From positions 30,893 through 94,892 of the forward strand of contig CAYFQT010000038.1 in assembly GCA_964345445.1 (NCBI GenBank): 64,000 nucleotides of DNA. Direction: 5' to 3'. The notes under the pieces were generated by a model. The model did no database searches. It was not told the DNA's origin and saw nothing but the letters and a program-made list of their open reading frames with translations. Positions within the stretch are counted from its first letter, which is position 1. The number at the start of each line of letters is the position of its first letter. The stretch comes from an uncultured Candidatus Saccharibacteria bacterium (lineage in GTDB: Bacteria > Patescibacteriota > CPR2_A > CAYFQT01). This document shows, piece by piece, positions 1 through 64,000 of the stretch. The translations under genes and the position numbers were made by a program.

Positions 1-1
1 T

Positions 2-667
2 TCAGCTTTTAATTTTCGGGATGTAATGGATCAGCAAAAAATTCTTTTAGTTAATTTATCGCGAGGGAAAATTGGCGATGTAAACAGTGACCTTCTAGGA
101 ATGATTTTGGTATCTAAATTGCAAATGGCCGCCATGGGTCGAGCTGATATTCCAGAAAGTGAAAGAAAAGATTTTTATTTATATGTTGATGAGTTTCAAA
201 ATTTTGCTACTGATTCTTTTGCTACAATACTTTCCCAGGCTCGAAAATATCATCTTAATTTAATTACTGCTAATCAATATATAGCTCAGCTTGAAGAACA
301 AGTTCGTGATGCGGTTTTTGGCAATATTGGAACATTAATTTGTTTTAGGGTGGGTGCTCAAGATAGCGAATTTTTGGCTCGAGAATTTCATCCAGTATTT
401 TCAGAGAGTGATTTAGTAAATATAGATAGATTTAATACCTATATTAAACTTTTGATTGATGGCACAGCTTCCAGACCTTTTTCTATGCAAACTGTTAAAA
501 CAGAAGGTGAGGAGAACAAAGATGTTACTTTGTCTATTAAAGAGCTTTCTCGCCTGAAATATGGAAAAGATAAAAAAGTTGTAGATAAAGAAATTGGAGA
601 AAGAGTAGATATAGAAAGTGTAAGTGAATTTCCAATATCATCAGGGGAGGAGATGAGGAGAGAATAA
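2..667 (+). CDS. C-terminal part (5' end outside window) of a TraD/TraG/VirD4-like P-loop ATPase; paralog of the C-terminus of the 39630..42482 protein
   Basis: Frame is open from position 2. LYVDEFQNF Walker-B-like motif and ANQYIAQ...VFGNIGTL block align to the C-terminal 200 aa of the 950-aa minus-strand ATPase. Lys/Glu-rich tail. Confidence 0.6.
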   Translation, partial: SAFNFRDVMDQQKILLVNLSRGKIGDVNSDLLGMILVSKLQMAAMGRADIPESERKDFYLYVDEFQNFATDSFATILSQARKYHLNLITANQYIAQLEEQVRDAVFGNIGTLICFRVGAQDSEFLAREFHPVFSESDLVNIDRFNTYIKLLIDGTASRPFSMQTVKTEGEENKDVTLSIKELSRLKYGKDKKVVDKEIGERVDIESVSEFPISSGEEMRRE

Positions 668-728
668 GTTAGTTATAGTTAAGTAGTAAGCAATAAATAA
701 AGAATAAGATTGTCTAAGAGGTAAAAAA

Positions 729-1013
729 ATGGGAGAAAAATTACCAAATTTTGAGGATCATTATAAGGAAATCCAAAAAGAATTACAAGGTGCAGAAAAT
801 AGAGATTTAAGTACAGAAGATAAAGTAGTAGATAGATTAAATTCTTTAGCAGAATCTTTAGGTTTTAAGAACCCTGAAGATAAACAAAGATTTTTCGAGG
901 AGGCAGAAGAAATAGCTGAGAAATCAATCTTTGATTTTAAAAATGAAGATGTAGATAAAATCAAAGATGAATTATGTGATCAATATAGTGATAGTAATAG
1001 AAGAGAAAATTGA
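729..1013 (+). CDS. small highly acidic hypothetical protein
   Basis: 94-aa ORF rich in D/E immediately downstream of the ATPase fragment; no recognisable domain. Confidence 0.35.
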   Translation: MGEKLPNFEDHYKEIQKELQGAENRDLSTEDKVVDRLNSLAESLGFKNPEDKQRFFEEAEEIAEKSIFDFKNEDVDKIKDELCDQYSDSNRREN

Positions 1014-1039
1014 AGATATTTTAAGTATTAAAAATAAAT

Positions 1040-1068
1040 TTGCAAAAAATTTATAAAAGGTATATAAT
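1040..1068 (+). promoter_or_regulatory. sigma70-like promoter TTGCAA-17-TATAAT
   Basis: TTGCAA at 1040-1045, 17-nt spacer, TATAAT at 1063-1068, about 75 nt upstream of the 1142 start. Confidence 0.5.
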
Positions 1069-1141
1069 AAATTCCACTTTGTAAAAATCAAATAAATATA
1101 TAAAGTTTAAAACACAGATAAAAACCAAGGGAGGAAACAAA

Positions 1142-1744
1142 ATGTCCAAATTATCTAAATTAGAAGTTATTAGACAAATGTTAGAAAGTGCAGAAAATAA
1201 TATTGCTTCAGCTCGTGAACTTTTAAAAGAAGTTATGGGAATAAAAGGAACAGCAGATGTAAGTAAAAAAGCTAAAAATCTTTCTATCTCTGAGGGGGGA
1301 GAAATAATTGAAGGTGTTTTTGATGGAGAAAATATGATTGGTCCTGATGGTCAAAAATATCCTGTGCCGGCAAATTACGCTTCTAAATCTAAATTAGTTT
1401 TTGGAGATGTATTGAAACTTACTATTACCCAAGACGGTTCTTATATTTATAAACAGATTGGTCCAGTGGAAAGAAAAAAGGTTATTGGAGTATTAACCCA
1501 AGAAGATGATAATTTTAAAGTATTAGCTGAAGGGAAGACTTATAGTGTCCTGCAGGCTTCAGTTACTTATTTTAAAGCCAATATAGGTGATGAAGTAACC
1601 TTAATTGTTCCTAAGATGCAAGAAAGTGATTGGGGTGCTATTGAGAATGTAATTATTAAGCCTCAAAAAGAAGCTGTAACTGCAAAAACACAAAAAGAAG
1701 CAAAAACGCAAAAAGAAAAAGAGAAGAAGAAAAAGAAGAAGTAA
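1142..1744 (+). CDS. hypothetical protein with poly-lysine C-terminal tail
   Basis: 200-aa ORF with good SD (GGGAGG); ends KEKEKKKKKK; no recognised domain. Confidence 0.5.
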   Translation: MSKLSKLEVIRQMLESAENNIASARELLKEVMGIKGTADVSKKAKNLSISEGGEIIEGVFDGENMIGPDGQKYPVPANYASKSKLVFGDVLKLTITQDGSYIYKQIGPVERKKVIGVLTQEDDNFKVLAEGKTYSVLQASVTYFKANIGDEVTLIVPKMQESDWGAIENVIIKPQKEAVTAKTQKEAKTQKEKEKKKKKK

Positions 1745-1766
1745 AATACTTTAGGCGATAAATAAA

Positions 1767-1791
1767 TAGACGGTGACTCCGTCTATTTTTT
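1767..1791 (+). terminator. Rho-independent terminator
   Basis: TAGACGG-TGACT-CCGTCTA hairpin followed by TTTTTT. Confidence 0.6.
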
Positions 1792-1905
1792 ATATCAAGA
1801 TTATGTTTTTTACCCCGTTGACTTTTTTACTTTTTTGTTTTAAATTGAAAGATAGTAAGGTGAATAAGGGATAAGGAATAAGGAATAGGGAAGGGGAGTG
1901 AATTT

Positions 1906-3516
1906 ATGGTTTCAAAATCAAAAGATATAAAGAAGGAAGTAGTTCTATATCGGAAATGGAGACCTCAGTTTTTTTCTGAGATTATTGCTCAAAATCATAT
2001 TAAAAAAACATTGCAAAATGCTATAATTAAAAATCGTATTTCCCATGCTTATATTTTTTGTGGTCCTCGAGGAACAGGTAAAACATCAGTAGCTCGCCTT
2101 TTAGCTAAAGCAGTTAATTGCACAAATTCTAAGTCAGGAGAGCCATGTAATGAATGTAAAACTTGTTCTGAAACTTCTTCTGGTAGAAGCTTAGATCTTA
2201 TTGAAATTGATGGTGCATCAAATAGGGGGATTGATGAAATTAGAGAATTAAGGGAGAAAATTAGATTCAGTCCTTCTTCTGCTTTATATAAAGTTTTTAT
2301 TATTGATGAAGTTCATATGTTAACTCGCGAAGCTTTTAATGCTTTACTTAAAACTTTAGAAGAACCACCAGAGCATGCTATTTTTATTTTGGTAACTACT
2401 GAAGTACATAAGATCCCTCCCACTGTTCTTTCTCGTTGTCAAAGATTTGATTTTGAAAGAATTTCTATAAAAGATTTAATAAATAGGTTATATTTTATAG
2501 CCAGTAAAGAAAATTTAAATGTAGATAAAAGGGTTTTACAACTTATTGCCCAAAATGCTGAGGGAGGATTACGAGATGCTATTTCTCTTTTAGATCAATT
2601 AGTATCTTATGGAGGGAAGAATATAAATTTAGATCAAATTAGATCAGTTTTAGGCCTTGCTGATATAAAAACCTTGGAAAAGTTAATGGATTTGTTAATT
2701 AAAAAAGATACTACACATGCTATCAAACTTGTAAATGATGTTTTTTCTAAAGGTTATGATCTTCATCAATTTGCAAAAGGAATGATTGAATATTTAAGGA
2801 GTATTTTGATTGTTAAATTAAACCAAGATAATAAAATATTACAGGTATCTCCTGAACAATTTAAGAAAATAATTTCTCAATCAAAAGAAATTAAACTAGA
2901 TGAAGTTTTGTATTTAATAAAATTATTTATTAAAGCAGAAAAAGATTTAAAATCTGCTACTTTTCCTCAATTACCTTTAGAATTAGTATTAGTTGAAGCA
3001 AACAAAGGTAGTTCGAATATTTCTCAAGAAGATATTTCCCCGCCCGACGGCTTTTCTTCCGACAAGATGGGCAAGGCAGGGGGCACGGACAGAGATGTGC
3101 CTATGGCGCAAAAAATAAAGGCAAAAAACAAACCAGCAGATGAAATTAATTCTAAAAAAGATAATATTGACATAAAGAAATTTTTAGATCTTTGGGAGGA
3201 AGTTCTAGAGGAAGTAAAATATTATAATCATTCTGTTCGAGCTTTCCTGAAAGCTTCTCGCCCTGTAGCTATAAAAGACGATGAAATTACTTTAGAATTT
3301 TTCTATCCCTTTCATAAAGAACGGATTGAGGATGATAAGAACCTTTCCTTGGTAGAAAAAGCTGTTTTTAAAGTAACTAAAAAGTCTTATAAGATTCACT
3401 GTATTTTAAGTGATAAAAATATTTCAGGATTTCAAAAGACTCAAAAAAATGATGGTAATGAAGATGGTGGTTTATTTCAAAATGCCCAGAAAATTTTCAA
3501 AGATCAGACAGAATAA
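1906..3516 (+). CDS. dnaX: DNA polymerase III subunit gamma/tau
   Basis: GPRGTGKTS Walker A, IIDEVHML, SRCQRFDF clamp-loader motifs. Confidence 0.9.
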   Translation: MVSKSKDIKKEVVLYRKWRPQFFSEIIAQNHIKKTLQNAIIKNRISHAYIFCGPRGTGKTSVARLLAKAVNCTNSKSGEPCNECKTCSETSSGRSLDLIEIDGASNRGIDEIRELREKIRFSPSSALYKVFIIDEVHMLTREAFNALLKTLEEPPEHAIFILVTTEVHKIPPTVLSRCQRFDFERISIKDLINRLYFIASKENLNVDKRVLQLIAQNAEGGLRDAISLLDQLVSYGGKNINLDQIRSVLGLADIKTLEKLMDLLIKKDTTHAIKLVNDVFSKGYDLHQFAKGMIEYLRSILIVKLNQDNKILQVSPEQFKKIISQSKEIKLDEVLYLIKLFIKAEKDLKSATFPQLPLELVLVEANKGSSNISQEDISPPDGFSSDKMGKAGGTDRDVPMAQKIKAKNKPADEINSKKDNIDIKKFLDLWEEVLEEVKYYNHSVRAFLKASRPVAIKDDEITLEFFYPFHKERIEDDKNLSLVEKAVFKVTKKSYKIHCILSDKNISGFQKTQKNDGNEDGGLFQNAQKIFKDQTE

Positions 3517-3665
3517 AAACTCTGTGGCTTTTTAACTACAGTTCCTTGAAGATATTAAAAGCTGTGGATAATTATATTTGTATTTTTTTTATTTTGTAGT
3601 ATAATAAATTTTGTTTATTGTAATTAAAATAAATAATTTATAGGTTTTAACTTTAGGAATAATCG

Positions 3666-5018
3666 ATGGAAGAAATCAATGAAAAAATTCCTCCTCAAAA
3701 TATTGAGGCTGAACAGTGTGTTTTAGGTTGTCTTTTGTTAGATAAAGAGTCAATTGTTAAGATAGCAGATATTTTAAGCCCTTCAGATTTTTATCGAGAG
3801 AATCATGGGTTAATATTTAAGGTAATTTCAGAATTATATGAGCAAAGAAATCCTATAGATTTAGTTACTACCTCTAATAAATTAGAAGAAGAAGGACAAT
3901 TGGAGCAAATAGGAGGAGCAAGTTACTTGACTGTATTAGTAAATAGTGTTCCTTCTGCTGCACATGTAACATATTATGCCGATATTGTTCAACATAAGGC
4001 AACATTAAGAAGATTAATTTCAGCAGCTAATGAAATTACATCATTAGGATTTGAGGAAAATAAAGATTTAGATAAAATTTTAGATAAAGCAGAACAAACT
4101 TTATTTTCTGTTTCTCAAAAATATCTCAAGCAAAATTTTATTTCCATTAAAGAAGTATTAACCGAATCCTTTGATAGAATTGACAAATTACATAAAGATA
4201 AAGGTACATTACGAGGTATTGCCACTGGTTTTGTGGAATTAGATAGAATTTTAGCCGGCCTGCAAGCTGCAGATTTAATTATTGTGGCTGGCCGTCCAGC
4301 AATGGGTAAAACTTGTCTTGCTTTGAATATTGCTCAACATATAACTTCAGAGGAAAATGTTCCAGTAGGTATTTTTAGTTTAGAAATGTCCAAAGAACAA
4401 TTAGTAGATAGATTAATTTGTTCAGAAGCAGGGGTAGATTCTTGGAAATTAAGAACAGGTAATTTAGCAGATGAGGATTTTCCTAAAATAGGCCATGCAA
4501 TGGGAGTGCTTTCTGAAGCTCCTTTGTTTATAGATGATTCTCCTAATGTTAATGCAATGGAGATTCGTACTAAAGCTCGTCGTCTTCAATCTGAACAAGG
4601 TTTAGGAATAATTATAGTAGATTATCTTCAGTTAATGCAAGGTCGTAAATTAAAAAGTGATATAAATAGAGTTCAAGAGATTTCCGATATTTCAAGGGCT
4701 CTGAAATCACTTGCTCGAGAAATTAATGTTCCAGTGGTTGCGGTATCTCAACTTTCTCGAGCAGTAGAAACAAGACCTGACAGAATTCCTCAACTTGCCG
4801 ATCTGAGAGAATCAGGTTCTATTGAGCAAGATGCAGATGTAGTAATGTTTATTTACAGAGAAGATTATTATAATAAAGATACAGAAAGAAAAAATGTTGC
4901 TGATATCTTTATTAAAAAGCATAGAAATGGTCCCACAGGTCAAATAGAATTATATTTTCAACCTGAGCAAATGAAGTTTTCTAATTTGGAAAGAAAAAGG
5001 GAAGGGGTAGAAATATAA
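3666..5018 (+). CDS. dnaB: replicative DNA helicase
   Basis: GRPAMGKT Walker A, IIVDYLQLM, SQLSR motifs typical of DnaB. Confidence 0.93.
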   Translation: MEEINEKIPPQNIEAEQCVLGCLLLDKESIVKIADILSPSDFYRENHGLIFKVISELYEQRNPIDLVTTSNKLEEEGQLEQIGGASYLTVLVNSVPSAAHVTYYADIVQHKATLRRLISAANEITSLGFEENKDLDKILDKAEQTLFSVSQKYLKQNFISIKEVLTESFDRIDKLHKDKGTLRGIATGFVELDRILAGLQAADLIIVAGRPAMGKTCLALNIAQHITSEENVPVGIFSLEMSKEQLVDRLICSEAGVDSWKLRTGNLADEDFPKIGHAMGVLSEAPLFIDDSPNVNAMEIRTKARRLQSEQGLGIIIVDYLQLMQGRKLKSDINRVQEISDISRALKSLAREINVPVVAVSQLSRAVETRPDRIPQLADLRESGSIEQDADVVMFIYREDYYNKDTERKNVADIFIKKHRNGPTGQIELYFQPEQMKFSNLERKREGVEI

Positions 5019-5185
5019 AATCATTAATATTGTAATGTAGTTAGTCGAGTTAAACGAAGTATCTTCCCGGCAAAGCCGGGACTCGTGGTAAACATATGGT
5101 TTTAATGAGCGAAGCGATGCTATGCTACGGGTGTGAAGCATAATACTACGACTACTACATTTACTAACTTTTTATAATAATAGTA

Positions 5186-5209
5186 GCCGAGCTTAGCTCG
5201 GTCTTTTTA
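5186..5209 (+). terminator. Rho-independent terminator
   Basis: GCCGAGC-TTA-GCTCGGT hairpin followed by CTTTTTAT. Confidence 0.55.
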
Positions 5210-5341
5210 TTGCAATAAATCCCAATTTTTCATATAATTAAACTAATTACATTAGAGAATATAATAAAAATTATTTAATTACGCTGGAGCTGTGCGAAAG
5301 CACTAATTAAATAAATATTAATACTTAATTTTATCAGAAAG

Positions 5342-5962
5342 ATGGAAGAGCAAAAGATTAAACTTTTAAAATCAGATATTTTAGCCTCTTTATTAATAGG
5401 AATTCTGGCTTTTTTATTTTCATTAATCATAATCAAAAATTTAGCAATTAAAATTCCTTATTATCAGAGTGCTTTATTTTTTATCCCTCTTTGTTTAGTG
5501 GGAATTTATATTGGCTATTTACTTGGTCGAATAAAAAAAGTGTTTTTTCAATTTACTAAATTTGGTGAAACTGGTGGATTAAATTTGTTGGTAGATTTTG
5601 GTGTTTTAAATTTACTTATTTTATTTACAGGAATTAGTACAGGAATCTTGTACTCGGTTTTTAAAGCCATTTCCTTTACAGTGGCAGTTATCAATAGTTA
5701 TGTTTGGAATAAATTCTGGGTTTTTAAAAAAACAGGTTCTTCTAAAGAGACGAGTAAGGAGTTTGTTAATTTCATTATTGTAAGTTTAATTGGATTAGGA
5801 ATTAATGTATTATTAGCCAGCTTAATAGTTTATTTTTCTTCCCTGGGTAATCCACAACCACAATGGGAGAAGATTTGGGCAAATATAGGTGCTGCTTTTG
5901 GTTCTATTACAGCTATGATTTGGAATTTTATTGGATATAAATTTTTAGTATTCAAGAAATAA
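5342..5962 (+). CDS. GtrA-family polyisoprenoid-linked glycan translocation membrane protein, with 2-TM N-terminal extension
   Basis: QFTKFGETGGLNLLVDFGVLNLL matches the GtrA signature; multiple TM helices. Confidence 0.7.
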   Translation: MEEQKIKLLKSDILASLLIGILAFLFSLIIIKNLAIKIPYYQSALFFIPLCLVGIYIGYLLGRIKKVFFQFTKFGETGGLNLLVDFGVLNLLILFTGISTGILYSVFKAISFTVAVINSYVWNKFWVFKKTGSSKETSKEFVNFIIVSLIGLGINVLLASLIVYFSSLGNPQPQWEKIWANIGAAFGSITAMIWNFIGYKFLVFKK

Positions 5963-5997
5963 TTGCATTTAAATAAATATAAATAGGAGAATAGAAT

Positions 5998-6786
5998 ATG
6001 AAAGAAAGGCCTTATCTAACAATTATCATTCCTACTTATAATGAAGCTAAGCGTATTGGAAAGACTTTGGATGCTGTAGCTGATTTTTTAAAGAAACAAA
6101 AATATTCTGCTGAAATTTTGGTAATGGATGGAGGAAGCAAAGATGACACAAAAGGAGTTGTTAAAGTAAAAGAGGAATTGTTTGATGATATCCAATTTAT
6201 AGATGTTAGCAAAAACACTGAGGGCAGAAGCGGAAAAGGTTATGCAGTGAGATGTGGAATGATGAAAGCAAGGGGCCGATATGTTATGTTTACTGATGCT
6301 GACAATTCTACTCCCATTTCTGAAGTTGATAAACTTTTGCCTTATATGAAAGAATATGCAGTGGTAATTGGTTCTAGATATTTAAAAAGAGAAACTGTTA
6401 AAATAAAACAGCCTTGGTATAGGATTCTTTTGTCTCGAGCAGGTAATCTTTTGATTAAATTTTTAGTATTACCGGGCATTTTTGATACTCAATGCGGATT
6501 TAAAATATTTCGGCAAATAACAGCAAAAAAAATATTTTGCTTTCAATATATTGACGGATGGGGTTTTGACATGGAGATTTTGACTATAGCCTATAATTTG
6601 GGATATAAAATTAAAGAGGTATCAGTTTCCTGGTATGATGCCGGTGGCTCCAAAGTTCATTTATTTAAAGATAGTCTTAAAACATTAGCTGATTTATTAA
6701 AAATTAAATGGAATTTATTAACTGGGAAATATAGTAAGAAAAAATTACTTGATTGTCTTTTAGAAAAAGGATTGATTAAGAAATAA
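5998..6786 (+). CDS. GT2 polyprenyl-phosphate glycosyltransferase (GtrB/DPM1-like)
   Basis: IIIPTYNEAKRI N-terminus, TDADNS DXD motif. Confidence 0.85.
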   Translation: MKERPYLTIIIPTYNEAKRIGKTLDAVADFLKKQKYSAEILVMDGGSKDDTKGVVKVKEELFDDIQFIDVSKNTEGRSGKGYAVRCGMMKARGRYVMFTDADNSTPISEVDKLLPYMKEYAVVIGSRYLKRETVKIKQPWYRILLSRAGNLLIKFLVLPGIFDTQCGFKIFRQITAKKIFCFQYIDGWGFDMEILTIAYNLGYKIKEVSVSWYDAGGSKVHLFKDSLKTLADLLKIKWNLLTGKYSKKKLLDCLLEKGLIKK

Positions 6787-6874
6787 TTAAATAACTGAAA
6801 AACTTAATAAATAAAGAACCAAATAACAAAAAAACAGAAAAATAGAATTGTTATTAAGTTGGAAGTAAAAGTAT

Positions 6875-8650
6875 ATGGACAAATTATCATCTTTTATCAA
6901 AAAACACAAAGTCAAATTGATAGTTGGTTTATTATTAACTGTTATGTTTTTTACAATGCTTGCATCTTCTGTGGGAGATTCAGGAATTGTTGATGAAATA
7001 GCTCATATTCCTGCTGGTTATTCTTATTTAACTACCGGCGATTTTCGAATTAATCCTGAGCATCCTCCTTTGATTAAATCTCTGTCAGCTGTTCCTTTAT
7101 TATTTTTAGGATTGAAATTTCCTTATAAATATTGGCAAGCTTATGGTAATAATCAATGGGAGCTGGGTTGGAAATTTATTTACCATTTTGGTAACAATCC
7201 TGATCGTATCTTTTTTTGGGCTAGAATCCCTATAATTTTATTAGCTTTATTATTAGGTTATTTTGTTTTCAGGTGGGCAAGAGAGCTTTATGGAGCAAAA
7301 GCAGGAATTTTTGCTTTATTTTTATATTCATTTTCTCCTAACATCATTGCCCATTCTCGATTTGTAACTACTGATTTAGGAATGACTATTTTTTATGTAT
7401 TAGCTGTTTATTTTTTTGGTAGATTTTTAAAAAATCCTACTAAGAGAAATGTTGTTATTGCCGGGGTGATTTTTGGATTGGCCCAGTTGGCAAAATTTTC
7501 AGCAGTACTCCTAGGCCCGATATTTATTATCCTTGTGATATTAAAGGCTTATTCTGAGAGTAAATTTATAAAGCAAGAAGATAAATCTTGGATTTCCAAT
7601 TTACTAGCTTATTTGTTTAATAAAAAAGTTTTTAAGAATGGATTAAAATATTTAGCAAAGCTAATTTTAATTTTTACAATTGCTCTTGCCTTAATTCTTT
7701 TGGTTTATTGGGTTCATACATTCCGTATGCCTTTGGCTGTTTGTGAAGATTTAATCAAAGAGTCAATCCCAACTAATCAGAATATTCAAAATGGTCTTAT
7801 TACAATTTCTCACTTTTCTAGACCTTTGGCTCAATATCTTTTAGGATTAGCAATGGTTTTTGCTCATGTAGGAGGAGGTCATACTGCTTTTCTTTTAGGA
7901 GGTTTTTCCAGAGTAGGTTGGTGGTATTATTTCCCCGTTGCTTTTCTTGTAAAAACACCTATTCCTACTTTAATATTTTTAGTTTTAGCTATTGCCTTAA
8001 TTAGAAAATTTAAATGGAAGTTTTCGGAATGGCTTTTAATTGTCCCTGTTATTTTCTATTTTTTAATTAGTATTAAAGGTTCTTTAAATATTGGAGTAAG
8101 ACATCTTCTTCCTATTTATCCATTTATTTTTATTTATGTAAGTAAGTTAGCGCCTGGCATTCAACAATTAGCCCTTAACTCTGTTAAGTTTTCAAAAAAA
8201 TGGCTTTTTAATTCCTTTTATTTATTTTTTGCTATTTTGTGCGGCTGGTATTTATGGACTTCATTATCTATATACCCTTATTATGTTGCTTATTTTAATG
8301 AAGCAATAGGCCCTAAAAATGGTTATAAATATTTAGTTGATTCATCTTTAGATTGGGGTCAGGATTTAAAAAGATTAACTAAATATGTAGAAGAAAATAA
8401 TATTAAAAATATAAAAGTGGATTATTTCGGTGGGGGTGTGCCTCAATATTATATTCCAGATAGCATAGAGTGGCATTCTCAATATGGCAAGACTTCCGGC
8501 CCGATTGCAATTTCGGCTACTTTCTTACAAATGAGCAAGTTCTATGCTCCCTTAGAAAACCAACCTTCTTACCAGTGGATAGAGAAATATGAACCGGAGA
8601 CGGTAATTGGTCATTCGATTTTTGTGTATAATATACCTGAGGAGAAGTAA
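6875..8650 (+). CDS. GT-C family 39/83 (PMT/ArnT-like) integral membrane glycosyltransferase
   Basis: 591 aa, more than 10 TM helices, DEIAHIPAGYSY...EHPPLIK motif in the first periplasmic loop. Confidence 0.8.
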   Translation: MDKLSSFIKKHKVKLIVGLLLTVMFFTMLASSVGDSGIVDEIAHIPAGYSYLTTGDFRINPEHPPLIKSLSAVPLLFLGLKFPYKYWQAYGNNQWELGWKFIYHFGNNPDRIFFWARIPIILLALLLGYFVFRWARELYGAKAGIFALFLYSFSPNIIAHSRFVTTDLGMTIFYVLAVYFFGRFLKNPTKRNVVIAGVIFGLAQLAKFSAVLLGPIFIILVILKAYSESKFIKQEDKSWISNLLAYLFNKKVFKNGLKYLAKLILIFTIALALILLVYWVHTFRMPLAVCEDLIKESIPTNQNIQNGLITISHFSRPLAQYLLGLAMVFAHVGGGHTAFLLGGFSRVGWWYYFPVAFLVKTPIPTLIFLVLAIALIRKFKWKFSEWLLIVPVIFYFLISIKGSLNIGVRHLLPIYPFIFIYVSKLAPGIQQLALNSVKFSKKWLFNSFYLFFAILCGWYLWTSLSIYPYYVAYFNEAIGPKNGYKYLVDSSLDWGQDLKRLTKYVEENNIKNIKVDYFGGGVPQYYIPDSIEWHSQYGKTSGPIAISATFLQMSKFYAPLENQPSYQWIEKYEPETVIGHSIFVYNIPEEK

Positions 8651-8850
8651 AATAATAAATCCGAAATCCTAAATACTAAACAATTTCAAAATTCTGATGT
8701 TCCAATATTCTAAACGTTTGTTTTAGTCATTTGTATTTATATATTAGGATTTGTTTAGGATTTAGAAATTAGATATTAGGATTTATTCTTAATTAGATAT
8801 TGATTAGGCATTAGGTCAATTAGGAATTAGAAATTAACTATTACAATAAT
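8651..8850. repeat. degenerate TTAGGATT / ATTAGG repeat-rich intergenic region
   Basis: At least seven ATTAGG(A/C)(A/T)TT units within 200 nt, plus an inverted AAATCCTAA at the 5' edge. Confidence 0.5.
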
Positions 8851-8862
8851 TTGAGGTTTAAA

Positions 8863-9594
8863 ATGGATGATATCTATCTTTCAGTGATTATTCCAGCCTA
8901 CAATGAAGAGGAACGTATTGGACAAACTTTGGATCTAGTTTGTAAATATTTAAAAAAACAAAATTTTCCTTCAGAAATTATTGTAGTAAATGATGGAAGT
9001 AAAGATAATACTTTAGATGTAATAAAGGGGAAACGATGTTTAGCTTATTTTCAAATCATTTCTTATTCTATAAACCGAGGCAAAGGTTATGCAATAAGGT
9101 CGGGAGTTAAAAAAGCTCAAGGTAAATATATTCTATTTGCTGATGCGGATAATTCTACTCCTTTTGAGCAAATTAAGAAATTACAAGCGAAGATTAGAAA
9201 TGATTGTGATATTGTTATAGGCTCTCGTTATATATCTGGTGGAGAGATCAAAAAAAAACAAAATGTAATAAGAAGATTTATTAGTCGAGGAGGAAATTTA
9301 TTATTTTGGTTAATTTTAGGACTTAGATTTAAAGACACCCGCTGTGGTTTTAAATTGTTTAAAAGTAAGATAGCTAAACATCTTTTTTCTTTGCAGAAAT
9401 TAGAAAGATGGGGATTTGATACAGAAATTTTGGTTTTAGCTTGTAAATACAAATATAGGGTAGCAGAAGTCCCGGTGATTTGGTATGATAAAACCAGAAG
9501 TCAAATTAATCCTTTCAGTGATTCTTTAAGATCCTTTTGTGAAATATTTCAGATTAAGTGGAATATGATAAGAGGGAAATACAATAAAAATTAA
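8863..9594 (+). CDS. second GT2 polyprenyl-phosphate glycosyltransferase (paralog of 5998..6786)
   Basis: VIIPAYNEEERI, ADADNS. The ORF track starts at 8851, but the Met at 8863 (MDDIYLS) aligns with the paralog. Confidence 0.85.
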   Translation: MDDIYLSVIIPAYNEEERIGQTLDLVCKYLKKQNFPSEIIVVNDGSKDNTLDVIKGKRCLAYFQIISYSINRGKGYAIRSGVKKAQGKYILFADADNSTPFEQIKKLQAKIRNDCDIVIGSRYISGGEIKKKQNVIRRFISRGGNLLFWLILGLRFKDTRCGFKLFKSKIAKHLFSLQKLERWGFDTEILVLACKYKYRVAEVPVIWYDKTRSQINPFSDSLRSFCEIFQIKWNMIRGKYNKN

Positions 9595-9701
9595 AAAATC
9601 AAAATGCAAAATACAAAACGACAAACCAAAGTTTAAAAAGAAAAAATAATTTTGAATTTTTATATGAAATTTTAACTTTTAATATTTTATAAGGAGCAAC
9701 T

Positions 9702-10001
9702 ATGTTAGATCGTACAAAAGAATTATTAAAGTTACAAAAGCAAGCTAGAGAGATTCAAAAAGCTTTAAGAGAAGAAATTATTGAGGTAGAAAAATTAGAT
9801 GGAAAAATCAAAATTGTAATTTCAGGGGAACAAAAAATCCAAGAAATAAAAATTGATCCTTCTTTACTTACAGCTGATAGTGTTTTAAGCTTAGAAAGTA
9901 ATTTGAAAGAAGCTTTTTCTGAAGCTATTACTCGTTCTCAGCAAGTAGCCGCAGCAAAGATGAAGGAAATGGGAGGAGGAATGGGATTACCAGGGTTGTA
10001 G
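9702..10001 (+). CDS. ybaB: YbaB/EbfC nucleoid-associated protein
   Basis: 99 aa, KIDPSLL and C-terminal MGGGMGLPGL typical of YbaB; sits upstream of recR. Confidence 0.85.
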   Translation: MLDRTKELLKLQKQAREIQKALREEIIEVEKLDGKIKIVISGEQKIQEIKIDPSLLTADSVLSLESNLKEAFSEAITRSQQVAAAKMKEMGGGMGLPGL

Positions 10002-10022
10002 AAAAGTATAAGTGATTAAGTA

Positions 10023-10105
10023 ATTAGGAATTTGGAATTAGTAAAGAAGAAGAGTTTATGTTAATCAAAAAGTTTGGAAAACTCTAACTAATTCCTAATT
10101 CCATA
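10023..10105 (+). repeat. long imperfect inverted repeat (AATTAGGAATTTGGAATTAGT / RC) with nested AGAGTTT..AAACTCT hairpin
   Basis: About 18-bp arms around a 40-nt loop between ybaB and recR; possible terminator or attenuator. Confidence 0.4.
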
Positions 10106-10123
10106 TAACTACTACTGATACTT

Positions 10124-10729
10124 ATGAACTATATTCCAAAATCAGTTCAAAATTTAATAAGTGAATTTTCCAAACTTCCTGGAATTGGACCGAAGACAGC
10201 CTCGAGGCTTACTTTTTATCTTCTTAGATCTTCTGAAGAAGATATTGCCTCTTTAGGAAAGACAATTTTAGAATTAAAGAAGAAAATTGTTACTTGTTCA
10301 GTTTGTTGTAATATTGCCGAAGAAAATCCTTGCCCAATTTGTAAAAATTCTCAACGTAAAAAATCTCAAATTTGTGTTGTAGAAGAGCCACTGGATGTAA
10401 TGGCTTTGGAAAAGACTGGTGAATATAAAGGAACTTATCATGTTTTAGGTGGGGCGATTTCGCCAATTGAAGGAATAGGTCCTGAAAATTTATATATCAG
10501 GCAATTGGTCAGTAGGATTAAAAAAAATAGAGATACAATTTCAGAAATTATTTTGGCTACCAATCCTTCTTTAGAAGGGGAAGCTACTGCTATGTATCTT
10601 TTAGAAATATTAAGACCGCATAATATCAAAATTACTCGAATAGCTAGAGGATTGCCGGTAGGAGGAGATTTAGAATATGCTGATGAAGTAACTTTAACCA
10701 GAGCTTTAGAAGGAAGAAAAGTATATTAA
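10124..10729 (+). CDS. recR: recombination protein RecR
   Basis: GIGPKTASRL HhH, C-x2-C...C-x2-C zinc finger, Toprim region. Confidence 0.92.
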   Translation: MNYIPKSVQNLISEFSKLPGIGPKTASRLTFYLLRSSEEDIASLGKTILELKKKIVTCSVCCNIAEENPCPICKNSQRKKSQICVVEEPLDVMALEKTGEYKGTYHVLGGAISPIEGIGPENLYIRQLVSRIKKNRDTISEIILATNPSLEGEATAMYLLEILRPHNIKITRIARGLPVGGDLEYADEVTLTRALEGRKVY

Positions 10730-10796
10730 TATATTCTTTAAAAGATATTTTAGAAAAATCAGGGTAAATACTCTGATTTTTTGTTGGCGCATAAAC

Positions 10797-10825
10797 CTTG
10801 ACTTTTTGCCTATTTTAAGGTATAA
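10797..10825 (+). promoter_or_regulatory. sigma70 promoter TTGACT-17-TATAAT
   Basis: TTGACT at 10797-10802, 17-nt spacer, TATAAT at 10820-10825, upstream of corA. Confidence 0.55.
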
Positions 10826-10920
10826 TAGAATAATTACAAAACTATAGAGACCCGACCCCCAATAGTAAAGACTTGGGGGAGGTTGGGTCTTCAAAAGTCA
10901 ATTCAATTAGCGGTATAGTT

Positions 10921-11841
10921 ATGAATAAAATACAAAAAATTAAAATTGGAAATTTAACCTGGGTGAATATTAAAAATCCTACTTCCAAAGAAATTATTTA
11001 TTTGGAGAAAAATTTTAATTTTCATATTTTGAATTTAGAAGATTGTTTGTCTGTTTTTCAACGGCCTAAAATTGATGAATACCCTGATCATTTATTTATA
11101 GTTTTACATTTCCCCGTATTTGATTATAAAAAAAGAATGCTCAAATCCTCAGAAGTAGATATTTTTATTGGTTCGAATTATTTGATTACTCTTTCCGATT
11201 CTTGCCTAAAACCTTTAAATATTTTATTTGAGAGTTGTTTAAAGGACGAAAAAAATTGTACAGAAATTTTCCAAAAAGGCCCTTTTTATCTTTTATATAA
11301 AGTTATAGATAGGCTAACTGATGATTGTTTTCCCATTTTAGATAAAATAGCTTTTAATATAGAGAAAATTGAAGATCAGATATTCAAAGGCCAGACAAGA
11401 AAGATGGTGGAGGAAATATCTACGGTTAAAAGAAATATTTTAAATTATAGGAAAATTATTGAGCCCCAAAGAGAAGTCATTGCTGACCTGGAAAGTAATA
11501 ATAAAGAATTTTTACCTTCAAATTTAGATATTTATTTTGATGATATTTTAGATCATATTGAAAAGATTTGGTATACATTAGAGAATTATAAAGAGTTGAT
11601 AGACGGATTACAGGAAACTAATGAATCTTTAATTACCCATAAAATTAATGATGTAATGAAAATATTGACTATTTTTTCTGTTATTCTTTTGCCTTTAACT
11701 TTACTCTCTGGAATATATGGAATGAATTTAGAACAGTTGCCTTTAGCTGAACATCCTTTGTCTTTCTGGATAATTTTAATATTTATGATGATTATAGTTT
11801 TAGGCATGCTTTATTATTTTAAGAAAAAGAAATGGTTATAA
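10921..11841 (+). CDS. corA: CorA-family Mg2+/Co2+ transporter
   Basis: YGMNLEQ (GMN motif) before two C-terminal TM helices. The ORF track starts at TTG 10873; ATG 10921 (MNKIQK) is an alternative start. Confidence 0.8.
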   Translation: MNKIQKIKIGNLTWVNIKNPTSKEIIYLEKNFNFHILNLEDCLSVFQRPKIDEYPDHLFIVLHFPVFDYKKRMLKSSEVDIFIGSNYLITLSDSCLKPLNILFESCLKDEKNCTEIFQKGPFYLLYKVIDRLTDDCFPILDKIAFNIEKIEDQIFKGQTRKMVEEISTVKRNILNYRKIIEPQREVIADLESNNKEFLPSNLDIYFDDILDHIEKIWYTLENYKELIDGLQETNESLITHKINDVMKILTIFSVILLPLTLLSGIYGMNLEQLPLAEHPLSFWIILIFMMIIVLGMLYYFKKKKWL

Positions 11842-11842
11842 A

Positions 11843-11898
11843 ATGCGAATTAGTTACAAATGAAATGTATAGTTATTTCTAATGCGAATTAGTTACTA
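11843..11898 (+). repeat. direct repeat AATGCGAATTAGTTAC(A/T)AAT x2
   Basis: Two 20-nt copies 36 nt apart downstream of corA. They are followed by a TGGCGGCAAA...TTTGCCGCCA hairpin at about 11910-11950, a likely corA terminator. Confidence 0.45.
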
Positions 11899-12011
11899 AT
11901 ATTAAATGTGGCGGCAAAAAATGCTATCGCATAATTTGCCGCCATTTGTAATTGGAAATTAAATTTTGCCTAAAATAAGCTATACTGTTATACTAATAAC
12001 AGAGGATCTTT

Positions 12012-13445
12012 ATGCTTAAACTTTACAATACTTTAACTGGTAAGAAAGAATTATTCAGACCTATTGCAGGAAAAAAAGTAGGGATTTACACTTGTGGTCC
12101 CACTGTTTATGATTATATACATATTGGAAATCTGCGGGCATTTACAACTGCTGATATTCTGCGAAGATATTTGGAATATAGAGGTTTTAAAGTATATTAT
12201 ATAAAAAATATTACTGATGTTGGACATATGTTTGCAGATTCGGATGAAGGGAAAGATAAAGTTCTAGAGACAGCTCGGAAAGAAAAAAAAGATCCTTATG
12301 AAGTGGCTAAATTCTATGAGTCTGCTTTTTTAGAAGATGAAGGAAAGATGAATATCAAACCATCTAATGTTTATCCTAAAGCTACTGAACATATTGAAGA
12401 TATGATTGAATTGATAAAAAGATTGATTAAAAAAGGTTATGCTTATGAAACATCGGGTTCTGTTTATTTTAGAGTAAGAAAGTTTAGAAAATATGGGAGA
12501 CTATCAGGAAATACTATAGATCAACTTGCAGCTGGGAAACGAATCCAGCCACATCCTGATAAAAAAGATCCTTTTGATTTTGCTCTTTGGAAAAAAGCAG
12601 AACCCTCTCGTCTTATGAAATGGAACTCGCCTTGGGGTGAAGGTTATCCAGGTTGGCATATTGAATGTTCAGCAATGAGTATAAAATATTTAGGAGAAAG
12701 TTTTGATATCCATACTGGTGGTGAAGATAATATTTTTCCTCATCATGAGGATGAAATAGCTCAATCAGAAGGAGCGACAGGAAAAAAATTTGTTAGATAT
12801 TGGGTGCATACTCGTCATCTTTTAGTTAATAATCAAAAAATGTCTAAATCCCTGGGTAATTTTTATACCTTAAGAGATTTACAGGAAAAGGGTTATGATC
12901 CTAAAGCTTTAAGATATCTTTTTCTGACTTGCCACTTCCGAGATAGATTAAATTTTAGTTTGAAATCTTTATCTAGTGCAGAAAATACTTTAGAGAATAT
13001 AAGAGACTTTTTTTGGCGATTAAAAAATATAAAAAATAACAACAATAGAAGGAATAAAAAAATAGAAAAGTTAATTTCCAAAACTCAAAAGGGCTTTAGG
13101 AAAGAAATGGATAATGATTTAAATACGCCAAAAGCTTTGTCTTATATTTTTGATTTTATGAGAGAGGTTAATAGATTAGTAGATAAAGAGAGATTAAGTA
13201 AAAAAGATGCTAAATTGGTTTATAATGTTTTAATGGAATTTGATCAAGTATTAGGTTTGCTGAAATATTTGTCACATGAAGAAGAAATTTCTGAGGATAT
13301 TAAATTTTTGATCCGTGAAAGAGAAGAGGCCCGGAGAAAAAAAGACTGGGCTCATGCAGATGCTATTCGTGACCAACTTAAAGAAGAGGGTATAGAGTTA
13401 GAAGATACATCTTCTGGAACAAAATGGAGAAAGGTTAAAAAGTAA
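12012..13445 (+). CDS. cysS: cysteine--tRNA ligase
   Basis: HIGN (HIGH) and KMSKS motifs; CysRS architecture. Confidence 0.93.
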
Positions 13446-13450
13446 ATCAT

Positions 13451-13506
13451 TCCGGGATCGTCCCTGGCCGATACGAGCTCGGCTCGAGCAGGCTAATGGT
13501 AGGACA
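13451..13506 (+). other. duplicated 5' fragment of tRNA-Gln (acceptor 5' strand plus D-arm) interrupted by a 31-nt GC-rich insert
   Basis: TCCGGGATCGTC, then the 31-nt CCTGGCCGATACGAGCTCGGCTCGAGCAGGC, then TAATGGTAGGACA, versus the intact tRNA TCCGGGGTCGTC TAATGGTAGGACA. Confidence 0.7.
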
Positions 13507-13764
13507 ATGAAAATGGAAAAGTATTATTTTTATGTTTTAAAAAGCTTAAAAGATGGAAATTTATATAAAGTGTTTACAAAAGATATCAAAAAAAGATTAA
13601 ATGAACATAATTCAGGTAAAGTAAGATCTACAAAGAATAGAAAACCATTTATTTTGGTATATAAAGAAGAATTTCAAAATAAAAATGAAGTTATTAAAAA
13701 AGAAAAATATTATAAGTCTTTAAAAGGAGGTAAAGAGTTAAATAAAATTATAAGTAATGTTTAA
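13507..13764 (+). CDS. small stand-alone GIY-YIG nuclease family protein
   Basis: YYFYVLKS...GNLYKVFT...R..EHN pattern of the GIY-YIG domain, 85 aa. Confidence 0.75.
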   Translation: MKMEKYYFYVLKSLKDGNLYKVFTKDIKKRLNEHNSGKVRSTKNRKPFILVYKEEFQNKNEVIKKEKYYKSLKGGKELNKIISNV

Positions 13765-13772
13765 GTAATCGT

Positions 13773-13843
13773 TCCGGGGTCGTCTAATGGTAGGACATCA
13801 GGTTTTGGTCCTGAAAATTGGGGTTCGAGTCCCTGCCCCGGAG
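13773..13843 (+). tRNA. tRNA-Gln (anticodon UUG)
   Basis: Manual cloverleaf: acceptor TCCGGGG/CCCCGGA with U1:A72, D-stem GTCT/GGAC, anticodon stem TCAGG/CCTGA, loop TTTTGGT (anticodon TTG), T-arm TGGGG-TTCGAGT-CCCTG, discriminator G; no encoded CCA. Confidence 0.85.
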
Positions 13844-13853
13844 TTCCGCTTAG

Positions 13854-13877
13854 ATGCCTGCATGAAGGCATTTTTTG
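13854..13877 (+). terminator. Rho-independent terminator after tRNA-Gln
   Basis: ATGCCT-GCATGA-AGGCAT followed by TTTTTT. Confidence 0.5.
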
Positions 13878-13928
13878 GGTCTTACCCCAGGCTGGTCATC
13901 GAACCTTATAGTAATATATAGCTCTTGT

Positions 13929-13945
13929 AATACAATTTTTGTATT
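13929..13945. promoter_or_regulatory. palindrome AATACAATTTTTGTATT (TACA-n-TGTA type), candidate metal-regulator operator
   Basis: Perfect 7+3+7 inverted repeat 25 nt upstream of a TTGACT-17-TATAAA promoter (13969-13997) driving the P1B ATPase. Confidence 0.4.
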
Positions 13946-14012
13946 GTAATAATGAAATTGATGTTTTATTGACTAATATTAAGCTAATTTATATAAAGGA
14001 ATTGAAAATAAT

Positions 14013-16010
14013 ATGATGCAAAATAGTCATTCTAATCATAAAAAACATAATATGAAAAGTGGGCAAAATCACCATACTCATATGATTAAAGAATACAAAA
14101 AGAGATTTTGGATATCTTTAGTATTAACCATTCCAATTCTTATTCTTTCACCTGCAATTCAAAATTTTATTGGTATAAGAAATATACTTGAATTCACTGG
14201 AGATATTTATCTTCTATTTACATTAGCCTCTTTTGTCTTTTTCTATGGAGGTTACCTCTTTTTTAAAGGGATATTAAAAGAATTAAAATCTGCCAAACCA
14301 GGCATGATGACTCTTATTGCTTTAGCAATTACTGTTGCCTATGTATATAGTAGCGCTGTCATTTTTGGCTTAGAAGGTAAAATCTTCTATTGGGAATTAG
14401 TAACTTTAATTGATGTAATGTTACTTGGCCACTGGATTGAAATGAAATCTATCATGGGTGCATCCCTTGCGCTTGAAGAACTGGCTAAACTGATGCCTTC
14501 TGAAGCGCATTTAATAATGCCTGATGGGAGTATTCAGGATGTACTATTAGATAAACTTAAGCCTAACGATAAAGTTTTAATAAAACCTGGTGAAAAAATT
14601 CCTGCAGATGGAAATATCATAGAAGGCGAAACTTCAGTCAACGAATCAATGCTTACAGGTGAATCAAAGCCAGTAGCAAAAAAAGTAGATGGAAGTGTCA
14701 TAGGAGGGTCAATCAATGGTGAAGGCTCAATTACGATAGAAATTCAAAAAACTGGTAAGGATTCTTTTCTTTCCCAAATCATACAATTAGTAAAAGATGC
14801 CCAAGAAAGCAAATCAAAAACGCAGGACTTAGCTAATCGAGCAGCTCTTTATTTGACAATTATTGCTATCGTCGGTGGAGTTTTAACTCTGTTTGTTTGG
14901 TTTGCCATTCTAAATAAAGACTTTGCTTTTGCTTTAGAAAGAACAGTTACCGTCATGGTGATTACATGTCCTCATGCTCTTGGGCTTGCTGTTCCTCTTG
15001 TTGTAGCTGTTTCCACTGTTTTATCCGCAAAAAATGGTTTATTAATAAAAAACCGTGTAGCTTTTGAAAGTGCCAGAAATATTCAAGCGATCATTTTTGA
15101 TAAGACTGGTACTTTAACTGAAGGTAAGTTTGGAGTAACGGATACTATGATTTTAGATAGTAACCTAAACGAAAAAGAACTATTACAATATGCAGCTTCT
15201 ATAGAGTCGAATTCAGAACATCCGATTGCCAAAGGAATCACTTCATCAACAAAAGAAGTTTCCCCTGTTAAAAAATTTGAAGCAATACCTGGCAAGGGAG
15301 CAGAGGGAGAGGTTAATGGTAAAGATATAAAAGTTGTAAGCCCAGGCTATCTTAGAGAAAATAAAATAGCAGTTGATAACCATAAGATCGAAAGGCTTAC
15401 TTCACAGGGGAAAACTGTTGTATTTATTTTAATAGATGGAAAGCTCAGTGGAGCCATTGCTTTAGCAGATATTATTAGACCTGAATCGAAAAAGGCAATT
15501 TCTCAACTTAAAAATATGGGTATTAAATGTATGATGCTGACAGGAGACAATAAGCAGGTAGCAGAATGGGTTGCTAAAGATCTTGATCTTGACGATCATT
15601 TTGCAGAAGTATTACCTCACGAAAAATCTGAGAAAGTGAAAAAAGTTCAAAAAAGAGGTCTTGTTGTAGCTATGACTGGTGATGGTGTAAATGATGCTCC
15701 AGCATTAGCTCAAGCTGATGTTGGTATTGCTATTGGCGCAGGAACAGATGTAGCTGTTGAGACGGCTGACATTATATTGGTGAAAAGCAACCCTCTGGAT
15801 GCAGTTGCAATTATTAGTCTTGCTAAGGCTACATACAAAAAGATGATTCAAAACCTAGTGTGGGCTACTGGTTACAATGCTATTGCCATTCCAATAGCCG
15901 CAGGAGCCCTTTTTAGTTATGGGATTCTTCTTAGCCCAGCAATAGGGGCGGCGTTGATGTCGCTTAGCACTGTAATTGTTGCAATCAATGCTAGATTTTT
16001 AAAAGCTTAA
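14013..16010 (+). CDS. copB: P1B-type heavy-metal (copper) transporting ATPase, CopB-like
   Basis: His-rich N-terminus, CPH motif in TM6, DKTGTLT, GDGVNDAPAL. Confidence 0.85.
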   Translation: MMQNSHSNHKKHNMKSGQNHHTHMIKEYKKRFWISLVLTIPILILSPAIQNFIGIRNILEFTGDIYLLFTLASFVFFYGGYLFFKGILKELKSAKPGMMTLIALAITVAYVYSSAVIFGLEGKIFYWELVTLIDVMLLGHWIEMKSIMGASLALEELAKLMPSEAHLIMPDGSIQDVLLDKLKPNDKVLIKPGEKIPADGNIIEGETSVNESMLTGESKPVAKKVDGSVIGGSINGEGSITIEIQKTGKDSFLSQIIQLVKDAQESKSKTQDLANRAALYLTIIAIVGGVLTLFVWFAILNKDFAFALERTVTVMVITCPHALGLAVPLVVAVSTVLSAKNGLLIKNRVAFESARNIQAIIFDKTGTLTEGKFGVTDTMILDSNLNEKELLQYAASIESNSEHPIAKGITSSTKEVSPVKKFEAIPGKGAEGEVNGKDIKVVSPGYLRENKIAVDNHKIERLTSQGKTVVFILIDGKLSGAIALADIIRPESKKAISQLKNMGIKCMMLTGDNKQVAEWVAKDLDLDDHFAEVLPHEKSEKVKKVQKRGLVVAMTGDGVNDAPALAQADVGIAIGAGTDVAVETADIILVKSNPLDAVAIISLAKATYKKMIQNLVWATGYNAIAIPIAAGALFSYGILLSPAIGAALMSLSTVIVAINARFLKA

Positions 16011-16340
16011 TAAAAGGAAGGAGTGAAGTTTTCATTTATTCTAATGAAGAAAATTCTTGATACACAAATTGAATAGCAATGATAGCTTCACTAAAGGTCC
16101 TCACTCAAAAAACTCTTCCAATTCATCGAGCATCTCCATGTTCGAATAAAGGATATCAAAGAGAGTTTAAAAAACGGTTTATAGAGCCATTTTTTTAAAT
16201 TCTTGACATTATAGAGATTATTTAATATTATTTAATATACTATAATTTTTTTAAGGGGGTGATCTTTAACAATTTTTCTTTAAACTTAAAAGTAAAGAAC
16301 TTTACAAGAATAGTAAGATTTTAAAAAAGGAGAGGGAAAG

Positions 16341-16949
16341 ATGAATAATGAGGAAGTTGTAAGTATTTCACAGAAAAGTTGGCATTATAGAACAGTACAT
16401 TGGATGTATCATAATCCACTTTGGAATTCATATCGCGATTATGGATGGAAATCACTTTGCACATATGGAAGAAAACTAATCTTTGCATTATTGATTTTCT
16501 ATCCAATTATAGTTCCAATTCTTCTTCTAGCTTTTGTTTTTGAAAGAATAACTAGAAGATGGATAAAAGAAGATATAATTAGAGAAACAACATCCGGTCT
16601 ATTTGAATGGTTCATATTGAGTATTTTGATTTTTTATAGTTGGTATCAAATAAGAATTGAATATGGATGGTCTGGCTTTCTTGTTGAAGGAATGCCTTGG
16701 TATTATAAAGTTGTTGATTTTATTGCTGTATTCAATATTATTGCAATTGCTATATTTTCCATATCAATTATTTATTTTGTTACTCAATATTTTTTGTGGG
16801 ATCCTTTAATAGAAGAATGGAAATATTTAAAACAAAGATTTGAGAGAACAAAAGAAGGGGAAACTGGAGAATCAGCTATGTCCATAATTGTCAAAACTTA
16901 CCTAGCTTGGAAAAATAAAGTATGCCCACCAGTAGAGTTTGTGGACTAA
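16341..16949 (+). CDS. hypothetical aromatic-rich membrane protein
   Basis: 202 aa, about 4 TM helices, no recognised domain. Confidence 0.45.
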   Translation: MNNEEVVSISQKSWHYRTVHWMYHNPLWNSYRDYGWKSLCTYGRKLIFALLIFYPIIVPILLLAFVFERITRRWIKEDIIRETTSGLFEWFILSILIFYSWYQIRIEYGWSGFLVEGMPWYYKVVDFIAVFNIIAIAIFSISIIYFVTQYFLWDPLIEEWKYLKQRFERTKEGETGESAMSIIVKTYLAWKNKVCPPVEFVD

Positions 16950-17116
16950 ATTTCAAAATTCTATCTGCTTTATGCAGTTACACTATTTAAGAGATCTGCA
17001 CCGTATTTGGTGTTTTAGTGTGTTAAACAAGGTCTCTTTTTTATTTGACAAAAGAATTTTGATATAATAATATTAAGTATCTAGGAGATTTCTAGAAAAC
17101 TAAGGAGTGAGTACCT

Positions 17117-17235
17117 TGAAAAATGAAAAAGTACCTTTTGTTATTACTGATAATAATATAGAAGTGTTTACAGATAAAGATGGTCAATTTGGTAATAATC
17201 AGAGATTTATTGGAAGAAAGGGTGATTATAATTGA
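17117..17235 (+). CDS. putative 38-aa small ORF (TTG start) translationally coupled to the next ORF
   Basis: AAGGAG SD 8 nt before TTG; its stop overlaps the next ORF's start (ATTGA). Confidence 0.25.
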
Positions 17236-17522
17236 GTGAAAAAGGTTTTGTTGAGAAAAATGGTATGCCAGCAGAGATAATGATAAGTATTAAAAAGAAG
17301 AGAGAGAAAAAAAAGGGAAGCTATGTTGCTACTTTATATAGCAACGATATTTGCAAGATTAAAGGATCTTTTTGTGGAGAAGGGAACACCCCGGAAAAAG
17401 CTATAAGAAATCTCATGACAAAAAAATGGCCCAACCATAATATAATGAAGCTCTATGGTGATGTTAATAATATGATTATTTCGGATTTTAAGTATGCAGA
17501 AGAAAATACTAAATCTTATTGA
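17232..17522 (+). CDS. hypothetical protein, weak HicB/UPF0150-like pattern
   Basis: GSYVATL...GSFCGEGNTPEKAIRNL resembles the HicB antitoxin core; low confidence. Confidence 0.35.
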   Translation: MSEKGFVEKNGMPAEIMISIKKKREKKKGSYVATLYSNDICKIKGSFCGEGNTPEKAIRNLMTKKWPNHNIMKLYGDVNNMIISDFKYAEENTKSY

Positions 17523-17965
17523 AAGAGGCGATTGATAAAATGAAAAAAGATTTGGAATTAAATATGGAGTTGGTTTCTTCATTTAGTGATTGTTCAATGG
17601 GATTGAGTCTTTTTCTTCATAATATTAGGGGTAGTCACACTATAGAATTAATTGAAAACGGATTAGGAATTTTGGAAGTTTTAAAACAAGGCAAAAATTG
17701 TGTTGAGGTTGAAAAGAAAATTAACCTAGATCAACTTTCAGCCTGTGAAGAATACAATATAGTTAAAGAATGTCTAAAGGAAGAAAATTTTGATGATTTT
17801 GTAAATGAAATTGAAATATTGTTAAATCATGTTAAAGATTTTCTCAAAGGAAAAAGACCAGATGAACCTGATGAGAAAGATGTAAGGAAAGTCCAAAATA
17901 TGACTTTCAAGATCAGTGAACCATGTTTGACATATGTTTCACAAACAGTTTCACCATTTAGATAG
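17519..17965 (+). CDS. hypothetical protein
   Basis: 148 aa, start overlaps previous stop; no domain recognised. Confidence 0.4.
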   Translation: MKEAIDKMKKDLELNMELVSSFSDCSMGLSLFLHNIRGSHTIELIENGLGILEVLKQGKNCVEVEKKINLDQLSACEEYNIVKECLKEENFDDFVNEIEILLNHVKDFLKGKRPDEPDEKDVRKVQNMTFKISEPCLTYVSQTVSPFR

Positions 17966-17995
17966 AGAATCTTATTGAAAGGGGCGTGAAAAGAA

Positions 17996-18445
17996 GTGAG
18001 CTCAACAACAAAACTTTCTGAAATTTTTCCAGGATTAGATGATTTACTTGAAGAAACCAAAGAAAAAATTTGGTCAGTTCATTTTGTAGGAGAAGCAAGA
18101 GGGTATATTAGAGGATTTTTTTTAGGGAATAAAAGTGTAAAGAACACTTCCTATAATAAGAGGCATATTATTTATATTAAGAATGGAGATTTGATAATTG
18201 AAGAAATTGCTGAGAATATTGTAGATATCGCATTTGGTAAGTCTGATATTTTTATTCCTGAAGATTATGATGATGCTATGGATTTAGTTCAAGGATTATG
18301 TGGACTTATTAGAAATACTATTGCTTGTTTGAATAGTGGTGATCATATAGCAGAAGACATGCTAATATTAGATGTAATAAATAAAAAAGTTCCAGAAATA
18401 GCTTCAGAAAGAGCAAAAGCACAAAAAGTCAGAGAAAAAGTCTAA
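17996..18445 (+). CDS. hypothetical protein (GTG start)
   Basis: 149 aa; no domain recognised. Confidence 0.4.
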   Translation: MSSTTKLSEIFPGLDDLLEETKEKIWSVHFVGEARGYIRGFFLGNKSVKNTSYNKRHIIYIKNGDLIIEEIAENIVDIAFGKSDIFIPEDYDDAMDLVQGLCGLIRNTIACLNSGDHIAEDMLILDVINKKVPEIASERAKAQKVREKV

Positions 18446-18473
18446 GATTGAAAAATAGAGTTTAAAAAATAAT

Positions 18474-18533
18474 GAACTCCTGTTTATTTATATATTTTGG
18501 TTTTCAAACCAAAAACAACAGGGGTTCTTTTTT
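18474..18533 (+). terminator. candidate terminator (long-loop hairpin plus T-run)
   Basis: GAACTCCTGTT ... AACAGGGGTTC with nested TTGGTTTTCAAACCAA hairpin, then TTTTTT. Confidence 0.45.
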
Positions 18534-18800
18534 ATTCTCCTTCTTAGACACCCACTTTTAAACTGGGGATGAATACGCAAAAAAGAAGTTTTCTGCTTTA
18601 GGGGATTTCGCAAAAAAGAAATATTAGATAACCCGGGTTTTAATTTGGGTAAGCTTCATTTATTAGTTATTAATTTAGTATTATAAAAGTTTTTATTTTG
18701 TAGTATAATTAAATAAGTTACATTAAACAATATAATAAGAATTATTTGATTACACTGGAGTGAAACAAAAGCTCTAATGTAAAGAAGGAGAATAATTATA

Positions 18801-20039
18801 ATGACAAACATTAATTTTAGCAATATTATAAAAAATCTAGAGAGAGTTTCTAATATAATAGATGTTGATGAAGATGTTATAGAGATTTTATCAAGTCCCC
18901 AGAGAGTTATTCAAGTAAGTATTCCAGTAAAAATGGACTCTGGTAATATAGAAGTTTTTCAAGGATATCGTGTTCAATATAATAATGCTCGAGGACCATA
19001 TAAAGGCGGTATTCGTTATCATCCAGATACTGGACTTGATGAGATTCAAACATTGGCAGCACTTATGGCTTTTAAATGTACAGTAGCTAATATTCCTTTC
19101 GGTGGCGCCAAGGGCGGTATAAAATCTGATCCTACCAAGATTTCTAAAGATGAACTTGAAAGATTAACTCGAGGCTATATAGATAGGATTTATGAAGTTA
19201 TTGGCCCTCAAAAAGATATTCTAGCTCCGGATATTTATACAGATGCTCAAATTATGGCTTGGGTTATGGATGAATATAGCAGAAGAACTGGTTATAATGT
19301 AACAGCAGTTGTAACAGGAAAACCAATAGAAATTGGTTGTTCAGCAGAGAGAGGAGGATCGACATCACTGGGGGGTGTTATTATATTAAAGGAAGCTTTA
19401 AAGTCAATAAAATCTAAACCATCTGATACAAAAGTGGCTATTCAGGGATTTGGAAAAGTAGGTTCTTTCATGGCGAGTTTTTTGGAAAAAGAAGGTTTTA
19501 AAATAATTGCTATATCTGATGTTTCAGGCGGGATAATGAACAAAAAGGGATTAAATGTTCAAGAAATTTTAAAATACAATCAGAAAACTGGTAGTGTTAC
19601 TGGTTGTCCTAAAACTGATAAAATTACTAATAGCCAATTATTAGAATTAGATATTGATGTTCTTATACCCGCTGCTGTAGAAAATCAGATTACTGAAGAA
19701 AATGCTGATAAAATAAAGGCTAGAATAATTCTAGAGATGGCTAATGCTCCCATAACACAAATTGCTGATGGAATGTTGGAAAAAAGAAAGATTATTGTTG
19801 TTCCAGATATTTTGGCGAATAGCGGAGGAGTGGTAGTTTCTTATTTTGAATGGATACAAGATATGCAGGCTTATTGTTGGTCAGAGGGAGAAGTTGTTAA
19901 AAGATTAAAAGAAGTTATGGTAACATCATTTGACGAAGTGTTAGAAAAGAGTAGAAAGTATAAGACTAGCTTAAGAATGGCTTCTTATATATTGGCTGTA
20001 GAAAGATTATCTGCCGCTATCAATTTAAGAGGAAAATAA
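18801..20039 (+). CDS. gdhA: glutamate dehydrogenase (Glu/Leu/Phe/Val dehydrogenase family)
   Basis: KGGIRYHP, GGAKGG, 412 aa. Confidence 0.92.
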   Translation: MTNINFSNIIKNLERVSNIIDVDEDVIEILSSPQRVIQVSIPVKMDSGNIEVFQGYRVQYNNARGPYKGGIRYHPDTGLDEIQTLAALMAFKCTVANIPFGGAKGGIKSDPTKISKDELERLTRGYIDRIYEVIGPQKDILAPDIYTDAQIMAWVMDEYSRRTGYNVTAVVTGKPIEIGCSAERGGSTSLGGVIILKEALKSIKSKPSDTKVAIQGFGKVGSFMASFLEKEGFKIIAISDVSGGIMNKKGLNVQEILKYNQKTGSVTGCPKTDKITNSQLLELDIDVLIPAAVENQITEENADKIKARIILEMANAPITQIADGMLEKRKIIVVPDILANSGGVVVSYFEWIQDMQAYCWSEGEVVKRLKEVMVTSFDEVLEKSRKYKTSLRMASYILAVERLSAAINLRGK

Positions 20040-20076
20040 TCCAAACTTTTTAAATAAACTTTTCCCCGGGGTAATT

Positions 20077-20865
20077 ATGGATTTTAAGAAATATAATAGT
20101 GATATTGGAACAATCATTTTAGCAGCAGGAAAGGGAACAAGATTAAATTACGGAAAACCTTCTCCTATACCAAAAGTTTTGTATAAAATTTGTGGTCGTC
20201 CAATGATTTCTTATATTTTAGATACTTTAGAGAAGATTGGAATTTGTAATATAGTTATTGTAGTTGGCTACAAAGCGGATTTGGTGGAAAAAGCTTTAGG
20301 AGACAAGTATACTTATGTAATTCAAAAAAAACAGCAGGGGACAGGTAATGCTCCTTTATATGCAAAAAATATATTAGCCGGCAAGGTTGATACAGTTTTA
20401 ATTCTTCAGGGAGATGACTCAGCTTTTTATGAACCTCAAACATTACTGGATTTAATCAATTTGCATAATAGACAAAAAGCTATTTTGACATTCCTAACAA
20501 TTGATCATCCTGCTCCTTCTGAGATGGGAAGAGTAGTGCGAGATAAAAAGGGGAATGTGCAGGGTATTGTTGAGAAAGAGGTAATAACTGAAGAACAAAA
20601 GAAAATTTGTGAGATAAATGCTGGTTTATATTGTTTTAATGATAGATGGCTTTGGCAATCACTCCCGAAATTAAAACACAGCAAGGTAGGGGATGGAGAA
20701 TATGCTCTTCCTGATTTGGTTAATATGGCAACCTCTGAAGGCAAGAAAGTTATAACTTATAAAATTGATGATTTAAATCAATGGGTGGGAATTAATAATA
20801 TAAAGCAATTAGAGCATGCTAATAAATTGATGCGCACAAAGTTAGTCAGTAAGGTAATAAAGTAA
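20077..20865 (+). CDS. sugar-1-phosphate nucleotidyltransferase (GlmU N-terminal-domain-like)
   Basis: IILAAGKGTRL pyrophosphorylase motif; 262 aa with no acetyltransferase domain. Confidence 0.75.
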   Translation: MDFKKYNSDIGTIILAAGKGTRLNYGKPSPIPKVLYKICGRPMISYILDTLEKIGICNIVIVVGYKADLVEKALGDKYTYVIQKKQQGTGNAPLYAKNILAGKVDTVLILQGDDSAFYEPQTLLDLINLHNRQKAILTFLTIDHPAPSEMGRVVRDKKGNVQGIVEKEVITEEQKKICEINAGLYCFNDRWLWQSLPKLKHSKVGDGEYALPDLVNMATSEGKKVITYKIDDLNQWVGINNIKQLEHANKLMRTKLVSKVIK

Positions 20866-20879
20866 TAAGGTTGAGGTAT

Positions 20880-21647
20880 ATGGCAACTTACAAAACAAAA
20901 GGGATAATTTTACATAGAAAAGATTTTTCTGAGTCTGATAGAATTGTTACTATTTTCACCTTGGATTATGGTAAAATATATACTATAGCAAAGGGAATAA
21001 GACGTCCGGGGAGTAAATCATCGGGTCATTTGGAACTTTTTACCTATTGTGATTTATTTATAGCTTCTGGCAGGAATTTAGATATTATTTGTCAAGCAGA
21101 AACAAAAAATAGTTTCCGGCCACTAAGATATAATTTGTTTAAAACTAGCCTTGCTTATTATATAGCTGAGTTGGTTTTAAAGATCGCTCAGGAAAGACAA
21201 AAAAATAAAAATGTTTTTAATTTGCTTAAAGATACTTTTAATTATTTATCAAAAGACGGCAATCCAGAGGTATTACTTAGATGGTTTGAACTTGCTTTGA
21301 TTGGTAATACAGGTTTTCATCCTGAATTTAATCGATGCGTTCATTGCAAAAGAGAAATTAAAGAAAATCAAGAGAATTTCTTTAGCGCCACCTCTGGAGG
21401 TATTTTGTGCCCTTTGTGTATAGAATCTGATTCCTTTGTTATTAGACTATCTAAGGATGCATTAAATAATCTTAGAATTTTACAAAGAAGTGAATTAGAA
21501 GATACAAATCAATTAAAAATTAAAAAAGATATTTTAGAAGAAATTGAAAGTATAATGAATTTTTATATAAATTTTGTTTTGGAAAGAGAATTGAAATCCA
21601 AGAAATTTGTACAGAAGATTAAAAAAGAAAAAATTGCCTATTCTTAA
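20880..21647 (+). CDS. recO: DNA repair protein RecO
   Basis: OB-fold N-terminus and C-x2-C...C-x2-C zinc motif. The ORF track starts at 20871; MATYK at 20880 is the likelier start. Confidence 0.88.
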   Translation: MATYKTKGIILHRKDFSESDRIVTIFTLDYGKIYTIAKGIRRPGSKSSGHLELFTYCDLFIASGRNLDIICQAETKNSFRPLRYNLFKTSLAYYIAELVLKIAQERQKNKNVFNLLKDTFNYLSKDGNPEVLLRWFELALIGNTGFHPEFNRCVHCKREIKENQENFFSATSGGILCPLCIESDSFVIRLSKDALNNLRILQRSELEDTNQLKIKKDILEEIESIMNFYINFVLERELKSKKFVQKIKKEKIAYS

Positions 21648-21763
21648 AGTGATCCCGGTAATTTACCCCGAAAGTTTTCGGGACAATCTTGAACAATAAT
21701 ATACTTCGAATTAATAAAAAAATAAGTCAATAAGCTTATTTCTAATATTATAAAATTTATTAA

Positions 21764-22129
21764 TTGAATATTATGACAAAAAAACAAAGCAAAAAAACAG
21801 CCGAGCAAAAAAAGTGGGAAAAAGAACATTCTAATGGAAAAGCAATATTTTCTTGGACTATTTATGATTATAAAATTTGGGGGATTGAATGTCCTGAGTG
21901 TATTTTGAAAAATCCAGGGAAAACCGAGGGAGAGCTTTTAGGAGAGGAAGAAATTAAAAATTGGTATATTGATTCCATTCAAACATTAATAGTTTTAAAA
22001 GGAGAAAATAAGAAAGTTTATGAAAGGGTGTATAAAGATTTTATCTTGGATTTGAAATATTTGTTGTCTTTAGGTAATATTCCTTTTGAACTTTTGGAAT
22101 ATGCACAAGATGAAAGTAATTTTGGATAG
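21764..22129 (+). CDS. hypothetical protein
   Basis: 121-aa ORF, no domain recognised. Confidence 0.4.
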   Translation: MNIMTKKQSKKTAEQKKWEKEHSNGKAIFSWTIYDYKIWGIECPECILKNPGKTEGELLGEEEIKNWYIDSIQTLIVLKGENKKVYERVYKDFILDLKYLLSLGNIPFELLEYAQDESNFG

Positions 22130-22162
22130 TTTATTAGACTTTAGACCTAGGTAGATATTCAA

Positions 22163-22304
22163 TATAATCGCTCAGGGGAACGAAAATTTGCTTCTGCCCC
22201 GTAATAAAACGGGATAAACGGAACTTCTTTATCTCAGACAGCTTGCCCCGTAGGAGCAAAGGGACTTTCGGGGGCCTCGTGCACAAATTTTATTTCCTTC
22301 GCTT
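22163..22304 (+). ncRNA. conserved structured leader element, copy X (TATAATCGCTCAGGGGAACGAAAATTTGCTTCTGC ... CCTCGTGCACAAATTTTATTTCCTTCGCTT)
   Basis: The 5' 35 nt and 3' 30 nt are near-identical to copy Y at 33239-33334. AAAATTTGC and GCAAATTTT form a closing stem around a GC-rich variable core. Confidence 0.5.
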
Positions 22305-22331
22305 AAAAGATTAATTAAAAAGGACTATTGA

Positions 22332-23726
22332 ATGGCTTTTAATTTGATGGAAAAAATTGTATCCCTATGTAAACGTCGAGGTTTTATATTTCCTTCCTCT
22401 GAGATTTATGGAGGAATTGGTGGATTTTGGGATTGGGGCCCATATGGAACAGAACTTAGAAATAATATAAAAAAAGCTTGGTGGAAAAATATAGTCCAAC
22501 AGCAAGATAATATTGTAGGTTTAGAGAGTTCCATTATTTCCAATCCCAAAGTTTGGGAAGCTTCAGGCCATACATCTTCCTTTGCTGATCCTTTGGTTGA
22601 TTGCAAAAAATGCAAAAAGAGATTTAGGGCTGATCATTTAATCCAGTCAATGGAGAAAAAGGAAGATGGGGTAGTTACCTCAGCAGAGATAGAAAAACTT
22701 AAAAAGGCCTTGAAGAAAGTTAGCTGTCCTGAATGTGGAGGAGAGCTGACCCAGCCAAGAAAATTTAATCTCCTGGTTCCTACTTATATTGGAGTTATAG
22801 AAGATGAAAAGTCAAAAACTTATCTAAGAGGAGAAACCTGTCAGGGTATATTTGTAGATTATGATTTAATTAGACAGTCTAGCCGGCTGAAAATTCCCTT
22901 TGGTATTGCTCAGATTGGTAAAGCTTTTAGGAATGAAATCACCCCTGGAAATTTTGTTTTTAGGTCTCGGGAATTTGAACAGATGGAATTGGAGTTTTTT
23001 ATAAACCCCAATGATGACAAAAAATGGTTTTCCTATTGGAAAAAGCAAAGATTAAAATGGTTTTTGGATTTAGGAGTGGAAAAAAAGAATTTAAGATTTC
23101 GTGATCACAAGAAAGATGAACTTGCTCATTATGCTAAGGAAGCAACTGATATTGAATACAAATTTCCTTTTGGCTGGAAAGAACTGGAAGGTGTTGCCAA
23201 CCGTACTGATTTTGATCTAAAACAACACTCTAAATATTCTGCAAAAGATTTAAGTTATTTTGATGAAGATACTAAAAAAAGATATATACCTTATGTAATA
23301 GAGCCTTCTTTGGGAGTAGATAGAGCAGCTTTAGTATTTCTATTAGATGCTTACCATGAAGTAAAAGGCGGAAGAACAAAAACAACCGAATCAATTAAGG
23401 AAAAAGAAGTGGTTTTAAAGCTGCATAAAGATCTAACTCCAATTAAAGTAGCAATTTTGCCTCTGTTACGCAAAGACCAGCTAATAAAGAAAACCAAGGA
23501 GATTTATGATTTGATGAAGAATCATTTTATGTCTGAATATGATGAAACTGGTTCAATAGGAAAGCGCTATCGCCGTCAAGATGAAATTGGTACTCCATAT
23601 TGTGTAACTATTGATTTTGATACTTTGAATGATAAAGCCGTCACTGTCCGTGATCGAGATTCAATGGTTCAAGATAGAATAAAGATTGAAAAGTTAGTAA
23701 AATTTTTATGTGAGAAATTAGAATAA
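22332..23726 (+). CDS. glyQS: glycine--tRNA ligase (dimeric GlyQS type)
   Basis: N-terminal KRRGFIFPSSEIYGGIGGFWDWGPYG, class II aaRS core, 464 aa. Confidence 0.92.
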   Translation: MAFNLMEKIVSLCKRRGFIFPSSEIYGGIGGFWDWGPYGTELRNNIKKAWWKNIVQQQDNIVGLESSIISNPKVWEASGHTSSFADPLVDCKKCKKRFRADHLIQSMEKKEDGVVTSAEIEKLKKALKKVSCPECGGELTQPRKFNLLVPTYIGVIEDEKSKTYLRGETCQGIFVDYDLIRQSSRLKIPFGIAQIGKAFRNEITPGNFVFRSREFEQMELEFFINPNDDKKWFSYWKKQRLKWFLDLGVEKKNLRFRDHKKDELAHYAKEATDIEYKFPFGWKELEGVANRTDFDLKQHSKYSAKDLSYFDEDTKKRYIPYVIEPSLGVDRAALVFLLDAYHEVKGGRTKTTESIKEKEVVLKLHKDLTPIKVAILPLLRKDQLIKKTKEIYDLMKNHFMSEYDETGSIGKRYRRQDEIGTPYCVTIDFDTLNDKAVTVRDRDSMVQDRIKIEKLVKFLCEKLE

Positions 23727-23898
23727 TATATCTATTTTATCTCTGCAATAGTGAAAGACCAAAATTGTTTTGTTTTTAATTTGTGGATAAGTGAAGGTTA
23801 GGAATAAGGAATAAGGAAAAAGGAATAAGGAAAAAATGGCTTTTCAAAGCCATTTTTTTATATTTAGGTATATAAATTATTTTTTACTTGACAAGATA

Positions 23899-23926
23899 TT
23901 GACAAATATTGAAAGTGGGGTATAAT
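23899..23926 (+). promoter_or_regulatory. consensus sigma70 promoter TTGACA-16-TATAAT for the mraZ/dcw operon
   Basis: TTGACA 23899-23904, TATAAT 23921-23926; a second TTGACA at 23888. Confidence 0.6.
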
Positions 23927-23986
23927 GGTGACAAAGATATAGATTGTGGATAAAAGTGGGGATAAGTGGTAGAAGCTGTGGATAAG
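23915..23986 (+). promoter_or_regulatory. MraZ-box-like direct repeats ((A/T)GTGG) at 10-bp periodicity
   Basis: GTGG at 23915, 23946, 23956, 23966 and 23978 (AAAGTGGGG x2, TGTGGATAA x2). Three of them equal the DnaA-box consensus TGTGGATAA. Confidence 0.5.
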
Positions 23987-24162
23987 CAGTAGCTAAAACA
24001 CACTAAAGTTACACTAATAAATCACTAAATTAATACTAAAAATAAAGATAGAGTTTTAACTTGTAAAAATACTTTAGTATTTTTACGAAAGAGGAGAAAC
24101 AAACTGAAAGCTGGAGTAATTGCCTATAAGGAAATTAGGAAAGCGGCAGGTTTGTTTGGACG

Positions 24163-24594
24163 ATGTTTATAGGAGAATTTACACATTCAGTTGATAGTAA
24201 AGGAAGATTGGCTGTTCCAGCCAAGTTTCGAAAAAAATTAGCCACAGGCGCTGTAGTTACTCGAGGCTTGGATGATTGTCTTTTTCTATATCCTAAAGTT
24301 GAATGGGAAAAACTAGCTAAAAAGTTATCCCAGCTTCCTATAAGTCAGAAGAATGCCAGGGCTTTTGCTAGATTAATGTTAGCAGGGGCTTATGATGTAG
24401 ATTTAGACAAACAGGGTAGAATAGTCATTCCTGCCTACCTGAGAAGATATGCTTCGATTAAAAATGAAACAGTCATAGCAGGACTTTATAGTAGATTGGA
24501 AATCTGGAGTACAGCTCGCTGGAATAAATATAAAAAAGGAGCAGAGGAAGAAAGTACTGATATTGCCGAACATCTGGGAGAGTTAGGTGTGTAA
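24163..24594 (+). CDS. mraZ: transcriptional regulator MraZ
   Basis: MFIGEFTHSVDSKGRLAVPAKFR N-terminus, two MraZ repeats. Confidence 0.92.
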   Translation: MFIGEFTHSVDSKGRLAVPAKFRKKLATGAVVTRGLDDCLFLYPKVEWEKLAKKLSQLPISQKNARAFARLMLAGAYDVDLDKQGRIVIPAYLRRYASIKNETVIAGLYSRLEIWSTARWNKYKKGAEEESTDIAEHLGELGV

Positions 24595-24802
24595 TATTAA
24601 AAATTTTTTGTTTGCTAGTAGCTAGTAGCCAGTTTTTTAAAAAATGGCTGTAGAGTTTATTTAAAGATGATTAAAAATTGAATACTCCGAAAACCTTCGG
24701 AGTAACCATTTGTTCACCTCCTTAAAGTTAAAACCCCACAAAAACAAAAATATTTTTTAAAACCCCACAGGCTGGCTACTAGTTTACAATATTATAAAAA
24801 AT

Positions 24803-25735
24803 ATGTCAGATGCTCAAAAACATATACCTGTTCTTTTAAAGGAAACATTAAATTTTTTAAATCCTCAACCAAATCAAAATTTTATTGATTGCACAGTAGG
24901 GGGAGGAGGACATTCTCAAGCTATTTTGTCTCACATAGCCCCTCGTGGTAAACTTTTAGGAATTGATAAAGATAAGGCGGCAATAGAAAAAGCAGAAAAG
25001 AATTTAAAGAAATATGAATCCAGATATATTCTTATAAGAGATAATTTTGTAAATTTAAAAAATATAGTTTCTGAATATAAATTTTTCAATGTAGATGGAA
25101 TTTTATTTGATTTAGGTATTTCCTCAATTCAGCTTTCCGATAAAAGAAGAGGGTTTTCATTCCTTTTCGATGCACCTTTGGATATGCGAATGGATCAAAG
25201 GAATATTCTTACTGCTTCAGATATTATAAATAATTGGGAAGAAGTGGATTTGATTAAAATTTTTAGAGATTATGGTGAGGAAAGATATGCAAGGAAGATT
25301 GCTCAAGCTATTGCTGATTTGAGAGCAAAAAATCCAATTACTCGGAGTTTGCAGTTAGTAGAGATAATTACTAAGATAAAGCCTCATAATAGAAGGATAC
25401 ATCCAGCAACAAAAGTTTTTCAGGCTTTAAGGATTGCTGTAAATAATGAGTTAGAGAATTTAAAGAATATATTACCAGATTGTCTATCTATCCTGGAAAA
25501 AGGAGGGAAAATTGCAGTGATTTCTTTTCATTCTAAAGAAGACAGAATTGTAAAAGATTTTTTTAGAAAAGAGTCAAAAGATTGTATCTGCCCTCCTAAA
25601 ACTTTAGTTTGTAGGTGCAAACATAAAGCAAAACTTAAAATAATAACTAAAAAGCCAATTACAACTACAAATAAAGAAATAAAACAGAATTTGAAAAGTC
25701 GCAGTGCTAAATTAAGAGTAGCCCAGAAGGTATAA
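24803..25735 (+). CDS. rsmH: 16S rRNA (cytosine1402-N4)-methyltransferase
   Basis: HIPVLL, GGGGHS SAM-binding motif. Confidence 0.93.
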   Translation: MSDAQKHIPVLLKETLNFLNPQPNQNFIDCTVGGGGHSQAILSHIAPRGKLLGIDKDKAAIEKAEKNLKKYESRYILIRDNFVNLKNIVSEYKFFNVDGILFDLGISSIQLSDKRRGFSFLFDAPLDMRMDQRNILTASDIINNWEEVDLIKIFRDYGEERYARKIAQAIADLRAKNPITRSLQLVEIITKIKPHNRRIHPATKVFQALRIAVNNELENLKNILPDCLSILEKGGKIAVISFHSKEDRIVKDFFRKESKDCICPPKTLVCRCKHKAKLKIITKKPITTTNKEIKQNLKSRSAKLRVAQKV

Positions 25736-25897
25736 ACTTACTAAATAACCAATTAACTAAAGAACCAAAGAACAAAATTATTATTATATTGTGATGTTAT
25801 TAAGTTATTCAGTTTTTTAAAGGTAAAAATTATGGGAAGATTATTAACTTTTACAATTTCAGAATCACAGGATAGGAGAGCAACAGGTGGAAACATT

Positions 25898-26191
25898 ATG
25901 CCTAAGATTAAAATAGGTCCTATATCTTTGACTTTTATCACTATAATTTTAGCTTGTCTCTTGTGCCTTTTCTATCTAGTTCAGTCTAATGCAGTAACTA
26001 CCAAAAGCTATGATATAAGAGAATTAGAAAGTAAAAAAGAACAAATTCAAGAAGAAAATGAAAGGCTACAGTTGGAAGCAGCAAGGTTACAATCAATTAA
26101 AGAAGTTGAAGAGGAGGCTAAAGATTTAAAGATGGTTCCTTCAAAAAAAGTCGATTTTCTCACCCCTTCTTCTGGTGTAGCAAGTAAATAA
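25898..26191 (+). CDS. ftsL: FtsL/DivIC-like cell-division protein
   Basis: Single TM followed by a coiled coil, in the dcw position after rsmH. The ORF track starts at 25832. Confidence 0.6.
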   Translation: MPKIKIGPISLTFITIILACLLCLFYLVQSNAVTTKSYDIRELESKKEQIQEENERLQLEAARLQSIKEVEEEAKDLKMVPSKKVDFLTPSSGVASK

Positions 26192-26254
26192 TGTTCTTTG
26201 ATTTTATATAATCTTATAAATGTATCTTTATAGTTTGTACTTTAGTTCATTAAA

Positions 26255-26286
26255 ATAGCTCTTGTTATAAATAAGAGCTATTTTTT
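26255..26286 (+). terminator. intrinsic terminator inside the dcw cluster (after ftsL)
   Basis: ATAGCTCTT-GTTATAAAT-AAGAGCTAT followed by TTTTTTG. Confidence 0.5.
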
Positions 26287-26337
26287 GATATAATAGTTAA
26301 AGATAAAATATTTTATTTAATTAAATTGGAGTATTGA

Positions 26338-28059
26338 ATGAAAGGATATAAAGAACATACTATCCAACGTCGACGTATTTCTTTTATTCTATCAATAATT
26401 GTTCTTTTAACTTTCTTAGTTATTGGTAAACTTTTTATTATTCAAATAATACAATATGACCATTATACAGCTTTAGCCAAAAATCAACACTGGCTTATTA
26501 AGGAGATTCCAGCCAAACGAGGTAGAATTTTAGTAAAAGATAGATATTCCCAAGAATCTTTTCCTCTGGCTATGAATATAACTCGTTATTTAGTATATGC
26601 TGTTCCAGCACAGATTAAAGATCATAAAGATATAGCTTTGAAATTATCTCCTATATTAGAAATACCTTCTGGGGAAATAGAAGAAAAAATTTCTAATAAA
26701 AAAGATATGTATGTACCTTTAAAACATAAACTGTCTAAAGAAGATATAGAAAAAATTGAGAATTTGAAACTAGAAGGGATTGCTTTTCAATCAGAGAATT
26801 GGCGTTCTTATCCAGAGGGAGAATTAGCCGCTTGTATTTTAGGTTTTGTTGATGCTGAAGGAAATGGAAAATATGGAATTGAAAGTTATTTTAATGAGGA
26901 TTTAAAAGGGGAAACAGGAATTTTAAAAACAGAAAAAGATACCCAAGGAATTCAAATTTTAGTTGGTCAAGAAAATATTTACTCTTCTTCTGATGGCAAT
27001 GATTATGTTTTGACTATTGATCGTACTATTCAACATAAAGTAGAAAATGTGTTAAAAGAACATGTAGAAAAACATGGAGCTAAAGGTGGAAATGCTATTG
27101 TTTTAGATCCCAAAACCGGGGCTGTTTTAGCTATGGCTTGTTACCCTACTTTTGATCCTAATTTTTATTATCAACAGAAAGATTATACGATATTTGAAAA
27201 TACTTGTATTTCTTCGGTTTTTGAGCCAGGTTCTATTTTTAAACCCATTGCTATGGCTGCTGGGTTAGATTTAAATAAAGTTTCTCCGGAAACAACACAT
27301 TACTGCCAGGGTAATGTGGGTGTAGGGGCGGAGATAATTTATACCTCTGACCGTAAAGCTCATGGAACAGAGAATATGATAAAAGTTTTAGAGGAATCTT
27401 GTAATGTCGGCATAATTTTTGTAATAAGACAAATAGGGGGAGAGCAATTTTATAATTATATAAAGAAATTTGGTTTTTCAGAGGCTACAGGAATTGAGTT
27501 AGATGGTGAAATAAAAGCAGATTTGAAGGATATTTCAGAATGGAGAGAAATTAATTTTGCCACTGCTGGTTTTGGTCAAGGGATTGCTGTAACTCCTTTG
27601 CAGATGGTTACATCTATTGCTGCCATAGCCAACGGAGGTAAATTGATGCGTCCTTATATAGTAGATAAGGTTGTTTATTCTCAAGAGCAAAAGGAACCTA
27701 AAGAAACAGAACCCCAGATAATTAGACAAGTTATTTCTGAAGATAAAGCTGAAACATTAATTGCTATGTTAGTTTCTGTTGTTGAGAAAGGACATGGTTA
27801 TCAAGCTAAAATTCCTGGTTATAGGATTGCTGGTAAAACTGGTACAGCGGAAGTACCTGATGAAAAAGGAGGATATGCTTCTGGTAAGACTGTTGGTTCT
27901 TTTATAGGTTTTGGCCCAGTAGATGATCCTCAATTTGTAGTTATGGTAAAAATAGACGAGCCTAAAGGAGTAGCTTGGGCTGAATCAACAGCAACACCTG
28001 CTGTAGGAGAGATTTTAGGTTGGCTTTTTAATTATTATCAAATTCCTCCTTCGGAGTAA
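26338..28059 (+). CDS. ftsI: peptidoglycan D,D-transpeptidase (PBP2/FtsI class)
   Basis: N-terminal TM, SIFK (SxxK), KTGTAE motifs. Confidence 0.9.
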   Translation: MKGYKEHTIQRRRISFILSIIVLLTFLVIGKLFIIQIIQYDHYTALAKNQHWLIKEIPAKRGRILVKDRYSQESFPLAMNITRYLVYAVPAQIKDHKDIALKLSPILEIPSGEIEEKISNKKDMYVPLKHKLSKEDIEKIENLKLEGIAFQSENWRSYPEGELAACILGFVDAEGNGKYGIESYFNEDLKGETGILKTEKDTQGIQILVGQENIYSSSDGNDYVLTIDRTIQHKVENVLKEHVEKHGAKGGNAIVLDPKTGAVLAMACYPTFDPNFYYQQKDYTIFENTCISSVFEPGSIFKPIAMAAGLDLNKVSPETTHYCQGNVGVGAEIIYTSDRKAHGTENMIKVLEESCNVGIIFVIRQIGGEQFYNYIKKFGFSEATGIELDGEIKADLKDISEWREINFATAGFGQGIAVTPLQMVTSIAAIANGGKLMRPYIVDKVVYSQEQKEPKETEPQIIRQVISEDKAETLIAMLVSVVEKGHGYQAKIPGYRIAGKTGTAEVPDEKGGYASGKTVGSFIGFGPVDDPQFVVMVKIDEPKGVAWAESTATPAVGEILGWLFNYYQIPPSE

Positions 28060-28156
28060 TTTGTAGACTGCTTCGCACTAAGCAAATTCCTCCTTCGGAA
28101 TAGTAATGATTTGATGTGTGAATTCATAACCCATTAACTTACCTATAAGGATATTT

Positions 28157-29464
28157 ATGAAGAAAATTCTTAAAAAGAATATTGTTGAGCCTCTTTTTCG
28201 TAGTTTAGCCTTTTTTATGCTTAAAAAACATAAACCAGAAGTTATTGCTATAACTGGAAGTTTAGGAAAAACTTCTGTAAAAGATACTATTGCTTTACTT
28301 TTGTCTCAAAAGTTTACAGTTGGAACTCCTAAAAGAAGTTATAATACTGAAATAGGAGCACCCCTTAGTATATTTAGCCAGGATGTTCCTCATCCTATCA
28401 CTTCATTAGTAGGATGGGTGAGAGTACTAGGAAACTGCTTTTTTCAAATTTTATTTCAAAAAAAATATTATCAGAAAATTATTTTAGAAATGGGGGCAGA
28501 TAAACCAGGAGATATAAAATATTTTACTAGTTTTATAAAACCTCATGTGGCTGTTGTTACAACAGTGGCACCAGTTCACCTTTTGGAATTTAAAGATATA
28601 AATGCTATATCGAAAGAGAAACAGATATTAATAGAAAATTTATCTCCAGATGATTTTGCAGTTTTAAATTATGATGACCAAAGGGTGAGAAATATGGCTG
28701 ATAGTACCTCAGGGAAAGTGGTATTTTTTGGATTAGACGAGAAAGCTAATATATATGCCAGTGATATAGTATCTAGAATAGATGGTTTAGAATTCACTTT
28801 GAATTATAAAAATAAATCAGTTTTTACAAAAATACCTAACATAATTTCCAGACATCAAATTTATATACCCTTAGCTGCAGGAGCTGTAGCTTCAGTTTTT
28901 GGTTTTAGCCTACAAGAAATATCTCAAATTTTACGAAAAATCAAATTACCCCCTGGTCGAATGAATTTAATACCAGGTATAAAAAATAGTTTGATTATTG
29001 ACGATAGTTATAATTCTAATCCACAGGCAGCTTGTGCTGCTCTGGAGACTTTAGCGGAAATCCCTGGGGCAAAAAAAATTGCTGCCTTAGGAACTATGAA
29101 TGAATTAGGAGATTATACAAAAGAAGGGCATAGAAAAGTAGGTAGAAAGGCAGCAAGTGTAGCTGATTTATTAATTACAGTGGGTAAGCCGGCGGAAATA
29201 TTTTTAGCTGATCAAGCTTATAAATCTGGACTTAAGTCTTCACAGATTTTTTCTTTTGAAAATTCACTTAAAGCAGGAGATTTTTTAAAGAACAAAATAA
29301 AAAAGGGGGATATTATTCTAGTTAAAGGTTCTCAAAATAATGTACGTATGGAATGGCTGGTGGAAAAAATTATGAGTGATCCTGAAAAAGCAAAGGATTT
29401 ATTGGTAAGACAAGGACCAGAATGGGACAAGCCCAAAAAATTAAAAGGTTTGCTTAAAAAATAA
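28157..29464 (+). CDS. murF: UDP-MurNAc-tripeptide--D-Ala-D-Ala ligase
   Basis: ITGSLGKTS Mur ligase P-loop; IDDSYNSNP is the MurF signature. Confidence 0.8.
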   Translation: MKKILKKNIVEPLFRSLAFFMLKKHKPEVIAITGSLGKTSVKDTIALLLSQKFTVGTPKRSYNTEIGAPLSIFSQDVPHPITSLVGWVRVLGNCFFQILFQKKYYQKIILEMGADKPGDIKYFTSFIKPHVAVVTTVAPVHLLEFKDINAISKEKQILIENLSPDDFAVLNYDDQRVRNMADSTSGKVVFFGLDEKANIYASDIVSRIDGLEFTLNYKNKSVFTKIPNIISRHQIYIPLAAGAVASVFGFSLQEISQILRKIKLPPGRMNLIPGIKNSLIIDDSYNSNPQAACAALETLAEIPGAKKIAALGTMNELGDYTKEGHRKVGRKAASVADLLITVGKPAEIFLADQAYKSGLKSSQIFSFENSLKAGDFLKNKIKKGDIILVKGSQNNVRMEWLVEKIMSDPEKAKDLLVRQGPEWDKPKKLKGLLKK

Positions 29465-29554
29465 AATGACAAATTATTTAAAATATGCTAAATTAATTAA
29501 AGATTCCCCGTAACCATTAACTAATAACTAATAACTAATAACTAAAGAATCTCT

Positions 29555-30631
29555 ATGGAATATGTACCAACATTAACTAAAATTTTTTTAATATTATCCA
29601 TATCTTTTATAATAGGTATGGCCATAACTCCCTTTTTAAGTTTTATTTTATATAAGTATAAAATAATCCAAGGTCTTAGAAAGACAGCGGTTGATGGGAA
29701 GGGGGTGCCGGTTTTTACTTCTTTGCATAAAAATAAAGCAAATACTCCTACTGCTGGTGGAGTTTTAATTTGGCTTACTGTTTTATTTTTGGCTTTTTTT
29801 ATTCATCTTTTAAAATTAACAACTGGTTTTTGGTTATTTAATTATTTAGATTTTTTAAGCCGTCCACAAACATGGTTGCCTTTATTTACTTTAGTATCTG
29901 CAGGAATTTTAGGATTAGTTGATGATCTTATAAATGTATTTGGTAGGAGTGTACAGAAAGGAATTAGGGTTACTCAGAAGTTTATCTGGCAGGCAATCAT
30001 TGCTTTAGGAGGAGCTTGGTGGTTTTATTATAAATTAGATTGGACAGTTATTCATATTCCCGGGGGTAATTATTTTGGCTTGCCATATAATATAGATATT
30101 GGTTTTTTATATATTCCTTTATTTATTTTAGTAATTATTGCTTGTGCTAATGCTGTAAACATTACTGATGGTTTGGATGGTTTAGCTGGAGGGGTGGCAG
30201 GGACAACTTTTGGAGCTTATGCAGTTATTGCTTTTGTTCAGGGTAAGATAGAATTGGCTGCTTTTTGTGGAGCTATCTTAGGAGTGCTTTTAGCTTTTCT
30301 GTGGTTTAATATTTATCCAGCTAGATTTTTTATGGGAGATTCAGGATCTTTAGCTTTAGGAGCTACCTTAGGCGTTGTTGCTCTTTTAACTAATTCTGTA
30401 ATTGTTTTACCTATTATTGGTTTTATATTTGTTATTGAAACTTTTTCTTCTATAATTCAAATTTTATCTAAAAGATTTAGAGGGGGGAAACAAATATTCA
30501 AGTGTGCTCCTTTGCATCATCATTTTGAAGCAGTAGGTTGGCCAGAGCCCAAAGTTACTATGCGATTTTGGGTGGTATCTGCTATTTTTGCTGGAATTGG
30601 ATTAATAATTGGACTAATTGGGATGGGATAA
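29555..30631 (+). CDS. mraY: phospho-N-acetylmuramoyl-pentapeptide transferase
   Basis: NAVNITDGLDGLAGG motif, 10 TM helices. Confidence 0.93.
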   Translation: MEYVPTLTKIFLILSISFIIGMAITPFLSFILYKYKIIQGLRKTAVDGKGVPVFTSLHKNKANTPTAGGVLIWLTVLFLAFFIHLLKLTTGFWLFNYLDFLSRPQTWLPLFTLVSAGILGLVDDLINVFGRSVQKGIRVTQKFIWQAIIALGGAWWFYYKLDWTVIHIPGGNYFGLPYNIDIGFLYIPLFILVIIACANAVNITDGLDGLAGGVAGTTFGAYAVIAFVQGKIELAAFCGAILGVLLAFLWFNIYPARFFMGDSGSLALGATLGVVALLTNSVIVLPIIGFIFVIETFSSIIQILSKRFRGGKQIFKCAPLHHHFEAVGWPEPKVTMRFWVVSAIFAGIGLIIGLIGMG

Positions 30632-30633
30632 AA

Positions 30634-32049
30634 ATGAAAAATTATTTATATAGATTTAAAAAGAAAAAAATCGCAATAGTGGGATTGGCAAAAAGTAATG
30701 TTCCTTTAATACATTTTTTACTTAAGGAAGGAATTGATAACATTACTGGTTGTGACAAAAAAGTTGAAAAAGAACTAGAAGTATTTAGTGAACTTTCAAA
30801 AATACCTATTGAATTATCCTTAGGTAGAAAATATTTGGAAGATTTACACAAGTTTGATGTGATATTTTTATCCCCTGGTGTTCCTAAAGATTTAAAAGAA
30901 ATAAAAAAAGCAAAAATTTATGGGGCTGAGATTACAAGTGAAATGAAATTGTTTTTTGATTTATGTCCGGCTGAAATTGTGGGTGTAACAGGAACAAATG
31001 GAAAATCAACAACGGTAGCATTGATAGGAGAAATATTAAAAAAATTAAAAATCAAGAAGCCAGAGGCGCCGACAACAAATAAAAAATCAAAAATATTTAT
31101 TGGGGGGAATATTGGTCAACCTTTGATTGATAAGTTAGAGAAAATCCAAAAAAAAGATCTTGTTGTTTTGGAACTTTCTTCTTTCCAATTAGAAGATTTA
31201 GCAAAGAGTCCTCATATTGCTGTAATTTTGAACATTACCCCAGATCATTTAAATCGTCATTATAAATTTTCTGATTACATTAAAGCCAAAAAAAATATTA
31301 TCAAATTTCAGAAGAAAGATGACTGGGCAATATTAAACTTTGATGATGAAATTGTTAAAAATTTTCCAAAAGACTACAAAGGAAAAGTTTTTCCTTTTAG
31401 TATAAATAAAAAATTTAAAAAAGGTGTCCAGATAGAAAATGGCTACATTACAGTAAAAAATGGTATATCTGAACAAAAAATTTGTTCAAAAAGTAGATTA
31501 AAACTTTTAGGTGGGCATAATCTGGAAAATGTATTATCTGCAACAGCTGTAGCATATTTAATAGGGGTAGAGCCTGAACAAATCAAAGAAGTTATAACTG
31601 GTTTTTCTGGTTTAGAACACAGATTAGAATTTGTATCCGAAATAAATAGAGTGAAATTTTATAATGATTCCAAAGCCACAACCTGTGAGTCTACAATTGT
31701 TGCCCTAAGATCTTTTGATTGTGGAAAAATAATTTTAATTGCTGGAGGATATGACAAGAAAGCAGATTTTTCTAAATTAGCATGTGAAATTATTAATAGC
31801 AAAGTTAAACATCTTATTTTAATAGGGGAGACTAGTGATAAAATTGCTCAAGCAATTTTACAAATCTCAAATCTCAAATCTCAAATCTCAAAATGTAAGA
31901 CTTTAAAAGAAGCAGTAAAGTTATCTAAAAAAATAAGTCAATCGGGTGACATCATTCTTCTTTCTCCAGCTTGTGCTTCTTATGATATGTTTTTAAATTT
32001 TGAAGAAAGAGGAAAGAAATTTAAACAATTGGTTAAGAAAGAGAAATAA
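30634..32049 (+). CDS. murD: UDP-MurNAc-L-Ala--D-Glu ligase
   Basis: GVTGTNGKSTT. The ORF track starts at 30538 inside mraY; MKNYLYRFKKKKIAIVG at 30634 is the likely start. Confidence 0.9.
   Translation: MKNYLYRFKKKKIAIVGLAKSNVPLIHFLLKEGIDNITGCDKKVEKELEVFSELSKIPIELSLGRKYLEDLHKFDVIFLSPGVPKDLKEIKKAKIYGAEITSEMKLFFDLCPAEIVGVTGTNGKSTTVALIGEILKKLKIKKPEAPTTNKKSKIFIGGNIGQPLIDKLEKIQKKDLVVLELSSFQLEDLAKSPHIAVILNITPDHLNRHYKFSDYIKAKKNIIKFQKKDDWAILNFDDEIVKNFPKDYKGKVFPFSINKKFKKGVQIENGYITVKNGISEQKICSKSRLKLLGGHNLENVLSATAVAYLIGVEPEQIKEVITGFSGLEHRLEFVSEINRVKFYNDSKATTCESTIVALRSFDCGKIILIAGGYDKKADFSKLACEIINSKVKHLILIGETSDKIAQAILQISNLKSQISKCKTLKEAVKLSKKISQSGDIILLSPACASYDMFLNFEERGKKFKQLVKKEK
31861..31888 (+). repeat. 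tandem heptanucleotide repeat (CAAATCT)x4 inside murD
   Basis: Exact 7-nt unit x4 encoding QISNLKSQISK near the MurD C-terminus. Confidence 0.8.
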
Positions 32050-32050
32050 T

Positions 32051-33163
32051 ATGCCCAAAGAAAAAAGAAAGCTTCATAAACCAGATTATATTTTAGCTGT
32101 TGTTGTATTTATTTTGATTATTTTTGGCTTGATTATGATTTTTTCTGCTTCACCAGTTATCTCTTATACCCAAACAGGCTCTCCTTATTACTTCTTCTGG
32201 CGACAGACTATAGCCTTAGCAGTGGGAATTATAGTTTGGGTTATTTGCTATTTAATTGATTATCATTTTTGGAAAAAAATTGCTTTGCCTCTTTTGATTT
32301 TAACTATCATTCTTTTGACAGCTATATTTATACCTCAATTGAAAGTTTGTACTGAAGAAGAAGTTTGCAGATGGATTCGTATTGGCCCAATATCATTACA
32401 GCCAGCCGAGATAGCTAAACTTACTTTTATTTTATATTTAGCGGCTTGGCTGGAAAAAAGAGGACAATATATCCGTAAATTCGTTTATGGATTTTTGCCT
32501 TTTATGATAGTATTGGGTATTATTACTTACCTAATAATGTCTGAGCCTGATTTAGGAACTATGTCAGTTATTGTGATAACAGGAATATCAATGTTTTTTG
32601 TTGCCGGTGCTTCATTACCTTATTTGATATTAGGAGGAGCTTTTGGTTGTGGTATTTTGTGGTTTTTGATTAAAAATGCTCCTTATAGAATGGAGAGATT
32701 AATGGTTTATTTAGACCCTTCAAAAGATCCACAAGGTATAGGTTACCATATCAATCAGGCTCTCTTGGCTGTTGGTTCTGGTGGAATTTTAGGATTAGGT
32801 TTTGGTCAAAGTCGTCAAAAATATAATTACTTACCTCATGCCGAAGGCGACTCTATTTTTGCTATTATTGGTGAAGAATTAGGATTTATAAGATCTTCCT
32901 TGATAATTATTATATTTTTAATTTTAGCTTGGCGAGGATTTCAAATTGCTCGTAAGGCCCCAGATATTTTTGGCAGATTAGTGGCTTGTGGAATTACTTC
33001 TTGGCTTATTTTCCAAGCTTTAATTAATATTACTGCTATGGTTGGTTTAGTTCCTTTAACAGGGATTACTTTGCCATTTATAAGTCATGGAGGGACTTCA
33101 TTAGTGATTTCTTTAGCGGGTATTGGAATTTTACTTAATATTTCTCGACAGACTGTAAGATAA
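32051..33163 (+). CDS. ftsW: SEDS-family peptidoglycan glycosyltransferase FtsW
   Basis: FtsW/RodA family, 10 TM helices. The ORF track starts at 32000; the Met at 32051 follows the murD stop. Confidence 0.9.
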   Translation: MPKEKRKLHKPDYILAVVVFILIIFGLIMIFSASPVISYTQTGSPYYFFWRQTIALAVGIIVWVICYLIDYHFWKKIALPLLILTIILLTAIFIPQLKVCTEEEVCRWIRIGPISLQPAEIAKLTFILYLAAWLEKRGQYIRKFVYGFLPFMIVLGIITYLIMSEPDLGTMSVIVITGISMFFVAGASLPYLILGGAFGCGILWFLIKNAPYRMERLMVYLDPSKDPQGIGYHINQALLAVGSGGILGLGFGQSRQKYNYLPHAEGDSIFAIIGEELGFIRSSLIIIIFLILAWRGFQIARKAPDIFGRLVACGITSWLIFQALINITAMVGLVPLTGITLPFISHGGTSLVISLAGIGILLNISRQTVR

Positions 33164-33238
33164 AAGTAATAGGAATTTTTGCCACGAAAACACCCCGAAC
33201 AACTCATTATATTCGTATACGGGGTAGGCGCAGTTGGC

Positions 33239-33334
33239 TATAATCGCTCAGGGAACCAAAAATTTGCTTCTGCGGAACTCGCTCGCTTACGCTCGCTCAA
33301 ACAGTCCTCGTGCGCAAATTTTATTCCCTTCGCT
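33239..33334 (+). ncRNA. conserved structured leader element, copy Y (between ftsW and murG)
   Basis: The same 5' TATAATCGCTCAGGGAACCAAAAATTTGCTTCTGC and 3' CCTCGTGCGCAAATTTTATTCCCTTCGCTT blocks as copy X, with a different core (CGCTCGCTTACGCTCGCTC). Confidence 0.5.
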
Positions 33335-33347
33335 TGCCGGAGTTTAT

Positions 33348-33380
33348 CCTCCGATGTTCATCGGGGGAAAGACTTTTTTC
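33348..33380 (+). terminator. intrinsic terminator/attenuator between ftsW and murG
   Basis: CCTCCGAT-GTTC-ATCGGGGG hairpin followed by AAAGACTTTTTTC. Confidence 0.45.
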
Positions 33381-33416
33381 AGGGGTGCTCTCAAACAAAA
33401 AAGGAGTATTAATTTA

Positions 33417-34523
33417 ATGAGAATCATAGTCACTGGGGGAGGGACAGCTGGACATATTTATCCTGCTTTAGCTACAGCCAAGGAATTAAAAAGAAAGGAA
33501 CCTAAAGCTTCTTTTTTATATATTGGCTCAAGAAATAAAAAAGAGAAGGAAATAGTACAAAAATCTAGTGTCCCTTATAGGAGTATTTATACTGGAAAGT
33601 TTAGAAGATACTGGAAGGAGGATTTTTTATCCTTTTTTCAAAATTTAATTGATATTTTTTTTATTATAATTGGGATTTTTCAATCACTGTGGATTATAGG
33701 TAGAGAAAGACCGAATGTGATTTTTTCCAAAGGCGGTTATGTGGGTTTACCTCCTATATTAGCAGGATGGATTCTAAGAATTCCATGTATAGTTCATGAA
33801 TCTGATGCGCAGGTAGGTTTAGCTAATAAAATATCCCTCTATTTTTGTGAAAAAATTGCTATTTCTTTTCCCCCAGAGGTTTTTCCTACCCTTCCTGTTT
33901 CTAAAGTAATTTTTACAGGAAATCCTACAAGAGAAGAGATTATAAAAGGGGACCCAGAGAAGGCACTAAGAATTTTTAAGTTAGAATCTGATTTGCCAGT
34001 TATTCTGGTTACTGGTGGAAGCCAGGGGGCTTCCAAGATTAATAAAGCAATATCCCAATCACTTCCAAATTTACTTCCTGTATGTCAAATAATTCATCTT
34101 TGTGGCGAGAAAGATTTAAGTTGGCTTCAGTCAATAAGGTCTCATTTTGATTTAAAGATGCAGAAGAGATATTATTTGGCAGGTTATCTTAAAGAAGAAA
34201 TGAAGGATGCATTGGCAAAAGCTGACTTGGTAATTTCTAGGGCAGGGGCTAATATTTTATCGGAGATTAGTTTATTAGGTAAACCGGTTATACTGATACC
34301 GCTTTTAGGACATCAATATAAAAATGCTCAATTTTTCCAGAGGAATAAAGCAGCAATTGTTATTAAAAACGAAAAACTTAATTCTCCAATTTTAATTAAA
34401 ACTATTTTAAATTTATTAAAAAGTCCTCAGCAGTTGGATATATTGAGTAAAAATATAAAAAATTTAGCTGAGCCTGAAGCAGCTTCTATCTTGGCTGAGG
34501 AGATTTTAAAAATTGCTAAATAA
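33417..34523 (+). CDS. murG: UDP-GlcNAc:undecaprenyl-PP-MurNAc-pentapeptide GlcNAc transferase
   Basis: MRIIVTGGGTAGHIYPALA N-terminus with AAGGAG SD 8 nt upstream. The ORF track's upstream extension (from 33234) covers the non-coding Y element. Confidence 0.9.
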   Translation: MRIIVTGGGTAGHIYPALATAKELKRKEPKASFLYIGSRNKKEKEIVQKSSVPYRSIYTGKFRRYWKEDFLSFFQNLIDIFFIIIGIFQSLWIIGRERPNVIFSKGGYVGLPPILAGWILRIPCIVHESDAQVGLANKISLYFCEKIAISFPPEVFPTLPVSKVIFTGNPTREEIIKGDPEKALRIFKLESDLPVILVTGGSQGASKINKAISQSLPNLLPVCQIIHLCGEKDLSWLQSIRSHFDLKMQKRYYLAGYLKEEMKDALAKADLVISRAGANILSEISLLGKPVILIPLLGHQYKNAQFFQRNKAAIVIKNEKLNSPILIKTILNLLKSPQQLDILSKNIKNLAEPEAASILAEEILKIAK

Positions 34524-34665
34524 TATGAAGGTTGTTAATGTTGCACTAAGCAGGTTATGAAATATGAAAGTCGGTTATCGTTGTTGGAAAAATGATACTT
34601 CTTTCCTTTTTTATTTTTTTCACTAGTATATACTAATTTATTAATTTTATTAATGAGAGTAATCA

Positions 34666-36051
34666 ATGGTTAAAGATTCTAAATATTATCATATGGTGGG
34701 AATAAAAGGGGTAGGGATGTCTGCCTTGGCTCAAATTTTAAAATCCCAAGGCGTAAGATTAACCGGTTCTGATGTAAATGAAGTTTTTTTTACTGATAAA
34801 ATTTTAAAAGATTTAAAAATTCCTGTTTTCTCGGGATTTAAAGCAGAAAATATAGGAAAACCTGATTTAGTAATATCTTCAGCTGCCTATGGTAAGGATA
34901 ATCCAGAAATTACTGAGGCTAAAAGAAAAGGTGTTAAAGTTCTCTCGTACCCTCAAATGTTAGGGGAGTTGACAAAGGATAAAAAGAATGTTGCTATCTG
35001 TGGCACCCATGGCAAGACAACAACAACAGCTTTAGCTGGTTTATTATTGGAGAAAGCTAAATTTGATCCCACTGTTGTTGTTGGAAGTTATGTTGATGAT
35101 TTTTCAGGGAATGCTCGGATAGGGAAAAGTAATTGGTTTGTGATTGAGGCTTGTGAATATATGCGACATTTCCTAAATTATAATCCTTATATTGTAATTT
35201 TAACATCGCTTGAGATGGATCATCCTGATTATTATAAAAATATTGATGATATAAAAAGAGCTTTTAGTCAATTTGTAAATAAATTATCCCAAGATGGACT
35301 TTTAGTTTATTGTGGCGATGATAAAAATGCCAGCGAGGTATCCCAAAGAGCAAGATGCCCAACTTTATCTTATGGATTTTCTGATAAAGTGAATGTTCAA
35401 GCCAAGAATATTAATACCAAAGAGAAAAATATTAATTTTAATGTTATATCATCAGGTGAAAAAATAGGAAAATTTAGTTTACAAATTCCAGGTGAGCACA
35501 ATGTATTAAATTCTTTGGCAATAATTGCTTTGGGGTTAAAGCTAGATATTAATAAAAAAATTATAAGTCAAACTTTGGCTTCTTATTCTGGGATTAAAAG
35601 AAGGTTTGAGACAATAGGAGAAGTAAATAATATTAAGGTTATTGATGATTACGCTCATCATCCTTCTGAGATTAAAGCAACTCTGGCGGGAGCAAGGAAA
35701 TTTTATCCCAAAAATAGAATTTGGGTCGTCTTCCAACCACATACTTTTTCTCGCACAAAAGAATTACTTTCTGAATTTAGCCAAAGTTTTGCAGATTCTG
35801 ATTATGTTATAATAGCTGATATTTTTTCATCAGCTCGCGAGAAAGATACTGGCAGCATTCATTCTAAAGATATTGTAGCCGGAGCTCAAAAATATCATAA
35901 AAGTGTGCAATATATAGGTGATCTTTCTGATATAGAAGATTATCTAAAAGACAAACTTCAGGAAGGGAATGTTTTAATCACCATGGGCGCAGGTAGCATA
36001 TATAAAGTAGGGGAGGGGTTGTTGAAGAAATTAAGAGGTAAAAGATATTAG
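34666..36051 (+). CDS. murC: UDP-N-acetylmuramate--L-alanine ligase
   Basis: MVGIKGVGMSALA N-terminus, GTHGKTTTTAL. Confidence 0.9.
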   Translation: MVKDSKYYHMVGIKGVGMSALAQILKSQGVRLTGSDVNEVFFTDKILKDLKIPVFSGFKAENIGKPDLVISSAAYGKDNPEITEAKRKGVKVLSYPQMLGELTKDKKNVAICGTHGKTTTTALAGLLLEKAKFDPTVVVGSYVDDFSGNARIGKSNWFVIEACEYMRHFLNYNPYIVILTSLEMDHPDYYKNIDDIKRAFSQFVNKLSQDGLLVYCGDDKNASEVSQRARCPTLSYGFSDKVNVQAKNINTKEKNINFNVISSGEKIGKFSLQIPGEHNVLNSLAIIALGLKLDINKKIISQTLASYSGIKRRFETIGEVNNIKVIDDYAHHPSEIKATLAGARKFYPKNRIWVVFQPHTFSRTKELLSEFSQSFADSDYVIIADIFSSAREKDTGSIHSKDIVAGAQKYHKSVQYIGDLSDIEDYLKDKLQEGNVLITMGAGSIYKVGEGLLKKLRGKRY

Positions 36052-36102
36052 TTAGTTTGTAAGTTACTAAGGTGCTAAGTTAGTAAGGTAGTAAAGATTT
36101 GT

Positions 36103-37011
36103 ATGAATAAATATGAAAAATTTAAAAATGAGTTGGGAAAGCCGGTTTTGGAGAAGGAGAAGTTAGCCGGTTATACTGCATTTAAAATTGGTGGGCCGGC
36201 GGATTTGTTTTTCAAAGCCACAAATAACAATGATTTAGTAAAAGCAGTAAAATTGGCTATAAAATATAAAATTCCTTATATAGTCTTAGGGCAGGGGAGT
36301 AATGTTTTAATTTCTGATTCTGGATTTCGGGGTTTGATAATTAAAAATAGTTGCCAAGATTTTAGAATAGAAAATAATAAAATTATCGCCTCATCTGGCG
36401 CTAAACTCTTTAATATTGTGCGACATTGCGCAGAAAAGAATTTAGGAGGGATAGAATTTTTGGCCAATATCCCAGGAACAATAGGTGGGGCAGTATATGG
36501 AAATGCTGGAAGTTACAGGAAAGATAATAAAAAATCTATTGCTGATGTATTAATTGAAGCAAAGATATTAAGGAAAGACGGTAAAATTAAAAAAGTAAAA
36601 AAAGATTATTTTGATTTTGACTATCGTAAAAGTAAGCTTATGGAGACTAAAGAATTGGTAATTGAGATTACTTTAGAATGTGAAGGAAGAGATAAAGATG
36701 AAGTTTTACATTTGATTAAAGAAGATATTAATAAAAGAATTAAAAAATATCCTTCATATCCTTTTCCTGGAAGTTTTTTCAAAAACCCTTCTGGCAAATA
36801 TGCTGGACAATTAATAGATGAAGCCGGTCTTGTAGGAAAAAAAATAGGTGGGGCAATGGTGTCACATGAGCATGGTAATTTTATAGTGAATACAGGTGGA
36901 GCAAAAGCTGCTGATATAAAAAAATTAGCCCGGAAGATAAAAAAAGAAGTTTATGATAAATTTGGAATAAAATTAGAAGAAGAAATTCAATATATTGGAG
37001 AGTTTAAATAA
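36103..37011 (+). CDS. murB: UDP-N-acetylenolpyruvoylglucosamine reductase
   Basis: FKIGGPADLF FAD-binding region, 302 aa. Confidence 0.9.
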   Translation: MNKYEKFKNELGKPVLEKEKLAGYTAFKIGGPADLFFKATNNNDLVKAVKLAIKYKIPYIVLGQGSNVLISDSGFRGLIIKNSCQDFRIENNKIIASSGAKLFNIVRHCAEKNLGGIEFLANIPGTIGGAVYGNAGSYRKDNKKSIADVLIEAKILRKDGKIKKVKKDYFDFDYRKSKLMETKELVIEITLECEGRDKDEVLHLIKEDINKRIKKYPSYPFPGSFFKNPSGKYAGQLIDEAGLVGKKIGGAMVSHEHGNFIVNTGGAKAADIKKLARKIKKEVYDKFGIKLEEEIQYIGEFK

Positions 37012-37044
37012 AAGGAGTATATTATAATAGAAAGAAAGGAAATT

Positions 37045-37884
37045 ATGTTATTTAGAGATTCTAGCCTAAGAAGAAAAAAAAGGATTACAAAAACAAGACA
37101 TCATCCTAAAATTTATGCTAAAAGTTATAGAAGACCTCGCACTCCGAAATCTTTTTTTTCTTTTAAAAAAATTATCATTTTGTTCTTTTTAGGAGCTTTA
37201 TTTTCTGGATTAGTATATTTTATTTTTCTTTCTGGAATTTTCCAAGTTAAAAATATTATTTTAATAAATAATCGTTCAATTATTTTAGAAGAAGTGGAAA
37301 GAACATTAAATCCTATTTATAAAAAGAAATTATTAAATTTAGAATTTAATAATATTTTATTTTTTAAAAGCAGAGAGGCTAAAAATTTGCTTTTGGAGAA
37401 TTATCCTCGTTTAAGTTCTGTTGAAATTAAAAGGAAATTTCCTGATACATTAGAGATTAAAGTCCAAGAGAGAGAAGGGATTATTGTTTGGGATATAGGT
37501 GATAAGAAATATTTGATAGATGAAGAGGGTATTGCTTTTTCTGAATGCTTAGGAGAAAGTAATCTGCCAAATATTACAGATAGTAAAAAACTACCAGTTG
37601 ATTTGAATTCTCAAGTTGTAAATAGTGATTTTGTAAATTTTATTTTACAACTTTCAGAAAAACTACCTAAAGAAGATATATTTATTGGCTCTATTGTTGT
37701 TCCAGAATCAATTTATGATATTGAAATAGAAACTAAAAAAGGTTTTAAAATTTTTTTTGACATTAGAAGAAGTATAGATTCTCAAATTAATAAACTTAGA
37801 ACATTATTAGAGAAAATTGGGGATGAGGTAAATTATATTCAATATATTGATTTGAGAATTGAAAATAAAGTCTTTTATAAATAA
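37045..37884 (+). CDS. ftsQ: cell-division protein FtsQ/DivIB-like
   Basis: Basic N-terminus, single TM, POTRA-like region, in the dcw position after murB. Confidence 0.7.
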   Translation: MLFRDSSLRRKKRITKTRHHPKIYAKSYRRPRTPKSFFSFKKIIILFFLGALFSGLVYFIFLSGIFQVKNIILINNRSIILEEVERTLNPIYKKKLLNLEFNNILFFKSREAKNLLLENYPRLSSVEIKRKFPDTLEIKVQEREGIIVWDIGDKKYLIDEEGIAFSECLGESNLPNITDSKKLPVDLNSQVVNSDFVNFILQLSEKLPKEDIFIGSIVVPESIYDIEIETKKGFKIFFDIRRSIDSQINKLRTLLEKIGDEVNYIQYIDLRIENKVFYK

Positions 37885-37946
37885 AGAGTATCATAAGTGT
37901 CATCGGATATACCTTTGATACTTATTTATAAAGGAGGCATATTAAT

Positions 37947-38288
37947 ATGTGGTGGGCAATTTTAGGATTTGCTTTAGGAATAATTATAGGATTGTTTTTT
38001 ACTTTTTCTATTCCTATACAATATGCTCGATATACAGCAGTAGCTATATTAGCTGCTTTAGATTCTATTTTAGGGGCAGCAAAAGCAGACCTAGAAAATA
38101 GATATTCCAGTCAAATTTTTATCACTGGATTAATATTTAATATGGTTTTGGCAGCTGGAATTACTTTCTTAGGAGATAAATTAGGTTTAGATTTGTATAT
38201 TGCTGTGGTTGTAGCATTTACATTTAGAATGCTTTTGAATATTGGCAAAATCCGCCGTCATATTTTAGAGAGATTTAGAAAGAGATAA
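37947..38288 (+). CDS. sbp: small basic protein Sbp (DUF1290)
   Basis: IP..Y..Y...LAALD...G.....FN..LA..FLG..LG.DLY....F..R...NI..IRR pattern matches B. subtilis Sbp, which sits between divIB and ftsA. Confidence 0.7.
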   Translation: MWWAILGFALGIIIGLFFTFSIPIQYARYTAVAILAALDSILGAAKADLENRYSSQIFITGLIFNMVLAAGITFLGDKLGLDLYIAVVVAFTFRMLLNIGKIRRHILERFRKR

Positions 38289-38325
38289 AAAATAATTTGT
38301 ATTTTAAAATTTTTATATTGATAGT

Positions 38326-38414
38326 ATAGTTTTGCGAAGTAATGAAGAAGTAATGAAGGAGTACATAAGTATTATTAATTTTGAATGTTCTTTTAATTTA
38401 CTTCGCAAAACTAT
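38326..38414. repeat. 17-bp perfect inverted repeat (ATAGTTTTGCGAAGTAA / TTACTTCGCAAAACTAT) around a 55-nt loop
   Basis: The loop itself contains the direct repeat GAAGTAATGAAG x2. Confidence 0.7.
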
Positions 38415-38448
38415 CATTGTCCGACATATTTTCAAATGTAAAATAACA

Positions 38449-38478
38449 CCAGCAGAACCCCTTCCCTGCTGGTTTTTT
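38449..38478 (+). terminator. Rho-independent terminator closing the dcw operon
   Basis: CCAGCAG-AACCCCTTCC-CTGCTGG followed by TTTTTT. Confidence 0.6.
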
Positions 38479-38741
38479 ACACTAATTAAATATATTTTAT
38501 CTTAGAATTACTCTGATAAAATAATAAGACTTTTAGTAATAGAGTTTGCCAAAATTGGTGACTTTTTTAAAAAAAATTAAATTCTATCCCCTATTATGAT
38601 GAAACTTAGTATTTTTTTACTCCAGATCTCTATATTGCTGTTATATTGCTGTAGTGAGGGATTTTAATATAGTTCAGCAATAGCAATAATGTAGATTATT
38701 GAAGTGAAGGTGTTTGATTTTTAAAAAAATAATAAAAGATT

Positions 38742-39188
38742 TTAGTAGTTCACTTCCCTATCTTTCATAATCTTTCCGAAAGTCTCTTTTATTTCTTCAA
38801 AATGTTTTTCTTTTTCTTCCTTAGAATCATTTACACTATCTTTATAAAAATATACCAAAGCCAGACTTTCAGGATTGGAAGTTTCTCCTCCAAAATCTTC
38901 TGCTTTGCCGATTTCTAAAATATGATTTCCAAATTCTATCATATCTGCTTCGTGGTCAGATAGTTCTGTTATTTCATCTTGTTCAAATAATTCCATTTTT
39001 TCTATAATTTCTTCTGATTGCCAATCTACCTCTTGATTTTTTTCATAAGCCAAAGCGGAGATGAATTTCTTCAGTTCCTCAACTTCTCCTTTAATAATAA
39101 TTCTATTAAATTGTTCATCAATTTCTGGTTCTATTTCTATTTCTTCAGTTGGGTCATATTCAGAAGTAGATCCTAAATCCCCAAGCAT
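38742..39188 (-). CDS. highly acidic hypothetical protein (possible DNA-mimic-like)
   Basis: 148 aa, about 30% D/E, downstream (same strand) of the coupling-protein-like ATPase. Confidence 0.45.
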   Translation of the reverse strand: MLGDLGSTSEYDPTEEIEIEPEIDEQFNRIIIKGEVEELKKFISALAYEKNQEVDWQSEEIIEKMELFEQDEITELSDHEADMIEFGNHILEIGKAEDFGGETSNPESLALVYFYKDSVNDSKEEKEKHFEEIKETFGKIMKDREVNY

Positions 39189-39278
39189 TTTTTCCTCTCT
39201 TATTGAAGCCTAATTACATAGACTTCTCCTTTTTCGATAAAATACTTAAAGCATTTTATCAAGTAAAATGATTTAAAA

Positions 39279-39314
39279 AGCAGCTTCAATACATAAAAAG
39301 CTGCTCATTTTTTG
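39279..39314. terminator. bidirectional hairpin terminator
   Basis: AGCAGCTT-CAATACATAAA-AAGCTGCT with T-runs on both strands. Confidence 0.45.
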
Positions 39315-39629
39315 AGTTTTTTGTATAATTTTAATTTTTTTAGAAATTTTATTTTTGTTTTCATTTTTGTATAACGCAGATTAACACTGATATTATAATG
39401 TAGATTATTTTGACGCTGATTTACGCGGATATATATTATAATCGCTGAGTGCCGATTAATCGGCAGGCCCGACTGCAACGCTATGCTTGCATTAGCGGGC
39501 AGGCTACATCTTCAACATCTTGAACAAGTGAGCGGAGCGAACAATATAGCAATTTGAACATTTTATAATTATTTGTGTTTAATTTGTGCATTAAATTCGT
39601 GTTTAATTTGAGAAAGATTCCTGCTTTTT

Positions 39630-42482
39630 TCAACCAGAGTCTGATCTTCCTTTGGACGAAATTTTTACCTCTTCTCCTTCTTTCAACTCATGTGTTTTAC
39701 TTTTTTCTTTTTGTTCTTTTTCTTCAGTTACTGAGTTTTGGGTCTTTTCTTTTGAAGATGAAAGAGTATCAGAAGGTTCTGTGGGTTTATGTGATATCTT
39801 AATTTCTTCTTTTTCTTTTATTGGCCTATGATGTATTATAGAAGGCTTTGCTTCTTTTTTTTCTTCAGCTATTTCTTCTTGAGGTTTTTCTTTTACTTTT
39901 ATACCTTCTTCTTGAGTAACTTCTTCTAAAATATCTTCTGCAGTTATTCTTACCTCTGGGTATTTTTCTACTCTAATAGTTTCTCTGGGTCTTTTTTCTT
40001 TAAATTTCTGAGGTTGAGTTTCTTCTTCGTTTTCCTCTTCTGTTTCTTCTATCCCTGCCCAACGAGCAATTTTTTCTTCTACTACATTTTTTGGGGTGCT
40101 ATATCTTTCTTGTGATAAAAGAATAACCTTTTCTTTATTTTTATTTTCCCCTTTGAGTGGAGGTAAAGTTTGAGCAGAAAAAGCAGGAGAAGTTACCCCA
40201 TTAATAGCAAGTTTTAAATAAATATTATATTTATCCAAATTTACTATATCAGTTTCATCAAAGACTGGGGCTACTTCTTTGGCTAAGAATGTTGCATCTG
40301 CTGCGCCTACTCTAAAGGAAATTAATGTTCCAATATTGCCAAAAACAGCATCACGAACTACTTCAGGCATTTGGGCTATATATTGGTTAGCTACTATTAA
40401 ATTTAATCCATATTTTCTTGCTTCAGATAATATTTTGGCAAATGATTCAGTAGCAAAGTTTTGAAACTCATCAACATATAGATAAAAATCTTTTCTCTGT
40501 TTTTCTGGGATGTCTACTCGACTCATAGCTGCTAACTGGAGTTTAGTAATCATCATTGCTCCTAAAAGAGAAGAATTGTCTTCCCCTATAGTTCCTTGAG
40601 CTAATTTGATTAATAATATTTTTCCTGAATCAATAACTTCTCGCATATCGATAGTGCTTTTAGGCTGCCCTATAATGTTTCTTATTGTTGCCGAAGATAT
40701 AAACTGCCCTACTTTGTTTTGAATTGGAGAAATTGCTTCTGTTACTAAACGAGGATTTGATTGATATCCAGGAAACTCTTGAGTCCAAAATCTTTTTACT
40801 TCTATATCGGTAATTTTCTTAACCACTTTTTTTCTAAATTTTTTATCAGTAAGCATTCGATTTACTGATAACATTGTAGAATTAGGATAATCTAACAAAG
40901 CTAATAAAGTATTTCTTAAAATATGTTCTAATCTAGGACCCCAGGTGAAAGCCCAGATTTTTTGAAAAATGGAAATTAATCCTGAACATATCAACCCTTT
41001 ATAGTCAGGGTCCACAGCTTCTAGTGGATTGAAAGCAATAGGATATTCTCGATCAGAAGGATCAAAGATAATTACATCATTTATTCTTTCAGAGGGAATG
41101 AAATTTAATATATCGTCAATTAGGTCTCCATGAGGGTCCACTACTCCTACTCCTTTTCCTGCTCGGATATCAGAAATAGCCATATTTCTCAACATATTAG
41201 TCTTGCCCATCCCAGTTTTACCAATTAAATACATATGTTTTCTTCTGTCATCAGTTTTTATTCCAAATTTTTGTCTTATATGTCTAAAGTTTGTCTCGGC
41301 AAATAAAGTTAGTTCGCTAGATGGAATAACTTTTTCTTCAATTGGTAAGTTATCAGGAGGTTCTCCTTTTTTAGATTTTGTCCAAGCGATTGTGGGAGTT
41401 TCTACTCCTATAGTTGGAAGATGAAATATTGAAGCTAATTCTTCAGTATTTAAAACAAAGCCAGAGTCGGAAAACAAACGTGCTTTATAGTCTTGAAGAA
41501 AATTTTCACCTTCATAAGTTTTGTCTGATTTGAAACCATTTAGGTTAGCGGTTGAAAATTGTTTAAATGTTCCAATAAGAGATTGAAGATGAGGATTTAC
41601 AATTTGTCCTTTCTTGCAAACATATGCTGCTCTTATTTTTGTATCAAAACCAAGTTTGGATACTTTTTCCTCAATAGCCGAAAGCTGAGTCTCTTGAGCA
41701 GATGAGAGTTGAGGAGGTCCGGAGGCACTTTCTTCAGTGGTTCCTGGTGTAATCAAAGAAGTAATTTGTCCTAAAACTTTAGCTAAAAATCCAAAAGCTG
41801 TTCCTATGCCAAAAGCTTCTGGGTTTCCACCAGCTTTTACTATGTCTATATAAGAAAGACCTTTTTTTTGCCATTCTTCCCCTGAAGGACGAACGAGTAT
41901 TTGAATCCAAATTTGTTCATTATTTTCTTTTAATTTTCCTAAAACCCCAGTGATTCCTGCCAGAGGATCTACTTCGAAATCAGGAAAGGTTTTAATAGGA
42001 AAAAAATCTAATTTGTTTAAGAGAAGTTGAGTGCCCATAATTTGTTTTTCTTTTAAATCAATCTCAGTGTAATCAGGTACTTTTTCAATTTCTACTTCAG
42101 GATATTGGGCATAAATTTGTCCTTCCACAAAATCTCTTAGATGTTCTGGAACCCAAATAAAAAATCCAATTTTTCCATTTGTTGAAGCAATTTCAAAACT
42201 AATGTGTTCTTGTAATGTTCCTTCCAGAAATCTTTTTTTAGTAGGTTTATAAATTCCATGTAGAGAAGCAAACATCATTTCTGCTGCAGTAGGTCCTTTT
42301 TCATTTTCTTTTGGAATATACAAAGATAAAAGAACGTATTTTTGTTGAGAAACCCAGTTTAATTTTCTACGGCTTAAAAAAGACAAAAATAAAAGTAGAG
42401 GTACTAGAAACCATATACCCCAAAATAAAAATTTACCAGTTTGTGGTAATATTTGGCTTAAAATTTTAAATAAGCCTTCCAT
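39630..42482 (-). CDS. membrane-anchored P-loop NTPase of the type IV coupling protein (TraD/TraG/VirD4; FtsK-HerA superfamily) type, with long Glu/Lys-rich C-terminal tail
   Basis: N-terminal TM (FLFWGIWFLVPLLLFLSFL), Walker A GKTGMGKT, Walker B YLYVDEFQNF about 240 aa later, ANQYIAQ block, 220-aa low-complexity EK-rich tail. Confidence 0.7.
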   Translation of the reverse strand: MEGLFKILSQILPQTGKFLFWGIWFLVPLLLFLSFLSRRKLNWVSQQKYVLLSLYIPKENEKGPTAAEMMFASLHGIYKPTKKRFLEGTLQEHISFEIASTNGKIGFFIWVPEHLRDFVEGQIYAQYPEVEIEKVPDYTEIDLKEKQIMGTQLLLNKLDFFPIKTFPDFEVDPLAGITGVLGKLKENNEQIWIQILVRPSGEEWQKKGLSYIDIVKAGGNPEAFGIGTAFGFLAKVLGQITSLITPGTTEESASGPPQLSSAQETQLSAIEEKVSKLGFDTKIRAAYVCKKGQIVNPHLQSLIGTFKQFSTANLNGFKSDKTYEGENFLQDYKARLFSDSGFVLNTEELASIFHLPTIGVETPTIAWTKSKKGEPPDNLPIEEKVIPSSELTLFAETNFRHIRQKFGIKTDDRRKHMYLIGKTGMGKTNMLRNMAISDIRAGKGVGVVDPHGDLIDDILNFIPSERINDVIIFDPSDREYPIAFNPLEAVDPDYKGLICSGLISIFQKIWAFTWGPRLEHILRNTLLALLDYPNSTMLSVNRMLTDKKFRKKVVKKITDIEVKRFWTQEFPGYQSNPRLVTEAISPIQNKVGQFISSATIRNIIGQPKSTIDMREVIDSGKILLIKLAQGTIGEDNSSLLGAMMITKLQLAAMSRVDIPEKQRKDFYLYVDEFQNFATESFAKILSEARKYGLNLIVANQYIAQMPEVVRDAVFGNIGTLISFRVGAADATFLAKEVAPVFDETDIVNLDKYNIYLKLAINGVTSPAFSAQTLPPLKGENKNKEKVILLSQERYSTPKNVVEEKIARWAGIEETEEENEEETQPQKFKEKRPRETIRVEKYPEVRITAEDILEEVTQEEGIKVKEKPQEEIAEEKKEAKPSIIHHRPIKEKEEIKISHKPTEPSDTLSSSKEKTQNSVTEEKEQKEKSKTHELKEGEEVKISSKGRSDSG

Positions 42483-42535
42483 TTATTCACCCCTTTAAAT
42501 TATATATTCCCCTATTTTTATTATATCATTTTTCT

Positions 42536-43681
42536 CTATTTTTTATTTATCTTTTTTAGCCCATAAGTACATTTTTTTATTCTTGTAAATTGAGGTTTTT
42601 CTTGAAGATTTAAAACTATAGTATTAGGATTTACTTGACGTACTTCTAACACTTTTTTAATAATTTCATCTTTGCTAAGCGGTTTTCCTTCCTTTTCCAA
42701 TATTTCTTTAATAACATTTGCTACTGTTCCTGGTTTAAGCCCCCATTCAGAAAGTCCATAAATTCCTCTTCCTACTAAAACAAATTTTTTATCTTTTACT
42801 AATTCATTATGCACTGCTTGACTGTTTACTGGTTTTTTATCAAAATTTGCTTCGGTAATCATTTGAGCGACTGTTCTAAAATGAACAGGTTTTTTATATT
42901 TTCTTAAAACATATAAAGCTTTGTCTCTTATATTTTTAGGATTAATATTTGACCAATATTTAAGTCCCCATCTGCCATCTTCAGTTTTCATAATATTTCC
43001 ACTTATTTCTAAACAAGATAAGAGAAAGTTATCAGATAACATAAGTTGATTTTGCTTATAAAATTCTTGTATTTTGATTTTTTGTAGAATATAGTCGGAT
43101 TCTTGAACTTTTTGAGCTTTTTGTAGTATTTTCTCAAATGATAAAATTGTAGGTATAGTCAATCTTTGAGGATTTTTTAATAGACTCCAAGATTTTTTTA
43201 ATTTTTCCTGTTTTATTTTGATAAATTTATCTTCTGTTTCTAGGATGAATTTTAAAGCATTAATATTTTCATTACTTTGTTTTATTGAATTTAGGGTTTT
43301 TTGAATAATTTTTTCTTCAGTTAATACTCCCCCACTCTCTTTTATTATTTCTATAAGTAGATTAATTGCTGGGTTTAATATCTTTTTTGAAGAAGGTTGA
43401 TTTATTTTTATAAGACTCATTTTTTCTATTTGACGAATTCGTTCTCGAGATACTGAATATTCTTTTCCAATTTGTTCTAATGTCTGTTTCGCCTCGCCTT
43501 GTAGAGCAAAACGCTTAATTATTACTTCTTTTTCTCTAGGTTTAAGATTTTCAAGAACAGAAGATACTACCTTAGCTGGTTCAAATTCTTGTAAGGCATT
43601 TTTATGATTTATAGATATTATTTTGTCTAAAATAGAAGATTGAGTTTGTTGTTTTTCTTCATTATTCATTTTTTTCTCCAT
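42536..43681 (-). CDS. DNA-binding protein with sigma70 region-4-like HTH and C-terminal HARE-HTH-like winged helix
   Basis: LKPREKEVIIKRFAL...TLEQIGKEYSVSRERIRQIEKMSLIKI matches sigma region 4.2; C-terminal VLVGRGIYGLSEW is the HARE-HTH hallmark. Confidence 0.6.
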   Translation of the reverse strand: MEKKMNNEEKQQTQSSILDKIISINHKNALQEFEPAKVVSSVLENLKPREKEVIIKRFALQGEAKQTLEQIGKEYSVSRERIRQIEKMSLIKINQPSSKKILNPAINLLIEIIKESGGVLTEEKIIQKTLNSIKQSNENINALKFILETEDKFIKIKQEKLKKSWSLLKNPQRLTIPTILSFEKILQKAQKVQESDYILQKIKIQEFYKQNQLMLSDNFLLSCLEISGNIMKTEDGRWGLKYWSNINPKNIRDKALYVLRKYKKPVHFRTVAQMITEANFDKKPVNSQAVHNELVKDKKFVLVGRGIYGLSEWGLKPGTVANVIKEILEKEGKPLSKDEIIKKVLEVRQVNPNTIVLNLQEKPQFTRIKKCTYGLKKINKK

Positions 43682-43698
43682 ATCTGAATATAGTTATA

Positions 43699-43795
43699 TT
43701 TTCTAATGTAATTACTTAATTAGTGCTTCCACTTTGTTACAGCGTAATTAAGTAATTTTCTATTATATTTTCTAATGTAATTACTTAATTATAGC
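43699..43795 (-). promoter_or_regulatory. duplicated promoter/operator region: 26-nt direct repeat x2 plus a third copy of the 57-nt conserved promoter-leader module
   Basis: TATTTTCTAATGTAATTACTTAATTA at 43699-43724 and 43768-43793. The reverse complement of 43742-43795 matches the modules upstream of gtrA and gdh. Confidence 0.55.
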
Positions 43796-43907
43796 ACAGA
43801 ATGAGGAAAATGTCAAGTCTTTTATATTTAATATATAGTTAATTATTGTTATAAAAAAATACTATAGATTATTAAAAATCATAGCTGTTTTGCAGAATTG
43901 ACTTATT

Positions 43908-45371
43908 TTATCCTTTAATAACTCCAATAGGTTCCAGTCTAGCTATTTTTTTAGCTAAACCTGCTTTTTCTACTATATTAACAACTATATCTATATCTTT
44001 GTAAGCCTCAGGAGCTTCTTCAGCCAACCCTGGTTTGCTTTTGCACTTTACTATAATACCTCTTTTTCTTAAATCTTCTTCTAATTTTTCTCCCCAAATT
44101 TTTCTTTTAGCTGCTTTGCGGCTTAATACTCGCCCTGCTCCATGACAGACAGATCCAAAAGTATTTTGAGATTTTTCTGCCCCTGTTAATATATAAGAAG
44201 CAGTGCCCATATCACCAGGGATTAGAACTGGTTGTCCATAAGGTTTATAATCTTCTGGTAGGTCAGGATGACCAGGTCTGAAAGCTCGAGTGGCCCCCTT
44301 TCTATGCACACATACCTTAATAGTAGATGGTGATTGGTGGTTAGTGACTGTCTGGTGTTCTTCTATCTTAGCAATATTGTGGGCTACATCGTATAATAAC
44401 TTTAATTGAAAATTTTTTATTTTTCCTGCTAAGGTTTTTTCCCAAATTTTTCTTACTAGATGGGTTAAACATTGTCTGTTAGCCCAAGCAAAATTAGCCG
44501 ATGCACTCATAGCGGAAAAATATTTTTTGCCTTCCTCTGAATCTAAAGGGGCACAAGCCAACTCGGGGTCAGGAAGCTTAATTCTAAAACTTGATAACTT
44601 CCCGTGCATTTCTCTTACATAGTCAGTACAAACTTGGTGTCCTAGTCCTCGAGAGCCAGAATGAATAAAAATAGTTATTTGATCTTTTTTTAAATTAAAT
44701 TTTAAAGCTACATGTTTGTCAAAAATTTGTTTAACAGTCCCTATCTCTAAAAAATGATTTCCAGACCCCAAAGTTCCTAATTGATTAATTCCTCTCTGTT
44801 TTGCTCTTTCACTTACATTTTCTGGATTAACACCTGACATACATCCTTGCTCTTCAGTATGTTCTAAATCTTCTTTTGTTCCATATCCATTTTGGATAGC
44901 CCATCCGCTTCCATTTTTTAGAACTCCATCCATTTGGGAAGAATTAAGTTTTATTTTTCCCCCTCTACCCACTCCGGAGGGGATATTATAAAATAATTCG
45001 TCTAGTAATTTTTCTAAATGAGGTTTTAATTCTTCAAAAGTAACTTCAGAGGTTAGAACTCTTGTTCCACAATTGATGTCGTAACCGACTCCTCCAGGAG
45101 AGATAACACCTCGAGGCAGTTTTGTTGCCGCTACTCCTCCTATAGGAAAGCCATATCCTTCATGAACATCAGGCATAGCAAAAGCATACCCTACAATCCC
45201 AGGTAGAGTGGTTACATTCACTAATTGTTCTAATGACCTGTCTTTCCAAATTGATTGCAAAAGCAATTCATCTGCATAAATTCTGGCCGGAACTCGCATA
45301 TCACTTCTGTAACTTTTAGGAATTTCATATAAATATTCTTCAATTTTTTTCAAATATTTTTGCTCAATCAT
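43908..45371 (-). CDS. rtcB: RNA-splicing ligase RtcB
   Basis: GSGNHFLEIG, HNIAKIEEH and other RtcB signature blocks, 487 aa. Confidence 0.92.
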   Translation of the reverse strand: MIEQKYLKKIEEYLYEIPKSYRSDMRVPARIYADELLLQSIWKDRSLEQLVNVTTLPGIVGYAFAMPDVHEGYGFPIGGVAATKLPRGVISPGGVGYDINCGTRVLTSEVTFEELKPHLEKLLDELFYNIPSGVGRGGKIKLNSSQMDGVLKNGSGWAIQNGYGTKEDLEHTEEQGCMSGVNPENVSERAKQRGINQLGTLGSGNHFLEIGTVKQIFDKHVALKFNLKKDQITIFIHSGSRGLGHQVCTDYVREMHGKLSSFRIKLPDPELACAPLDSEEGKKYFSAMSASANFAWANRQCLTHLVRKIWEKTLAGKIKNFQLKLLYDVAHNIAKIEEHQTVTNHQSPSTIKVCVHRKGATRAFRPGHPDLPEDYKPYGQPVLIPGDMGTASYILTGAEKSQNTFGSVCHGAGRVLSRKAAKRKIWGEKLEEDLRKRGIIVKCKSKPGLAEEAPEAYKDIDIVVNIVEKAGLAKKIARLEPIGVIKG

Positions 45372-45467
45372 AAAATTTCCCTCTGTTTATATTTTATCAA
45401 ATTAGAGCAAAATAAAAAACAATCTAAAGATTTAGATTGATATATAATAATATATATTAATAATAAA

Positions 45468-45872
45468 CTATATATCAAATATAATCTGAGCTTGCCAAAT
45501 TCCTTTTTTTTCTTCTATTTTTAAATCATGATAGGTAGCAGCTTTGATTTCTAACTTTATATCAGAAGTTTTCATACCTTTAACTTCCGCTTCAATTTCT
45601 TTTTCATTTAGTTTTTTAATGTTAAATTGACTGTATATTTCTTGATTTGCATCATATAAATATAAGAGCTCATTTAAAAAGTCAATGAGTAAATCTTGAA
45701 TATTGCTAGCTTTAAGTCTTATTTCTCGTTTAATTTCAGGGGTAATTTTATTTAAATCAACCATATTGGAGAACATTGCATAGGCACTGTTTATAAAAAG
45801 CTCAGATAATTCTTTTCCATATGCTCGGATAGCTAAGTCAGCTATGTGTTCTAAATTTTCAAATTTTTTCAT
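45468..45872 (-). CDS. archease (RtcB activator)
   Basis: MKKFENLEHIADLAIRAYGKELSELF matches the archease N-terminal consensus; adjacent to rtcB. Confidence 0.8.
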   Translation of the reverse strand: MKKFENLEHIADLAIRAYGKELSELFINSAYAMFSNMVDLNKITPEIKREIRLKASNIQDLLIDFLNELLYLYDANQEIYSQFNIKKLNEKEIEAEVKGMKTSDIKLEIKAATYHDLKIEEKKGIWQAQIIFDI

Positions 45873-46555
45873 TTTATTTCACCAATAATTATCATTTTTC
45901 TATCTTTAAGTTGAATATTAGTTATATAAAAATTTTCTTCTTTGGGTAAAGATTTTTCTAATTCTTCAGTTATATTTTCTTGTAATTGACTAACTAAAAA
46001 AGAAGGAATTCCTACACTACCACAATAAATTTTTTTAATATTTATTTTAAGTTTACCATTTTGTATCCATGGGATAAAAACAACTTTAAATGCTGTTGAT
46101 ACAGGTTTTTTTGTCTTCCCAAATAATTTTACCTCTTCTGGTGTAATTACTATCTGAGGATTTTCAATTTCAATTTTATTTTTAGGGGGATAATAAACTA
46201 AATAAGAAGTTAATTCTTCCTGAGTAATTTCTATTTTAAAAATATTTTTGTCTAAAATAGGATTTTCTAATTTGTCTTGTAAAGATTGAGCTTTTTCTTC
46301 TGTAGGTATGATAACTTCTTTGGGTTTGGGTTCGTGATAGACCAAAGAAGAAATTCCGGGAATTTTAATAATGCCAGTAGCAGCCAATAATAAAATAATT
46401 AATAAAATAAAAAATATACACCCAGCTCCAAAAATTTTAAGACAAAAGTGTTTTTTGCGTTTTTTTCTGGGAGTTTTTAAAATTTCTATTTTTCTTCCTA
46501 ATTTTTTTATATCTTCTTTTCTTTGAGTTTTATTATTGTTAGAATAATTTGACAT
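45869..46555 (-). CDS. hypothetical membrane-anchored protein (basic N-terminus, 1 TM)
   Basis: 228 aa; stop overlaps the archease start (operon). Confidence 0.45.
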   Translation of the reverse strand: MSNYSNNNKTQRKEDIKKLGRKIEILKTPRKKRKKHFCLKIFGAGCIFFILLIILLLAATGIIKIPGISSLVYHEPKPKEVIIPTEEKAQSLQDKLENPILDKNIFKIEITQEELTSYLVYYPPKNKIEIENPQIVITPEEVKLFGKTKKPVSTAFKVVFIPWIQNGKLKINIKKIYCGSVGIPSFLVSQLQENITEELEKSLPKEENFYITNIQLKDRKMIIIGEIK

Positions 46556-46611
46556 CTTTTTAAGAATAGACTGTATGGGGTTTCAGCCCAAAAAATGATG
46601 GAATCTTCAGC

Positions 46612-46968
46612 CTAAAGACCCGGGGATGCTTTATTTAAATCAATTTCTTCCCAATCTCCTTCTTGATCATTCCACCTGTAAGCTGTGACTTTATGAGTTT
46701 TTTCAGTATCAGAGAAAATATATTCTACTTGTCCACTTTGAGCTTTTGTTTTCTTATAGTGGACTTTTTTTTCTAAAATAAGAGGTTTGGTGGTTCTTTC
46801 TAATTTCATTTTTCCTATACCTGAATTAAAAATAACAATTTCTTTTTTACCTTTTTTTTCTTTTTTACCCAACCCATCTTCTATTTGCAAATCTTCTGTT
46901 TTTTGATTTTCAATACCAAATTTTTGATCTATATTAAATATTAAATCTTCCCATTTTTCATCATTCAT
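46612..46968 (-). CDS. hypothetical protein
   Basis: 118-aa ORF, no domain recognised. Confidence 0.4.
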   Translation of the reverse strand: MNDEKWEDLIFNIDQKFGIENQKTEDLQIEDGLGKKEKKGKKEIVIFNSGIGKMKLERTTKPLILEKKVHYKKTKAQSGQVEYIFSDTEKTHKVTAYRWNDQEGDWEEIDLNKASPGL

Positions 46969-47128
46969 TGTTCCCTCACTAATAAATTATGAATCTTGCG
47001 TTCTTAATTTTAAAGATTATATTTAAATTCTAACTTTTATCTTATTAATCTAAATAATCTTCGCGTCCGAATCATTACGAATATTATATATAACTAATTC
47101 CTCATATCTAATAACCAATAACTAAATA

Positions 47129-47752
47129 TTATGGTATTCCAACAAGTTCTACAGCATCTATTTCATTCCAGCCAGGAATTTTTTTAGTATCTAAAGTTAT
47201 TTTTATAATATTTGTTTTGAAGTTTATCTTGGGGAAAGTTATATCTAAAGAACCTAGTCCTGAAGTTTCATCGTCGCCCGTCCAAATTGTATGATATTCC
47301 CCTTTTTCATCTTTTACTTCTAGTTTAGTTACTGCTCCGGGGTTATATGACTGGTAAATTTTTACAGCAGTTGCATATACATGGGTTTGATATTCAAGTT
47401 CTATCCATTCTTCACCTTTATTTTCTTCCCCTGGAGCCCAGGCATTTTCACAATCTCCATATTTTGTAACATCAGGTTCGCCTATAAGTTTTTTTTCAGA
47501 CCAATTTTCCTCTTCCGGAGTTCCATAACTGCTACTTACAGAAGCAGAACAAGCCCATTGCTTAAGTGCATTTTGGGAAATTTTAATTTCTTGATTATTT
47601 TTTTCTTTGGGTTGATTTTTAAATATAGTTTCTTTATTAGTATAAGGTAATTCTTTGTTTTTTTGATAATAGTAATATCCTAAAAGTACTCCTATAGCAA
47701 TAATTAAACCAATTAGAATTTTAGCCCAGAGTATAATTGTTGATTTACGCAT
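47129..47752 (-). CDS. membrane-anchored hypothetical protein with beta-sandwich (galactose-binding-like) C-terminal domain
   Basis: N-terminal TM; EWIELEY...IKIYQ...IDAVELVG pattern. Confidence 0.4.
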   Translation of the reverse strand: MRKSTIILWAKILIGLIIAIGVLLGYYYYQKNKELPYTNKETIFKNQPKEKNNQEIKISQNALKQWACSASVSSSYGTPEEENWSEKKLIGEPDVTKYGDCENAWAPGEENKGEEWIELEYQTHVYATAVKIYQSYNPGAVTKLEVKDEKGEYHTIWTGDDETSGLGSLDITFPKINFKTNIIKITLDTKKIPGWNEIDAVELVGIP

Positions 47753-47755
47753 ATT

Positions 47756-47941
47756 TTATTCACTGATTCTTCTTAATAAAATTCTAAGTCCTAATAAAAT
47801 TAATAAAACTGGCCAAAATTTCCAAATACTTTCTGTAATTATTCCCAAATTACGAAGTAGAAGAATTATCCCTAAAGCAATTATGAAAATTGCCCAAAAT
47901 ATCCCTCGAGAATTATAAGAAAAATTTTTAAAGTAAAACAT
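47756..47941 (-). CDS. small 2-TM membrane protein
   Basis: 61 aa, two hydrophobic helices. Confidence 0.35.
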   Translation of the reverse strand: MFYFKNFSYNSRGIFWAIFIIALGIILLLRNLGIITESIWKFWPVLLILLGLRILLRRISE

Positions 47942-47969
47942 AGTTTTAATTAACCTATTTAGAGAAATA

Positions 47970-49115
47970 TTAAGTATTTAATTCTTTTTTTCGCCTAAAA
48001 AGTTCTTTTTGGGCTATACCCAAAGCTCCTAAGCCAAGTAATATAACTATAAAATTAATAATTCCTCCTATAAAAGGAATATTTATAACAATCAAAATTA
48101 ACACTAAACCTAGAAATAAACTTTGTACCGTCGGTATATCTTGTTTTTTAGTAAAGTAAACTAAAGTTCTTTTACCTAAATATAAACCTACAAAGATTTT
48201 GCTTATATATATAACTATAATATATATACATAAAGTAATTAAAGCTAAAGGGACTCCTATTATAGTTATAAATAATAAAATACAGATTATAGGCACTAAA
48301 AACAATAAAACAAATCCTATTCCTAAACTTAGGAGAGATTTTTTCTGTAAATTATCGACGACTTGATTAGATTTTTTAGGAAAAAGATACATCAAAATCA
48401 ATCCTATAATTATCAAAGAGGCTAATGATATTATTTTTCCAATTAATATTCCTTTTACATTTGCTGTTTTTCTTACCTGTTGAGGAGTTTTATGTGTTGT
48501 TTGTCCTTTAACTTTACCTTGAATTTGAGCTTCTTTATCACTTGTATAATTTAAATCCCCGGCAATTACACTTTTTTCACTTAGAGTTAAATTTTCACAA
48601 CTTACATTTACATTTCCTTCAATCCCTCCACCAATTTCCAAATTTCCAACCTCACCTCTAACTTTTTTCTTTACTTTTCCATTGATTTTAACTGTTCCTC
48701 CATATACTATTACATCACCTTCAATTGAACTTTCTCCTCTAAAATCTACATTGCCAGCAAATACGATTACATCACTCATTACTGTTCCGCTTAAGGTTAC
48801 ATCTGCCCCAGCTACTCTGATGTCATCTCTTACTATTCCAGAGATATTTATTATCTGACCAACAGCAATTACATCACCAGAGACATTGCCTGGGATATTT
48901 ATTTTCCTTCCTGCAGCAATTACATCACCAGAGACAATTCCATCTATATCTATATTATTAGCAGCGGTTATAAAATCATCTTCTAAAACTTGGTCTTTAG
49001 AAACAAAAGTGTAATCTCCTGTACGGATTTCAGTAGCTTGGGCAATAGTTCCAAAGAAAAAAATTGAAATAAATAAATATAAAACTATTCCCCAAATTAT
49101 TTTTTTAGTTTTCAT
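47970..49115 (-). CDS. bactofilin/DUF4097-like beta-helix repeat protein with N-terminal signal and C-terminal multi-TM region
   Basis: Repeated GDVIA.G..I.I.G.V.G motifs. The ORF track starts at TTG 49163; ATG MKTKKIIW with GAGGGAGG SD near 49115 is the likely start. Confidence 0.55.
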   Translation of the reverse strand: MKTKKIIWGIVLYLFISIFFFGTIAQATEIRTGDYTFVSKDQVLEDDFITAANNIDIDGIVSGDVIAAGRKINIPGNVSGDVIAVGQIINISGIVRDDIRVAGADVTLSGTVMSDVIVFAGNVDFRGESSIEGDVIVYGGTVKINGKVKKKVRGEVGNLEIGGGIEGNVNVSCENLTLSEKSVIAGDLNYTSDKEAQIQGKVKGQTTHKTPQQVRKTANVKGILIGKIISLASLIIIGLILMYLFPKKSNQVVDNLQKKSLLSLGIGFVLLFLVPIICILLFITIIGVPLALITLCIYIIVIYISKIFVGLYLGKRTLVYFTKKQDIPTVQSLFLGLVLILIVINIPFIGGIINFIVILLGLGALGIAQKELFRRKKELNT

Positions 49116-49577
49116 ATTTTCCTCCCTCGTCGAAGTAAACTTCAAGCTTTGGCGATCCCACAAAGTAGAATCGCTCTCGCTTTTCGTTCACTTCTCCTCT
49201 TTTGGCAAAATACTTTAGTATTTTGCTTAGTGAAATATTAAAAATCTCAGTTTCCATTCCAAAATCACCTTGGTGTTTCTTGGTGTTTAAAGCTTCCGCT
49301 TATTTCTTCTCTCCGTTAAAATGCTAAAATATTTTAACAGGCTTTTTTGATAATAATTATTCCTTTGTGGGGTCGAAGGCCCCGACGACTCGCTTCGGAT
49401 CGCCCGAATCGAGGCGAGAACACAAGTGGATGTCGGGACAACTTTCATTATTTATATTCATTGTAAAAATTGAAGCCCTATCGTAACACAAGTGGATAAA
49501 AGGACAATTTCTTTTGTTAAATTAGTTAAATTACCATTTATTCTATTCTACTTTAATTCTTTTTTTTGTGCAAATTT

Positions 49578-49612
49578 TAAAAAGGGGTCGGTATATACCG
49601 ACCCCTTTTTAC
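49578..49612 (-). terminator. perfect 22-bp palindrome terminator (GGGGTCGGTATATACCGACCCC) flanked by A- and T-runs
   Basis: Symmetric hairpin immediately after the stop of the 49636..50637 gene. Confidence 0.7.
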
Positions 49613-49635
49613 ATTTAATATAGAACTCTTTTGTT

Positions 49636-50637
49636 TTAAGGAAAAGTAGGTGTTTCATAAATATCAGGTGTCTCGTAGTAATATTCTGGCATTTCATATA
49701 AAGATTCACCACCATACCAATTCATATAATATTCAGTCATAATATCTTCCAAAGATTTGGTTTTTTTAGGCTTTTCTACTTCTATTGGTTTATTATAATC
49801 TGAGAGGGTTATTTCCAAATTCACACCAATTTTATCTTTCGTATCAGGAATTTTAATATTAAATTTACTTTTTGTCTTATACAACAGATTATCTTTTTTG
49901 CCAATCCATAATTCAGCAGATAGTTCATCAATATTATCTAAAAGTTCTTCTAAACTTTTTTTATTTGAAAGGGTCATTTCCTCTCCTGTAATAATATCAA
50001 TATTTTTCTTCATAAATTCCAATAAAGCATCTTTATCTATAATTACTTGGTAATGATAACATTTTACTCCAGAGACAGTCTCCGGTTTTAAAGCTTTAAT
50101 TTCGGAAAATTCAGCTTCTTTAATTAATTCATTAAAAAATTTGCTAAAATTTAATTCCATATCTTCTCCATATAATCCAGAGAAATCAGAAGAAGATACT
50201 TTAATCCATTCATTTTCCAAAAAACTTAAGTCAATAGGGATATATTCCAAAGGAATATTGGGAATTTCTTTGATTATAAAGTATAATTCATCCTCGATTG
50301 TTCTTATTTCTAATTGACCGGAAAAAGTTATACCACCAGTTTCAAAGCTTCCGGAAATGTCATTTTTTGTTTTAGGATTATTAATATCTAATTTATCAAT
50401 ATCCCCTTCTGCGCTTAATTTTATATTAAATGGTTCATCATCAGTTTCTCCACTTAAGGTTAAATTATCCATTTTATAATGGTAAGTTTCAGTTTCTTTA
50501 CTGCTCATTTTTTCTTGCATTGCTGCCACAACTTTCTTTGGGGTTTTATATAGGTATTTATAAGCAAAAAATCCACCTGCGCCTAATACTCCTACTCCTA
50601 ATACAACAGCAATAATAATTTTTACTTTTTTAGTCAT
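49636..50637 (-). CDS. hypothetical secreted/membrane-anchored protein
   Basis: N-terminal TM/signal (IIIAVVLGVGVLGAGGFFAY), 333 aa. Confidence 0.45.
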   Translation of the reverse strand: MTKKVKIIIAVVLGVGVLGAGGFFAYKYLYKTPKKVVAAMQEKMSSKETETYHYKMDNLTLSGETDDEPFNIKLSAEGDIDKLDINNPKTKNDISGSFETGGITFSGQLEIRTIEDELYFIIKEIPNIPLEYIPIDLSFLENEWIKVSSSDFSGLYGEDMELNFSKFFNELIKEAEFSEIKALKPETVSGVKCYHYQVIIDKDALLEFMKKNIDIITGEEMTLSNKKSLEELLDNIDELSAELWIGKKDNLLYKTKSKFNIKIPDTKDKIGVNLEITLSDYNKPIEVEKPKKTKSLEDIMTEYYMNWYGGESLYEMPEYYYETPDIYETPTFP

Positions 50638-50816
50638 TTTTTCTCCTTACTTTTTTACCACAAATTTTATTAGGTATTATTATAAATTTTAATTTATTAA
50701 TATTCGACCTTATATTTTTTTATTTTTTATATAATAAATTAAATTATTTTTGTATAAGTTTATTTCAATATACTATAAAAAAGATAATAATGTCAAATTT
50801 TACAATTTTTGTCAAA

Positions 50817-51224
50817 TTATCTTTCATATTTTTCAATAAAACTTTTTGGTCTAATAACTTCAATCTTTCCAAATTTCTTTATTTTCAACAAATGTTTATC
50901 ATTACTAATAATATAATCAGCTCTAGCTTGTTTTGCACATTCTAGAAATTTATTATCTTCAGGATCCTCAGATACTATATGTAATTTTTTAATATTTTTA
51001 ATTTCTTTTCCAATTTGAAAGAATTTTTGTATTTTCTTTTTATATTTTTGATCAGCTTTAATATTATTTAAAATAAAATTTATCTCTTTTTTAATTTTCA
51101 AGCTAAATACAGGAATAAATTTTCTTTTAATACATAAATTGATAATTTTATATGAAGCAGATTTTTTGTTCCAATATGCTCCAATAAATAAATTAGTATC
51201 TAATACTACTTTTTTTCTATTCAT
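50817..51224 (-). CDS. PIN-domain protein (orphan, no adjacent antitoxin ORF)
   Basis: VVLDTNLFI N-terminal acidic motif, DPEDNKFLECA, ADYIISNDKHLL. Confidence 0.6.
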   Translation of the reverse strand: MNRKKVVLDTNLFIGAYWNKKSASYKIINLCIKRKFIPVFSLKIKKEINFILNNIKADQKYKKKIQKFFQIGKEIKNIKKLHIVSEDPEDNKFLECAKQARADYIISNDKHLLKIKKFGKIEVIRPKSFIEKYER

Positions 51225-51448
51225 CTAAGTTCACTTTTTGGTTTAATATATAGCTTATAGAAAAAATTCATTTAATTTATCTGAAGGCAGTCTTTGAGAA
51301 AACCATATCGCAGCCCCCCCAAATAAATCTTCACCTTAGAAAAACTTTAGATGGGGAGGTGAGATCTGAGTAGCGCCTGGGGCAAGCCTATCAAAATTAT
51401 TCAATTAGAGGCGACTGCGTGTTTTCGAGGTGGATAAAATCTTGTAGA

Positions 51449-52462
51449 TTATTTAAGTTCACTTTCTGCCTTTTTAATAGCTTTAGGTAAAAATTTAATA
51501 ATATCTGAAGCAATAATAGATCTTTGACCAATTTTCTTACAAGCTAAATCTCCAGCTAAACCATGTAGATATACAGCAGTACAGGTAGCTTCAAAAATTT
51601 TTGTTAGATTTTGAGCACATAATGTAGAAATAATTCCTACCAAGACATCACCCATTCCCGCAGTAGCCATAGCAGGATTTCCTGTTTTATTAATTACTAT
51701 TTGTCCTTTTTTATTTGAGATTACTGTGTTATTCCCTTTTAAGACTACAATAAATTTTAATTTTTCAGAAAGAGCGGGAGCAATTTTTAATCTATTTTTA
51801 TCAATAAATTCCGGTGTCTTTGATTTTTCTCCTTTTTCTTTGAGTGCATTAAATAATTTACTTGCTTCTTGTGGGTGAGGAGTAATGACAGTTTCTGTTT
51901 TTCTTTTGGAAATATATTTTTCTATTTCAGTTTTATCTTTTTTTTGTTTAATTACCTTTATCCCTTTTGTTAAAGCATTGATTCCGTCAGCATCTAAAAC
52001 CAGAGGTTTGCCTATAGCAAATATTAATTGCCAGATTAATTGAACTGTTTCTGGATTAGCTGATAATCCAGGACCTAAAGCTATAATATCAAAATCATCT
52101 TCTTTATTTTTAATTTGATCAAACGCTTTTAAACTTAGGCTACCCTCTTTTGTAGAAGGCAAAGGTAAAGTCATAGCTTCAGGAAGAATTTTTTTATAAA
52201 TATCTTTTAGTTTTTCTGGAAAACCTAAAACAACAATTCCTCCCCCTGATCGAAAAGCAGATTCACATACCAGCGCTGCGGCTCCTGTCATTCCTTTTGA
52301 TCCAGCAATAATTAATACTTTACCTCTTTGGCGTTTATAAATATTTTGAGGCATTTCCCAAAGAATATCTGGAAATAAAAGTTTATTTTGAGCCTGTAAG
52401 AAACAAGGTTCTTCGAATGAAGTGAGCAGGTTCTTATTTTGAATTTGAGGTTTTATTCGCAT
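51449..52462 (-). CDS. nnrD: ADP-dependent NAD(P)H-hydrate dehydratase (YjeF C-terminal-domain family)
   Basis: GSKGMTGAAALVCESAF and TAGMGDVLVG motifs. Confidence 0.8.
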   Translation of the reverse strand: MRIKPQIQNKNLLTSFEEPCFLQAQNKLLFPDILWEMPQNIYKRQRGKVLIIAGSKGMTGAAALVCESAFRSGGGIVVLGFPEKLKDIYKKILPEAMTLPLPSTKEGSLSLKAFDQIKNKEDDFDIIALGPGLSANPETVQLIWQLIFAIGKPLVLDADGINALTKGIKVIKQKKDKTEIEKYISKRKTETVITPHPQEASKLFNALKEKGEKSKTPEFIDKNRLKIAPALSEKLKFIVVLKGNNTVISNKKGQIVINKTGNPAMATAGMGDVLVGIISTLCAQNLTKIFEATCTAVYLHGLAGDLACKKIGQRSIIASDIIKFLPKAIKKAESELK

Positions 52463-52537
52463 ATTTGAAATTATTATACCATTAGAGGAAACATTCTGCT
52501 TTAAATAAAAGGTTGTGGTCAGGTGACTGCAGAGTTT

Positions 52538-53443
52538 TCACTTATGTTTCTTTAAATATTCATATACAGATAAAGCTGCTTTAGCACCCTCACCAGCTGC
52601 TACAATAATTTGTTTTTGAGGTATATTTGTTACATCGCCAGCAGCAAAAATTCCTGGGATATTAGTTTGGTTTTCTGAATTTATCTCTATTTCTCCTTTT
52701 TTATTCAACTTAACAAGAGTTTTTATAGAATAAGAAGCAGGTATAGAACCAATTTCAATAAAAACCCCATCTGTTTTAAGTTCTTTCTGTACCCCTGTTT
52801 TTTCCTTTATTTTAATTTTCTCTACTATTTTTTTTCCTTTAATTTCTAAAGTTTCTGTATTAGTTAAAATTTTTACTTTAGGAGATTTTTTTATTCTATC
52901 TTCAGTTTTTTCATCTCCCACAAATTCTGGGTTAATATTGATTAAATAGACTTTTTGGGCAATTTTAGAAAGTTGTAGAGCTGAATCTAAGGCTGCATTA
53001 CCCCCACCAATTACAGCAATAATTTTATTTGTAAAAAAAGGAGCATCACAAGTAGCACAAAAGCTTACTCCTTTACCTAAGAATTTTTTTTCTCCTGGAA
53101 TTTGTAATGTCCGAGGGATTTTTCCAGAGGCTATAATAATTGCTTTACATTGAAATTTATTTTTGGAAGTGATAACTTGAAAACCTTTAGATATTTTCTT
53201 TATTTTTTCAACAGTTTCTTGCTTTATTGGAATATTAAAATGTTCAATATGCTCTTGAAATTTTTGAATAAGTTTTACACCTGAAATTGACTTAAATCCT
53301 AAGTAATTTTCTACTTTAAATGATTTGGTTGCCTGACCTCCAATATTTTCAGATAAAATTAAAGTAGATAATTTTTTTCTTATAGTATAAATAGAGGCAG
53401 AAAATCCTGCTGGCCCTGCACCAATAATAATAACGTCGTACAT
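52538..53443 (-). CDS. trxB: thioredoxin reductase
   Basis: IIGAGPAGFSASIY, CATCD redox motif, GGGNAALD second Rossmann. Confidence 0.9.
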   Translation of the reverse strand: MYDVIIIGAGPAGFSASIYTIRKKLSTLILSENIGGQATKSFKVENYLGFKSISGVKLIQKFQEHIEHFNIPIKQETVEKIKKISKGFQVITSKNKFQCKAIIIASGKIPRTLQIPGEKKFLGKGVSFCATCDAPFFTNKIIAVIGGGNAALDSALQLSKIAQKVYLININPEFVGDEKTEDRIKKSPKVKILTNTETLEIKGKKIVEKIKIKEKTGVQKELKTDGVFIEIGSIPASYSIKTLVKLNKKGEIEINSENQTNIPGIFAAGDVTNIPQKQIIVAAGEGAKAALSVYEYLKKHK

Positions 53444-53460
53444 TATTGTCCCTTTCTATT

Positions 53461-54027
53461 TTAAATTTTACCAGTTAATAATTTTATTAATGTCTCTACA
53501 GAAACCATAATAGTTAAAGTTGGTTTGCCAGTAGCTATATTTTCTTTTAAATTTCCTCCTTTAATTAATTTTAAATTTAGAGTACTAATAGGTGTGGAAA
53601 GAAAATCTCCCATTTTAAATAAAATATCATTTAATTTAGTTTTTTTAATATTATCCTTTTTCTTTTTTTTCTTCTCTATTTTCTTTTCTATTTTTATCTT
53701 ATATTTTTGAAGTTGTGCACAATTTAACCAAATTCCCCCACATTCATTGCATCGATTCACTTGATAGAAATTAGGTAAATTAGAATCTTGGAAAAAATCT
53801 AATTTGGTTTTACATTTAGGACAGGAAAGGACGGTAGAGATAATTGAATCAATATCTCGTAATTTTCTAGTATTAATTTTTTTAATATTTTTTTTCTTGT
53901 CATATAATTCCCACCTATCAAACCAAATTCCTCCACAAGAAGGACATTGATTAATTTCTATTGTTTTACCCCATTTTGTTTTTGTATATACTTTTTCAGT
54001 TGGAGTATTACAATTTGGACAATTCAT
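53461..54027 (-). CDS. double zinc-ribbon protein (two CPxC...C..CGGIW(F/L) modules)
   Basis: CPNCN...CPSCGGIWFD and CPKCK...CNECGGIWLN repeats. Confidence 0.55.
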   Translation of the reverse strand: MNCPNCNTPTEKVYTKTKWGKTIEINQCPSCGGIWFDRWELYDKKKNIKKINTRKLRDIDSIISTVLSCPKCKTKLDFFQDSNLPNFYQVNRCNECGGIWLNCAQLQKYKIKIEKKIEKKKKKKDNIKKTKLNDILFKMGDFLSTPISTLNLKLIKGGNLKENIATGKPTLTIMVSVETLIKLLTGKI

Positions 54028-54249
54028 ATGCCCCCCAGTCTTCAGTCTTCAGTCTACTGACTACAGACTATGAATAATTACTATTCTAAGTTTATCATAT
54101 TTTTTTTAAAATCAAAAGATTATCAAATATAGTCCAATGATTTATTTTAATAATTTATAAATAAATAATCTTCCGCGACTGCGAAAGAAAATATATATTT
54201 ATATTTGGTAAATTTATAACTATATCAAAATATAAACAACAATTTTTAG

Positions 54250-54312
54250 AAAGAAAAAGAGCAAATTGATTTTATGTCTACTTAATAAGTAAATAACCAA
54301 TTTGCTCTTTAT
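54250..54312 (-). terminator. candidate terminator (12-bp inverted repeat AAGAGCAAATTG / CAATTTGCTCTT plus T-rich tail)
   Basis: Lies immediately downstream of the 54322..54678 gene on the minus strand. Confidence 0.4.
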
Positions 54313-54321
54313 TTTGGAATT

Positions 54322-54678
54322 TTATGGTTTTATTTCTTCAACAACTTTATAGATAAGTATTCTATTATTTAACACATTCTTAAATTTTATTTTAGCATAT
54401 TCTTCGGCATCTTCCTTTCGGGTAAAATAAACTGGAGAACCACTCATGGGAAAAAAAGCCTGAGGATTACCAAGACGAATTGTAAAATATGCTACTGGGT
54501 CTATTAGGTAAATCACATAGCTGTCAATTTGACAATGAGGAGTTAAGATACCATCTTTAATCAGCCGATTAGCTAGTTCGTTAAGTTTTTCATAATCCTC
54601 AACTTCTTCTAATATAAGAAACTTTTCCCAATCAACTTCTTGTTTAATATCTTTTTTTATCCCAATCCCTCCTCTCAT
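54322..54678 (-). CDS. hypothetical protein
   Basis: 118-aa ORF. Confidence 0.4.
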   Translation of the reverse strand: MRGGIGIKKDIKQEVDWEKFLILEEVEDYEKLNELANRLIKDGILTPHCQIDSYVIYLIDPVAYFTIRLGNPQAFFPMSGSPVYFTRKEDAEEYAKIKFKNVLNNRILIYKVVEEIKP

Positions 54679-54768
54679 TTTTCTCTTAATATGGTTTTTA
54701 ATGTGCTGAAGATTTTAATTTAGCATTTTTTAGAGATTTTTACAAAATCTTTTTTTCTTTTAAGAATA

Positions 54769-55347
54769 TCAGTAAGAACAGATTCTATTTTTTTGATTTA
54801 ATTGCTCAGTTTCAGAATGTGAGTTTTCTATAATGAAATCAGCTAATTTGATACAAGCTTCAACTTGCTGTCCTGATATAGGTTGGTCAATTCCTCTATC
54901 TCTTTGATCTGCTTTTATAAATTCTTCCCATTTTTGAGGGTCAGATGGTCTTTTTCTTTTGGTTATTCTTTGAAATCTTATTTTAAGTGGTGCTGTAACA
55001 CCGATAAGAAAGAAATTCTCCTGAGATTTGAGATATTTTACTTCATCAGGGTTTCTAATACTGTCAATAGTAATATTTTCCGATTTATTCTCTTGAGCTT
55101 TTTTGAAAACTCGCCTAGCTAATACATCGTTACCAAAACAATTTCTTAGATCATCGCCAATATTTTGAAGTAGTCTTCTTGTGAATTCTTTATCAGTAAA
55201 GTCTCTATCCCTTGCTTCCTCTCGAACTATTTCAGAAAGAGAAAGATAGGCAAAACCTCTTTGTTTTAAATAACAAGCCACTTCTCCTTTACCAGCCCCA
55301 ATATAACCTGAAAGTCCAATAATTAATTTTTGTTTTCCAATATTCAC
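54769..55347 (-). CDS. P-loop nucleotide kinase (dephospho-CoA kinase / dNMP kinase-like)
   Basis: IIGLSGYIGAGKG Walker A at the N-terminus, 192 aa. Confidence 0.55.
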   Translation of the reverse strand: MNIGKQKLIIGLSGYIGAGKGEVACYLKQRGFAYLSLSEIVREEARDRDFTDKEFTRRLLQNIGDDLRNCFGNDVLARRVFKKAQENKSENITIDSIRNPDEVKYLKSQENFFLIGVTAPLKIRFQRITKRKRPSDPQKWEEFIKADQRDRGIDQPISGQQVEACIKLADFIIENSHSETEQLNQKNRICSY

Positions 55348-55381
55348 TTTGTTTTACCCCCTTTATTTTTTGTAGAGTTTT

Positions 55382-55921
55382 TTATTTATTGTCATTCTGA
55401 TATTTTCTTAAAATTTCAAAAACAACCACCCCATAAGCAGTGGCGACATTTAAGGAATTGGCCATACCCAACATAGGAATGTTAATAGAAAAATCACAAA
55501 GATTTAAAGTTTTTTCTGAAATTCCTTCTCTTTCATGGCCCAAAACCAAACATAAAGGAAATTGATATTTGGCTTTGGTATATTCTATACTTCCATCTGT
55601 TTGTTCTAAAGCTATAATTTTTATTTTTTTATTTTTTAAATTACAAATTATCTTTGTAGCATCTTTATGATATTCCCAAGGAATAAATTCTGTTGTACCT
55701 AAAGCAGTTTTGCTAATTTCTTTTCTTGGTGGATAGCCAGTTATTCCGCATAAATATAATTTTTTAATTAGGACTGCATCAGAAGTTCTAAAAATAGCCC
55801 CTACATTATATAAACTGCGAATATTTTCTAAAACTATATAAATAGGATTTCGGGGTTTTCTTTTAAATTTAGAAGGTGATGGTTTATTTTCCACCAGTTG
55901 ACAAGTAGATAATTTTTTCAC
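55382..55921 (-). CDS. SpoU-family RNA 2'-O-methyltransferase (TrmH/TrmL-like)
   Basis: NVGAIFRTSDA and SLNVATA motifs of the SPOUT fold. Confidence 0.8.
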   Translation of the reverse strand: MKKLSTCQLVENKPSPSKFKRKPRNPIYIVLENIRSLYNVGAIFRTSDAVLIKKLYLCGITGYPPRKEISKTALGTTEFIPWEYHKDATKIICNLKNKKIKIIALEQTDGSIEYTKAKYQFPLCLVLGHEREGISEKTLNLCDFSINIPMLGMANSLNVATAYGVVVFEILRKYQNDNK

Positions 55922-57021
55922 TGATATTGTAATCTCCTTAAAGCCTCTAATTTATCTCTTTGGCCAATTTTAGCTTTTCTTATAGCTTTTTCTAAAACTT
56001 CAATTGACCTGTCATAATTTTTTCTATCTACAGGGTAAGGATAGCCATCTTTTCCGCCATGAGCAAAGGAAAATTTAGCCGGATCTGAAAATGAAGGTTT
56101 GCTTCCATATACTAATTCAGAAATTAAAGATAAAGCTCTGATTGTTTTTGGACCTACACCTGTCATTCCTAGGAGTTTTTCAAAATTTTCTGGTTTTTGC
56201 ATATAGGTTTTAATTAATATCCTTTTTAAATTTTCTGGTCTAATATCCAAAGTTGAAATTGGATGATAAGAAGATAGGGTTAGATTTTGTATTTTCTTTA
56301 AATATTCAACCGTTTTTTCTGGTTTTTGCAAAGATAAGAAGGTGGATGCTTTCCTTGCCTTTTCACTTTCAGAAGCTATCATATTTAAAGTTTTTCCTTT
56401 TTTGTCACAACAAATAGCATATTCCGGTTCAACTACAAAATCATTTACTTCATCAGATAACCAGTGATAACGTCTTGCCCATTTTCCAACTGTTGACATA
56501 TCTTGGTATGAACCATGCGCTTCGCTTAGGTTCATACCTTGTTGAATTGTTGCCCATTTTCCACCTGTAGTAAAAATAAATGTATGATGGTAAAGCTGGT
56601 AGCCATCTTGGAGTGCTGTATTGTCCACCTTGGCTGACATTTTTGAGGCGTAAATAAGCTTGGAAGTGGAAGATATCGCTTGCTTCTCCCCTATTTTTTC
56701 AATTTCATGAGGTGTTTTTCTGGAAGTTTTCCCCTTGCCACCACAGACAAATAATCCCAAATCATTTTGAAATCTTGCAAGTCCTTCTTTTAAAGCACCA
56801 CAAACTGTTGTCGTTAAACCAGATGAATGCCAATCAAAACCCAGAACACAACCAAAAGATTGAAACCAAAAAGGATCAGAAAGTTTCTTTAGCATTTCCT
56901 CTGGACCAAATTCAGATACAATTATATAGCTAATTTCCCTTGATAGCCTAGTCATTCTCTCAAAAAGCCAAGGAGGAGTTGATCCATAATGTAATGGCAA
57001 GTTAACAATTCCTGTTCTCAT
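55918..57021 (-). CDS. conserved hypothetical protein (DUF763-like)
   Basis: 367 aa; stop overlaps the SpoU start; weak recollection of the DUF763 N-terminal pattern. Confidence 0.4.
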   Translation of the reverse strand: MRTGIVNLPLHYGSTPPWLFERMTRLSREISYIIVSEFGPEEMLKKLSDPFWFQSFGCVLGFDWHSSGLTTTVCGALKEGLARFQNDLGLFVCGGKGKTSRKTPHEIEKIGEKQAISSTSKLIYASKMSAKVDNTALQDGYQLYHHTFIFTTGGKWATIQQGMNLSEAHGSYQDMSTVGKWARRYHWLSDEVNDFVVEPEYAICCDKKGKTLNMIASESEKARKASTFLSLQKPEKTVEYLKKIQNLTLSSYHPISTLDIRPENLKRILIKTYMQKPENFEKLLGMTGVGPKTIRALSLISELVYGSKPSFSDPAKFSFAHGGKDGYPYPVDRKNYDRSIEVLEKAIRKAKIGQRDKLEALRRLQYQ

Positions 57022-57134
57022 TTTTCTTCCCCTTCTACCTTTATTTTACCTCAAATTAAAATTTATATAAATATAAACAAAACCTGCCTTTAACTTCTTT
57101 AAGGCAGGTTACCAAAATAGAAAAATTATTTGGC

Positions 57135-57545
57135 TTACTCTTTTTCAGTCTCTTCCTCAGATTTGCTGGCGGAATTCAGAATGCTTTCTATTCTTTCTAC
57201 CACTTCTTCTAAAGAATGTTCTGACTTTATCATATAATCAGCCGCTCCTTCTTCTAGCCCCTTCATTACTTCATCCATCTCTGAGAGATTAGATAGAATT
57301 AAAACTGGGATAGAAGATGTTTGAGATTTTTCTTTTAATTTTTTTAAAACTTCTCGTCCATTTAATTTAGGAAGTAAAATATCCAACAAAATAATATCTG
57401 GTTTTTCAATATCAACCATTTTGATACCTTCCCTCCCATCTAAAGCTATTGCCACATCATATCCTTCTCTTTGTAGTTTATTCTGATAAATCTTATTCAA
57501 AGCAGTATCATCTTCTATTATTAGAATTTTAGATTTATTGTTCAT
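57135..57545 (-). CDS. stand-alone response-regulator receiver (CheY-like)
   Basis: ILIIEDD, phospho-acceptor D in ILLDILLP, 136 aa, no output domain. Confidence 0.8.
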   Translation of the reverse strand: MNNKSKILIIEDDTALNKIYQNKLQREGYDVAIALDGREGIKMVDIEKPDIILLDILLPKLNGREVLKKLKEKSQTSSIPVLILSNLSEMDEVMKGLEEGAADYMIKSEHSLEEVVERIESILNSASKSEEETEKE

Positions 57546-57665
57546 TTTAACCTCCTGAGGTCTCTGTTATCCATTCATTACAGAGGCCGAGGCCCTATCG
57601 GAACCGGAGGTGGATGATAGGGCATTATTATTTTATTACTTAATAATAAGTGTTTGATGGGACTT
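57546..57665 (-). ncRNA. conserved two-hairpin 5' leader, copy L1
   Basis: More than 85% identical to L2 at 59878-60003. Hairpin 1 is GCCCTATC..(16-nt loop)..GATAGGGC, hairpin 2 is GGCCTCTGT..ACAGAGACC, then GGAGG SD. The hairpin-1 loop CCACCTCC is complementary to the SD. Confidence 0.55.
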
Positions 57666-57712
57666 TTTAGCTAATCTTATTTTACTACATTATTGGCAAA
57701 TATGGAACATTT

Positions 57713-59320
57713 TTAAAACCCAGTTAATTTCACATGAGCAATATTATCACAGTGATCGCCGATTCTTTCTAAATTGCGAGTTACATCTATAAAAATTATT
57801 CCTGCTTGGGGATGACAAATTCTTGCTTTTAATCTTTTTAGGTGATGATTTCGTAATTTTCTTTCCAATTGATCAACTTTTCCTTCTTGATCTAATATGT
57901 AAGTAGCTAGTTTAATATTTTTTCTTTTAAGAATTTTAACTACATTGCTATACATTTTTTTCACTTCATCAAACATTTCTATGAGCTCTTTTTGAGCTTT
58001 GTCAGAAAAAGGAACTTTTTTTTCTATTTTTACCTTTCCTAATTCAGCAATATTATTTCCATGATCAGCTATTCTTTCAATATCAGAAATAGAGTGCATC
58101 AGCCCAGCTAGTTTTTGGGATTCTTTTTTAGTTAGAGGTTTTTCGGAGAGTTTAATTAAATAATTTCTAATTTTTCTATATAAATCATCTATTGCTTCTT
58201 CTTGTCTGATTGCTGGTTGAAAAAAAGTAATATCATCTGACATTAATACTTTATAACTATTTGAAAGCAATTGAGAAGCCATATGTGCCATTCTATGAGT
58301 TTCTTTAGTTGCTTGGGATAGAGCCAGTGAGGGAAGATTTAAAACTCTTTTGTCTAGATATTTTACGCCCCTATCAATTTTTATTTCTTTACCAGGGATT
58401 ATTTTTTCTACTATTTTAACTAAAATTGGTATAAAGGGTAATAAGATTAGAGTAGTTGTTATATTGAACACAGTATGAGCATTAGCTATTTGTCTAGCTA
58501 AACCAGCTGAGGTTTTTAACATAATTTGGGTAAAAATTGGTAAAAAAAGAAAAAAGATTATCACTCCTATAATATTGAATAAAAGATGAACAATTGCTGC
58601 TCGCCTAGCTTGTAGATAGGAGCCAATTGAGGCTAAGATTACTGTTATACAAGTACCGATATTAGCTCCTAGGATTAGAGAAATTGCTGCTTTTAAATCT
58701 ATAATATTTGCCATCCCCATAGCAATAACTAAACCAGAGGTAGCGCTTGAGCTTTGGATAATTCCAGTAAATAAAGCTCCTGCTAATATTCCTAAAATTG
58801 GTATTTGACTAAAGTTAGTTAGAAGATTGGTAAAAAATGGTGCACCTCTTAAGGGTTTTATGCCACTGGTCATAAAATTCATTCCTACAAATAAAATACC
58901 CAACCCCAAAAGCATTTCCCCAATATATTTATTAGTTCTTTTTTTACTCAGGAAGAATAGGAGAAAACCTATAACTAAAATAAGTAAAGCATAATAATTA
59001 ATTTTAAAGGCAACAAGTTGGGCAGTAATTGTTGTTCCAATATTAGCCCCCATTATTACTCCTATAGCTTGTTGAAGGTTGACTAAACCAGCATTTAAAA
59101 ATCCTAAAAGTATTACTGTTGTCGCACTTGAGCTTTGAATGATGGCAGTAATAACAGCCCCTATTGAAACTCCTACAAAAGGATTATTAGTTATTTTTTC
59201 TAGTGTTTTTCTGATTTTATCGCTAGCTATTTTCTGCAGTCCTCCACCCATCAAGATCATGCCATATATAAAAAGAGCTAATCCTCCCCCTACTTCAAAA
59301 ATTATTTCTTTTACTGGCAT
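57713..59320 (-). CDS. Na+/phosphate cotransporter (NptA family) fused to PhoU-like domains
   Basis: N-terminal Na/Pi-cotransporter repeats (QSSSATT x2) plus two C-terminal PhoU-like helical repeats. Confidence 0.85.
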   Translation of the reverse strand: MPVKEIIFEVGGGLALFIYGMILMGGGLQKIASDKIRKTLEKITNNPFVGVSIGAVITAIIQSSSATTVILLGFLNAGLVNLQQAIGVIMGANIGTTITAQLVAFKINYYALLILVIGFLLFFLSKKRTNKYIGEMLLGLGILFVGMNFMTSGIKPLRGAPFFTNLLTNFSQIPILGILAGALFTGIIQSSSATSGLVIAMGMANIIDLKAAISLILGANIGTCITVILASIGSYLQARRAAIVHLLFNIIGVIIFFLFLPIFTQIMLKTSAGLARQIANAHTVFNITTTLILLPFIPILVKIVEKIIPGKEIKIDRGVKYLDKRVLNLPSLALSQATKETHRMAHMASQLLSNSYKVLMSDDITFFQPAIRQEEAIDDLYRKIRNYLIKLSEKPLTKKESQKLAGLMHSISDIERIADHGNNIAELGKVKIEKKVPFSDKAQKELIEMFDEVKKMYSNVVKILKRKNIKLATYILDQEGKVDQLERKLRNHHLKRLKARICHPQAGIIFIDVTRNLERIGDHCDNIAHVKLTGF

Positions 59321-59589
59321 ATAATGTGCCTCCTTCGTCGGCAGGTATCAAATGTATCAAGAGTATCAAAGGTTTAAAAACCTCTGATACCTGTGATACC
59401 CATGACACTTGTGAGACTTATAAAAATGATACCTTTTTTGACACCTATTAAATAAAATAAAAGGCTGTTGGCTAAAAGCTACAGCCTTTAATTAAAATAA
59501 AGATGTTTTTTTCTATACAACAGATGAATATCAAAAACCATTATTTGAACATATTCTTGGATATTATTTATTGTTTATTATTTTTTCCT

Positions 59590-59877
59590 TCATTCCACCA
59601 CTTTATAAACTATATCATGTTCTCGAGCATGTTCTTTGACTTTCAAACCGATAGCATCACCTTTTTTAGCCTCTTTGACATCTTCATGCTCAATCTGCAT
59701 TGATTCTACTTTTTGAGTAAAGTCAGAAGTAGCTCCTTTAATATGGACATTATCTCCTACTTTTAAAGTATCAGAAAGTTCAACAATAGCTACTCCTATT
59801 TTATTAAAATAGTGGGTTACTTTACCGACTTCTTTCTCTTCCTTTTCTTTTTTTTCTTCTTTTTTTTCTTCAGCCAT
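59590..59877 (-). CDS. small EF-Tu-domain-2-like beta-barrel protein with Lys/Glu-rich N-terminus
   Basis: 95 aa; G.V.....L...L.VGD...I.G.......V.S.Q......V..A..GD.IG pattern. Confidence 0.4.
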   Translation of the reverse strand: MAEEKKEEKKEKEEKEVGKVTHYFNKIGVAIVELSDTLKVGDNVHIKGATSDFTQKVESMQIEHEDVKEAKKGDAIGLKVKEHAREHDIVYKVVE

Positions 59878-60003
59878 TTTTTAACCTCCCGAGGTCTCTG
59901 TTTACCCATTCATTACAGAGACCGAGGCCCTATCGAAACTGGAAGTGAATGATAGGGCATTATTATTTGTTATTATTATCCTTAATAATTAGTGGATGAT
60001 GGG
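59878..60003 (-). ncRNA. conserved two-hairpin 5' leader, copy L2
   Basis: Same architecture as L1: GCCCTATC/GATAGGGC and GGTCTCTGT/ACAGAGACC stems; loop CACTTCC pairs with the SD GGGAGGT. Confidence 0.55.
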
Positions 60004-60090
60004 ATATTATTAATTTTAATTGTTTGTTACTTAATTTATATAATCCCTATAGCAACATTCAGTAACTATTTGTAACATCTAGTAAATTTT

Positions 60091-60462
60091 TTATCCTAAT
60101 ATTTCTTTTATTCTTTTTAATATTTGAGGAATAGTGGATTCGGATTTAACAAAAAAGTCTTCAATTTCATAACTTTGGCATTTTTCTTTGGTTTCTCTAT
60201 CACTTAAAACAGTAAGAATAACTATAGGAATAGATTCTGTTTTTGGTGTTTTTTTTAAAATGTCTAATACACTAAGTCCGTCAATTTCTGGAAGCATTAT
60301 ATCTAATAGAATTAGATCTGGTTTTTCGTCTACTGCTTTGGCTAAGGCTTCTTGACCATTTGAAGCTTGAATTACTTTATACCCTTCATTTTTTAAATTT
60401 AGCGCATATAGTTCTTGCAATGGTTTGTCATCTTCTACTAATAATATTTTTTTTTCTATCAT
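60091..60462 (-). CDS. stand-alone response-regulator receiver (CheY-like)
   Basis: ILLVEDD, LILLDIMLP, 123 aa. Confidence 0.8.
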   Translation of the reverse strand: MIEKKILLVEDDKPLQELYALNLKNEGYKVIQASNGQEALAKAVDEKPDLILLDIMLPEIDGLSVLDILKKTPKTESIPIVILTVLSDRETKEKCQSYEIEDFFVKSESTIPQILKRIKEILG

Positions 60463-60779
60463 TTAAATCTCCAGAGAAATAGATAATAATTACTAATTAA
60501 ATTTTACCATTCTAATTGAATAATTACAATAAAAAATATAATAATAGATTATTTAATTATAATTCATTTAATTTTTCTAAAACAGGCAAAGAGATATCAA
60601 TTAGGTCTTTAGTGTCGCTTCTGTTTAATTCTGCTAAGCTACCTTTTGGTTTACAAAGAAATAAAAGTTCTATTATAGCTCTATAAAGTTCTGGAGTTAT
60701 GATTTTGTTGTCTTTTAATTCCTCAGCTATATTTATTGGATCTCTTTCTTTAGATTGAGGTAATTTTTTATTTTGTATT

Positions 60780-61136
60780 TCACCTAATCTTTGGGTAATT
60801 TTTTTTTCTTATTATTCCCACAGTCAAACAAACATCTCCTTTAGTTTGTTTTTTAAGCTCTTCTTTTTGAGCTTCTGCCTTTTTTTCGTCTTTTATTTTC
60901 ATTTTTTCTACCGAGTCTTTTGCCTTTTTCAAACTTCTTTTAAATTCAAATAAATAACTAATTTTCCCACTTTGTAAACTGGGCAAAATGGAAATGAAAA
61001 ACAAAAGAACGATTAAAAATAAAGAATATTTATCCAAGTTGATTGTATCAGGATAAAATAGATTTAAAATTAAAATTGCTAAAATTAATAATGTATAAAA
61101 ATAAATAAATCTAATTTTTTTCAAAAAACTAATCAT
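60780..61136 (-). CDS. hypothetical 2-TM membrane protein; reading frame possibly continues to 60557 after a -1 shift at an A9 tract
   Basis: 118-aa ORF ends 25 nt after an A9 homopolymer (60799-60807 on plus as T9). The -1 frame stays open for about 83 more codons. Confidence 0.4.
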   Translation of the reverse strand: MISFLKKIRFIYFYTLLILAILILNLFYPDTINLDKYSLFLIVLLFFISILPSLQSGKISYLFEFKRSLKKAKDSVEKMKIKDEKKAEAQKEELKKQTKGDVCLTVGIIRKKNYPKIR

Positions 61137-61188
61137 AATTTCCCCTATTAAATTTTGATTTTTTAACTTTGAATTTTAAACTTTTATA

Positions 61189-62883
61189 TTACCATCCACT
61201 TCCTCCTCCTCCACCAAATCCGCCGCCGGAGAATCCGCCTCCTCCAAATCCACTTCCTCCAGAAGGTGCAGATCTAAAAGTACTTCCTATACCTTTGGAC
61301 ATACCATTTAGAGAGCTAGCAAAACGACTGGCTGAAAAAGCACCAACATAACTTCCTGAATACCAATCAGGAGGAGTTTTGTAGATATCTTTAAATTTTC
61401 CAGCCCAAATCTCAGCCACACCAAAAACCATTGCATAGGGCAGAAGTTTTTCAAATATCTTTTCTTTTTCGGCAAATTCCATTCTATATCTTTCAGCAGT
61501 TTTAATATATTCTTTCAAACCCAAGGCATGTTCATATGCCAAAGTTCCTGCTTTAGTCCGTCTGGGCATAAAGAAAGAAAAAATAATAATTATCAAAGCA
61601 GAAATCCACATAGATATCACAGCAGTAAAACTGAAAATATTCGCTATAAAAAATATAAAGACAAAGCCCAAAATACCAAAAGCTATACCTACTCCTAAAT
61701 AAATACCTCTTATTTTATCAGGACTAATTTTAAAATAGTTAAGTAATACTACCTCTTGATAAAGATATTTTTTAATTTTGGGCAAGTGAGTATAAAATTT
61801 TTCTTTCAAATCAGAAAGTTTACTTTCATCTTTAGAATAGCCAAAAACCCCTCTTAAAATTTCTTTTTCATGTTCTTTTAAAGATTTATCATCCTTAAAT
61901 TCTTTATTTTTAATAAATTTATAGTCTTTGCCTTTAAAAATTAATCCCTTGCCTTCAATCTCCTCAATTTTTAAATATCCTCTCACTGCTAAATCAATTA
62001 CTGTCGCTGAAATATCTTTCATATCTGCTCTTTGATCAATTAGAATCCCTAACTCCCCGGCTGTTATATTGTCTGGAGGTTCATATTGGGCAATAATGGT
62101 TTTTCTCCCCTCAGGTTCTCTGCCTCTGGTCCACCAGAGATAAAACAAAACAAAAAATACTAAAAAGGGAATAGCCACAGCCCAGTTATCTTGAGAAAAC
62201 CAGAAGATTTGTTGAGATGTAGAAGGTTTTTGGACAATTTCTTTTGGCCAGCCGGCAACAATTGTCAAATATACCGTTGATTGATAATCTATTTGTCCAT
62301 CTTTGATTTCATAGGTTAAATCTTGGCTTTTTGAACCATATTCTCCTGTATATCCTTCTGCTTGCAATTTGTCTTTGGGAATATTTTCCGGAAAATAAAC
62401 AGTAGCTGAGCAATTTTCAATAGGCATATCCAATTGAGTTCCTGTAACATTCCAATATAATTCATCATGATCAGAAAAATAATTTATAGCTCTTTGTACT
62501 TTATAGGTGATTACATAAGTATTAAGTCCAGAAATTGTCACATCTGGATCACCTATTTTGATTTTTATATTTCTTCCAGACCTGGAAGTCTCATATTTCC
62601 ATTCTTTTCCATTCTCGTCAGTTATGGAAATTAATTCAAATTTCAATTTTAAATTATTTCCATATTTATCTTTGTATTTAAGGGGGATTTCCCGGTTTAT
62701 TCCGTGCTTGCCATGTGGAACATCAACTTCTATTTTTTCTTTGATATCAATTGAAGCATCTTTATTTATAGTAATATCAGAATGAAAATTCTCAATTACA
62801 AACTCTGACTGCGCCCAAGCAAAAATATAGAGAACAAAAACTAATATTACTGTTCCAAAAATTAATCCAATTTTCTTTTTCAT
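61189..62883 (-). CDS. DUF2207-family membrane protein with C-terminal Gly-rich tail
   Basis: Signal/TM, about 230-aa extracytoplasmic domain, 3-4 TM helices, tail GSGFGGGGFSGGGFGGGGGSGW. Confidence 0.7.
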   Translation of the reverse strand: MKKKIGLIFGTVILVFVLYIFAWAQSEFVIENFHSDITINKDASIDIKEKIEVDVPHGKHGINREIPLKYKDKYGNNLKLKFELISITDENGKEWKYETSRSGRNIKIKIGDPDVTISGLNTYVITYKVQRAINYFSDHDELYWNVTGTQLDMPIENCSATVYFPENIPKDKLQAEGYTGEYGSKSQDLTYEIKDGQIDYQSTVYLTIVAGWPKEIVQKPSTSQQIFWFSQDNWAVAIPFLVFFVLFYLWWTRGREPEGRKTIIAQYEPPDNITAGELGILIDQRADMKDISATVIDLAVRGYLKIEEIEGKGLIFKGKDYKFIKNKEFKDDKSLKEHEKEILRGVFGYSKDESKLSDLKEKFYTHLPKIKKYLYQEVVLLNYFKISPDKIRGIYLGVGIAFGILGFVFIFFIANIFSFTAVISMWISALIIIIFSFFMPRRTKAGTLAYEHALGLKEYIKTAERYRMEFAEKEKIFEKLLPYAMVFGVAEIWAGKFKDIYKTPPDWYSGSYVGAFSASRFASSLNGMSKGIGSTFRSAPSGGSGFGGGGFSGGGFGGGGGSGW

Positions 62884-62918
62884 AAAAACCCACTCATTTT
62901 TAAATAAATCTATTTACC

Positions 62919-62932
62919 TATTCGCGCGAATA
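62919..62932. promoter_or_regulatory. 14-bp perfect palindrome TATTCGCGCGAATA (candidate operator)
   Basis: Lies between the ArsR gene and the DUF2207 gene start. A second copy (ATTCGCGCGAAT) sits at 63294-63305 upstream of the ArsR gene. Confidence 0.5.
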
Positions 62933-62962
62933 AGTCTATAGAATATCTTTATAAATTAATAA

Positions 62963-63226
62963 TTAAATCATGCTCATAATTTTATATTCGGGACTGTTTT
63001 TCTTAAGATCGGATAAATAATATAGAACTTTGTTAGAAACTTGTCTATGAGAAATCAGCCCTAAAGCATCTAATCGTTGCAGGTGTTTAGAAGTACTTTT
63101 AAAAGAAAGATTAATTCTATTGCTGATTTCTCCCACAGTCATTTCCCTTTCTGCCCTAAGAATTTTAATAATTTTTAATCTTCTTTCATTCCCTAACACT
63201 TTAAATAAATTAGTTAATTTTTTCAT
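62963..63226 (-). CDS. ArsR/SmtB-family winged-HTH transcriptional regulator
   Basis: LFKVLGNERRLKIIKIL...MTVGEIS...LSFKSTSKHLQRLDALGLI matches HTH_20. Confidence 0.75.
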   Translation of the reverse strand: MKKLTNLFKVLGNERRLKIIKILRAEREMTVGEISNRINLSFKSTSKHLQRLDALGLISHRQVSNKVLYYLSDLKKNSPEYKIMSMI

Positions 63227-63292
63227 AATTTATCCTTTTTTCTATTTTTCTATATTCCCAGCACAGAATATCACAATTTATAACTATTCGCA

Positions 63293-63306
63293 AATTCGCG
63301 CGAATA
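63293..63306. promoter_or_regulatory. second copy of the TTCGCGCGAA palindrome
   Basis: AATTCGCGCGAATA preceded by a partial half-site TATTCGC; in the ArsR promoter region. Confidence 0.5.
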
Positions 63307-63405
63307 CGTCCAAGGGATTTTAGAAGAAATATCTCTTTTTATTATTTTCTTTCTTCTTTCTTAGAAAAAATAAAAATATAAATAATTTCTAAAATTCCTA
63401 AAGTG

Positions 63406-63561
63406 TTAAAGATAAGAAGAATAATATACCAAACTACAAGCCGCTTTCCACAAGGCTATTCCCTTCCAGACCAGAGACCAAAAAGTTGCTATGATTATAA
63501 AAGCAACAAAAAATGGATTTTTAAAAATTGGATATGTATTTATAAAAATCTCTATATCCAT
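63406..63561 (-). CDS. possible 51-aa small membrane protein (MDIEIFINTYPIF...)
   Basis: ATG-initiated ORF below the 60-aa track cutoff with one clear TM helix. Competes with the plus-strand ORF 63403..63585, which looks non-protein-like. Confidence 0.25.
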   Translation of the reverse strand: MDIEIFINTYPIFKNPFFVAFIIIATFWSLVWKGIALWKAACSLVYYSSYL

Positions 63562-63649
63562 TTTATTTTCCTTAGATTAAATTAGCAATTTTATTTTCTG
63601 TATAAATTATACCCTAAAATTATTTATATACAAAATAGTTGTTTTTTGT

Positions 63650-63694
63650 TTTAAAAAAACAACAACACCCGGTGTTGTGTCAACACCGGGTGTT
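63650..63694 (-). terminator. Rho-independent terminator for the TPR gene
   Basis: ACACCCGGTGTTG-ACA-CAACACCGGGTGT followed (minus strand) by TTGTTGTTTTTTT. Confidence 0.6.
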
Positions 63695-63746
63695 TATTTA
63701 AACTAATTCCTTATTCCTTATAACTTATCCCTAATAACTAATAACT

Positions 63747-64000
63747 TTACTCTTCTCCTACTTTCTCCCCCCCTATTTCTTGTTCTTCCACAGGTGGTCT
63801 TCCTTCTAAAAATTCCTCTTCTTCGGCTTCTATAGCAATTCCTTTTTCTAATTTATCAATTTCCTCCAGTTGTTTTTTAGCGTCTTCATTTTCTGGTTGT
63901 AAGGCAAGCACTTTATCAAAATATTTCTTGGATTTTGAATAATCTTTTTTTGCTCTATAAACTAACCCTAGATTGAATTGAGGATCAGCAAGATCATCTT
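63747..64000 (-). CDS. C-terminal part of a TPR-repeat protein (continues beyond window)
   Basis: Minus-strand frame open to the window edge: ...DDLADPQFNLGLVYRAKKDYSKSKKYFDKVLALQPENEDAKKQLEEIDKL...EE*; TPR-like helices. Confidence 0.55.
   Translation of the reverse strand, partial: DDLADPQFNLGLVYRAKKDYSKSKKYFDKVLALQPENEDAKKQLEEIDKLEKGIAIEAEEEEFLEGRPPVEEQEIGGEKVGEE

Follow-up and report, generated by a model that had tools for sequence, protein, structure and literature searches.

A candidate family of two-hairpin leader cassettes upstream of unrelated genes in an uncultured Candidatus Saccharibacteria bacterium and a related genome

Described leaders and repeats that resemble the cassette

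Leaders that act on translation by occluding the Shine-Dalgarno sequence (SD) include the ROSE and fourU RNA thermometers, and the pseudoknot riboswitches SAM-II and preQ1-II/III bury it; other 5'-UTR hairpins, such as those of the E. coli ompA leader and the Bacillus STAB-SD type elements, are stabilisers. Modular hairpin-forming intergenic repeats are a further group, to which the pneumococcal BOX, Neisseria Correia and enterobacterial REP/BIME elements belong. Post-transcriptional control in the CPR/Patescibacteria is almost entirely uncharted, and a lineage-specific structured leader with covariation support would, if functional, provide a handle on the biology of several genes of unknown function.

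The leaders analysed here lie in a stretch of 64,000 nt (the window), positions 30,893-94,892 of the forward strand of contig CAYFQT010000038.1 (GCA_964345445.1), from an uncultured Candidatus Saccharibacteria bacterium. Two of them, L1 and L2, are the 5' UTRs of a REC-only regulator gene and of a gene for a small EF-Tu-domain-2-like protein, and belong to a small, undescribed and narrowly distributed family of candidate cis-acting leader RNAs, whose mechanism is proposed below. Each cassette has a first hairpin (P1), a pyrimidine linker and a second hairpin (P2). As in ROSE and fourU, the SD adjoins a 5'-UTR hairpin and has a potential pairing partner in a few pyrimidines nearby, and control would be exerted at translation initiation. 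Unlike in those thermometers, only three SD bases are paired, across a bulge; P1 adds a further conserved hairpin whose loop sequence is specific; the genes are not heat-shock genes; and the Rfam thermometer and leader models give no match. The cassette shares with the ompA and STAB-SD elements stable hairpins upstream of a strong SD, a possible means of protecting the mRNA and insulating the SD, but the distance of P1 from the inferred 5' end varies (about 17-20 nt for the REC-B copy of the related locus L014 and about 55 nt for L1, the EF-Tu-D2 copy of L014 being intercistronic), so that a purely 5'-terminal protective role misfits some copies.

The BOX, Correia and REP/BIME elements are likewise multi-copy, built of hairpin modules, co-transcribed with their neighbours and present or absent at orthologous sites, and one module of the cassette (module I, a GC-rich palindrome) also stands alone, at L016:880. 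The cassette copies differ from these repeats in that they are few and clustered and lie in the sense orientation at gene starts, with the SD and its spacing to the start codon inside the unit and no terminal inverted repeats seen. A hairpin loop that pairs with a downstream SD, as in SAM-II and preQ1-II/III, is what a first-pass annotation of this DNA had proposed; here, however, such complementarity occurs in 2 of 8 copies, and there is neither a core resembling a ligand pocket nor an Rfam match. A riboswitch would be expected to show a conserved ligand core, a broad phylogeny and a coherent set of genes, whereas the cassette was found in two genomes, before functionally unrelated genes, and is absent from orthologous sites in the nearest relatives.

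The annotation's remark that it knew of no described riboswitch or leader with this architecture is borne out by Rfam 15, which at gathering thresholds matched one tRNA only in the whole window. Between 57400 and 60200, at E<=10, four weak matches were obtained, three of them on a terminator hairpin (59428-59532) and the fourth within the coding sequence of NaPi/PhoU, and none on L1 or L2; positions 1-10500 of L014 gave, at E<=1, one unrelated weak match. A literature search yielded no description of the motif and one incidental mention of DUF3467.

Anatomy and distribution of the copies

The same annotation had described L1 and L2 (Table 1) as a duplicated leader with more than 85% identity. 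A global alignment gives 107 identical positions in 117 ungapped columns, or 91.5% (84% with gaps counted), in blocks of 67 nt at 91%, 24 nt at 96% and 38 nt at 79%, and the likeness stops exactly at the two start codons. Both copies are real and have their hairpins directly before the SD, but they are members of a multi-copy cassette rather than a unique pair. The 8-bp stem and 16-nt loop given for the first hairpin were recovered in both, and the loops do contain the strings that it gave, CCACCUCC in L1 and CACUUCC in L2. A second stem of 9 bp ending 2 nt before the SD is what L2 has; in L1 it is 8 bp with a C·A mismatch and ends 3 nt before the SD.

Table 1. Features of the two intact leaders, the two degenerate copies and the adjoining genes, in window coordinates
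Feature	Position	Strand	Details
Promoter-like block	57678..57707	minus	TTCCAT-N17-TAAAAT, directly after the NaPi/PhoU stop codon; ATATTTnnnAATAATGTAGTAAAATA shared by window, L013, L014 and L016
L1, full segment	57546..57662	minus	117 nt; AU-rich upstream half, two-hairpin core, SD and spacer; R1 113 bits, E = 1e-35
REC-only regulator gene	57545..57135	minus	Downstream of L1
L1 P1	57592..57623	minus	8 bp, 16-nt loop; read, RNAfold and covariation
L1 P1 5' arm	57623-57616	minus	GCCCUAUC
L1 P1 loop	57615-57600	minus	AUCCACCUCCGGUUCC, 16 nt
L1 P1 3' arm	57599-57592	minus	GAUAGGGC
L1 pyrimidine linker	57589..57591	minus	CUC, between P1 and P2, complementary to SD GAG; candidate family-wide anti-SD; RNAfold MFE, RNAalifold
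L1 P2	57559..57588	minus	GGCCUCUGU/ACAGAGACC, 8 bp and one C·A mismatch; 12-nt loop AAUGAAUGGAUA
L1 SD	57551..57555	minus	GGAGG, 3 nt after P2; start codon 57545-57543
L2, full segment	59878..60004	minus	127 nt; R1 106.5 bits
EF-Tu-domain-2-like gene	59877..59590	minus	95 aa, downstream of L2
L2 P1	59927..59958	minus	Stem as in L1 (GCCCUAUC/GAUAGGGC), loop AUUCACUUCCAGUUUC
L2 P2	59893..59923	minus	Perfect 9 bp, GGUCUCUGU/ACAGAGACC; 13-nt loop
L2 SD	59885..59890	minus	GGGAGG, 2 nt after P2; start codon 59877-59875
Copy 3a, degenerate	49442..49512	minus	P1 GUCCUUUUAUC...GAUAGGGC, decayed AU-rich P2; R1 20.8 bits, E = 6e-4; R2 52 bits
Copy 3b	49342..49441	minus	P1 GUCCCGAC/GUCGGGGC, loop AUCCACUUGUGUUC interrupted by a GC-rich palindrome (module I, CGCCUCGAUUC...); linker is CUUC; found by R2 without filters (20.5 bits, E = 0.003)

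Both hairpins were recovered by RNAfold in the leader (z = -1.9 to -2.9), whose core has a GC content of 53%, compared with 30.5% in the window. Between L1 and L2, 1 of 34 stem positions differs, as against 9 of 44 unpaired core positions (Fisher p = 0.037), the sole stem change being from C·A to U-A; four of the ten core differences fall in the apical loop, the most variable part of P1. The labels that the annotation gave to the two downstream genes hold: both REC proteins that flank the region are receiver-only (PF00072) and lack a DNA-binding domain, and the small protein matches EF-Tu domain 2 with 28.4 bits (E = 2e-6), just under the Pfam cut-off of 30.3, and has a weak PDB match to domain 2 of EF-1alpha/SelB.

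Three copies were used to seed a covariance model, R1, which found 7 sites in 105 kb and had zero matches in six other related loci. A second model, R2, returned the identical 7 sites over 778 kb and, with filters off, added copy 3b, which brings the family to eight: four in the 64-kb window (two intact, two degenerate and in tandem) and four in 10 kb of L014, from the related genome. The window copies all lie on one strand, between 49.3 and 60.0 kb, and the remaining ~50 kb of the window has no copy by R2 with filters off. The L014 copy before DUF3467 scores 100 bits against the window-seeded model, though between the two genomes REC-B is only 81% identical. Elsewhere, the cassette is absent upstream of the closest homologues of the small protein (L002-L006) and of DUF3467 orthologues in other genomes (L098-L102); one of the latter has a different two-hairpin leader. 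A scan of genome contigs with GATAGGGCCTCGGNCTCTG gave 6 chance matches in unrelated taxa with no likeness past the 18-mer, and one of viral contigs with ATCCACTAACGTTC gave 77 loci, of which 0 fitted the covariance model.

All eight copies are sense-oriented upstream of a gene, and in six of them P2 ends 2-4 nt before GGGAGG. The P1 loop has a common signature, (A/G)UCCAC…GUU(C), whose unpaired nucleotides are conserved across the two genomes, and the linker is a short pyrimidine stretch (YUC; CUC or CCUUC) that can pair with the GAG of the SD. Copies 3a and 3b stand one behind the other, in that order, within the long 5' region that precedes a bactofilin-like gene (start 49115), with no intact P2 or SD directly behind 3b. 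The genes downstream of the eight copies, which encode REC-B or the REC-only regulator, EF-Tu-D2-like, DUF5661, DUF3467 and bactofilin-like proteins, are unrelated and have no evident common function; if the leader is functional, they would constitute a small co-regulated set.

Conservation of the stems and possible roles of linker and loop

Both helices are kept by compensatory change. In an alignment of seven sequences from two genomes, which was fitted to the structure, 93.6% of the cells are paired compared with 28-53% for slid partners, 12 of 16 pairs have changed on both sides, and 0 of 500 shuffles attain the observed score; these counts are not independent events, because copies within a genome are paralogues. 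The P1 stem variants are CCCUAUC/GAUAGGG, CCCUGUC/GACAGGG, CCCGACG/CGUCGGG, UUCCGACG/CGUCGGAA and UUCCAAC/GUUGGGA, and RNAalifold recovered P1 and P2 both on the covariance-model alignment and on a plain MAFFT alignment. The cassette shows two features expected of a generic structured cis-regulatory 5' leader, namely sense orientation at a consistent position and stems maintained by compensatory substitutions. Six G·U cells, all on the sense strand, favour an RNA over a DNA palindrome. Indeed, a palindromic transcription-factor site at the P1 inverted repeat, which could be imagined from its position near the promoters of co-located genes and from the two receiver-domain genes that flank the region, is now very improbable and largely refuted: the half-sites change by compensation instead of being conserved, the spacing of the arms ranges from 13 to more than 110 nt, the REC proteins have no domain with which to bind DNA and the conserved promoter blocks are upstream of the inverted repeat.

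The compensatory changes also bear on the idea of a translational relay, in which ribosomes would initiate on an AUG at the foot of P1 and, in reading a short ORF, open P1, the linker and the 5' strand of P2, thereby exposing the SD of the main gene. Directly before P1, five of the eight copies have AUG and two have UUG. The reading frame continues across P1 to a UAA stop, which lies at the same place in the P2 loop of L1, L2 and the L014 DUF5661 copy (15 codons); in L014 the ORF meets the REC-B start in an AUGA overlap, and there it is also in frame with the small protein, for which the gene caller gives a product of 117 aa. However, the AUG has no preceding SD and is replaced by AUAG in the L014 DUF3467 copy, the length and end point of the ORF differ between copies, L1 and L2 differ by four non-synonymous and one synonymous changes in 15 codons, and the stem changes that restore pairing exchange unrelated amino acids (Tyr-His, Arg-Arg, Gln-His), the pattern that a constraint on RNA rather than on a peptide would leave. 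The marks of a leader peptide, namely a ribosome-binding site before its start codon and purifying selection on its sequence, were not found, and such a relay seems improbable. The cassette explains spurious N-terminal extensions in relatives, where 117 aa were called for a protein of about 94 aa and 153 aa for one of about 136 aa; no translated leader was found among the unusually long homologues of the small protein that were checked.

The best explanation, held tentatively and at a little under even confidence, is that L1 and L2 are copies of a lineage-specific 'class A' family of transcribed, structured 5'-leader cassettes that act in cis on translation initiation. The proposed order is P1, with its loop (A/G)UCCAC...GUU(C), the pyrimidine linker, P2, 2-4 nt, the strong SD GGGAGG and the start codon, the whole being placed after the gene's own promoter or the preceding cistron; several unrelated genes of one chromosomal neighbourhood would carry this unit, which close relatives would gain, lose or swap. 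It would most likely set translation initiation by supplying the SD and placing it beside a stable helix. The linker may occlude the SD by pairing with its GAG, which would form a short helix stacking between P1 and P2. In the minimum free energy structure of L1 (RNAfold) the linker pairs with the SD, and RNAalifold on the MAFFT alignment gives the 3-bp helix in 5 of 5 compact copies (CG:3, UG:2; UA:5; CG:5), its ensemble probability being about 0.5 in L1 and 0.1-0.3 elsewhere; since the SD is invariant, this helix cannot covary.

The conserved P1 loop would, in the same cis-acting scheme, be the handle for a putative trans-acting factor, protein or RNA, that is shared by the genes and co-regulates them; the scheme is built on only eight copies in two genomes, and no binding partner of the loop was found. 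More speculatively, the loop could serve as the operator through which a co-located protein, such as the EF-Tu-domain-2-like β-barrel protein, controls a small post-transcriptional regulon. EF-Tu domain 2, to which the domain of this small protein is homologous, contacts the CCA end of tRNA.

The first-pass annotation had assigned the apical loop of P1 a different role, that of gating translation through a pseudoknot with the SD further downstream. The pairing is possible as claimed: six pairs with GGAGGU can form in both window copies, with one G·U in L2, and neither of the two nucleotides by which the pairing stretches of L1 and L2 differ abolishes it. The L1 duplex has an energy of -11.2 kcal/mol, which 5% of shuffled loops equal (a marginal value). 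The L2 duplex, however, is unremarkable (34% of shuffles are as good), all the L014 copies do no better than shuffles, the pairing stretch lies in the most variable part of P1, and the apical loops of the six other members read UAAC or UUGU and lack CCUCC. Covariation in homologues, the check that the annotation itself had suggested, speaks for the P1 and P2 stems; the loop-SD complementarity is not shared by the family, CCUCC or CUUCC being restricted to the two window copies. We give little credence to such a gate, although the pairing may be a subtype-specific addition in these two copies. Kissing between the P1 and P2 loops (AUCCA:UGGAU in L1, AUUCA:UGGGU in L2), which could occur in the A1 subtype, was rejected as a family feature because the P2 of some copies has a tetraloop, which makes the pairing impossible.

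Promoters and turnover of the leaders

The promoter-like block upstream of L1 is conserved in four genomes whatever leader comes next and is therefore the likely L1 promoter. The '-10-like ATAATAAT' that had been placed just upstream of P1 was not supported; judged by sequence conservation, the promoter more likely sits about 55-85 nt upstream of P1, and the cassettes would be transcribed from such upstream promoters. A scan of metagenome contigs for the block returned the already known contig and two unrelated matches only. The archaeal names among the homologues of the small protein raised the possibility of an archaeal promoter, which was rejected, the window encoding DnaX, DnaB and a PBP transpeptidase.

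In the closest relatives, the promoter blocks have been kept and the leaders differ, which suggests that the cassette comes and goes as a whole. It is absent at both sites in L013, the nearest relative (REC-B 93% identical), and, given also its absence before DUF3467 orthologues elsewhere, it is dispensable for its genes. Swapping of SD-carrying cassettes between conserved promoters and coding regions would be an unusual mode of 5'-UTR evolution.

This patchy presence behind conserved promoters also fits a selfish or neutral modular intergenic repeat of the REP/BIME, BOX or Correia kind, in which hairpin modules spread and decay, the structure being needed for propagation or simply recent, and copies persist where they happen to supply a usable SD. 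The leaders are indeed mosaics of recurring modules in differing combinations, namely A (the P1 unit), I, H (AAAAUACUUUAGUAUUUU) and B (GAAG..CUUCGACGAGGGAGG); a REP-like palindrome is inserted in three P1 loops, which fits selfish turnover as well as function; intact and decayed copies stand in tandem at 49342-49512 and probably also at L1, L2 and L014:660-808; and every copy is bordered on both sides by A-rich sequence with AUG, reminiscent of a duplicated target. The common sense orientation, the SD within the unit and the clustering in one neighbourhood argue against such a repeat, as do the conserved unpaired loop nucleotides and the lack of terminal inverted repeats or a transposase-like partner. 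Thus, in the roughly 85 kb of the two carrier genomes that the census covers, the modular mosaic and the polymorphism at orthologous sites of the REP, BOX and MITE classes were found and their many dispersed copies in both orientations were not. We regard this explanation as unlikely, yet as one to be taken seriously.

Rather more doubtful is a self-contained, movable 'translation-initiation module', made up of the two hairpins and the strong SD with A-rich sequence and AUG on both sides, which would insert or duplicate precisely at start codons and replace the native ribosome-binding region, while the older copy decays just upstream. It would explain why intact copy and relic stand in tandem at four sites, why an AUG precedes P1 and why sister genomes have swapped leaders. 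A 6-kb contig that shares proteins with the window has both leader spacers identical to those of the window.

Copies in the window and in a related genome

Two segments of the minus strand, L1 and L2, are identical in 107 of 117 ungapped alignment columns (91.5%, or 84% with gaps counted), and a repeat search also recovered the pair. Their similarity ends exactly at the start codons of two unrelated coding sequences, those of REC-B, a receiver-only response regulator, and of a 95-aa protein similar to EF-Tu domain 2 (score slightly under the Pfam cut-off). Folding gives both copies a first hairpin, P1 (GCCCUAUC/GAUAGGGC, 16-nt loop), and a second, P2, which has 9 bp in L2 and, in L1, 8 bp with one C·A mismatch. 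The Shine-Dalgarno sequence (SD), GGAGG or GGGAGG, comes 2-3 nt after P2. The duplicated two-hairpin segment described by the first-pass annotation is thus confirmed. The leader core has 53% GC, against 30.5% for the window.

The minus-strand order is REC-A (another receiver-only regulator), L2, small protein, terminator, Na/Pi-cotransporter-PhoU fusion (NaPi/PhoU), L1, REC-B, DUF763 and SpoU methylase. Genes in the window for DnaX, DnaB, a PBP transpeptidase and class I/II tRNA synthetases mark the host as bacterial; the named sources of homologues are Parcubacteria, Pacebacteria and other Patescibacteria.

Coordinates of the leaders and associated features
Feature	Position	Strand	Remarks
REC-A	60462..60091	minus	
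Pentamer array	60052-60086	minus	-10-like TATATAA at about 60035-60042; kept in related contigs L002, L003/L004, L013
L2	59878-60004	minus	directly upstream of 95-aa protein gene (59877..59590)
Intrinsic terminator	about 59531-59457	minus	3' of small protein gene
NaPi/PhoU	59320..57713	minus	
Promoter-like block TTCCAT-N17-TAAAAT	57707-57678	minus	upstream of L1
L1	57546-57662	minus	directly upstream of REC-B (57545..57135)
Third site (copies 3a, 3b)	49342-49512	minus	upstream of bactofilin-like gene
GC-rich palindrome CGCCUCGAUUC(N)GCGAAGCGGGC	about 49385-49416	minus	also L016:878-902; L014:728-750 and 9859-9905
AU-rich hairpin module	24066; 49224; 49335	plus; minus; minus	also L013:4013 and 4101; L016:228
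SD-proximal GAAG...CUUC module	49119-49150	minus	also L013:4187; L016:309

L1 and L2 are not an isolated pair but members of a family of eight copies. The window holds four of them; the other four lie within 10 kb of L014, a contig of a related genome (its REC-B shares 81% identity with that of the window), where they precede DUF5661, DUF3467, the small protein and REC-B. Three copies served as the seed of a covariance model, which found seven sites in 105 kb (113 to 19.6 bits, E 1e-35 to 1.5e-3) and had no matches in the related contigs L002, L003, L005, L006, L013 and L016. A model rebuilt on these seven recovered the same sites from 778 kb and, with filters off, added the degenerate copy 3b immediately beside 3a. 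All eight copies lie in sense orientation, and in 6/8 the SD comes 2-4 nt after P2. DUF3467 orthologues in other genomes lack the leader, and exact-pattern scans of genome, metagenome and viral collections gave chance matches only; syntenic contigs found via close orthologues told more. Rfam 15 matched only one tRNA in the whole window at gathering thresholds and nothing on L1, L2 or the homologous L014 copies at permissive E-values, which bears out the claim that the leader matches no described family.

At about 51370-51430 (minus), within a non-coding gap of ~810 nt between two genes, UUUUAUCCACCUCGAAAAC...UUUUGAUAGGCUUGCC is similar to the degenerate P1 of 3a (UUUUAUC|CAC...|GAUAGG). It may be a further relic copy; the covariance model gave no match there.

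Covariation of the two stems

Differences between L1 and L2 fall on 1/34 positions of the stems versus 9/44 unpaired positions of the core (p = 0.037); the sole stem difference mends the C·A mismatch. In the seven-copy alignment, which is model-fitted and holds non-independent paralogues from two genomes only, 93.6% of cells are standard pairs, versus 28-53% after a shift of the 3' partners by 1-3 columns; 12/16 pairs changed on both sides, and no shuffle matched the observed covariation score. RNAalifold predicted P1 and P2 from this alignment (11/15 pairs compensated) and again from a plain MAFFT alignment not fitted to structure. The stems of P1 include CCCUAUC/GAUAGGG, CCCUGUC/GACAGGG, CCCGACG/CGUCGGG, UUCCGACG/CGUCGGAA, UUCCAAC/GUUGGGA and GUCCCGAC/GUCGGGGC. 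The sequence of P2 is swapped wholesale across subtypes (GGYCUCUG, CCCCUG, UCCCGAU, CCUCGAU), with the hairpin kept in all. Both stems therefore pass the covariation check. Six G·U cells on the sense strand argue for an RNA rather than a DNA palindrome, and the compensatory stem changes and variable inter-arm spacing essentially exclude a DNA operator.

Loops, linker and pairing with the SD

The P1 loop begins with (A/G)UCCAC (AUUCAC in L2) and ends with GUU(C). Enclosed by these are an AC/GU mini-stem of 2-3 bp and an apical loop that varies: it reads UAAC in all four copies of L014, UUGU in 3a and 3b, CUCCG in L1 and UCC in L2. The first-pass annotation had proposed that this loop pairs with the SD and gates translation. 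Its stems hold, but the gate does not as a family property, because the complementary CCUCC/CUUCC falls within the apical loop of L1 and L2 only and the RNAduplex energies of every L014 copy are no better than those of shuffled loops. In L1 the duplex reaches -11.2 kcal/mol (equalled by 5% of shuffled loops) and in L2 -8.0 (34%); gating of this kind is possible as an addition specific to the L1/L2 subtype.

Another candidate anti-SD, this one family-wide, is the linker between P1 and P2, a pyrimidine tract in every copy (CUC, CCUUC or UCUUU). RNAalifold predicts pairing between its YUC and the GAG of the SD in 5/5 compact copies, and the MFE folds of L1 and L2 contain this pairing too. The helix, however, has only 3 bp across a bulge, with an ensemble probability of about 0.5 in L1 and less elsewhere. 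Occlusion of the SD by the linker is plausible. A different mode of control would be a uORF relay, in which a short frame starts before P1. An AUG or UUG stands there in 7/8 copies, and the open frame either stops within the loop of P2 or runs into the main start; however, the upstream start has no SD and is missing in one copy, and the peptide is not conserved.

In its mode of working the family is most like SD-proximal structured leaders, and in its evolution like modular intergenic repeats; where testable, it lacks the features that define riboswitches, ROSE/fourU thermometers and REP/BOX repeats. It is filed as a structured cis-acting 5' leader of narrow distribution, outside all Rfam families, with a proposed mechanism. 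Although the covariation is real and little is known of regulatory RNAs in CPR bacteria, the family is tiny and has no defined signal, and the leader is dispensable in sister genomes. That it constitutes a start-codon-targeted, SD-carrying cassette, or a small P1-operated regulon, seems to us unlikely.

Promoters, leader turnover and neighbouring elements

At the small-protein site of L002, L003/L004 and L013, the upstream spacer is kept and the two-hairpin segment is absent. This spacer holds four (G/T)TTAC/GTTGC pentamers with an exact 10-nt period (60086, 60076, 60066, 60056), which, beside a promoter, have the look of direct repeats that a response-regulator-type transcription factor would bind. 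Four genomes have the promoter-like block ATATTTnnnAATAATGTAGTAAAATA in common at the REC-B site, directly 3' of the NaPi/PhoU stop, after which each has a different leader, GC-rich, hairpin-rich and ending in GGGAGG. The bactofilin-like gene likewise has a conserved promoter (TTGCAC-N17-TAGAAT) and differing leaders, a plain one of roughly 50 nt in L014 versus about 400 nt of hairpin modules in the window. Since conserved promoter blocks stand upstream of differing leaders, the duplicated segment is most likely a transcribed 5' UTR. The conserved block lies upstream of the -10-like ATAATAAT, which is therefore unlikely to be the promoter, although in DNA this rich in AT it may still be one.

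The strongest rival is a modular selfish repeat. The clade's leaders are mosaics of recurring modules, patchily present among close relatives; an intact copy tends to be preceded by a decayed one (3a before 3b, and an 'upstream half', CCCnUCAUYCACUAAU, before L1, L2 and the L014-DUF3467 copy), and A-rich sequence with AUG flanks both sides of every copy. Against this, the orientation is uniformly sense, the SD belongs to the unit, the copies cluster in one neighbourhood and loop nucleotides are conserved.

Among the modules, the GC-rich palindrome CGCCUCGAUUC...GCGAAGCGGG is inserted 3' of GUUC in the P1 loop of three copies, sometimes in tandem, and stands alone 3' of a gene in the related contig L016; in this it resembles a small REP-like element. 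An AU-rich hairpin, AAAAU(A/G)CUUUAG(U/C)AUUUU, usually followed by AAGAGGAG, also recurs, as does GAAG...CUUC-GACGA(G/A)GGGAGG-N-AUG, next to the SD in leaders that belong to different genes of three genomes; CUGCCGACGAAGGAGG, a weaker version of this last module, precedes NaPi/PhoU (59344). A long GC-rich hairpin, GAGACCCGACCCCC...GGGGGAGGUUGGGUCUUC, with SD-like GGGGGAGG in its 3' arm, lies at 10840-10900 (plus).

Upstream of NaPi/PhoU, a dense GGTATCA / TGATAC / GTGTCA array with Pho-box-like TGTCA cores (about 59345-59440, minus), similar to one in L013, is probably a phosphate-regulon operator region. The 95-aa β-barrel protein (59590-59877, minus) shares 70-85% identity with proteins assigned by name to bacteria and to Woesearchaeota, Nanoarchaeota and Euryarchaeota, which would reflect either extreme conservation or inter-domain transfer. 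Several public gene calls begin inside leaders (L014:7491-7844 and 10001-10462; L013:4207-4647; L016:330-770), so that the small protein has 117 aa in place of about 94 and REC-B 146-153 in place of about 136; the added N-terminal residues are probably artefactual. In another public assembly of this organism (GCA_012974985.1, contig JABAOH010047380.1) both leader spacers are identical to those of the window, but the NaPi/PhoU gene is split into calls of 70, 80 and 87 aa, which suggests frameshift errors in that assembly.

Follow-up and report, generated by a model that had tools for sequence, protein, structure and literature searches.

On the minus strand of the window (the whole 64-kb stretch of DNA that was analysed), a short ORF for a membrane protein runs into a homopolymer of nine A's and ends shortly after it, and a second open frame continues from the same homopolymer. 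The following features were assigned at this junction.

60557..61136, minus strand: the whole interrupted gene, 580 nt as sequenced; the version with eight A's would be 579 nt, encoding 192 aa followed by a stop
61141..61145, minus strand: a Shine-Dalgarno-like GGGGA, 5 nt 5' of the ATG of the 118-aa ORF, from direct reading of the sequence
60780..61136, minus strand: the 118-aa ORF as encoded in the DNA, from the ATG at 61136 to the TGA at 60782-60780
60799..60807, minus strand: the A9 homopolymer (T9 on the plus strand) that forms the frame junction, one A above the in-frame length of 8
60557..60808, minus strand: the +1-frame open stretch of 83 sense codons and a TAA at 60559-60557, without a usable start codon

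Reading frames and surroundings of the A9 tract

The TGA of the 118-aa ORF is located 16 nt past the last A of the A9 tract, or 25 nt from its first A. The C-terminus of the ORF reads ...GIIRKKNYPKIR, and its last six residues, NYPKIR, are out-of-frame. The +1 stretch starts at 60808, right behind two in-frame TAA codons (TAA TAA), and its translation is EKKITQRLGEIQ...LEKLNEL. The sole ATG, GTG or TTG codon in this stretch is a TTG at 60589-60587, ten codons before the stop, and reading of the sequence before the stretch revealed no Shine-Dalgarno-like element comparable to the GGGGA of the 118-aa ORF. The two frames overlap in such a way that a productive shift is confined to only 29 nt, most of which is the A tract itself. 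No RNA element was found around the junction with Rfam, and a scan for promoters and terminators gave nothing informative between the two halves.

The original prediction had described the A9 tract (T9) at 60799-60807, the 118-aa ORF and an open frame down to 60557, and these coordinates were confirmed. The TGA had been placed 25 nt after the tract, which holds when counted from the first A, and the extension of about 83 codons does indeed lack a start codon of its own, the TTG close to its end being the sole candidate. The open frame had been called the -1 frame, and this had to be corrected: it is the +1 frame (offset 1 to offset 2), and the -1 frame of the 118-aa ORF reads ...RKKKLPKD and stops after four further codons. 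Simulation of different tract lengths gave a fused protein for A8 (192 aa) and A11 (193 aa), the dead frame ending in ...LPKD for A7 (116 aa) and A10 (117 aa), and products of 118 and 119 aa for A9 and A12. The claim that a change of a single A would fuse the two halves is therefore valid for the loss of one A, which gives A8, and fails for the gain of one A, which gives A10.

The GC content of the 64-kb window is about 30%. A/T runs of exactly seven were present 97 times, runs of exactly eight 35 times and runs of exactly nine three times, and there were no runs of ten or more. Base composition alone predicts about six A/T runs of at least nine in the window, compared to the three observed, and the sharp cut-off of long A/T runs suggests selection against slippage-prone tracts of nine or more in this genome. 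Stop-to-stop intervals of at least 82 codons amounted to 1.05% of all intervals, compared to about 12 per shuffled window, and open stretches of at least this length were roughly 7-fold rarer in shuffled sequence. The coincidence of an A9 tract with a long start-less frame is more than chance. When the whole window was scanned for ORFs on the same strand that abut in different frames, only at the A9 junction did a homopolymer coincide with a downstream frame lacking a start; no gene is broken by any of the other 135 A/T runs of at least seven. Both further A9 runs keep the frame, one at 9250-9258 in a glycosyltransferase-like gene and one at 60447-60455 in a response-regulator gene. With a sole broken pair in 64 kb and two other A9 runs in frame, there is no general homopolymer-indel problem.

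The neighbours of the gene in the window encode a DUF2207 membrane protein, a single-domain response regulator and a Na/Pi cotransporter, and provided no clue to its function. The upstream DUF2207 protein (564 aa, 61189-62883, minus strand) has a glycine-rich tail, ...SAPSGGSGFGGGGFSGGGFGGGGGSGW, and 52 nt separate the stop of its gene from the ATG of the frameshifted one. A DUF5652 gene neighbours the gene of the closest orthologue, P0001, and no conserved gene neighbourhood was found across four homologous loci.

Several other features were observed in the window. A G+C-rich leader of about 90 nt occurs on the minus strand in two copies of about 86% identity, at 59878-59965 and 57546-57632, directly upstream of a 95-aa EF-Tu-domain-2-like ORF (59590..59877) and of a response regulator (57135..57545), respectively. 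Each leader is predicted to fold into two hairpins, the second of which pairs CCUC with the GGAGG Shine-Dalgarno sequence (MFE -27.6 and -25.9 kcal/mol; z -3.35 and -2.0). The leader matched no Rfam family and was present in two copies only within the window. Judged from the predicted folds, it is a candidate cis-regulatory RNA that may act by sequestering the Shine-Dalgarno sequence. The cumulative GC skew peaks at about 36000-39600, and gene orientation changes from all plus at 1-38 kb to all minus at 39.6-64 kb; both fit a replication terminus with co-oriented genes, or simply a purine bias of the coding strand. A 950-aa protein with a weak TraD/coupling-protein-like match is encoded right after the orientation switch (39630..42482). 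The window also encodes DnaX, PBP2, CysRS and GlyRS, which mark it as bacterial; a place in the candidate phyla radiation is suggested by the presence of the gene family in a CPR3 genome and by a DUF5652 neighbour.

Relatives of the gene and state of its downstream half

The two open frames were found to descend from a single gene. P0001, an uninterrupted protein of 196 aa encoded on a contig of assembly GCA_020062965.1, showed 84-86% identity to the conceptually fused 192-aa query at 100% coverage. An exhaustive HMMER search with P0001 yielded five more full-length relatives, P0003-P0007, which are 182-212 aa long, 30-40% identical and align from end to end; one of these, OQX51103.1, belongs to candidate division CPR3 bacterium 4484_211. 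Both parts are contained in a single ORF in six of six full-length relatives and not in the window gene, and wherever a homologue has the C-terminal domain, its ORF also includes the N-terminal module. P0002, the exact 118-aa product, has been called on three public contigs. The halves had been predicted to form one membrane-anchored protein of roughly 200 aa, and the uninterrupted orthologue and the homologues agree with this, at a length of about 192 aa. A comparison with orthologues had been proposed as a check; it revealed the fused gene in P0001 and P0003-P0007, which do not end at the position of the 118-aa ORF and in which the downstream frame is conserved.

A profile of the family aligned with frame 0 at positions 1-117 (E = 6e-46) and with the +1 frame at positions 116-199 (E = 1.2e-28), a clean tiling in which nothing is lost. 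In the alignment, the junction falls within the conserved motif D-x-CLTxGxIRxxIxxxL. The motifs of the C-terminal family domain of about 100 aa, CLTxGxIRxxI ... EAIxxVLxLCxP ... PVLExL, are all present in the window, but in the +1 frame. The DNA of P0001 at this site is AGA AAA AGA ATT (RKRI), AGAAAAAGAATT, eight positions with an interrupting G, and that of the window is AGAAAAAAAAATT, which differs from P0001 by one G-to-A change and exactly one added base. In L001, L004, L005 and L006, the corresponding codons do not form a homopolymer, and the tract is specific to the lineage of the window. No A8 variant of this strain was found in a collection of 5.8 billion proteins; two scans of genome contigs gave no locus, and a scan of metagenome contigs returned only the contig already known. 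Taken together, the two ORFs are almost certainly one gene of a conserved family, split by one surplus A within an A9 tract that is specific to this lineage.

The state of the downstream half was assessed by codon comparison with P0001 after deletion of one A, using the Nei-Gojobori method. A dN/dS of 0.122 was obtained for the 109 codons before the tract and of 0.118 for the 80 codons after the tract; dS was about 0.6 in both parts (approximately 0.61 on both sides of the tract). The family-conserved C-terminal residues L140, I146, A153, C161 and L189 are all kept. As a rough Poisson bound, any period in which the tail was not under selection covers at most about 16% of the branch of this lineage. 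Such an intact and constrained tail implies that the frameshift is recent, or not real, or compensated during expression. A recent mutation, an artefact and long-term rescue by slippage are equally compatible with a dN/dS that is the same before and after the tract.

Architecture of the protein

The fused protein belongs to a small, uncharacterised family that combines two transmembrane helices (2TM) with a HEPN-like domain and is seen mainly in bacteria of the candidate-phyla-radiation type. Its parts are two transmembrane helices, the conserved helix SGKISYLFEFKR and, at the C-terminus, a domain of HEPN fold, arranged as follows.

61056..61112, minus strand: predicted transmembrane helix 1, residues ~9-27 (Kyte-Doolittle; AlphaFold2 helix 2-27 of P0001)
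60975..61028, minus strand: predicted transmembrane helix 2, residues ~37-54 (Kyte-Doolittle; AlphaFold2 helix 36-54 of P0001)
60918..60971, minus strand: juxtamembrane helix SGKISYLFEFKRSLKKAK, residues 56-73, the most conserved motif of the family in the alignment
60560..60887, minus strand: five-helix C-terminal HEPN-fold (divergent DUF4145) domain, residues ~84-192

Kyte-Doolittle means over 19 residues exceeded 1.6 around residues 13-25 and 40-50 (centre positions). Behind this hydrophobic helix pair, the juxtamembrane motif of the family, SGK-x-SY-x-FEFKR, is present, and in the alignment R67 is invariant and F65 and L69 are nearly invariant. A Lys/Glu-rich linker separates the juxtamembrane helix from the C-terminal domain, which is probably cytoplasmic according to the positive-inside pattern. 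The AlphaFold2 model of P0001 has a pLDDT of 82 and a pTM of 0.65; past position 82, where P0001 has a four-residue insertion, the residue numbers of the model are those of the window plus four. The frameshift cuts the second helix of the C-terminal domain, a confidently predicted helix covering residues 106-128 of the model. Due to this position of the break, the 118-aa product, which comprises the membrane module and about a quarter of the HEPN-like domain, is without a folded C-terminal domain.

The extension had been proposed to be HTH-like. No match to an HTH family was obtained, and the C-terminal domain is instead a helical bundle of HEPN fold related to DUF4145 (PF13643, Pfam clan CL0291), all-alpha and matching HEPN proteins in its fold. 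The fused protein and its close relatives had no Pfam match, none of them reaching the DUF4145 gathering score, and scans of the fused protein against Pfam, NCBIfam and PADLOC gave nothing above threshold. Two distant relatives, P0014 and P0021, score above the DUF4145 cut-off of 23.1 bits (24.3 and 27.1 bits, respectively), and P0021 was matched to the family profile with an hhalign probability of 99.3%. DUF4145 and MtlR are families of the HEPN superfamily, and the endoRNase motif Rx4-6H is conserved in about 80% of DUF4145 (Anantharaman et al. 2013, PMC3710099). At the position of this motif the window protein has LCKPKGS, with neither R nor H, compared to ICNRAVH in P0021. The window protein and its close relatives differ from DUF4145/MtlR-type HEPN domains in scoring below the Pfam threshold and in having C-x4-S/other at the Rx4-6H site. 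As the motif is absent from the sequence, the C-terminal domain is probably non-catalytic, and RNase activity would not be expected. A further difference from the HEPN superfamily is that no conserved defence-type gene neighbourhood was found around the window family.

Weak matches to SLATT, DUF1003 and SSRP1-PH were regarded as noise. The SLATT matches concern the 2TM module (60975-61112, residues ~9-54) and are sub-threshold, with 16.9 bits for NF033631 (cut-off 60) and an E-value of about 0.002 for the PADLOC model RTasSLATT; they were not reproduced in orthologues and are at most a lead.

Short stand-alone proteins (P0008-P0012 and P0015, 76-161 aa) were found to contain only the 2TM module and the SGK..Y..E.KR helix. 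Loci of such short homologues are L007/L008 at 3001-3255, L009 at 265-510, L010 at 260-505 and L011 at 142-429, and no frame in their vicinity encodes a HEPN-like domain. P0008, P0011 and P0012 were considered as frameshifted full-length genes, and this was ruled out, the C-terminal domain being encoded in no frame. The occurrence of stand-alone 2TM proteins indicates that the N-terminal module is an autonomous unit in these other genomes. Given such natural proteins with the N-terminal module only, the truncated product of the window gene could be functional and even selected.

Origin of the extra A and expression of the gene

An identical A9 tract is present in contig JABAOH010047380.1 (6,072 bp) of assembly GCA_012974985.1, which shows 0 SNPs relative to the window across about 5.9 kb, N gaps being the sole difference. 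For this contig, Illumina HiSeq 4000 reads from deep marine sediments (Gulf of Khambhat and Arabian Sea) had been pooled and assembled with the CLC Genomics Workbench assembler (PMC8319310). It is another assembly of the same strain, possibly from the same reads, and is a weak corroboration of the A9 tract. The Na/Pi cotransporter-PhoU gene, which is intact in the window (57713-59320, 535 aa), is split in this contig (L002, 2255-3600) into calls of 70, 80 and 87 aa. The split is an assembly artefact, caused by scaffold gaps whose N filling falls short of the real sequence length.

The extra A is probably a genuine and recent insertion, from A8 to A9, with full-length protein restored only in a leaky manner by polymerase slippage. 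The ancestral gene encoded a protein of about 192 aa with two transmembrane helices, the juxtamembrane helix and the C-terminal HEPN-fold domain. An AGA-to-AAA (Arg-to-Lys) change would have merged A5 and A2 into A8 in this lineage, and a slipped-strand insertion of one A would then have given A9 and an encoded product of 118 aa. Full-length protein would from then on be made only from the minority of transcripts that have slipped to A8 or A11, or in cells with a reverted tract. Bacterial RNA polymerase slips efficiently in vivo on nine A or T (Atkins et al. 2016, PMC5009743); the A9 tract has this length, so some A8/A11 transcripts, and hence some full-length protein, may be expected. An intact A8 or AAAAAGAA in sister strains would fit a recent lesion.

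A sequencing or assembly artefact, with A8 and an uninterrupted gene for 192 aa in the actual genome, is considered unlikely. Homopolymers are the classic place of indel miscalls, the downstream frame is perfectly intact and constrained like the upstream part, and the two agreeing assemblies may share reads, being from one strain. However, consensus errors at 9-mers are uncommon in Illumina HiSeq 4000 assemblies, one of which has the same A9, and the remaining long A/T runs of the window, including both other A9 runs, leave their genes unbroken. It is similarly improbable that the locus is phase-variable, with replication slippage as a reversible switch between a membrane protein of full length (A8) and a truncated one (A9). 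A membrane protein with an intragenic homopolymer at the upper extreme of the lengths in this genome (three runs of nine, none longer), whose OFF allele keeps an undecayed downstream frame, could be suited to such switching, but the tract is missing in the closest orthologue and in the other family members, and A9 is short for a dedicated contingency tract. Furthermore, public data contain no A8 allele, three of three contigs with the gene giving the 118-aa product, and the domain that would vary is predicted to be cytoplasmic and not surface-exposed. The chance is also small that transcriptional slippage provides two products, the 118-aa form as the standard and the full-length form from A8/A11 transcripts, both of which are used. 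The tract reaches the length for efficient slippage of RNA polymerase (PMC5009743), a precedent is found in tssM1 of Citrobacter rodentium, where A11 precedes a premature stop and both variants are required (PMC4256274), and AT-rich reduced genomes keep such frameshifts (PMC3017870). The stand-alone occurrence of the N-terminal module in other genomes and the purifying selection on the downstream frame are in line with this as well. Against it, the arrangement is not conserved even at 84% identity, and the commonest slippage product (one added A, A10) is dead, leaving only the rarer -1 or +2 events to rescue the frame. It is doubtful that the A9 tract is a working device that gives by default a 2TM-only protein of 118 aa, similar to the natural stand-alone proteins of other genomes, while slippage, either of RNA polymerase or by reversible replication, supplies a set fraction of full-length protein, with both forms in use. 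If this were true, the full-length fraction would tether the HEPN-like domain to the membrane, and the locus would be the first example of recoding or of a phase switch in bacteria of the candidate-phyla-radiation type and for a HEPN-family protein.

It is highly improbable that the A run is a site of programmed ribosomal frameshifting (+1 or -2). Poly-A is slippery for tRNA-Lys and the short productive overlap is mostly tract, but the -1 slip on A AAA AAA, which is the common and efficient one, enters a frame that ends after four codons, the shift site has no stop or rare codon and no upstream Shine-Dalgarno-like element, and the site is not conserved among orthologues. In comparison with dnaX-type -1 sites, the -1 frame of the window is dead and does not lead into an extended frame, and the stop or Shine-Dalgarno context of prfB-type +1 sites is lacking. 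A programmed site had been among the original suggestions; neither the nearest orthologue nor any other of the examined family members has the tract, and with a lineage-specific tract an evolved programmed frameshift is unlikely. Two separate genes, with the C-terminal domain translated alone from a non-canonical start, are equally hard to reconcile with the observations. An ATT is found directly past the tract in the +1 frame and might serve as such a start, but ATG, GTG and TTG are absent until ten codons before the stop, and no suitably spaced Shine-Dalgarno sequence is present, in contrast to neighbouring genes, which are preceded by GGAG or GGGGA at 5-7 nt. Moreover, the homologues of the C-terminal domain all have the N-terminal module in the same ORF, and the break bisects a helix.

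The window shares a run of at least about nine A/T at the junction with programmed transcriptional slippage sites such as those of Thermus thermophilus dnaX, Shigella spa13, C. rodentium tssM1 and IS elements; conservation of the arrangement was sought here and was not found. T. thermophilus dnaX has the same run of nine, which supports efficient slippage of RNA polymerase (PMC5009743). In dnaX the DNA-encoded frame is the long one, slippage gives the short product and the arrangement is fixed in an essential gene, whereas in the window the DNA-encoded frame is short. C. rodentium tssM1 and Yersinia tssM (PMC4256274) likewise encode a membrane protein with a premature stop after poly-A and the C-terminal domain in another frame, and truncated and full-length forms are possible in tssM1 as in the window. 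However, tssM1 has A11, is rescued by added A's, requires both forms and recurs in Yersinia, while the window has A9, for which the most frequent product, with one added A, is unproductive, and the arrangement is not conserved. The poly-A frameshifts of Buchnera and Blochmannia (PMC3017870; cited in PMC5009743) are also found in AT-rich genomes, as single indels in poly-A of at least nine in genes that are otherwise intact and constrained, and are subject to the same ambiguity between recent erosion and slippage-corrected expression. They differ in that some of them are conserved across populations and species and that mixed mRNA pools have been demonstrated, whereas the tract and the frameshift of the window are confined to one strain.

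The A9 junction is an ordinary homopolymer frameshift, and nothing about it challenges current understanding. For annotation, it means that the locus should be described as one frameshifted gene of a conserved unnamed family, rather than as non-coding DNA preceded by a hypothetical protein of 118 aa; the family combines 2TM with an inactive HEPN/DUF4145-like domain. The HEPN catalogue is modestly extended by such a membrane-tethered family of HEPN fold that lacks the catalytic motif. The locus contains one of the longest homopolymers of a genome that is AT-rich and probably reduced. Provided that the extra A is real, the gene would show gene erosion at its first step, or be a case of leaky, slippage-dependent expression, a phenomenon that is well documented in insect endosymbionts and little examined in uncultivated sediment bacteria.

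Follow-up and report, generated by a model that had tools for sequence, protein, structure and literature searches.

Short members of the ArsR family that lack metal sites and control non-metal genes include HlyU, NolR and PagR. HlyU senses redox state through cysteine and derepresses or activates virulence genes in Vibrio, and NolR recognises an asymmetric, AT-rich site. In Bacillus subtilis, the ArsR-family autorepressor SdpR is encoded directly 5' of the gene for the membrane immunity protein SdpI, which is under its control. Little is known of gene regulation in the Patescibacteria (CPR), which are mostly uncultured and have small genomes with few transcription factors. An imperfect 12-2-12 inverted repeat at or near a promoter is the hallmark of an ArsR/SmtB operator, and the regulators concerned are often autorepressors (PMC8790569). 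In the SmtB/CzrA/AztR type, a small, presumably dimeric winged-helix protein regulates its own gene through a 12-2-12 operator that lies at or overlaps the promoter and is sometimes present in two copies (PMC8790569).

The locus described here lies in a 64-kb stretch of DNA from the Patescibacteria (the window, about 30% G+C). It resembles the SmtB/CzrA/AztR type in the layout of its operators and in the size, form and fold of its regulator, but the operator is ATTCG-YR-CGAAT at its centre rather than TGAACA-nn-TGTTCA, the neighbours of the regulator gene, which has an operator on either side, are not metal-resistance genes, and the protein lacks the alpha3, alpha3N and alpha5 ligands and has no cysteine. 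HlyU is the best match in both sequence and structure (4k2e; E 3.3e-9, 34% identity, TM 0.78). However, neither HlyU nor NolR has the present operator or its taxonomic range, and the present protein, at 87 aa, is shorter and falls in a clade found across the CPR. As in SdpR-SdpI, the regulator gene stands directly 5' of a membrane protein gene and there is weak profile similarity between the regulators, but this pairing is not conserved in the clade.

Our reading of the locus, which we consider probable on the basis of sequence comparison, is that two palindromes flanking the regulator gene are operators of the ArsR/SmtB-type protein that it encodes, that this protein negatively autoregulates its gene and controls the adjacent gene for a DUF2207 membrane protein, and that it is a CPR-wide regulator with a modest regulon. 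No description of the motif or the regulator was found in the literature on Patescibacteria, Saccharibacteria and CPR, which is weak evidence of novelty since coverage of the journals was incomplete.

Organisation of the locus

The features of the locus are as follows.

60780-61136, minus strand: 118-aa ORF that includes hydrophobic segments, separated by 52 nt from the 3' end of the DUF2207 gene (from the ORF list)
61189-62883, minus strand: gene for a DUF2207 membrane protein of 564 aa (ORF, ATG 62883; Pfam DUF2207 and DUF2207_C)
62911-62940, minus strand: putative operator site 1, with core TATTCGCGCGAATA at 62919-62932 and a degenerate outer arm, GTAAATA
62963-63226, minus strand: gene for an ArsR/SmtB-family regulator of 87 aa (ORF; start ATG 63226, stop codon 62963)
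63265-63293, minus strand: predicted regulator promoter, with a -35-like TTGCGA at 63288-63293, a 17-nt spacer and an extended -10 box, TGaTATTCT, at 63265-63273
63285-63314, minus strand: putative operator site 2, with core ATTCGCGCGAAT at 63294-63305 and outer arm GCGAATA at 63285-63291
63406-63561, minus strand: gene for a 51-aa DUF5652 membrane peptide (Pfam), directly 5' of the regulator's operator

The assignment of the two main genes to the ArsR family and to DUF2207, made in the initial annotation from the sequence alone, agrees with their Pfam matches. The 118-aa ORF matched no Pfam family. The terminator scan found no terminator-like site between it and the DUF2207 gene, with which it may be co-transcribed. 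In L088, the closest syntenic relative, an ORF of 103 aa takes the corresponding position. The DUF2207 protein carries a glycine-rich C-terminal tail, SGGSGFGGGGFSGGGFGGGGGSGW (61189-61260, minus strand). A strong terminator-like hairpin, with a 14-bp stem followed by a T-run, lies 5' of the DUF5652 gene (63664-63694, minus strand) and probably marks the upstream limit of the transcription unit. On the scale of the window, the long ORFs up to 37884 are all on the plus strand and those from 38742 onward all on the minus strand, and cumulative GC skew reaches its maximum at about 40 kb; the convergent genes (37900-39650) and the GC-skew maximum together suggest that the window contains a replication terminus.

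Position and rarity of the palindromes

TTCGCGCGAA has two exact matches in the window, 62921-62930 and 63295-63304. They bracket the regulator gene, and both lie upstream of gene starts. Site 1 is placed in the 79-nt gap between the stop codon of the regulator gene and the start codon of the DUF2207 gene, whose ATG is 47 nt past the start of TTCG in the site. The perfect 14-bp palindrome that had been noted there (TATTCGCGCGAATA) is present at 62919-62932. The second copy, which had been described as lying in the regulator's promoter region with an additional TATTCGC half-site, was likewise located, at 63294-63305 with the half-site at 63285-63291. This half-site is the promoter-proximal outer arm of site 2 read on the plus strand, and together with ATTCGCGCGAAT it lies about 59-80 nt 5' of the regulator ATG (63226).

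When one mismatch was allowed, TTCGCGCGAA was still found at the same two places only, against an expectation of 0.18, and only 2 of 100 dinucleotide-preserving shuffles reached two such matches. ATTCGCGCGAAT with up to two mismatches gave just these two places in the window, whereas the looser TTCGNNCGAA with one mismatch was at chance level there, its exact matches being these two alone. A 30-nt weight matrix made from 152 homologous sites scored site 1 at 32.8 bits and site 2 at 32.3 bits; the next-best position in the window scored 1.0 bits and the best among 20 shuffled windows 21.5 bits. Neither the word search nor the matrix scan found a further site in the 64 kb. The initial annotation had regarded the palindrome as improbable by chance, unless it should prove to be a frequent word of the genome. 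Two copies only, in DNA of about 30% G+C, mean that it is not a frequent or restriction-site-like word, and the rarity of the palindrome is upheld.

The regulator protein

By every feature tested, from sequence profiles to the predicted structure, the 87-aa protein belongs to the ArsR/SmtB family. It matches Pfam HTH_5 (E 7.9e-10, 38.9 bits against a cutoff of 22) and the NCBIfam model of the ArsR/SmtB family, NF033788 (64.5 bits against a cutoff of 55). The AlphaFold model (pLDDT 92.6) has the topology a1-a2-a3-a4-b1-b2-a5, with helices at residues 2-11, 14-26, 31-38, 42-54 and 79-86 and a hairpin at 58-71; a4 is the recognition helix (LSFKSTSKHL). Nearly all of the top 50 PDB matches of the model in Foldseek are ArsR/SmtB proteins, the best with TM scores of about 0.8 (HlyU, CzrA, CadC, NolR and SmtB), and the nearest solved relatives by sequence in phmmer are HlyU, CzrA, SmtB and NolR, with E values of 1e-5 to 1e-8 to proteins of the SmtB/CzrA/AztR type.

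It had been proposed that a metal or redox effector might be recognised from sensing-site residues, and here the sequence points the other way. The regulator contains no cysteine, lacks the alpha3, alpha3N and alpha5 sets of metal ligands, and thus has no known ArsR/SmtB sensory site. Cysteine is also absent from 72 of 80 relatives, the sole invariant histidine (H48) lies inside the recognition helix, and a5 is short, with no pattern of histidine or glutamate. With neither cysteine nor alpha3 or alpha5 ligands, the protein is unlikely to sense metals or thiol redox state, and sensors of the alpha3, alpha3N, alpha5 and BigR/SqrR types were rejected as models for it. We infer from these residues that a metal signal is lacking.

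A regulator with no sensory site of its own, paired in the window's lineage with a membrane protein, recalls SdpR, and the SdpR autorepressor subfamily (NF033789) is indeed its second-best NCBIfam match (E 3.9e-12). In a circuit of that kind DUF2207 would sense an envelope signal and sequester the regulator at the membrane, so that both genes would be derepressed. We think this very unlikely. The match to NF033789 scores 45.9 bits, far under the cutoff of 100, and the partner is a DUF2207 protein and not a member of the SdpI family. Elsewhere in the regulator's family the neighbours are mostly soluble housekeeping enzymes and tRNAs, so membrane sequestration cannot be the general mechanism, and DUF2207 homologs occur elsewhere without the regulator.

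Architecture of the putative operator

Read in the orientation of the gene, the sites have the consensus aTt.nC-TwATTCG-YR-CGAATwA-GnGAATa, or in a second rendering aTt.nC-T.ATTCG-YR-CGAAT.a-GcgAATa. The full site is about 26-30 bp long, with a dyad extending about 12-14 bp to each side of the central YR dinucleotide and outer arms that are semi-conserved. The extra half-site of the initial annotation is therefore real, being the promoter-proximal outer arm of a 12-2-12-type operator found throughout the family, and in the window this 12-2-12 layout is present at a predicted promoter. The inner half-sites are 7 bp apart from centre to centre, which is unusually close for a single winged-helix dimer.

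The outer arms differ between genomes, yet they tend to remain complementary to each other. Up to about 14 bp outside the core their complementarity is higher than in a shuffle between loci, and it is 0.56 within a site compared with 0.50 between sites of the same locus (p = 8e-4). At three loci (L045, L084 and L087) the sites are perfect palindromes of 40-52 bp. These features, together with the absence of the whole module from L088, could be taken to mean that the palindromes act by their structure, as cruciforms or RNA hairpins, and are REP-like repeats, ends of mobile elements, processing sites or terminators. This is highly improbable in our view. The covariation of the arms is mostly common to the different sites of one genome, and such near-equal complementarity across the sites of a locus means that the symmetry is mostly genome-specific, as expected for a double-stranded operator; the small site-specific component could come from quasi-palindrome correction. 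Pairing as RNA would be expected to favour G:T wobbles, but the arm mismatches comprise 94 G:T and 128 A:C. No Rfam match was found in 60700-63750, and an RNA element was rejected on these two grounds. An intrinsic terminator was also rejected, as neither site was called by the terminator scan, the perfect palindrome has no loop and no T-run follows the sites. The copy number is low, with two sites in 64 kb and about one per 21 kb away from regulators, and the sites are oriented and positioned with respect to gene starts and -10 boxes, so that a REP- or MITE-like repeat was rejected too. No relatives were found in viral contigs, and an origin from a phage or mobile element was dismissed for that reason.

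Predicted promoters and the likely sign of regulation

The regulator promoter scores below the threshold of the consensus scan and is predicted from reading of the sequence and from its conservation. Its -35-like hexamer, TTGCGA, overlaps the outer arm of site 2, its -10 box begins 34 nt past the start of TTCG, where TGnTATAAT boxes are most often found in the family, and the core palindrome is centred at about -41.5 from the predicted transcription start. Across the family, TGnTATAAT-like boxes start 13, 24 or 33-35 nt past the start of TTCG. In the 13-nt class the extended -10 box is the outer arm itself, as in TGgTAGAAT, and is followed after 6 nt by the ATG, and at some other loci the ATG lies 19-30 nt past the core. 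A TAnnnT box is found 5-9 nt 5' of the ATG in 41 of 79 regulator genes compared with 8 at control positions, and about half of the regulator genes thus appear to be leaderless.

A dyad at about -41.5, which results in the window and in many relatives from a -10 box 33-35 nt past the start of TTCG, is the classic position of an activator, and the -35 hexamers at these promoters are poor. The protein might therefore be a class II-like activator working at promoters with weak -35 elements. We judge this unlikely, since the register varies between loci, from sites whose outer arm is the -10 box to sites with the ATG 19-30 nt past the core, and this is incompatible with activation from a fixed position. 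Moreover, many of the promoters have an extended -10 box (TGn) and should need no activator, and characterised ArsR/SmtB members are, from what is known of the family, nearly all repressors (PMC8790569). An operator placed at several registers relative to the promoter makes repression by occlusion the most likely mode of action, and it is from these positions that we infer the sign of regulation.

No DUF2207 promoter could be located confidently in the promoter scan, and the terminator scan found no terminator-like hairpin between the regulator and DUF2207 genes. DNA looping between the two operators was considered and rejected, because the distance between them, 286-604 bp in 55 loci, has no 10-11 bp periodicity and this lack of helical phasing leaves looping unsupported.

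Conservation in close relatives and the link to DUF2207

In the ortholog L001, whose regulator shares 85% amino acid identity with that of the window, the regulator-DUF2207 gene pair is kept and both sites are unchanged. A 53-nt block comprising site 2 and the predicted promoter is 100% identical, as is a 29-nt block holding site 1, whereas the flanks of both blocks have diverged. L001 also has about 140-170 extra nt between the promoter block and the regulator start codon (L001:1895-2070), a long leader that is absent from the window and in which no Rfam match was found. The pairing with DUF2207 is also seen in L002 and L003.

Among the roughly 100 genes lying 3' of sites in other loci, none encodes DUF2207, and DUF2207 homologs with 45-52% identity in other CPR contigs have neither the regulator nor the motif upstream. 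L088 has the same response-regulator and Na/Pi-PhoU genes downstream and a DUF2207 gene about 75% identical to that of the window, but it lacks both the regulator gene and the motif. Its DUF2207 ortholog is split into ORFs of 105 and 318 aa (L088:3727-4957), either a frameshift or an error of assembly being the probable cause. That L088 and other DUF2207 genes occur without the module indicates that the operator-regulator-operator unit is a lineage-specific addition in front of DUF2207, and a conserved partnership of the two genes was rejected, the pairing being confined to the window's lineage. The earlier proposal that the regulator controls the downstream membrane protein may hold within this lineage, where DUF2207 is the presumed target, but not as a general pairing with DUF2207.

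The motif across the Patescibacteria

Among species-representative genomes, 228 relatives were confirmed by a scan, and the best 80 were kept. These are almost all Patescibacteria MAGs, plus two labelled Omnitrophota, and their regulator homologs have 39-55% identity. Several of the loci with regulator and motif (L015, CAZVIU010000005.1; L063, CAZSQN010000001.1; L073, OZ246408.1; L013) come from records that bear the titles 'uncultured Gammaproteobacteria' or 'Planctomycetia', and these taxonomic labels look doubtful; one of the records is a chromosome of about 1.0 Mb.

The motif ATTCG-YR-CGAAT, as a matrix site of at least 15 bits, is present 5' of the regulator gene in 75 of the 80 loci. A site of the same minimum score lies just past the regulator stop codon in 68 of 76 loci, and both sides are occupied in 65 of the 76. 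The exact core TTCG[CT][AG]CGAA has 162 matches in the 543 kb of the 80 loci, and 126 of them adjoin a regulator gene. Both the core ATTCG..CGAAT and the recognition helix LSF[KR]STS[KR]HL are invariant in the family. Where the exact core is missing, a variant (TTCTCACGAA or GTCGTGCGAC) takes its place at the corresponding positions. In L032, L033, L043, L048, L055, L082 and L086 the core is asymmetric (TTCTCACGAA/TTCGTGAGAA), with AGAA instead of CGAA in one arm, and L063 has GTCGTGCGAC in the usual position; such variants may reflect co-variation of operator and protein. Homologs more distant than L001, on short metagenome contigs (42-62% identity), have ATTCGCACGAAT or ATTCGTACGAAT upstream and gene neighbours that differ from those in the window, and one of them has a downstream site too, with the same extra half-site.

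The occurrence of the same motif on the flanks of the regulator gene in about 80 other Patescibacteria genomes makes it very probable that the motif is the regulator's binding site. That the palindromes are operators of the encoded ArsR-type protein, which would be autoregulated through them, had been suggested from the window alone; sequence comparison now supports it, through the two-sided motif in CPR loci, the footprint in L001 and the overlap with the promoter.

Motif sites beyond the regulator locus

Metagenome contigs were scanned for the oriented motif alone, independently of the regulator, and 49 of the sites obtained have flanking sequence of 1 kb or more. Thirty-four of these 49 (69%) have no regulator homolog within 1 kb and 11 are directly adjacent to one. 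Motif sites are strongly intergenic: 14% fall within ORFs of 100 aa or longer, compared with a background coverage of 71%. The genes downstream of these sites encode topoisomerase, RF-1, YchF, FolD, MsrA, glycosyltransferases and members of many other unrelated families. In the 80 loci, too, the genes after sites that do not precede the regulator itself are diverse and include those for seryl-tRNA synthetase (3 loci), arginyl-tRNA synthetase (2), SecA (2-3), a PyrK-like protein (3) and ribosome recycling factor. The 145 target proteins fall into 118 clusters, among which no shared function is clear; genes for translation recur, with no enrichment shown.

The number of sites without a regulator gene nearby and the diversity of the downstream genes could also mean that the motif belongs to another DNA-binding protein and that the ArsR-like gene is a frequent member of its regulon. 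This is quite improbable, given that sites are found on either side of the regulator gene in CPR lineages that diverge greatly from one another and that no other gene recurs in this way, the regulator itself forming the largest cluster. The 12-2-12 shape suits the ArsR/SmtB family, and an invariant recognition helix accompanies an invariant core. If the motif is the operator of the ArsR/SmtB-type protein, as we prefer to read it, its position before many unrelated genes means that the regulon extends beyond the locus of the regulator itself. The search for further sites that the initial annotation had suggested thus gave none in the window, but many in front of unrelated genes in other CPR genomes.

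Two recurrent neighbours of the motif are recorded here. A tRNA-Gln(UUG) gene is the next gene past the downstream operator in six Parcubacteria loci (L023, L027, L029, L046, L060 and L076), at about 100-600 nt, and a tRNA-Lys/Glu/Val cluster follows the regulator's downstream operator in L066; with tRNA genes next to it, this operator may also control them. The most recurrent gene 3' of the motif, apart from the regulator, belongs to a Cys-rich, zinc-ribbon-like family beginning MAEEEKKFCQNCQQEF, found in five loci (L064:4304-6082, L092:8218-8712, L095:2399-4114, L104:1-231 and L127:1-369). The one member scanned against Pfam, L092:8218-8712, matched no family.

A model for the switch and its significance

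In the mechanism we propose, the small winged-helix protein would bind both of the palindromes that flank its gene. Site 2 would span -52 to -27 of the regulator's own promoter, and because its outer arm doubles as the -35-like TTGCGA, binding of the protein would silence the gene that encodes it. At site 1 the protein would either block a promoter of the DUF2207 gene or, as a roadblock, stop transcription that reads through from the regulator promoter; as no terminator separates the two genes, the site may serve in either way. In both cases DUF2207 expression would be tied to occupancy by the same protein, and the window would hold the self-regulating core, plus one lineage-specific target, of a CPR-wide regulator. 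Binding by the 87-aa protein is deduced here from the computed position, rarity and conservation of the sites. A clade without known sensory sites, whose operator precedes unrelated genes, is best seen as that of a CPR-wide regulator with a modest regulon.

This would be an ordinary kind of self-regulating switch, which, so far as the searched literature weakly indicates, appears to be undescribed for the Patescibacteria. It would work like a classical ArsR/SmtB autorepressor with 12-2-12 operators, from which it differs in that the protein has no known sensory site, that the operator has a different sequence and is present on each flank of the gene, and that the arrangement is conserved across the Patescibacteria. 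For the window alone the meaning is modest: a DUF2207 envelope protein appears, from its sequence context, to be under a simple autoregulated switch with no obvious metal or redox input.

For the CPR as a whole, the locus provides a candidate pair of factor and operator that is conserved across many lineages and is an easily testable entry to their gene regulation. It yields, besides, a provisional view of CPR promoters, in which extended -10 boxes are found and mRNAs are often leaderless, and a motif that can be used to map regulons in any CPR genome. A broader idea, which is possible but which we hold on balance to be rather doubtful, is that the motif and the sensor-less ArsR-type protein form a Patescibacteria-wide system in which one factor and one operator stand before tens of genes in each genome, and in which the operator-gene-operator module moves and captures downstream genes such as DUF2207. 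If this were true, it would define a global regulon in these reduced and mostly uncultured bacteria for the first time.
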